Source: Christensenellaceae bacterium
Lineage (GTDB): Bacteria; Bacillota; Clostridia; Christensenellales; QAND01
DNA: 24,000 bases
Reading direction: 5' to 3'
Assembly: GCA_963674495.2 (NCBI GenBank)
Contig: CAXXLG010000002.1
Location: 841,154 to 865,153 of the forward strand
The position numbers were made by a program, and so were the translations under genes. Below the pieces are notes generated by a model. The model was not told the DNA's origin, did no database searches, and worked only from the letters and a program-made list of their open reading frames with translations. Below, in pieces: positions 1 through 24,000 of the stretch. Numbering within the stretch: the first letter of the stretch is position 1; every line of letters starts with the position of its first letter.

Positions 1-417
1 TTGAAAATTAACATCGGTACGGCCTATCCGCGCACCGAAGAGATATACATGGACGTGACCGGCCGCAACTTGATTTCCGGATTGCCGCGCACGGTACGGG
101 TCGGCGGCAACGAGGTGCTCGAAGCATTGGAGGAGCCGGTGCAGCTGATCTTTGAAGCGGTACACAGCGTGCTGGAACGCACTCCGCCTGAGCTCGCAGC
201 GGACATTTCGGAAAACGGAATCTGCATGACGGGCGGCGGTTCGCTTTTGTTCGGACTGGACCGTATGCTCAGTGACAAGACCAAATTGCCCTGCTACGTG
301 GCGGAGGACGCCATTTCCTGCGTCGCCATAGGAACGGGTAAAGCGTTGGAGGATCTGGATAGCTACGCATCCAGCGCCGTACACGATTATAAGCGCGGTG
401 AATACTTCGATCTATAA
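1..417 (+). CDS. mreB: Rod-shape-determining protein MreB/Mbl, C-terminal part (5' end lies outside the window)
   Basis: The ORF is open from base 1. It carries actin-fold C-terminal motifs typical of MreB (ICMTGGGSLLFGLDRML, YVAEDAISCVAIGTGKAL). A strong terminator follows. Confidence 0.9.
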   Translation: MKINIGTAYPRTEEIYMDVTGRNLISGLPRTVRVGGNEVLEALEEPVQLIFEAVHSVLERTPPELAADISENGICMTGGGSLLFGLDRMLSDKTKLPCYVAEDAISCVAIGTGKALEDLDSYASSAVHDYKRGEYFDL

Positions 418-430
418 GGGACAAGCAGTA

Positions 431-470
431 AAACCCTTATACGGCAAATGCCGTATAAGGGTTTTTTTAT
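431..470 (+). terminator. Intrinsic terminator after mreB, probably bidirectional and also serving the convergent ttcA-like gene
   Basis: A 14-bp stem AAACCCTTATACGG (431-444) pairs with CCGTATAAGGGTTT (451-464). It is followed by a T7 run and preceded by an A-run. Confidence 0.85.
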
Positions 471-541
471 TTTTATCGCCGATCACGCACCTGTGTTTGT
501 AAACATAGAGGTACCAATCGATTTGCCAAAAGGAAAGTACG

Positions 542-1351
542 CTAAACGCCGTTTTTTACAGGGCCATTTTTTGGGGGATTCGCGACGTGGGAATGGGGGC
601 TCTGTGAATGATTCGAGCACGGTTTATCCGGGGAGGCATATTTGTCCCACAGGTTATAGCCCCTTGTGTTTCTAAGCGCGCGGAACATCATCTCATCCGC
701 GTTGGGATGCGATTTGCACAGCGATGCAATGGCCGCTTTGGCCTCGTCGCGCATGGTATGGCCGTCAAACGGACAGACCGATGGAATCACAGGCAAACCA
801 AGTTTTTTGACCACGCCCTTTATGTGCGCTTCTTTGAGATATAAAAACGGACGGATTACCGTGATGCCGGTACGGGACAGGCGGGCTCTGGGGGATAGGG
901 TGTTCAGCCGCCCCTCCATGAACATACTCATCCAGAAGGTTTCCAGCGCATCGTTGCGGTTGTGGCCCAGCGCGAGCGTATCGTATCCGAGTGAAACAAC
1001 CTGATCGCACAGCGCGCCGCGGCGCAGCCTGGCACACAGCGCGCATGGGGTTTTGCCATCGCGTATTTTTTCAATGGCCGTTTCCACCACACTACCTTCG
1101 TGCACGTAATAGGGTATGTCAAGATCGTCGCAATAACGGTGTAGCGGACCGGGATCAAAATCAAAACCGGGATGTACCGTGATGGCGCACAGGCGATAAT
1201 CCTTGTGCGCGAACCTGCGGTACAGCGACAGCGCATATAACAACAGCAGGCTGTCCTTGCCGCCGGACAGGCCAACGGCGATACGGCCGCCGGTTTGTAT
1301 CAAACCGAAAGCATCGTCCGCCTTGCGTAAAAACCCGAGCGTTTGCTTCAA
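542..1351 (-). CDS. ttcA: PP-loop ATPase of the TtcA family (tRNA 2-thiocytidine biosynthesis-like)
   Basis: The protein has the SGGKDS PP-loop motif and Cys motifs CALC and VCPFDG. I prefer the TTG start at 1351 because AGAAGGAG lies 7 nt upstream. The ORF-track ATG at 1372 has no RBS and sits only about 8 nt from the predicted transcription start (-10 TATAAT on the minus strand at 1392-1387). Confidence 0.8.
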   Translation of the reverse strand: MKQTLGFLRKADDAFGLIQTGGRIAVGLSGGKDSLLLLYALSLYRRFAHKDYRLCAITVHPGFDFDPGPLHRYCDDLDIPYYVHEGSVVETAIEKIRDGKTPCALCARLRRGALCDQVVSLGYDTLALGHNRNDALETFWMSMFMEGRLNTLSPRARLSRTGITVIRPFLYLKEAHIKGVVKKLGLPVIPSVCPFDGHTMRDEAKAAIASLCKSHPNADEMMFRALRNTRGYNLWDKYASPDKPCSNHSQSPHSHVANPPKNGPVKNGV

Positions 1352-1408
1352 TGTTGCGCTCCTTCTATACATCGGCGTGCGTTGCCATTATAGCACGCAG
1401 GAAATCAT

Positions 1409-1437
1409 TTGACAGCGGGGTGTCCCCCTTTTATAAT
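1409..1437 (+). promoter_or_regulatory. Sigma-A type promoter for the 1468 membrane-protein gene
   Basis: Perfect TTGACA (1409-1414), a 17-nt spacer, then TATAAT (1432-1437). A GAGGTG RBS precedes the ATG at 1468. Confidence 0.8.
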
Positions 1438-1467
1438 GGGGGCATCGTATATTTGTGAGGTGACTGC

Positions 1468-1926
1468 ATGCTGTTGACCTATCTAAGCATCATCGGCATG
1501 GCGGCTTTGCCCGTTGTGGAGCTCAAGGGAGCCATTCCCTATGGCATGGCGCTGGGCATCGCCCCGTGGACCTGTTTTTTTTTGGCGCTGGCCGGCTCCT
1601 GTCTGCCCGCACCATTTATTATGCGCCTGTTTCATCCCGTAGCTGAATATGCCCATAGGAAAAACATCCGCATCCTCAACGCCGTCATGGACTTTGCCAG
1701 AAACCGGGCGGAAAACAAAAAGGGAAAGGTCACCAAGTATCAGAACTTCCAGTTGTTGGGACTTTTTGTTTTTGTAGCCATTCCGCTGCCCACCACCGGT
1801 GTATGGACAGGTTCCATCATCGCAACGTTGCTGATGCTGCCCATGCGTAAGGCCATTCCCACCGTATGGGTGGGCAACATTGTAGCCGGGCTGATCGTGT
1901 TTTTGCTCACAGGACAGTTTTTATAA
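1468..1926 (+). CDS. Small multidrug-export-family (COG2426-like) integral membrane protein
   Basis: 152 aa with about 4 TM segments. It has an N-terminal VELKGAIPYG motif and a C-terminal PLPTTGVWTGS motif characteristic of the Sm_multidrug_ex family. Confidence 0.7.
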   Translation: MLLTYLSIIGMAALPVVELKGAIPYGMALGIAPWTCFFLALAGSCLPAPFIMRLFHPVAEYAHRKNIRILNAVMDFARNRAENKKGKVTKYQNFQLLGLFVFVAIPLPTTGVWTGSIIATLLMLPMRKAIPTVWVGNIVAGLIVFLLTGQFL

Positions 1927-1960
1927 ACAGGATAGGACAAACAGAATATTCGGAACAATC

Positions 1961-1986
1961 AGAGGAACAGGCTTGCCTGTTCCTCT
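1961..1986. terminator. GC-rich hairpin between convergent genes, a probable shared terminator
   Basis: An 11-bp perfect stem AGAGGAACAGG / CCTGTTCCTCT with a 4-nt loop. The U-tracts are weak on both strands, and the 3' arm touches the VanZ-like stop codon. Confidence 0.5.
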
Positions 1987-2642
1987 TAGTTTCTGCGCAT
2001 GTTGCCCCGATGCATCAAACGGCGCATGCGTTGTGTTTTGCACAATAGATAGACCAAGGATGCGCCCAATAGCCGCAGGATTACCCGATCGACATCCAGC
2101 GTCTGGGAATTTATCATAAACATAAGCGCTTCAAAACTTAGCACTCCGATGGTTAAGGTGAGGAAATAATAGGGCGCGCTTTGCAAAGCGCGAAACAGGC
2201 AAGGCAGAAAAAAACCAATGGGAGCAAATAGGATTGCGTTGCCGAGCACAAACGGAAGAATGCCTACAAGATCGATGGTACCATTCTGATAGGCAAGAAA
2301 ATACCGCCATAGCGTGCGCGAGGGGATGAAATTGTTTGCATCGTGCAAGCCGGCTGCGGCCTGATTTCCCAAAAACAACTGGTTGAATAAAATGATGATG
2401 TACAACGCGAAGCAAATGGACAGGAAAAGGCGTACCAGCCGCCGCTTCTGCGTCCGAGCTTTTTCGGTGTTGCAGCGCAGTATCGTGGCCAACAAAAAGG
2501 AGAGCACAACAAGCGCGCATAGAAGCAAGATGCCACGCGTACTCAGCGTGTCATAGGTGCAGATATATGCGGTATAGCCAAAAAAAACGGCGCCGCATAC
2601 GTAGCACAATACGGCAATCAGGCGTAGCGTATTCTTTTTCAT
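1986..2642 (-). CDS. VanZ-like family membrane protein
   Basis: 218 aa and multi-TM. It has a VanZ-type core (NFIPSRTLWRY ... GNAILFAPIGFFLP). Confidence 0.7.
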   Translation of the reverse strand: MKKNTLRLIAVLCYVCGAVFFGYTAYICTYDTLSTRGILLLCALVVLSFLLATILRCNTEKARTQKRRLVRLFLSICFALYIIILFNQLFLGNQAAAGLHDANNFIPSRTLWRYFLAYQNGTIDLVGILPFVLGNAILFAPIGFFLPCLFRALQSAPYYFLTLTIGVLSFEALMFMINSQTLDVDRVILRLLGASLVYLLCKTQRMRRLMHRGNMRRN

Positions 2643-2708
2643 GGCCTCCCCCCCCGTTCTCTTTTGTCATATCAGCTCGCGTGCAATATGTCAAGAAAAC
2701 GACGTGGG

Positions 2709-2738
2709 TTTGAAAAGCGTCGGTGGGTTTTGTATAAT
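2709..2738 (+). promoter_or_regulatory. Sigma-A type promoter upstream of recD2
   Basis: TTGAAA (2709-2714), an 18-nt spacer, then TATAAT (2733-2738). Confidence 0.6.
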
Positions 2739-2810
2739 AAAATAAAGCACATGGATGCCTATGGCTGCTTCGATGGGATATCGTCGCAATAGCGGACGAA
2801 AGGATATAAA

Positions 2811-4997
2811 ATGGCTGACAATACATTAAATAAGTATATAACCGCATCGGTTGCGCATATTACCTATCGAAATGAAGCGAATGGCTATACGGTGGTGGAT
2901 GTCGAAAACGAAGAGATGGCGTTCACTGCTGTGGGCGTTATGCCGCGCCTGGGCGAAGGGGAAGACGTGGAGCTTGCCGGAGTATGGACCGAACACCGCG
3001 AATACGGCAGGCAACTGTCCGTGAGCTCTTGCCGCCTAGCCATACCGTGTGGCACCGAGCAGATGGAACGCTTTTTGGCAAGCGGCCTGATCAGAAATTG
3101 CGGCGTTAGCACCGCGCGCGCCATCGTGCGCAAATTTGCTGAGGATACAGCAGAAGTTTTGCAGTTTGCCCCCCATCGTTTACAGGAAATACCCGGCATT
3201 GGCCCGGTCATTGCGCAGCGTATCGGAGATTCCTATCGGGAAAACATGGACATGCGCACCGTCATCGCAGGACTTTCGGATTATGGTGTAACCGTAGGCC
3301 AGGCACTGCGCATCGCAAAGGAATATGGGGCGGACGGTGTGACGATGGTAAAGGAGAATCCGTACCGGCTGGCCGAGGACATTTTCGGCATCGGATTCAA
3401 GACGGCGGATAGCATCGCCATGCAGATGGGCATCGCATCCGATGCACCGGCGCGTATCGGCGCCGGACTGAACTATACGCTGACGCTAGCGGCGGGCAAG
3501 GGACATACGTACTTGCCGGCTAAAATCCTTTGCGATTATGCAGCCAAGCAGCTTCGGGTGCCGCTGGATCTTGTCAAATGCACGGCGGCCCGCATGGTGC
3601 AGACCGGTGAGCTGTTCATCGGACAGGGAGAGGATGAGCCGGTGTATAGCCGTCCTTTTTATTATACCGAGAAGGAGTGTGCCGAAAGGCTGTACGCACT
3701 ATGCGTCGCAGTTCCAAAGCTCTTGCGCGCCGATGCGCAGAAGACGATTACGATGAAGGAACACAGCACGGAGCTGACCCTGTCGGAAAAGCAGCGTGCG
3801 GCTGTGCACACAGGCGTTACCGGTCCGGTATGCGTAATCACCGGCGGCCCTGGCACCGGCAAAACAACAATCGTGCAGTTTTTGCTTTCGGTATTTGACG
3901 TTGCGGGACAGGAAGTGGTGCTGTGCGCGCCAACAGGGCGCGCCGCCAAACGCATTACCGAGGCGACCGGACGGGAAGCCAAAACCATCCATCGCCTGTT
4001 GGAATACGGACGGGGAGAGACAATGGAAGAGGCATACGGTAAAAACGAAGACAATCCGTTGTCTGCGGCGGTGGTCGTTGTGGACGAGATGTCGATGGTG
4101 GACGTGTTTTTGATGGTGCGTCTTTTAAGGGCTGTCCAGAAGGGTGCAAGGTTGATTTTAATCGGCGATGCCGACCAGCTGCCGTCGGTGGGCCCTGGAC
4201 ACGTGTTGCACGACATCATCGCCTGTGAGGCCATTCCAGTCGTATCGCTGGACACCGTATACCGACAGGGCGAGGGAAGCATGATTTCCGTTAATGCCCA
4301 GCGCATCAACCACGGGAAGATGCCTGTGCACGGGCAAGACGAGTTCACCATCGTTCCGTGCGAAAACACGCGCCAGATATGGGAGGCGGTGGAAAACATC
4401 ATCCAGCAGAACGATGGACAGGTTATTACACCCATGCGAAAGGGCGATATGGGCGTGGTGGGTTTGAACGAGCGGTTGCAGGCGCTGTGCAATCCGCCTT
4501 CTTCACACAAGCAGCAATTGCCTGCACCATGGCAGCCTCTGCGGCTTTTAGACAAGGTGATGCAGATCAAAAATGATTACCGCATGGAATGGGAGCGCGA
4601 TGACGGGGCGGTGTATGAAAAAGGGTTGGGTGTGTTCAACGGGGAGATGGGGATACTGCAACACATCGATATGGATTGTCAGGAGGCCGCCGTGCAGTAC
4701 GATGACGGGCGCGTGGCCCGTTACACGTTCGGACGGACCGATATGCTGGAGTTGGCCTACGCCATCAGCATACATAAATCCCAGGGCAGCGAGTTTGACA
4801 ACGTGGTAATCGTACTTGCGGGAGGGCCTCCTATGTTATATACGCGCAACTTACTGTATACTGCTGTCACCCGCGCCAAAAAGCGGCTATGGATTGTGGG
4901 CAAAACCTATGCGTTGCGCCAGATGGTGCGCAACAACCGCACCCGTGCCCGTTACAGCGGTTTACACAAGGCGCTTGGCGCGCTGTTTGCCCCATGA
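2811..4997 (+). CDS. recD2: ATP-dependent RecD2-type SF1B DNA helicase
   Basis: 728 aa with an N-terminal OB/HhH-like region. Motifs seen are Walker A GGPGTGKTT, Walker B VVVDEMSMVD, IGDADQLPSVGPG, the C-terminal YAISIHKSQGSEF and YTAVTRAK. Confidence 0.9.
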   Translation: MADNTLNKYITASVAHITYRNEANGYTVVDVENEEMAFTAVGVMPRLGEGEDVELAGVWTEHREYGRQLSVSSCRLAIPCGTEQMERFLASGLIRNCGVSTARAIVRKFAEDTAEVLQFAPHRLQEIPGIGPVIAQRIGDSYRENMDMRTVIAGLSDYGVTVGQALRIAKEYGADGVTMVKENPYRLAEDIFGIGFKTADSIAMQMGIASDAPARIGAGLNYTLTLAAGKGHTYLPAKILCDYAAKQLRVPLDLVKCTAARMVQTGELFIGQGEDEPVYSRPFYYTEKECAERLYALCVAVPKLLRADAQKTITMKEHSTELTLSEKQRAAVHTGVTGPVCVITGGPGTGKTTIVQFLLSVFDVAGQEVVLCAPTGRAAKRITEATGREAKTIHRLLEYGRGETMEEAYGKNEDNPLSAAVVVVDEMSMVDVFLMVRLLRAVQKGARLILIGDADQLPSVGPGHVLHDIIACEAIPVVSLDTVYRQGEGSMISVNAQRINHGKMPVHGQDEFTIVPCENTRQIWEAVENIIQQNDGQVITPMRKGDMGVVGLNERLQALCNPPSSHKQQLPAPWQPLRLLDKVMQIKNDYRMEWERDDGAVYEKGLGVFNGEMGILQHIDMDCQEAAVQYDDGRVARYTFGRTDMLELAYAISIHKSQGSEFDNVVIVLAGGPPMLYTRNLLYTAVTRAKKRLWIVGKTYALRQMVRNNRTRARYSGLHKALGALFAP

Positions 4998-5644
4998 ATG
5001 CGCTCAAGGGGCTTGGGCAATTGGTCTGCCCAGAGGACGTCAGCTGTATGTTGTGCGCTGCAGAGAAAGGGATGGGTAACGGTACTGGATTGTGTGACAA
5101 ATGCTTGCGTACGTTGGACAAATACGACGGAGAAAGGGATATCGAGGGATTTACGCTGTACGCCGCCTATGTATATTCCGGCGCGGTGGCGACATTGATC
5201 CACGGTCTCAAATACGAGAACAAACGGTATATGGCGTTGCCGCTCATACGGGGACTCGTTGAGACATATGGCGTCAACGGGCTGGCATCGGATGCGATCG
5301 TACCGGTGCCGCTACATAAAAAAAGGCGGAAACAGCGAGGATTCAACCAATCGGTACTGTTGGGACAGGGGCTTTGCGAGCATACCGGCATTCCGCTATG
5401 GTGCGATGTGCTTACACGCATACGTGATACCGGACAACAGGTTGGTCTGAGCGAAGAGGATCGTTGGCAAAACGTCTACGATGCGTTTTCATGCACGATC
5501 AATCTGGAAGGCAAGCGTGTCGTTTTGGTTGATGACGTATGTACAACAGGCGCTACGATGTTGGCGTGTGCGCGCACGCTCGCGGGCCTTGGCGCCCGCG
5601 TGACACTGCTGTGCGCGGCAACGGTAAGCGGCTGCAACAGCTGA
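4994..5644 (+). CDS. comFC: ComF family protein (ComFC, phosphoribosyltransferase-like competence protein)
   Basis: It has an N-terminal Cys-rich zinc finger (CMLCAAE...CDKC) and the PRTase motif VVLVDDVCTTGATM. The ATG at 4994 overlaps the recD2 TGA as ATGA. The ORF-track start at 4889 would lie inside recD2. Confidence 0.85.
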   Translation: MNALKGLGQLVCPEDVSCMLCAAEKGMGNGTGLCDKCLRTLDKYDGERDIEGFTLYAAYVYSGAVATLIHGLKYENKRYMALPLIRGLVETYGVNGLASDAIVPVPLHKKRRKQRGFNQSVLLGQGLCEHTGIPLWCDVLTRIRDTGQQVGLSEEDRWQNVYDAFSCTINLEGKRVVLVDDVCTTGATMLACARTLAGLGARVTLLCAATVSGCNS

Positions 5645-5738
5645 AAATACCATGCACCGGGAAATGGATGGCGCGTTCTGTGTCCGGTAATATTCGATTA
5701 TGATAAAACAAATTGCATATAAAACAGTAAAATAGTGA

Positions 5739-5767
5739 TTGCATTTTTTTACTACTTCCGATACAAT
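5739..5767 (+). promoter_or_regulatory. Strong sigma-A type promoter driving the structured RNA below
   Basis: TTGCAT (5739-5744), a 17-nt spacer, then TACAAT (5762-5767). A very AT-rich UP-like tract at 5700-5738 precedes it. Confidence 0.7.
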
Positions 5768-5778
5768 CAAGGCAAAGA

Positions 5779-5997
5779 CATAGCATACTCAGGTCTGTGG
5801 TTGAAAATCGACGCCAGTCGCAGGCGAAACGATCCACGTAAACCGTAAAAACGCGGTGATCATGGTGCGGCTTAGGAGTAAGGCCGGCTAGGACATAGAT
5901 CCTGAGAGGTGGAGTAGTGGGGGGGCAGATGCCCTATGAGCAAAACATCCTGCCGGCGAATGTGGGGGCAAAGACCAGGTCAGCTGAGTATGCTGTG
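5779..5997 (+). ncRNA. Candidate raiA-motif structured ncRNA (~220 nt)
   Basis: A 14-bp long-range closing helix, CATAGCATACTCAG (5779-5792) with CTGAGTATGCTGTG (5984-5997, one G.U), encloses GC-rich sequence with local hairpins. It has its own promoter about 12 nt upstream. Its position between comFC and hpf/raiA is the signature context of the raiA motif. This was not verified with a covariance model. Confidence 0.65.
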
Positions 5998-6024
5998 ACT
6001 AAAAACAAAGCGAGGGAAAAAAAC

Positions 6025-6297
6025 ATGTACGAGGACAGAACGCTTGTGTGTCGTGATTGTGGCGCCGAATTCGTATTCACCGTAGGTGAACAGGAGTTTT
6101 TCGCAGAAAAAGGATTCACGAATGATCCTGTGCGTTGTCGTGAATGCCGAGCCAGTAAGAAAGCGACACGGCGTGAACGGGTTACCTACCGGACCGTATG
6201 TGCCAACTGTGGTGCCGAAACAGAAGTTCCGTTTATCCCAAAGAATGACAAGCCCATCTATTGCAATGAATGTTTTGCGCAAATGCGCAATCGATAA
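6025..6297 (+). CDS. Small zinc-ribbon protein with two CxxC-x17-CxxC modules
   Basis: 90 aa with CRDC...CREC and CANC...CNEC pairs. GAGGG lies 8 nt upstream of the ATG at 6025. The ORF-track start at 5917 lies inside the structured RNA and has no RBS. Confidence 0.75.
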   Translation: MYEDRTLVCRDCGAEFVFTVGEQEFFAEKGFTNDPVRCRECRASKKATRRERVTYRTVCANCGAETEVPFIPKNDKPIYCNECFAQMRNR

Positions 6298-6312
6298 AAC
6301 GAATGTCCTTAA

Positions 6313-6335
6313 AGGGCGCGAAAGCGCTCTTTTTC
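6313..6335 (+). terminator. Intrinsic terminator after the zinc-ribbon gene
   Basis: Stem AGGGCGC / GCGCTCT with a GAAA loop, followed by TTTTCATTTTT. Confidence 0.75.
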
Positions 6336-6371
6336 ATTTTTAGAATTCTATGTGTGCAGCATTTGTCCTCG

Positions 6372-6380
6372 TGATATAAT
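6372..6380 (+). promoter_or_regulatory. Extended -10 promoter for hpf
   Basis: TGaTATAAT (TG at 6372-6373, TATAAT at 6375-6380), about 30 nt upstream of the hpf RBS. The -35 element is weak. Confidence 0.55.
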
Positions 6381-6412
6381 GATATACAGAACCGGTGGAA
6401 AGGAGTGGGACC

Positions 6413-6961
6413 ATGCAGATATCCATCAACGGCAAAGGGATGCAGGTATCCGACTATCTGGCGGAGGTTGTGGAAAAGCGCGTGCAGAAACTGGAAAAAT
6501 ATCTTAAGGACGATGTGCGTGTTCAGGTTATGCTGTCCATGTTCCGCGGAAGGCAGGTTGCCGAAATCACAGTGCCCATTGGCACCACGATTCTACGAGC
6601 TGAAGAGGCGACGGGCGATATGTACGCGTCCATTGACAATGCCGCCAAAAAACTTGAGCGGCAGATTTTACGCTACCGCGCGCGCATGGACAAACAGATG
6701 CACGAGAAGTCTATCCGATTTCAAACGCCGGAGATGCCCGAAGAGGGCGAGGATGAGACGGCGATGGGGGATGACTGGCCGCGTGTTGTCAGAACCAAGC
6801 GCTTTTCCATCAAACCGATGTCGGTGGACGAAGCGGCGATGCAAATGGATATGCTGGGGCATACGTTCTATGTGTTCTGTTCGGCGGAAAACGGGAGCGT
6901 CAACGTATTGTACAAACGCAATGACGGTCAGCTCGGACTGATCGAACCTGAACTTGGCTGA
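6413..6961 (+). CDS. hpf: Ribosome hibernation promoting factor, long form (HPF/RaiA/YvyD family)
   Basis: 182 aa with an N-terminal S30AE domain (MQISINGKGMQVSDYL...) and a C-terminal dimerisation domain (KRFSIKPMSVDEAAMQMDMLGHTFYVF). A GGAAAGGAG RBS precedes the ATG at 6413. Confidence 0.9.
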   Translation: MQISINGKGMQVSDYLAEVVEKRVQKLEKYLKDDVRVQVMLSMFRGRQVAEITVPIGTTILRAEEATGDMYASIDNAAKKLERQILRYRARMDKQMHEKSIRFQTPEMPEEGEDETAMGDDWPRVVRTKRFSIKPMSVDEAAMQMDMLGHTFYVFCSAENGSVNVLYKRNDGQLGLIEPELG

Positions 6962-6973
6962 TGAGAACGCGTT

Positions 6974-7003
6974 AAAACGCGCAGCTGTGCTGCGCGTTTT
7001 TTT
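6974..7003. terminator. Bidirectional intrinsic terminator shared by hpf and the convergent ABC-F gene
   Basis: A 12-bp stem AAAACGCGCAGC / GCTGCGCGTTTT with a 3-nt loop and T/A runs on both sides. Confidence 0.85.
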
Positions 7004-8906
7004 ATATCTCCTCAAGGCTCAGGCTCAATGCCTCCCAGTGATGCATCGCCTCTTGTAGAGATGTACGCAGCTCTTCCAGTCTCTTGGTGGTGCTCAGCGC
7101 TTTTTCATAGTTGCAAGCTACCGCCGGGTCGTTCAATTCTGCCTGCTGCGCATCGATGTCCGATTCAATATTTTGAATTTCATCCTCCACCTTGCGTAGT
7201 TGGGCGCGTAGCCGGCGCAAAGCGGCAGCATCGCCACGCTGCTTTGCACTTTCGCTGGGCGCTTTGGACATAGGTGTTTTGGGTTCCAATAAATTCTCCT
7301 GTTTTGACAGATGGACCAGGTAATCGTCGTAGTTGCCAATGCTTTCCATCAAACCGTCTTTGGTCAGGGACAGTATGCGCGTGGCCAGCCGGTTGACCAG
7401 ATACCGGTCATGGGAGATGATCAGCAAGGTGCCTTCGTAGCCAAGCAACGCACTTTCCAGCGCTTCGCGCGACGGTGTGTCCAGATGGTTGGTTGGCTCG
7501 TCCAATAGCAATAGATTGGCACGGCCGAGCATCAGCTTTAACAGCTCCACCCGCGCACGTTCGCCACCGGACAGAGCCGCAACGGATTTGTATACCTCGT
7601 CCCCTTTGAACAAAAAGGCTGCAAGCGCACTTCTTACCTGCGTTTCGTCCATTGCGGGATAGTCGTTTTGGATTTGCGTAAGCGGCGTGCCTTGCGGATC
7701 CAATCTGCTTTGGTGTTGGTCGTAGTAGCCGACCGTGATGTGCGCGCCAAGATGGATGGAGCCAGTATCTGGCGTTAGCTCACCCAAAAGGATGCGCATC
7801 AGCGTGGTCTTTCCGCAGCCATTGGACCCCAAAAGGAACACACGCTCGCCTTGGCGAAGGTGCAGGTTTACGTTGGAAAACAGCGGCTTATCAAAGGATT
7901 TACTTATGTTCTCCCCTATGAGCACATCCTGACCGCCGCTCTGTTTGGCATCCAGCGCAAAGCGGATGGACAGCGGCGCCTTGTCCGGTTTTTTGACGGC
8001 GGCGCGCAGCTTCTCCAATTGATGTTCCTTGTGCTCGGCGGTACGGATACTGCGCTCGCGGTTCCATCTTCGAAAACGCGCGATCATTTCCTCCATGCGC
8101 TGTATCTCCTTTTGCGCCGCATGAAAATTCTTTTGCTCAATCTCGCGTCTTTGTTGTTTCTGTAACAAATACGCGGAATACCCGCCGTCGTAACGGGTAA
8201 GCTGCTTGTTCGCAAGCTCCAGCGTAAGCGTCGTAACTCTGTCTAGAAAAAACCGGTCGTGTGAAATGACCAGCATTCCACCGACGTATTGGGACAAAAA
8301 TCCTTCCATCCACTCCACACTTTGCATGTCCAGATGGTTGGTTGGTTCGTCCAACAGCAACAGGTCTGGTTCATCCAATAGCAACTTGGCCATCTGCGCT
8401 TTACTCCTCTGCCCGCCGGACAAAGCTTGCATCGGCAGTGAGAGGTCCTTTTCGTCAAAACCCATACCCAACAGCGTGGAACGCGTACGGGCGCGGAAAG
8501 TCAATCCGCCGTCGCTTTGGAAGCGCTCGATCAATGCGGCCTGCCGCTCGATCAGCTTGTCCAGATCATACGGTTGCGCATCCAAGGCCTTGTGCAACGA
8601 TTCGAGCTGCGCTTCAACCGCCATCAAGGACTTGAACACGGAGAGCGTTTCGTCGTACAGCGTACGCGTAGGTAAGAAATCCGCGTGCTGGGCAAGGTGG
8701 CCGCCACGCATGCCCTTTTGCAGTGAGATATGGCCGCAATCCGCCGATTCGGTGCCGCACAGTATACGCATCAACGTTGTCTTGCCGCTGCCGTTCATAC
8801 CCACAAGACCCACATGCTGCCCGTCCTGTATGGCAAAGCCCACGTCACAGAACAGGACGTTTCCTCCGAAGGATTTTGCGATTCCATTGGCCTGCAATAC
8901 GATCAT
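7002..8906 (-). CDS. ABC-F family ATPase (two ABC domains, no TM domain, C-terminal coiled coil)
   Basis: Two Walker A motifs (GMNGSGKTT, GSNGCGKTT), two LSGG signatures and two LLLLDEPTNHLD Walker B motifs, with a coiled-coil tail. I prefer the ATG at 8906 (MIVLQANGIAKSF) because AAGGAG lies just upstream. The ORF-track start at 8966 adds 20 non-conserved residues. Confidence 0.85.
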   Translation of the reverse strand: MIVLQANGIAKSFGGNVLFCDVGFAIQDGQHVGLVGMNGSGKTTLMRILCGTESADCGHISLQKGMRGGHLAQHADFLPTRTLYDETLSVFKSLMAVEAQLESLHKALDAQPYDLDKLIERQAALIERFQSDGGLTFRARTRSTLLGMGFDEKDLSLPMQALSGGQRSKAQMAKLLLDEPDLLLLDEPTNHLDMQSVEWMEGFLSQYVGGMLVISHDRFFLDRVTTLTLELANKQLTRYDGGYSAYLLQKQQRREIEQKNFHAAQKEIQRMEEMIARFRRWNRERSIRTAEHKEHQLEKLRAAVKKPDKAPLSIRFALDAKQSGGQDVLIGENISKSFDKPLFSNVNLHLRQGERVFLLGSNGCGKTTLMRILLGELTPDTGSIHLGAHITVGYYDQHQSRLDPQGTPLTQIQNDYPAMDETQVRSALAAFLFKGDEVYKSVAALSGGERARVELLKLMLGRANLLLLDEPTNHLDTPSREALESALLGYEGTLLIISHDRYLVNRLATRILSLTKDGLMESIGNYDDYLVHLSKQENLLEPKTPMSKAPSESAKQRGDAAALRRLRAQLRKVEDEIQNIESDIDAQQAELNDPAVACNYEKALSTTKRLEELRTSLQEAMHHWEALSLSLEEI

Positions 8907-9341
8907 GGTTCTCCTTGGTCTGTAAAAAAGTCGGATGAAACCAGTGTACTGCATTTTATCGTTCATTTCAATTTGATCGCCTGATTAGGTTTGTCCAAGC
9001 GGTTTATGGGAAAAATAGCCACAACAAATAAAAAAGAGGGAAGATGTACCCTGCTGTACTGTTTGTCATCCAGCGCAATGGTGGATTGTGCATGAATTAT
9101 GATAGGATAGGATGAGATGGGACGGAAAAGCATGCCGCGATTGCCGAGTCAAAGGCGAGACCGACGAAAACAACGCTTGAGTGAATGAGCATACACCAAC
9201 GCGTTCTATAAAGCGGGCGTTCCGCTTCGATTCGAAGCGCGCGGGCATGGAGAAATGCCCGTATGCAGCGTTATTCTGCGATAAACAGAGAATAAAGTGG
9301 ATTTTGGATTGATATTTTGTTACAAAAGTATTAAGCTGAAT

Positions 9342-9370
9342 TTGACAGTAAATTTTGTCCAAGCTATAAT
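9342..9370 (+). promoter_or_regulatory. Consensus sigma-A promoter for the YabE-like gene
   Basis: Perfect TTGACA (9342-9347), a 17-nt spacer, then TATAAT (9365-9370). Confidence 0.8.
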
Positions 9371-9411
9371 AAACACTCAAACAAGGTTGTGGAAAGGGGC
9401 GTTGCGCCGAC

Positions 9412-11178
9412 ATGAAAGTCAAAAAAAAGCGGCATGTGGATATCGAACTGTATCCGCAGACGCACCTTAAGGGCATCCTCAAGATGCGCGCCAATGAAAG
9501 GCCGGCACGCGCTATGAAAAAGAGATTTGGCAACGCACTGCGCACCTTTGGTGCGGCGGTGATATTTCCGTTGCTCAAGGGCAAATCGCTGATACGGCGC
9601 GGGTTGAAAAGCACGCGCGTACGTCTTCACGCAGAGCAAGAGGAGACGATTCAGTCCCAAAGCCTACCGTATTATGAGCCCAAGATCAATGCAATGGGCT
9701 ATGCGGGCGGACAGGTGGTCATGTCGATGGAGCAAACGATTGCACCTTCGGATGAACTCTTGCGCCAACGGCGCAAAAAGGCCGCGCGTAAACGCACCAG
9801 CAACGATAAGCGGACAATAACGAAGCGTTTATCGCATGAGGCATCTGTTGTAAACGTAGAATCCGACGGTACGGCAGCCTTGTGGATGGAACAAGCGCTG
9901 CCTTCTCCCGGCGCCATACCGCAGCGGCAGGATAGGACCAAAACCAAGGATGATTCGAAAAAGCGTCGTACGAAAAATAAAACAAAGACGGCACGGGCGA
10001 GCGCGGGAAAACGCACCGTCAAGTGGAAGAACATTGCCATAGCGTTGGCATGCTGTGCGTTTTTCGGCCTGTTCGGGTGGTATATGCTTGAGGGAAGGTT
10101 TTGTGTTGTCAACGTGTTTGATGACGGTTCCCTGCAATCGGTGCGGACCAAGGAAGCAACGGTAGAAGCGATGTTTGCCGAGGCGGGCATCGGCTTAACC
10201 GCTGAAGATTTGGTGTCCGTAGCGTTGGGCGAAAAACCGCAGGAAGGTATGGTGTTGAGCATCCAGCGTGCGCGCGACGTCGACATCACCATCGAAGGGC
10301 AAAACATGTCGGTGCGTTTAGCACAGGGTACGGTGGAGGATGCACTGGCGCTTGCGGGCATTACCTGTTACGAGAACGATGCCGTGATACCCGCCCTTGA
10401 CACGCCCGTTCGCACCAATATGGATGTGCAGGTCTATCGTGCCAAGACACTGCACATCAAGACAAAGAACAAAACAATGGAGGTGCAGATGGGGTTGGGC
10501 ACGGTGGGTGATGCGCTGACCAAAGCGGGCATTACCTACGACGACGGGGACGAGATCAGTCCATCCACGGGCACAGCGATAGAGGACGGCATGGAGATCA
10601 GCTTCATGTCGGTGGACATCAAAACGGTAACGCATACGGAAACAATCAAATATGATACGGTGCGCAAGAACTCCAGCAAATACTACTATGGAACCACAAG
10701 GGTCTCACAGACGGGCAAGAACGGCACAAGGACTATCGTAGAGGAGGTCACCTACGAGGACGGCAAAGAGGTTTCACGCAAGAAGATATCCAACAAAGTA
10801 ACAAAGGAACCGGTGGATAAGATCATTCTGGTGGGCACCAAGGCGACCAGCAACCACGCCATCGAAGACCTGCCCGCGGGCGGTCCCCCGGAATCGATGA
10901 TCGCATATTCCGTAACCATGACGCAGATAACGGCGTATACGCATACGGGTTACAGGACCGCTTCCGGGAAATGGCCGACGGTGGGCATGTGTGCGATTGA
11001 CCGCCGGGTCTTTTTGTACGGCACGGTATTCTATATACCGGGATATGGCTATGCCGTGGCGGAGGATACCGGATCGGGTGTGGGGGATCCCTACAGCATG
11101 GACGTGTTTATGGACACGAAAGCAGATTGCCTTAGATGGGGACGCAAGCGCAATAAGGTTGTATATGTGTTAAAATAG
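9412..11178 (+). CDS. yabE: YabE-like cell-wall protein with 3x DUF348, G5 and C-terminal 3D domains, plus a long basic N-terminal extension
   Basis: There is a TM segment near residues 207-228, then three DUF348-like repeats (...GTVEDALALAGI..., ...GTVGDALTKAGI...). A G5 region follows (YGTTRVSQTGKNGTRTIVEEVTYEDGKEV) and then a 3D domain (ITAYTHTGYRTASGKWP...VAEDTGSGV). The position next to rsmA matches the B. subtilis yabE-ksgA arrangement. Confidence 0.8.
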   Translation: MKVKKKRHVDIELYPQTHLKGILKMRANERPARAMKKRFGNALRTFGAAVIFPLLKGKSLIRRGLKSTRVRLHAEQEETIQSQSLPYYEPKINAMGYAGGQVVMSMEQTIAPSDELLRQRRKKAARKRTSNDKRTITKRLSHEASVVNVESDGTAALWMEQALPSPGAIPQRQDRTKTKDDSKKRRTKNKTKTARASAGKRTVKWKNIAIALACCAFFGLFGWYMLEGRFCVVNVFDDGSLQSVRTKEATVEAMFAEAGIGLTAEDLVSVALGEKPQEGMVLSIQRARDVDITIEGQNMSVRLAQGTVEDALALAGITCYENDAVIPALDTPVRTNMDVQVYRAKTLHIKTKNKTMEVQMGLGTVGDALTKAGITYDDGDEISPSTGTAIEDGMEISFMSVDIKTVTHTETIKYDTVRKNSSKYYYGTTRVSQTGKNGTRTIVEEVTYEDGKEVSRKKISNKVTKEPVDKIILVGTKATSNHAIEDLPAGGPPESMIAYSVTMTQITAYTHTGYRTASGKWPTVGMCAIDRRVFLYGTVFYIPGYGYAVAEDTGSGVGDPYSMDVFMDTKADCLRWGRKRNKVVYVLK

Positions 11179-11187
11179 CAGGAACGC

Positions 11188-11215
11188 AAAGGGCGCCGTA
11201 CGGCGCCTTTTTTTG
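11188..11215 (+). terminator. Intrinsic terminator after the YabE-like gene
   Basis: Stem GGCGCC / GGCGCC extended by A/T pairs, followed by a T8 run. Confidence 0.85.
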
Positions 11216-11232
11216 TAAAGGGGATAGATCGG

Positions 11233-12093
11233 ATGCGGTATGACGGGGCAAACATCGTACAATTGAAGCAGGCTTTGGGAGAGTACGGCCTTTCGCCCAA
11301 CAAGAAACTTGGGCAAAATTTTTTATGCGACGCAAACATTGCTGATGCCATCGTGAATGTGGCAGGTGATATTGACAAAAGAACGGTGTTGGAGATCGGT
11401 CCGGGCGCGGGTGCGCTGACGGTGCGATTGCTCCAAAAAGCCGCCCGGGTCATCGCCGTCGAATTGGATGCTGGGCTGTGCCGGTTGCTCAATTCCCGTA
11501 TTGACGATCCGCGCTTTACGCTCATTCACGATGATGCGTTGAAGATTCCTCCGGGCGATATCGGTTTGACACAACCTGCCACGCTGGTTGCCAACCTGCC
11601 ATACTATGCTACAACGCCCCTCATCATGCGATATTTAACGCAATGTCCCGCTGTGGATTGTTTTGTGATGATGATGCAAAAGGAGGTGGCGCAGCGCTTG
11701 TGTGCGCCACCCGGCGGTCGGGATTACGGAGCGGTGAGCGTGGCTGTGCAATACTATACGAATGCGCACACGGCTTTGAATGTTGCGCCATCCTGCTTTT
11801 ATCCCGTTCCGGGGGTGTTCTCTACGGTGGTGTTGATGGATCGACGCGAACCCACCGTAAAACTGAAGGATGAGGATAGGTTGTTCCGCGTGGTACGCGC
11901 CTGTTTCGCGATGCGCCGCAAGACGCTGTTGAACAATTTAGCCGCCATGGATGGCCTTGGCAGGGAGGGCGCGAAACAGGTGCTTGCGATGGGCGGTATC
12001 GATGGATCGGTACGCGGTGAAACACTGTCGCTTGACGCATTTATTGCGTTGGCGGATGCCGTGGGGGATGTGTTGCGCGACAAAAAAAGATGA
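11233..12093 (+). CDS. rsmA: 16S rRNA (adenine1518/1519-N6)-dimethyltransferase
   Basis: LGQNFL motif, the SAM-binding motif EIGPGAGALT, and NLPYY. Confidence 0.92.
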   Translation: MRYDGANIVQLKQALGEYGLSPNKKLGQNFLCDANIADAIVNVAGDIDKRTVLEIGPGAGALTVRLLQKAARVIAVELDAGLCRLLNSRIDDPRFTLIHDDALKIPPGDIGLTQPATLVANLPYYATTPLIMRYLTQCPAVDCFVMMMQKEVAQRLCAPPGGRDYGAVSVAVQYYTNAHTALNVAPSCFYPVPGVFSTVVLMDRREPTVKLKDEDRLFRVVRACFAMRRKTLLNNLAAMDGLGREGAKQVLAMGGIDGSVRGETLSLDAFIALADAVGDVLRDKKR

Positions 12094-12137
12094 CACAAGG
12101 CGGCGGCGCAAGAAGACGCTGCGTACTAGCCTGTGCG

Positions 12138-12162
12138 AAGACCGGTAAGCCGGTCTTTTTTG
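12138..12162 (+). terminator. Intrinsic terminator after rsmA
   Basis: Stem AAGACCGG / CCGGTCTT with a TAAG loop, followed by TTTTTTGTTTTT. Confidence 0.8.
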
Positions 12163-12231
12163 TTTTTGTGGACAAGTGTCATGCGGCAGGGATGTTGATG
12201 CATACATTGTTGGATGAAAGGGGGATGTGCC

Positions 12232-13551
12232 GTGAACATCAAACAACAATATATCGTACTGTATGCACAAGATCACAAAACTACAACGGGATTTGTCAAA
12301 TTGACATACCGGGGTGACGAGACCAGGGTGAACACCCGGGTTTCCGTGTGCGCTGATGCAAGGGTTGAGGTAATGCTGGACAACGGAATGCAGCGAATAC
12401 GCCTGCCCTTGCAAGCGCAGCATGGCATGCATGTGGCCAACCACGGTGCGCGCTTTGGCGGTACGCGCATCGTGGTGGCAGTATGTGATGATGGCGGGTT
12501 GTTGGCGTTGGGTGAAAGCAGGCTGCCCAAAGCAAACTGGCATTTATACGGGAGATTGTGCAAGATGGGGAACGCAGCTGGCCAGACCATGGTCGAAACA
12601 AAGGAAAGGCTTGTAGAACCTGTTTCTCAAATCTCTGAGACGTATGGGGAGAAGCAAGCGAAAGCCGTGTATGGTGGACAGGATGATGCACCCATAACGG
12701 AAGATGCATATGATCAAACGCCGGCCATGCAGACCATGCAGGAAAAACAGGAACGCCCCGCCCATGTAAAATACGCCGAGCCGGAAAGATCCCAGCCGGA
12801 TGCGGTGACCGCGGCGGATGATCTGCCCGATATCGGGTGGCCGCAGCATGAAGAACAAGCACAACCCATGGGAATGAAGCAGGCTGAACCGCCATGTGAG
12901 CAGAATAACGAGGATCAATCACCGACGGACGAACGGCTTGTGGAAACGCCGTATGAGTCCGATGAACCACAAGGGTCCAGCGTGCAGGAGCCGGACGTAT
13001 CGCCATGCCATGCAACGGCCGATATGGACGTATTTGGAACGGATGAAACCGATCCGATTTGTTTTCAAACAGATGAGCCGGTGGATGTATCCACGCATTC
13101 GCGGCAAAGGTCTTTTCTCAGTGCGCGGCAATCCGTACAATCCTCGAACGAACTTGACGGGGATGCGGTGTCCAGGGCACAGGATAACCACCTCCCGCAA
13201 GATGTGAGCATACCAAAAGGTTGTCCGTACGTTATGCCTCCACCCATCAACGCGGCTGTACAAAAGCCGGTAATGTTTCAAACAGGCGATACGCAAAAGG
13301 CGATCAAGTTGAACGTTGAAGGACCGTACGCACAGCTTTGGAAGTGGCGTCGTGTAACGTCCAAAGAAAGGGGATACAGTTATTTGATGGGAGAAGTGGA
13401 ACAAAGCGGCAAAGTCGTCGCCGTGGCCGTTGCTGTACCGGGCGTATATGCGCCTGCTCCCCCCGCCAACCTACGGGGCTTTACAATTTTCCGAGAAGGT
13501 TATTGGTTGTTGGCACAGGATGCGCAAACGGGGGAACGCCTACCCATTTAA
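12232..13551 (+). CDS. Hypothetical protein with small N- and C-terminal domains joined by a ~230-aa acidic, Q/E/P/D-rich low-complexity region
   Basis: It is a long ORF bounded by the rsmA terminator. I prefer the GTG start at 12232 because GGGGGA lies 6-7 nt upstream. The ATG at 12214 has no RBS. I recognise no family motif. Confidence 0.6.
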   Translation: MNIKQQYIVLYAQDHKTTTGFVKLTYRGDETRVNTRVSVCADARVEVMLDNGMQRIRLPLQAQHGMHVANHGARFGGTRIVVAVCDDGGLLALGESRLPKANWHLYGRLCKMGNAAGQTMVETKERLVEPVSQISETYGEKQAKAVYGGQDDAPITEDAYDQTPAMQTMQEKQERPAHVKYAEPERSQPDAVTAADDLPDIGWPQHEEQAQPMGMKQAEPPCEQNNEDQSPTDERLVETPYESDEPQGSSVQEPDVSPCHATADMDVFGTDETDPICFQTDEPVDVSTHSRQRSFLSARQSVQSSNELDGDAVSRAQDNHLPQDVSIPKGCPYVMPPPINAAVQKPVMFQTGDTQKAIKLNVEGPYAQLWKWRRVTSKERGYSYLMGEVEQSGKVVAVAVAVPGVYAPAPPANLRGFTIFREGYWLLAQDAQTGERLPI

Positions 13552-13601
13552 CGGCGCGATGTCCTTCCATACCCGTGTTTAGGCGATTAAATAGCGGGAG
13601 T

Positions 13602-15836
13602 CTATGGAATCAGCGCTTGTGGTGCCCGCGCATCCGTCGCTTCGCCGGGAGCAAAGTATGCTTCCAACACGGCGCGTGCAACCGGCGCGGCATAGGAACC
13701 GTGTCCGCCCTGCGCGATCATGACGGCGACGGCGATGCGAGGATTATCCGCCGGTGCATAGGCCAAAAACCAGGCGAACGCATCCCGACCGGTACTCTGT
13801 GCCGTACCGGTTTTGGCAGCAACGGACAGTTTGCATCCATCAAATGCGCTGCTGGCCGTTCCGCTTCGCACGGCCTCTTCCATACCGCTCATGACGGTGT
13901 GTACATAGGATGCATTCAAAAAAGCTTCGCTGGCAACGACGGACGAAACGTCGCCCGTGCTATCCGGTAGCGACAGAACCAGCCGCGGCGTATGGCGCAG
14001 TCCGTTTTGCGTGATGGCGGCAACGGCATTGGCCATTTGTACCACGGTGACGGTGGTGTCTCCCTGCCCGATGGCAGCCGCGAGAATACGCGACGGACGC
14101 CATCGAATCAGATCTATGCTTTGGTAAAGGGACAGTGACTGCGCCGCGTTAAAACCCAGCGGCTCGAAAAGCTCCTTTGCCATTGATGGCGATGGATCTA
14201 AAAGCAGCGCCCATATCGCCTTTTCTGTGGCAACTTCATCCACACCGGGTAGTATCGTGCGCATGTTTGCAAGCGTTTGTTTCACTGCCTGAGTATCGCA
14301 TAGCGCTTGGCTGTCCAGCGTACCGTCCGCTTCGCCCAACAGGCCGATGCCCGTTTTTTCGCCAAGACCGAGTCTGCGCGCCATATCTGCCAACGATTCC
14401 GATCCTGTACGAACACCCATCTCATAGAAATAATAATTGCACGATACGGCAAGCGCCTTTTGCATATTTACCAGCCCATGTGTTGTGTGATGTTCATTCC
14501 AAATCCAACAGGCAGGAGCGTCGACCTCAGAAAAATAGGTATACCTACCTTTTGCCAAAATAAATTCTTCCGCAGTAACCACCTGTTTTTCAAGCGCGGC
14601 GAGCGCAGTGACGGGCTTAAACATGCTGCCCGGCGCAAATGCGTTGACGATAGCGTTGTTGATCAGGGGGCGGGGCAGCGTCGGATCACGATTGGTCTCG
14701 CCCGCGGTGGTCAGATATGTGGGGTTAAGTACCTGCCAAGTTTCCTCGTCCAACGTCTGTAAAAACAGGTTGGGATCGTAGGATGGAACCGATGCCATGG
14801 CAAGCACTTCGCTGCTTTGCACATCTATGGCTACCACAGCGCCGATGCTAGCGCTGGAGAACGATTCACCGTACGCGCCTGATCTGATGTTGGACATCGT
14901 ACTTTCAAGCGTTTGCTCCGCCACTGCCTGCAGCGATGCATCCAGTGTCAGCACCACGGTTTCTCCGTCCTGCGCCGGCGTTTGAGACAATACGGCGTTT
15001 CGGTGACCAGTGCTGTCCACCGAAACGGTTACTTCGCCCGCTGTGGGATGCAGCACCTGCTCATACTGAGCTTCAAGGCCGCTTTTTCCTACGATGTCGG
15101 TGTAGATATCGTAGCCTTTTTGTGTATAGGAATCGGCGTCCTCCGCGCTGATTTTACCCAAATACCCAAGACCGTGACAAAAGAGCGTACCGTTTGGATA
15201 TACGCGAACCGGGACCTCCTTACACGTAATGCCCGGCATGATGATACTGTTTTCCGCAAACTGTGCACACAGCGTGGCGTCGGCAAACAACGCAAGCCGC
15301 ACCGGTTTGTAGGCGCGGTAGCTTTGTTGGCTGAGCTGTAGGCGTACCGCCAATACCATAAGATGCGCTTCCTTTGGAATATCCTGTACGCCATAGCGGT
15401 CTACAAGCGCCGCGACAGCATCGTCCGCTGCACAGTCCAGGGAAAGTTTCTGTTCGGACAAGAACACAGATATGTCTGATTGGGTATAGGTATATGCATT
15501 GTTTTCCCATATTATGGGAATGGTACAGGCGGGGGCAACGCCCGCATTGTCAAGAATGACCAAAGCCGCATAGATGCTCTGGTTCAGTTGCGTTTTTTGC
15601 ACGTCGCTGGGCGTTAAAGATACTTCGTACATCAGCGAAGTGCCGGCCAGTATGCGGCCGTATCGATCGACGATCAGCCCGCGCGCGCCTTCCACCGATA
15701 TGGTGCGCACGCGCGATTCGCGCGCCTGTGTGGCATAGTGGTTTCCGCGGATGATCTGTAAAAAAAACAGGATACCAATCAACATGGTAACGCTGGCAAC
15801 ACAGACCAGGCGGAAAGCCCCAATTCTTCGCAGCAT
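13602..15836 (-). CDS. Class B penicillin-binding protein (PBP2/SpoVD/FtsI-type transpeptidase)
   Basis: It has an N-terminal TM anchor and a dimerisation domain. Transpeptidase motifs are SMFK (SxxK), SCN (SxN) and KTGTA (KTG). I prefer the ATG at 15836 because GGAAAGGTG lies 6 nt upstream. Confidence 0.88.
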   Translation of the reverse strand: MLRRIGAFRLVCVASVTMLIGILFFLQIIRGNHYATQARESRVRTISVEGARGLIVDRYGRILAGTSLMYEVSLTPSDVQKTQLNQSIYAALVILDNAGVAPACTIPIIWENNAYTYTQSDISVFLSEQKLSLDCAADDAVAALVDRYGVQDIPKEAHLMVLAVRLQLSQQSYRAYKPVRLALFADATLCAQFAENSIIMPGITCKEVPVRVYPNGTLFCHGLGYLGKISAEDADSYTQKGYDIYTDIVGKSGLEAQYEQVLHPTAGEVTVSVDSTGHRNAVLSQTPAQDGETVVLTLDASLQAVAEQTLESTMSNIRSGAYGESFSSASIGAVVAIDVQSSEVLAMASVPSYDPNLFLQTLDEETWQVLNPTYLTTAGETNRDPTLPRPLINNAIVNAFAPGSMFKPVTALAALEKQVVTAEEFILAKGRYTYFSEVDAPACWIWNEHHTTHGLVNMQKALAVSCNYYFYEMGVRTGSESLADMARRLGLGEKTGIGLLGEADGTLDSQALCDTQAVKQTLANMRTILPGVDEVATEKAIWALLLDPSPSMAKELFEPLGFNAAQSLSLYQSIDLIRWRPSRILAAAIGQGDTTVTVVQMANAVAAITQNGLRHTPRLVLSLPDSTGDVSSVVASEAFLNASYVHTVMSGMEEAVRSGTASSAFDGCKLSVAAKTGTAQSTGRDAFAWFLAYAPADNPRIAVAVMIAQGGHGSYAAPVARAVLEAYFAPGEATDARAPQALIP

Positions 15837-15868
15837 AATGAACACCTTTCCGTATGGAACTACAGACA

Positions 15869-15911
15869 TACGACAGTCGAAACAGCGCTGTGTTTATCCT
15901 ATTTTGTCGAA
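15869..15911. promoter_or_regulatory. Cluster of Spo0A-box-like sites in the PBP / spo0A divergent region
   Basis: Exact TGTCGAA at 15905-15911, AGTCGAA (6/7) at 15875-15881, and inverted TACGACA (TGTCGTA on the minus strand, 6/7) at 15869-15875. These lie 137-180 nt upstream of the spo0A ATG. Confidence 0.45.
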
Positions 15912-16047
15912 GACAGGCTATTTCTTTCCGTATACCTCGATCTTGTTTCATTTTTCCCGAGAAATATGTTAATATTCATCCAGTGCAATACAATCGCATA
16001 AAAGCCATTAATTTTAGTCAAAAAAGACATGAAAGAGGGAAGCGATA

Positions 16048-16818
16048 ATGAACCAAAGCAAACGCCTGTTGATTGTGGAGGATGACTACGAGCTGAGCGC
16101 GATGTTGGAAAAGAATTTACAGAGGCTTTCCGCTTTCGAAAGCATCACCTGCACGGCAAGCGGAAAGGAAGCGATAGAGGCCTTGGGTGATGTGGATGCG
16201 GTTGTACTGGATCTGATCATCCCGGATCTTGATGGCATCAGCGTGTTGGAGAAAATGGTTGAACTTATGCCGGAAGAACGCCCGGAGGTTATCGTTGTAT
16301 CCTCCTTTGCCAGCGAAGAGATCATCCGGCATACGCTGTCGCTGGGCGCGCGGTATTTCATGGTCAAGCCCTATTCAATGGAAAGCCTGCAAAAGCGAAT
16401 CATGGACGTTTTGGGTCAGCGGGAGCGGCCTAGAATGGGGCAGAGTATCGGCCCCGTAACGCAACACCGTTCGCAGGATGAACGCATCACAGGCGTATTT
16501 TTAACGGTGGGCATACCGGCACACATCAAAGGATATCATTACCTTCGCCAAGCCATCAAACTGGTCATGGCGGATGAATCGCTGGTCAGCCGTATCACCA
16601 AGGAGTTATATCCGCGTGTGGCGGAGCATTTTGACACCACCTCCAGTAAGGTTGAGCGTGCCATCCGCCATGCGATCGAAGTGGCATGGACGCGCGGCAA
16701 GATCGAGAACATCAATAAGATGTTTGGATTCCAGGTGTACACGAAACACGAGAAACCCACCAACGGTGAATTTATCGCGCTGGTGGCGGATAAACTGGTG
16801 TTGGAACAGAGCGCATAG
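16048..16818 (+). CDS. spo0A: Sporulation master response regulator Spo0A
   Basis: It has a receiver domain (LIVEDD, VVLDLIIPDLDG, MVKP). The diagnostic Spo0A C-terminal motifs are present (GIPAHIKGYHYLRQAI, SKVERAIRHAIEVAWTRG). An AGAGGGAAG RBS is present. Confidence 0.95.
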   Translation: MNQSKRLLIVEDDYELSAMLEKNLQRLSAFESITCTASGKEAIEALGDVDAVVLDLIIPDLDGISVLEKMVELMPEERPEVIVVSSFASEEIIRHTLSLGARYFMVKPYSMESLQKRIMDVLGQRERPRMGQSIGPVTQHRSQDERITGVFLTVGIPAHIKGYHYLRQAIKLVMADESLVSRITKELYPRVAEHFDTTSSKVERAIRHAIEVAWTRGKIENINKMFGFQVYTKHEKPTNGEFIALVADKLVLEQSA

Positions 16819-16827
16819 CCGCGTACT

Positions 16828-16857
16828 TTGCATAAAAAATCTCGTTTGGGGTATGTT
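16828..16857 (+). promoter_or_regulatory. Candidate sigma-A promoter for veg
   Basis: TTGCAT (16828-16833), an 18-nt spacer, then TATGTT (16852-16857). The inverted repeat CTCGTTTG (16841-16848) / CAAACGAG (16868-16875) brackets the -10 element. Confidence 0.45.
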
Positions 16858-16888
16858 GAACATGTAACAAACGAGAGGCGGTGGATGA

Positions 16889-17137
16889 TTGCAGACCCTG
16901 CAACAGATCAAAGGCGGCATCAGGCAAAACCTCGGACGGCGCGTATATGTAAAATCACATCGGGGACGCGTGAAAAGCGTTGAAAACGAAGGCGTGTTGG
17001 AAAACGTATACCAAAGCGTTTTCACCATCCTCGTGAAAAAGGACGGCATTACAAGAAGGCTAAGCTACGCGTACAGTGACCTGTTTACCAAACATCTAGA
17101 ACTCAAATGGCTGGACGATCGAGAGGGTGGCCGGTAG
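16889..17137 (+). CDS. veg: Veg protein (biofilm formation stimulator Veg family)
   Basis: 82 aa that aligns by eye with B. subtilis Veg (TL..IK..L..NLG.R......G.R......G.L...Y.SVF...........R.SY.Y.D). TTG at 16889 is the only possible start because an in-frame TGA lies directly upstream. Confidence 0.85.
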   Translation: MQTLQQIKGGIRQNLGRRVYVKSHRGRVKSVENEGVLENVYQSVFTILVKKDGITRRLSYAYSDLFTKHLELKWLDDREGGR

Positions 17138-17154
17138 CCACCCTCTTTTTTTTT
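17122..17154 (+). terminator. Intrinsic terminator after veg
   Basis: Stem GAGGGTGGC / GCCACCCTC with a 5-nt loop, followed by a T9 run. The stem overlaps the last veg codons. Confidence 0.9.
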
Positions 17155-17271
17155 GTTCATTTTTGTGCAAGTATACACAAAACCATCTATTATTTTTTGA
17201 CTTTATGATGGGTTTATACGTTTGTGCGTCATATTTTTTTTGTGCTGTGACTATGCATAGTAACGTATGGG

Positions 17272-17299
17272 CACCATGGATTTTATGTCCCATATGGTA
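17272..17299 (+). promoter_or_regulatory. Candidate mother-cell (sigma-K/sigma-E type) promoter for the SipL/SpoVID-like gene
   Basis: cACc (17272-17275), a 16-nt gap after the AC dinucleotide, then CATATGGTA (17291-17299). This matches the B. subtilis sigma-K pattern mACm-16-CATAnnnTA. It lies inside the ORF-track 5' extension. Confidence 0.4.
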
Positions 17300-17323
17300 T
17301 ATTTGCGACAGGGGGAGAAAGAT

Positions 17324-18847
17324 TTGGAACATAATAAAGTGAACCAACGAATCTTACGCCATACCGGTGGCGCCTTTTCACAGGCCGTGATTGAAGGGGA
17401 GGTGGCGCTGCCAGTAGGTAAGCCCGAGATGGCGCGGCTGCTTCTGGTACGCGGACGGGCGGAGACTGGCAGCGTGGAAAGCTTGGATCAAAAGGCGATG
17501 ACCGACGGTACGCTGACGTTATGCGTATGTTACCTCGACCAGGAAGAACAGTTGCATGCGTTTGAATCGGTGTCCACGTTCAAACACACTGCCGATGTGC
17601 CCGGTGCACAGGCCGGTATGCGCGGAACGGCGGCTGCTGACGTGAGCGAAATTGAGACGACGATGACGGATGGGCGGCGCATCAACGTTTCCGCCGTCAT
17701 CGACATTTTCTTCAGCATTCAGGATGAGGTTGACTTTGCCTATATGGTACCGTCGCAGCACGAGGGTATGATGTACAAAACCAAGACGCTGACATTTGAA
17801 AAACGCTGTGCCCGCGCCACCACTGCTACCGAGATCAGCGGCGAGTGCGACATACCAAACGGTCAGCCCGGTATCCTGCAGGTGTTGGATTGTCAGGGGC
17901 AGGCGGATGTTCAGCAGGCTTTTGGCGAAGACGACCTCCTGTGCGTGGAAGGAGAGCTCAAGATTTCCATCGCTTATGCTACCAACAACCCGCAAACGCC
18001 CATTGCGCAGAGCTTTGCCCAGATCCCGTTTTCCGAAATGTTACCCGCACCCGGCGCGGCACAGGATCAGCACGTTACGGCAATGGTCAAGGTTAAGGAT
18101 CTTTATGCCAACGGCAGCGAAGACGGCGGAACCATCGAGATACGTGCGGTATGTGCTATTGAGTTGGAAGCGCAGCAATCCATGGAGATCGAGGTGGTGG
18201 AGGATGCTTATGCCCTATCCTGTGAAACGCAGGTGCAGTTGAAAATGGTACAGATGAGCCGGTGTGCCGCCAATTATACCGGTGTGGAGGCGGTTCGCGA
18301 GACCGCGGCAATGACAAATGCCGACGATATGGCGCAGGTTTTAGCTGTGTTTGCCACGCCCAGCGCGGCTCGGGCAACGGCGGGTGAAGGCATGATCACG
18401 CTCGAAAGTGTGATAAGCTGCCAAATCGTTTATACTGATCGTGAGGGACGACTTTACAGCAAGATGGTGCAGTGGCCTGTGAACATGGATCAGCAGGCCC
18501 CCGCGTGCACACCGCAGAGCCATCCCATGGCTCAGATGTATGCTGAACAGGCACAGGCGATGCTGACCTCCGACGGCGTGGATGTACGTGTGCTTTTCAA
18601 CTGGCAGGTATGCATTATGCAGACCGAGGAAACTGCCATTGCAGATCAGATCATCATGAAGGAGGATCAGGATAAAATGGTCCCCAGCGGTGTCGTCGTG
18701 TATTTCACCAGTGAAGGGGATATGCTTTGGGACATTGCCAAGCGCTATCGTATATCCACGCAAGACGTTCTACGCCACAATAGGGAAGCGCAGGAACCGT
18801 TCGCACGGGGCGAACGCCTTGTGCTTATGTGCAGACATGTGAGCTAG
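17324..18847 (+). CDS. SipL/SpoVID-like spore morphogenetic protein with DUF3794 (SPOCS) repeats and a C-terminal LysM domain
   Basis: The C-terminal LysM reads VVVYFTSEGDMLWDIAKRYRISTQDVLRHN. The body has repeated beta-rich DUF3794-like segments. The position veg-X-ispE matches C. difficile veg-sipL-ispE. I prefer the TTG start at 17324 because GGGGGAG lies 5-6 nt upstream. ATG 17267 is the ORF-track alternative. Confidence 0.7.
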   Translation: MEHNKVNQRILRHTGGAFSQAVIEGEVALPVGKPEMARLLLVRGRAETGSVESLDQKAMTDGTLTLCVCYLDQEEQLHAFESVSTFKHTADVPGAQAGMRGTAAADVSEIETTMTDGRRINVSAVIDIFFSIQDEVDFAYMVPSQHEGMMYKTKTLTFEKRCARATTATEISGECDIPNGQPGILQVLDCQGQADVQQAFGEDDLLCVEGELKISIAYATNNPQTPIAQSFAQIPFSEMLPAPGAAQDQHVTAMVKVKDLYANGSEDGGTIEIRAVCAIELEAQQSMEIEVVEDAYALSCETQVQLKMVQMSRCAANYTGVEAVRETAAMTNADDMAQVLAVFATPSAARATAGEGMITLESVISCQIVYTDREGRLYSKMVQWPVNMDQQAPACTPQSHPMAQMYAEQAQAMLTSDGVDVRVLFNWQVCIMQTEETAIADQIIMKEDQDKMVPSGVVVYFTSEGDMLWDIAKRYRISTQDVLRHNREAQEPFARGERLVLMCRHVS

Positions 18848-18850
18848 GGC

Positions 18851-18872
18851 AAGGGGGATACGATTCCCCCTT
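18851..18872 (+). terminator. Hairpin directly after the SipL-like stop (weak terminator); copy 1 of a repeated G5/C5 hairpin
   Basis: AAGGGGGA-tacgat-TCCCCCTT, an 8-bp stem, followed by AGGACTTTCTTTT, which is an interrupted U-tract. Confidence 0.5.
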
Positions 18873-19120
18873 AGGACTTTCTTTTACGCAAACAGGCTTC
18901 CATAGTGTGTTGTGATCCCCTTGATGTTTCCGCGGTTGGGGGTGCGCCAAGCCTCCTTGGAAAATCCTCGGGATGGCCTATTCGCAAAATAAACGGCTAG
19001 GAGATGCGTATTCCGATGTGCCTGTCGCTGGAATCCGGTAATTCATGCGTGCAACAAAAACAAAGCAGCACAGGAGTCTGCCCCTTTGGGAAAAGATCCG
19101 ATCGTGTCAAATAAGTTCAA

Positions 19121-19145
19121 TCAAGGGGGAAGCGTTCCCCCTTGA
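19121..19145 (+). repeat. Copy 2 of the G5/C5 hairpin element
   Basis: TCAAGGGGGAA-gcg-TTCCCCCTTGA, an 11-bp perfect stem. Its arms are nearly identical to those of the 18851 hairpin. A third half-site, TCCCCTTGA, lies at 18916-18924. Confidence 0.6.
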
Positions 19146-19309
19146 AAACGCTCTTTCGTGCGGACAAGCTTGCATCGCAGGTCAATTCGTTCCCCAAACG
19201 TTGTTTGCTGTGGACTCAAAAGCGGATGGATGTAGCCACTTATGACGCGTCCCATAAAACAGCGATGCGCATTGATGGGCGAACAATAAACGCTGTTTAA
19301 AAATAGTTG

Positions 19310-19346
19310 ATCCCTGTCCGGTGAGCGAAGGACAGGGATTTTTTAT
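19310..19346 (+). terminator. Strong plus-strand intrinsic terminator at the end of the non-coding tract, abutting the ispE stop
   Basis: A 10-bp stem ATCCCTGTCC / GGACAGGGAT followed by TTTTTTATCTTGTTT on the plus strand. On the minus strand the trailing tract is poor (ATCAACTATTTTT). Confidence 0.75.
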
Positions 19347-19351
19347 CTTGT

Positions 19352-20194
19352 TTATAGGGAACGGGCGTATATGCAAAACGGCGCGCAGTCCTTGAGTGCC
19401 TCGGCGGCGGACTGTGCCTGCTTCTGGTCGTTATATAGGCCAAACACCGCCGACCCCGTGCCCGTCATGGCGGCATACGCCGCGCCTTGGTTTTCGAGTG
19501 CGGCGCAAAGCGTTTCAATGGACGGACATAGCGATTGCGCGGCATTTTGTAGCGCGTTTTTGGACAGGCTTGCAAAAGCTTTCAAATCGCCGCATCTAAG
19601 CGCGCAAACGGCGCCATGTACGTCGGGCTGTGCTGTGCTTGCCATTTTATCGTACAGGTCGAATACAGCGGGTGTAGACAGGCCCATGGGAGGCTGAAGA
19701 ATCACGAAATGAAGAACCGGCATGTCTTGGAGAGGGGTCATACGTTCGCCGATGCCACGGGCGCGCTGCGTGCCGCCCAAAAGTGCGTACGGTACGTCCG
19801 CGCCCAGGGACAGCGCCATCTCGAACAGTGCCTGATCGTCCGCTTCGCCGGGGTGCAAACCATCGAGTAGCCGCAAAGCAGCGGCCGCATCCGCACTGCC
19901 GCCGCCCAGACCGGATTGTACAGGTATGTGCTTCTCAAGGTGAAAGTGTAGGGGCAGGGGTATACCGGTCCTTTGTGAAAACAGACGCGCTGCCAAAAGC
20001 ACGAGGTTACCGTCACCTTCCAGCGCGGCTTCCGTACATGTAAGGGACAGTTTGCCATCCGTTTGCGGCGCAACGGACAGCGTGTCGTGCAGGTCGATGG
20101 GACAAAAGACGGTATCCAAAAGATGATAACCGTCATCTCTTTTACCGGTTACGCCAAGAACGAGATTGAGTTTGGCAAACGCATGTTGCTGCAA
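19352..20194 (-). CDS. ispE: 4-diphosphocytidyl-2-C-methyl-D-erythritol kinase
   Basis: GHMP-kinase motifs are present: AFAKLNLVLGV, KHIPVQSGLGGGSADAAAAL and MTGTGSAVFG. I prefer the TTG start at 20194 with GAGGTGG 5-6 nt upstream. GTG at 20203 is the alternative. The upstream 197 in-frame codons of the ORF track show no homology-like features and contain the promoter. Confidence 0.85.
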   Translation of the reverse strand: MQQHAFAKLNLVLGVTGKRDDGYHLLDTVFCPIDLHDTLSVAPQTDGKLSLTCTEAALEGDGNLVLLAARLFSQRTGIPLPLHFHLEKHIPVQSGLGGGSADAAAALRLLDGLHPGEADDQALFEMALSLGADVPYALLGGTQRARGIGERMTPLQDMPVLHFVILQPPMGLSTPAVFDLYDKMASTAQPDVHGAVCALRCGDLKAFASLSKNALQNAAQSLCPSIETLCAALENQGAAYAAMTGTGSAVFGLYNDQKQAQSAAEALKDCAPFCIYARSL

Positions 20195-20212
20195 AGATAC
20201 CACCTCATGGGC

Positions 20213-20221
20213 ATTGTAGCA
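20213..20221 (-). promoter_or_regulatory. Extended -10 promoter for ispE
   Basis: The minus strand reads TGcTACAAT (plus-strand ATTGTAgca at 20213-20221), about 10-20 nt upstream of the proposed ispE start. Confidence 0.5.
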
Positions 20222-20359
20222 GACTTTGCATATGCCGAACAGAGCGCACTTTGCGATTAGAAGCTGAAAAAGCGGGCATACTCGAAGAAAATAAAAGTGG
20301 CAAAAATCAAAAGTAATTATACGATGCTTTTTGATGCCGCGGAAAAAACGAGGAATGCC

Positions 20360-20863
20360 ATGAAACGATGGTTGGCAGTGATTTTGATTCTGGGCGCATT
20401 GATGGGACGCATACCCCCTGTCCTGCGACTGCACGTGGTGGCCAACAGCGACACCAAAGCCGACCAGGATGTGAAGCTCTTGGTACGCGATGCGGTGATG
20501 GTGTATTATCAGGACCGGTTGCTGACAATGGAAGGGTTCGGGCAGGCTGAAGCATATATGATGACGCAACTGGACACAGTAAAGGACGTGGCGGACTGTG
20601 TCCTTATCAGCAATGGAATGCCGTACCAAAGCCGGGTATGCTTGGGCACTGCAACTTTTCCCGAGAAATCCTACGATGGTTTGGTATTTCCCGCAGGACA
20701 ATACCATGCGCTCAACATCGTGTTGGGCGACGGAGAAGGGCAAAATTGGTGGTGCGTGCTGTTTCCGCCGCTGTGTCTGCTTCATGCCGAACAGGTGGAT
20801 GAATCCTGGAAACCACAGGACGGCGTGACGTACAAGAGTTGGTTTGCGACACTATGGGAATAG
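20360..20863 (+). CDS. spoIIR: Stage II sporulation protein R (forespore signal for pro-sigma-E processing)
   Basis: It has an N-terminal signal/TM segment followed by the SpoIIR signatures LRLHVVANSDTKADQDVKLLVRD and GEGQNWWCVLFPPLC. The ATG at 20360 has GAGGA 5 nt upstream. Confidence 0.88.
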   Translation: MKRWLAVILILGALMGRIPPVLRLHVVANSDTKADQDVKLLVRDAVMVYYQDRLLTMEGFGQAEAYMMTQLDTVKDVADCVLISNGMPYQSRVCLGTATFPEKSYDGLVFPAGQYHALNIVLGDGEGQNWWCVLFPPLCLLHAEQVDESWKPQDGVTYKSWFATLWE

Positions 20864-20878
20864 GACGGAGGTATTTCT

Positions 20879-21574
20879 ATGAAGATCCGACGCGGTATCG
20901 TCATGGTCATCACCATGGCTTTGACACTGTCACTGTTGTTGCCGATGGTGGGTATCCATATCGAGCCGGATCAAACGGCTTCTGCTGCCGGTGCGACGTT
21001 ACGTAGCGGGGATCGTGGTAGTACCGTTGAGCAGATACAACAACGGCTGCGTGATTGGGGCTATTATTTCGGCCAGGTGGATGGTATATTCGGCGCTCAG
21101 ACGGAACAGGCCGTCAAGAAATTTCAAAAAAAACATGGCCTTGTGGCGGACGGTATCGTCGGGCCCGCCACCGCTGAAAAGATCGGCATCTCACTTTCCG
21201 GCGTGTCGTCGGGCAACAGGTACCAGGCTGATCTCAACCTTTTGGCACACGTGGTGCACGGCGAGGCACGCGGCGAGCCGTACAAGGGAAAGGTTGCTGT
21301 GGCGGCGGTGGTTTTAAACCGTGTGGACAACGCCAGTTTTCCCAATGCATTATCCGGCGTCGTATATCAGCCGCGCGCGTTCTCCATCGTGGATGATGGG
21401 CAAATAAACCTCACGCCGGACAGCGAATCCATACGTGCGGCCAAGGATGCGCTCAACGGCTATGACCCGACAAGCGGATGTCTTTTCTACTACAATCCGG
21501 CCAAGACCACCAGCAAATGGATGCTCAGTAAGCCGATATACCTTCGTATCGGTACACACGTGTTTTGTAAATGA
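20879..21574 (+). CDS. sleB: Spore cortex-lytic enzyme SleB (PG_binding_1 plus Hydrolase_2 domains)
   Basis: It has a signal peptide and a peptidoglycan-binding repeat (VEQIQQRLRDWGYYFGQVDGIFGAQTEQAVKKFQKKHGLVADGIVG). The SleB/CwlJ catalytic domain is present (LLAHVVHGEARGEPYKGKVAVAAVVLNRV ... YYNP). The next gene is ypeB. Confidence 0.88.
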   Translation: MKIRRGIVMVITMALTLSLLLPMVGIHIEPDQTASAAGATLRSGDRGSTVEQIQQRLRDWGYYFGQVDGIFGAQTEQAVKKFQKKHGLVADGIVGPATAEKIGISLSGVSSGNRYQADLNLLAHVVHGEARGEPYKGKVAVAAVVLNRVDNASFPNALSGVVYQPRAFSIVDDGQINLTPDSESIRAAKDALNGYDPTSGCLFYYNPAKTTSKWMLSKPIYLRIGTHVFCK

Positions 21575-21585
21575 GGAGCGCTTCG

Positions 21586-22959
21586 ATGCATACGGATGAT
21601 ATCAACCAATCGAGAAAAAGCATCAGAGGATTTTGGCAGCGTCATGGATGGGCGCTTACAGCGGGTATCTTAGGCGCGGGTCTTGTGGCGGCCATCGTGT
21701 TTGGCATAACGGCGAACGTATCATTCAACCGGGCACAGACGTTGTTGAACAATTCCTACCGCAATGCGTTCAATACCGTAGGCGACCATTTGCACGGCAT
21801 AAGCACCGACCTTGTCAAAATGCGCGTGTGCACCTCCTCCGCCCAGCAATCCATCCTGCTGTATACCGTTTGGCGGGAGGCGGGGCAAGCACAGAGCGGA
21901 CTTTCGCGACTGCCGGTGGATGAACAATCCGGCAACGCCATGTTGCAGTTCGTCAACAGGCTGGGCGACTTTTGTTTTACGCTGGCTCGCCGCGTGGAGC
22001 AGGGCGTTGACATCACGGACGACGAATTTGAAACATTGCGCACTCTAGAGCGCCAGGCGGAAAATGTGGCGACGCAGGTTGAAACGCTTCGGGAGAGCGG
22101 CGTGGAGTGGGAACAGGCACAGATTGCTTGGGACAAGGGAGACGAAGCGCCCACGCTGGACGGGATCAGCCAGGTGTCGGACAGTATACAGGAGTATCCA
22201 TCGTTGATTTACGACGGCCCATATTCTGAACGGGCGGAGAACATCGAGCCAAAAGCAGCCACGGGCGAAACGGTGTCGTATGAGCAAGCGGTAAAAGTGG
22301 CCAAACGCTTTGTTGAGGGGACATACACACGCAATGAAGATGCCGGCGCCCAGGTGCCAACGTATTGTATGACGTGTACGCGTGATGACGGTGTCGAAGT
22401 CGACATATGCGTAACGAAAAAAGTCGGGATGATCTACACTATTCTACCGGGCGGCGCAGCAGCCACAGATGTATACCCGACACAGGAGCAAGTGCCCGCG
22501 CTGATCGAAGTGGCCAAAGAATATCTGCAAAATCGCGGGTTCCCAGCCATGCAATCCGCCTATGCACAGTACTATGCGGGTTCAGCGGTGATCAATATGG
22601 TGCCGGTTGAGAACGATATCCTGCTGTATCCCGATCTTGTCAAGGTATGGGTGGACATCACAACCAGGGAGGTTCTTGGGTTGGATGCGCACAACTATAC
22701 GGTGTCGCATGTTGAAAGGGAGTTTCCAACCGAACTGTACGATCAACAGACACTTACCGACCGGGTTGCTCAGCGGTTAAGCATTGAGAATGTGCGTCTG
22801 GCCATGATCCCCTATAACACAACCGGGGAAAGGCTGTGCTATGAGTTCACCGGAACCAACGGCGAGGATACCTTTGCGGTGTATGTCAATGCGATCACGG
22901 GGGATGAGCTGGACATTAAGCTCATCGTGGACGCGGAAGACGGAACATTCACCTACTGA
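21586..22959 (+). CDS. ypeB: Germination protein YpeB (SleB partner with PepSY-type C-terminal repeats)
   Basis: It has an N-terminal TM segment, is about 450 aa long, and lies directly downstream of sleB. I prefer the ATG at 21586 with AGGAG 7 nt upstream. ATG 21571, overlapping the sleB stop, is the alternative. Confidence 0.8.
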   Translation: MHTDDINQSRKSIRGFWQRHGWALTAGILGAGLVAAIVFGITANVSFNRAQTLLNNSYRNAFNTVGDHLHGISTDLVKMRVCTSSAQQSILLYTVWREAGQAQSGLSRLPVDEQSGNAMLQFVNRLGDFCFTLARRVEQGVDITDDEFETLRTLERQAENVATQVETLRESGVEWEQAQIAWDKGDEAPTLDGISQVSDSIQEYPSLIYDGPYSERAENIEPKAATGETVSYEQAVKVAKRFVEGTYTRNEDAGAQVPTYCMTCTRDDGVEVDICVTKKVGMIYTILPGGAAATDVYPTQEQVPALIEVAKEYLQNRGFPAMQSAYAQYYAGSAVINMVPVENDILLYPDLVKVWVDITTREVLGLDAHNYTVSHVEREFPTELYDQQTLTDRVAQRLSIENVRLAMIPYNTTGERLCYEFTGTNGEDTFAVYVNAITGDELDIKLIVDAEDGTFTY

Positions 22960-23050
22960 ACATGGGTCACGGGCTAAAACGGGAACAAGCCGTGGCATTT
23001 CCAATGTGCTGCCGCCCGGTATGTCACTTGGCGTTATTATCAAGGATTTG

Positions 23051-23075
23051 ATGGCGACTGTAGTCGCCATTTTTG
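23051..23075 (+). terminator. Intrinsic terminator after ypeB
   Basis: Stem ATGGCGAC / GTCGCCAT with a TGTA loop, followed by TTTTT. Confidence 0.8.
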
Positions 23076-23097
23076 CGTTTCTTAAGATTAATTGTTG

Positions 23098-23106
23098 TGT
23101 TATAAT
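23098..23106 (+). promoter_or_regulatory. Extended -10 promoter for the MBL-fold hydrolase gene
   Basis: TGtTATAAT (TATAAT at 23101-23106) in an AT-rich tract. The -35 element is weak. Confidence 0.5.
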
Positions 23107-23166
23107 ACAGAAAATCAGCATACATGTTTTATGTCGTTTAAAAGCAGCGTAGGGGAGGCGAAGAGA

Positions 23167-23823
23167 ATGATTAAGATCACTTGGTTGGCACATTCCTGCT
23201 TTATCATTGAAAACCAAGCGGATGTGCGTCTGTTGATGGATCCGTATGACGAACGTACGGGGTATCAGGTAAAGAGAGTCAAGGCAGACATTGTCACCAC
23301 ATCACACAAACACGGCGATCATGCCAATCTCGCCATGGCGGAGGGAGATTATATGCTTGTTGACAAGCCCGGTAGTTTTCAGATGGGTGGGTTTGCCATC
23401 AAAGGCATTGCGGCCAAGCACGATGATCAAAACGGCGCGCAGCGCGGGGACAACGTCATCTTCGTTGTGGAGACCGACGGCATACGTATTTGCCATCTGG
23501 GAGATCTAGGACACCGGCTAAGCGCCGACCAGATAAATGAGATCGGCCGCGTCGATATCCTCATGACCCCGGTGGGCGGCACCTACACCATCGATGCAAA
23601 AACGGCGTCGCAAGTGGCGGAAGACCTCAAGCCCCTTGTGGTAATGCCCATGCATTACAAGACCGAAGTGTGCACATACCCCATCGAAAGTGAGCAGCGG
23701 TTTTTGGAATTGATGCAGCAGGCGGAATACGCCATCATCATGCACCATGCATCCATGCGGGAATATTCAGCCGATGATCTGCCAAAACGGCATGCCGTGG
23801 TGGTTATGGATCATATGTATTGA
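23167..23823 (+). CDS. MBL-fold metal-dependent hydrolase (UPF0173/YtkL-like)
   Basis: MIKITWLAHSCFIIE..., a histidine cluster TSHKHGDHAN, and a beta-lactamase-fold pattern. The ATG at 23167 has GGGGAGG 9 nt upstream. Confidence 0.75.
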   Translation: MIKITWLAHSCFIIENQADVRLLMDPYDERTGYQVKRVKADIVTTSHKHGDHANLAMAEGDYMLVDKPGSFQMGGFAIKGIAAKHDDQNGAQRGDNVIFVVETDGIRICHLGDLGHRLSADQINEIGRVDILMTPVGGTYTIDAKTASQVAEDLKPLVVMPMHYKTEVCTYPIESEQRFLELMQQAEYAIIMHHASMREYSADDLPKRHAVVVMDHMY

Positions 23824-23849
23824 AAAAGCGCCCATGGGCGCTTTTTTTT
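23824..23849. terminator. Bidirectional intrinsic terminator
   Basis: AAAAAGCGCC-catg-GGCGCTTTTTTTT, with an A-run upstream and a T-run downstream, so it can work on both strands. Confidence 0.85.
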
Positions 23850-23855
23850 GCGTTG

Positions 23856-23879
23856 AGGCATTGCATACAGGCAATGCCT
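23856..23879 (-). terminator. Hairpin immediately after the convergent ABC-exporter stop
   Basis: A 9-bp stem AGGCATTGC / GCAATGCCT with a 6-nt loop and no U-tract of its own. It probably acts together with the 23824 terminator. Confidence 0.4.
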
Positions 23880-24000
23880 TTAGCTTTCAAACTGGTGCCT
23901 GTGCAGGTCATAATAATAGCCATTTTGTGCCATCAGCTGCTCGTGCGTGCCCATCTCTTCGATGAGGCCATGGCGCAATACCACGATCACGTCGGCGGCG
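23880..24000 (-). CDS. ABC transporter ATP-binding/permease protein, C-terminal 39 codons (remainder outside the window)
   Basis: Not in the ORF track because it is under 60 aa. The minus-strand translation is ..AADVIVVLRHGLIEEMGTHEQLMAQNGYYYDLHRHQFES*, the typical tail of an MsbA/MDR-type ABC exporter. The stop codon is at 23882-23880. Confidence 0.7.
   Translation of the reverse strand, partial: AADVIVVLRHGLIEEMGTHEQLMAQNGYYYDLHRHQFES

Follow-up and report, generated by a model that had tools for sequence, protein, structure and literature searches.

We find that a 24,000-nt stretch of Christensenellaceae DNA (the window throughout) carries a raiA-motif RNA gene, or ModT gene, at positions 5779-5997 of its forward strand, an identification that we regard as practically certain. 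The RNA is an ordinary full-length copy of an already known class, catalogued in about 2,700 species, and it belongs to the P7-P8-bearing subtype that lacks P2, like the structure-solved RNA of Clostridium acetobutylicum; the subtype is assigned because P2 is missing. Together with the small zinc-finger gene that follows it, the RNA forms a promoter-RNA-ORF-terminator unit that is conserved in a clade of gut and rumen Clostridia. We consider it very likely that this locus is best described by an overall model of a ModT RNA with its own promoter, acting in trans as part of a ribonucleoprotein and joined without a terminator to the zinc-finger gene.

The window contains a single full-length raiA-motif RNA

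Scanning the whole window against Rfam 15 returned one match only, to the raiA model RF03072 at 5784-5992 on the forward strand (189.7 bits against a gathering score of 101.3, E 6.2e-49), which spans model positions 1-209 of 209; there is one copy in these 24 kb. A sequence-only reading of the same DNA had called a raiA-motif RNA here and expected a model hit at about 5775-6000. The full-length match, well above threshold and nearly identical in extent to that expectation, supports the call, and what the reading stated of the literature on the motif is correct (PMC10861870). The fold of the 228-nt stretch reaches -85.2 kcal/mol (z = -4.05), and 0/200 shuffles were as good. Rfam 15 types RF03072 as 'Cis-reg; riboswitch'.

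The RNA was said to lie between comFC and hpf/raiA, in a segment rich in sporulation genes. A ComF-like gene is indeed upstream and hpf downstream, but the ORF at 6025 encodes a zinc-finger protein and hpf starts only at 6413. The ComF-like gene matches TIGR00201 (comF) with E 1.8e-29 at 103 bits, below the curated cutoff of 233, and its true start is probably later than listed because the listed ORF start overlaps recD2. The hpf product scores above the cutoff of TIGR00741; what looks by eye like an extended -10 (TGaTATAAT, 6372-6380) precedes its gene, and the gene is followed by a terminator at 6974-7000. Between the comFC stop at 5644 and position 6025 there is no credible start, both positions holding as originally read, and the sporulation genes Spo0A, SipL, SleB and YpeB were confirmed in the window. 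The DNA comes from a member of Clostridia that carries spore genes and has 53% GC.

All helices of the revised raiA structure are present

The Rfam structure line follows the 2017 model, and for this reason the structure was mapped anew from the revised raiA model (PMC10861870) and the cryo-EM description (PMC12968392). In the mapped model, all 66 of the 66 pairs are standard in this copy, PK1 and PK2 included (Table 1). The 14-bp helix that had been proposed to close the RNA (5779-5792 with 5984-5997) holds exactly: 13 of its pairs are Watson-Crick and one is U.G, and these 14 contiguous pairs compare with 9 in the Rfam model. Two local hairpins had also been proposed inside it. The one at 5923-5934 is real and forms the tip of P8; the one at 5869-5885 lies outside the family structure and was rejected because its bases already belong to the PK1 3' strand, to the linker and to the first bases of P6, with which it conflicts.

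Table 1. Coordinates of the raiA RNA, its structural elements and the flanking features in the window
Feature	Position	Strand	Evidence or remark
ComF/ComFC-like phosphoribosyltransferase	4889..5644	+	Pfam Pribosyltran, E 1.8e-8
Sigma-A-type promoter	5739..5767	+	-35 TTGCAT 5739-5744, 17-nt spacer, -10 TACAAT 5762-5767
raiA-motif (ModT) RNA including full closing stem	5779..5997	+	RF03072, structure mapping, covariation
P1 extension	5779-5783 / 5993-5997	+	pairs standard
P1a	5784-5792 / 5984-5992	+	covaries; inner pairs conserved or covarying
GU bulge of P1	5793-5794	+	structure mapping
P1b	5795-5797 / 5981-5983	+	invariant in alignment
P1c	5798-5801 / 5974-5977	+	invariant in alignment
GGU bulge of P1	5978-5980	+	structure mapping
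U-GAA-A junction, GAA(A) tetraloop-like turn between P1c and P3a	5802-5806	+	
P3a	5807-5810 / 5830-5833	+	4 bp; 100% paired, changes on both sides
P3b	5812-5815 / 5823-5826	+	4 bp; 94.5% paired, changes on both sides
PK1	5816-5822 (P3b apical loop) / 5866-5872	+	7 bp; 96.4% paired
P4	CCACG 5834-5838 / UGUGG 5961-5965	+	100% paired, nearly invariant
P5 hairpin, variable stem	5842-5845 / 5854-5857 (5842..5857)	+	94.5% paired
PK2	UG 5863-5864 / CA 5969-5970	+	U-A and G-C pairs; invariant
Exposed single-stranded linker UUAGGAGUAA	5872-5881	+	published form UUAGA(C/A)GUAA
P6-P7-P8 multi-stem domain	5884..5956	+	
P6	5884-5888 / 5952-5956	+	100% paired, 3 covarying pairs
P7	5889-5893 / 5900-5904 (5889-5904)	+	85% paired
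P8	5908-5949	+	AGUA/AAA E-loop-like internal loop; base 94.5% paired, covaries
Spacer, 27 nt, A-rich, without terminator	5998..6024	+	RBS GAGGG 6012-6016
90-aa protein with two Cys4 zinc-finger domains	6025..6297	+	zf_Tbcl + zf_Tbcl_2 / CxxC-x17-CxxC
Intrinsic terminator, 9-bp stem and T-run	6311..6342	+	first one downstream of the raiA promoter
hpf/raiA family, long-form ribosome hibernation-promoting factor	6413..6961	+	Ribosomal_S30AE, Ribosom_S30AE_C

The 204-nt C. acetobutylicum RNA (Ca-raiA) shares the helices, bulges, GAA(A) junction, PK1, PK2, linker and E-loop arm, and its subtype resembles this locus in having a promoter of the sigma-A type, hpf close by and a ComF-like gene upstream. 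The UGAAA of the junction occupies the positions equivalent to U19-A23 of that RNA (PMC12968392), and a bulged A in the 3' linker GGGCAAAG (5966-5973) may be available as the fourth base of the GAA(A) turn. P3a and P3b are separated by an A-rich asymmetric internal loop (A / AAA), and the U-A pair of PK2 has its counterpart in C115-G231 of the Nocardioides structure (PMC12968392). This copy departs from the known RNAs in details: the exposed linker agrees with its published form at 9/10 positions, position 5 being G, as in several relatives, where the consensus has A, and the 3' strand of the E-loop reads AAA instead of GAA (the P8 internal loop in full is GAGUA / AAAA).

The structure is supported by covariation in relatives

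Searching species-representative genomes for the conserved 3' pattern yielded at least 120 raiA loci, from which 32 P2-less loci were aligned. When the mapped structure with its pseudoknots was imposed on these 32 sequences, 89.7% of cells paired, in contrast with 31-43% in slid controls in which partners were moved by 1-3 columns. Changes on both sides were found at 40 pairs, among them 3 in PK1 and all 4 in P5, and 0/500 shuffles matched any of five measures. P4 and PK2 are invariant or nearly so, and the alignment is therefore silent for or against both helices. The covariation that the sequence-only reading had looked to as a check is thus found in relatives, for the closing helix and for the remaining structure.

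The outermost part of the closing stem behaves differently. At a fixed register, the 5-bp P1 extension is paired in only 14-23 of the 32 relatives, and it was rejected as a conserved set of pairs for that reason. When the 24-nt flanks from 95 distinct raiA loci were folded freely as duplexes, most gave 11-20 pairs, at a mean of -22.8 kcal/mol versus -10.4 kcal/mol for shuffled flanks, and long terminal stems interrupted by internal loops prevail across these loci. A long closing stem is the rule in the raiA family, and the 9 bp of Rfam understate it because free folding gives mostly 11-20 pairs.

The RNA has its own promoter and no terminator before the next gene

The promoter that had been proposed (TTGCAT-17-TACAAT) is present, and two lines of evidence support it, an enriched pattern and positional conservation in relatives. 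A strict sigma-70 scan did not list it, because TTGCAT agrees with TTGACA at only 3/6 positions, and a relaxed pattern test together with conservation was used in its place. The pattern TTG-N20-TANAAT occurs at 5 sites in the window where shuffles predict 0.71 (0/100 shuffles reach five), and 4/5 of these sites stand directly upstream of genes. Among related loci with a linked zinc-finger gene, a TTGnnn-17-TAtAAT element ends 11-22 nt before P1a in 21/21 cases, 22/22 when this locus is counted. A SigA promoter has been reported for modT in four clostridia (PMC11706538). From the position of the -10 element, transcription would start at about 5774-5776, 3-5 bases before the closing stem.

At the other end, a terminator scan found no intrinsic terminator between 5997 and 6025. 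Terminator-like spacers were likewise absent from the related loci (0/51), and a hairpin with a T-run stands within 110 nt past the zinc-finger stop in 46/50 of them; a nearby intrinsic terminator was present at only 12-14 of 87 other raiA loci. No sequestration of the SD was seen in the minimum free energy fold of 5775-6060, where the spacer and the ribosome-binding site are unpaired, and the local fold of the spacer is no better than shuffles. The zinc-finger ORF begins 27 nt past the RNA on the same strand, with an open ribosome-binding site, whereas the usual distance described for raiA is hundreds of bases. Read-through into this gene is the simplest reading because no terminator precedes 6311, and the layout suggests that RNA and gene are probably co-transcribed.

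The C. difficile ModT, made as a 215-nt short and a 260-nt long isoform, belongs to the same family and has the same type of promoter, and its 3' end at or just past P1 resembles the end drawn here. Its long isoform is due to an intrinsic terminator just downstream, whereas the first terminator at this locus follows a 273-nt ORF, so that any long isoform here would be an RNA-plus-mRNA of about 560 nt. In C. acetobutylicum, a discrete RNA is made without a predicted terminator (PMC11706538).

The gene behind the RNA encodes a 90-aa double zinc-finger protein

The product of 6025-6297 matches Pfam PF13451 (8e-25) and PF23477 (4e-19) and also TIGR04272. Its start, MYEDK..., is common to 37/37 homologs, and its 8 Cys are invariant. 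Public gene calls give this ORF 122 and 126 aa; we consider them over-extended, the true length being 90 aa, because their starts fall inside the RNA. The 90-aa start corrects these calls and is a direct gain for annotation. In Christensenella sp. MSJ-20, the closest named relative, the zinc-finger protein is 93% identical, as compared with 49% for RecD2 and 43% for ComFC.

No RNA-binding fold was recognisable in the protein. Comparing its sequence with the PDB gave no more than marginal matches to zinc knuckles (E >= 0.016), and with the AlphaFold model, of fair quality (pLDDT 84.9, pTM 0.44), Foldseek against the PDB returned nothing at E <= 0.001. A literature search for PF13451, zf-trcl and zf_Tbcl found no mention.

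RNA and zinc-finger gene form a conserved tandem

A zinc-finger homolog follows raiA in 21 of the 120 loci listed (out of at least 120 in total). These homologs are 55-93% identical to the protein described here and always on the same strand, 38-119 nt past the RNA 3' motif; the other 99 of the 120 listed have no adjacent zinc-finger gene. Searching from the protein instead, raiA was found immediately upstream, at 40-52 nt, in 26 of 74 evaluable metagenome loci and was absent in 48/74, so a raiA upstream of all zinc-finger homologs was rejected as a general rule. Overall, 44 distinct loci have the tandem, with the spacing kept within about 12 nt. Their outer neighbours are far less constant, a ComF homolog being upstream in 9/38 and hpf downstream in 8/35; in this clade, the RNA and the zinc-finger gene persist together where comFC and hpf are gone. 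When placed on a neighbour-joining tree, the proteins linked to raiA fall into what is essentially a single clade, apart from one exception in each direction. We found no mention of the tandem in the literature on raiA or ModT, a search that did not extend to the gene-neighbour dataset of PMC10861870.

Zinc-finger genes without raiA have other long conserved leaders that show an apparent anti-SD/SD helix and are rich in GGUUAGG. No Rfam family was found within 2.5 kb at 20 of the 48 raiA-less loci, and a permissive Rfam scan of the leaders at such loci gave nothing relevant. RNAalifold on these leaders returned the anti-SD/SD helix only, and that helix shows no compensatory changes.

Discussion

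In the species studied, raiA RNAs are very abundant and stable and are made from a housekeeping promoter (PMC10861870, PMC11706538). C. acetobutylicum needs the RNA to sporulate and aggregate normally (PMC10861870), and C. difficile needs it to enter stationary phase on time, to sporulate and to keep c-di-GMP at normal levels (PMC11706538); trans-complementation of the mutants succeeded in both species (PMC10861870, PMC11706538). In C. difficile, c-di-GMP levels mediate part of the timing role. In vitro, KhpA-KhpB have an affinity of about 2 micromolar for four raiA RNAs, and their site has been proposed to be the exposed linker (PMC12968392). A role for these proteins is weakened by an affinity that is only micromolar and by the fact that both bind many RNAs, and binding of ModT to KhpB was not seen in an earlier study of C. 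difficile. We found no newer work on raiA function in the literature up to mid-2026.

By analogy with these species, the RNA described here probably acts in trans within a ribonucleoprotein. The sigma-A-type promoter would drive a transcript that begins a few bases before the closing stem and folds so that the long P1 arm closes a core made of the bent P3 hairpin, P4, PK1 and PK2, with P5 and the P6-P7-P8 arm outside this core and the 10-nt linker exposed. As in C. acetobutylicum and C. difficile, the product would be an abundant, stable RNA that works in trans and not as a switch for its neighbour gene. It would most likely be the RNA part of a ribonucleoprotein, with the linker as a putative docking site, and this particle may time the transition from growth to stationary phase and sporulation, as the phenotypes in other species suggest. 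Transcription would pass through the unstructured 27-nt spacer and the zinc-finger gene and end at 6311-6332, and processing would then free an RNA of about 220 nt or trim it to the P1 stem.

So close a junction with an ORF, with no terminator in between, is, however, the layout expected of a cis-acting leader, in which the binding of a ligand or a protein to the raiA fold would alter the transcription or the translation of the zinc-finger gene. RNA and gene lie on the same strand 27 nt apart with no terminator and no separate promoter visible between them, the arrangement recurs in 44 distinct loci with its spacing kept within about 12 nt, and the zinc-finger gene family seems prone to leader control because its raiA-less members carry conserved leaders with an apparent anti-SD/SD helix; the Rfam typing points the same way. 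Against this, the search for an expression platform failed, spacer and SD being unpaired with a local fold equal to shuffles and none of the 51 spacers being terminator-like. Most raiA loci (99 of the 120 listed) lack the adjacent gene, and at other loci both the gene that follows and how far away it lies differ, with no consistent regulated gene. Knock-outs are complemented in trans in two species (PMC10861870, PMC11706538), and small molecules were not bound when tested in vitro (PMC5737381). We judge cis control of the zinc-finger gene to be highly improbable.

A trans-acting RNA could also be a catalyst instead of a protein scaffold, for example a ribozyme working in RNA processing. The discoverers of the large, rigid fold, with its about 51 near-invariant nucleotides, have argued that such RNAs are usually catalytic (PMC10861870); tRNA and 5S levels are altered in the C. 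difficile mutant, and the RNA described here keeps an intact conserved core. Yet no catalytic activity is reported in the literature that we found, and the cryo-EM structures show no obvious active site or substrate (PMC12968392). Catalysis appears very unlikely to us, and a ribonucleoprotein that acts in trans is the reading that we prefer.

If the RNA works in a ribonucleoprotein, the gene next to it offers a candidate for the protein. OLE RNA is a large structured bacterial RNA for which adjacent proteins (OapA and others) are shown partners. Like raiA here, it has an unsolved chemistry and is encoded and transcribed with an adjoining small protein gene, whereas the link between raiA and the zinc-finger protein comes from conserved gene order alone. 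In Christensenellales-like and Oscillospirales-like Clostridia, the 90-aa double zinc-finger protein could conceivably be dedicated to raiA RNA as its partner or effector, binding, for example, the exposed UUAG-containing linker, although we hold this to be unlikely. In its favour, the pair is intact in 44 distinct loci in spite of the loss of comFC and hpf from most of them, the distance from the RNA 3' motif is about 40-52 nt, there is no terminator between the two, and homologs outside the clade have structured leaders of their own rich in GGUUAGG. On the other side, the gene is missing next to raiA in most species that bear the RNA, and the protein has no recognisable RNA-binding fold. The linked proteins are essentially one clade, so that the pattern would be explained if the two had been fused once in an ancestor and then kept together by nothing more than co-transcription. 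Published gene-neighbourhood work has yielded no strong protein-partner candidate for raiA RNA.

For the biology of the family, the terminator-free unit is a natural case for studying how the raiA 3' end forms. The raiA-to-zinc-finger unit is also a concrete and cheaply testable candidate for a protein partner of this RNA, a lead and not a proven link.

A double zinc-finger gene directly follows raiA

At tandem loci, including the window itself, the raiA RNA (ModT, Rfam RF03072) is directly followed on the same strand by a double zinc-finger gene (PF13451 and PF23477, 90 aa), and no terminator lies in the interval between the two. We observed this tandem at 21 of 120 raiA loci among the matches listed and at 44 distinct loci overall (L-numbers are compared loci: L003, L011, L012, L037, L040, L046, L049, L060, L063, L064, L070, L072, L075, L076, L077, L086, L090, L092, L107, L111, L119, L121-L132, and others). 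The classical neighbours comFC and hpf occur at 9/38 and 8/35 tandem loci, respectively, the raiA and zinc-finger pair being kept without them. No mention of the tandem was found in the available literature. In some lineages elsewhere, among Acidimicrobiales, Actinomycetes and Anaerovoracaceae, hpf itself starts only 44-123 nt past the conserved raiA 3' motif (L022, L027, L055, L081, L087, L117); tight read-through into the next gene thus also occurs outside the zinc-finger clade.

Public gene calls make the zinc-finger protein 126 or 122 aa long, with both starts falling within the P8 region of the raiA RNA. MYEDK is the N-terminus in 37/37 homologs, which yields the 90-aa form. The longer calls are start-codon errors, made because the raiA RNA is unannotated.

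Five raiA loci (L011, L060, L089, L058, L083) come from bins assigned to Alloprevotella, Bacteroidaceae, Betaproteobacteria or Acidobacteria, beyond the phyla known for raiA. L011 and L060 are near-identical, Clostridia-like tandem loci, which suggests contig mis-binning.

The raiA closing stem and the Rfam record

Across 95 distinct raiA loci among L001-L200, together with window 5775-6000, the closing stem mostly comprises 11-20 pairs interrupted by internal loops; the Rfam model, at 9 bp, usually falls far short of this length. In the zinc-finger-linked clade this stem frequently includes a distal helix, GGUU/AACC. Transcription is predicted to start at the foot of the closing stem. Rfam 15 lists RF03072 under the type 'Cis-reg; riboswitch'. 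The structure line of this entry goes back to the 2017 model, which draws the pseudoknot PK1 nested and lacks P3 as well as the 5-bp P4. The literature of 2024-2026 shows trans action (PMC10861870, PMC11706538) and a revised fold (PMC10861870, PMC12968392).

Other genes in the window

The window also holds a sporulation-related gene cluster, the last five rows of the table below. Taken from its listed start, the ComF-like ORF shares 109 nt with the end of recD2; its real start probably lies further downstream, since alignment to the ComF model begins only at residue 53.

Coordinates of features in the window
Feature	Window position	Strand	Remark
Overlap of ComF-like ORF with recD2	4889-4997		start as listed
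Zinc-finger gene, 126-aa call	5917-6297		public call
Zinc-finger gene, 122-aa call	5929-6297		public call
Zinc-finger gene, 90 aa	6025-6297	plus	MYEDK start
445-aa ORF	12214-13551		Pfam search without match
Class B penicillin-binding protein	13602-15869	minus	
Spo0A	16048-16818		
SipL/SPOCS-domain protein	17267-18847		
SleB-like cell-wall hydrolase	20879-21574		
YpeB	21571-22959		

Conserved regions upstream of zinc-finger genes

Zinc-finger homologs without raiA carry a conserved leader of ~110-120 nt, ~130 nt upstream of the start (for example L161:2373-2506), in a first set of loci (L148, L161, L163, L168, L171, L179, L181, L182, L184, L192) and a second (L162, L165, L166, L167, L170, L173). 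It contains GGTTAGG repeats, an inner hairpin (GGTTAGGGAA...TTCCTAA) and a CCCTCTCTCAA box that is the complement of the GAGGAGG ribosome-binding site. Searched against Rfam 15, the leader matched no family, even at E up to 1.

At other loci (L135, L142, L143, L145, L151, L157, L169, L172, L183) a second conserved region, unrelated to the GGTTAGG leader, precedes the start of the zinc-finger gene by ~200 nt. Placed after the end of a sigma/HTH-like gene, this region may be an RNA or a small ORF and has the ordered blocks …CCAGCGCGTGC…CACCTGCAAC…GCCCGCAGGCG…GAGGTCCAAATTTCAAGAATCGAGG.

In the GGTTAGG leader, the anti-SD/SD pairing is retained in 10/10 sequences, and the helix shows no compensatory changes among these 10. 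This leader of raiA-less zinc-finger genes may be an undescribed translational leader.
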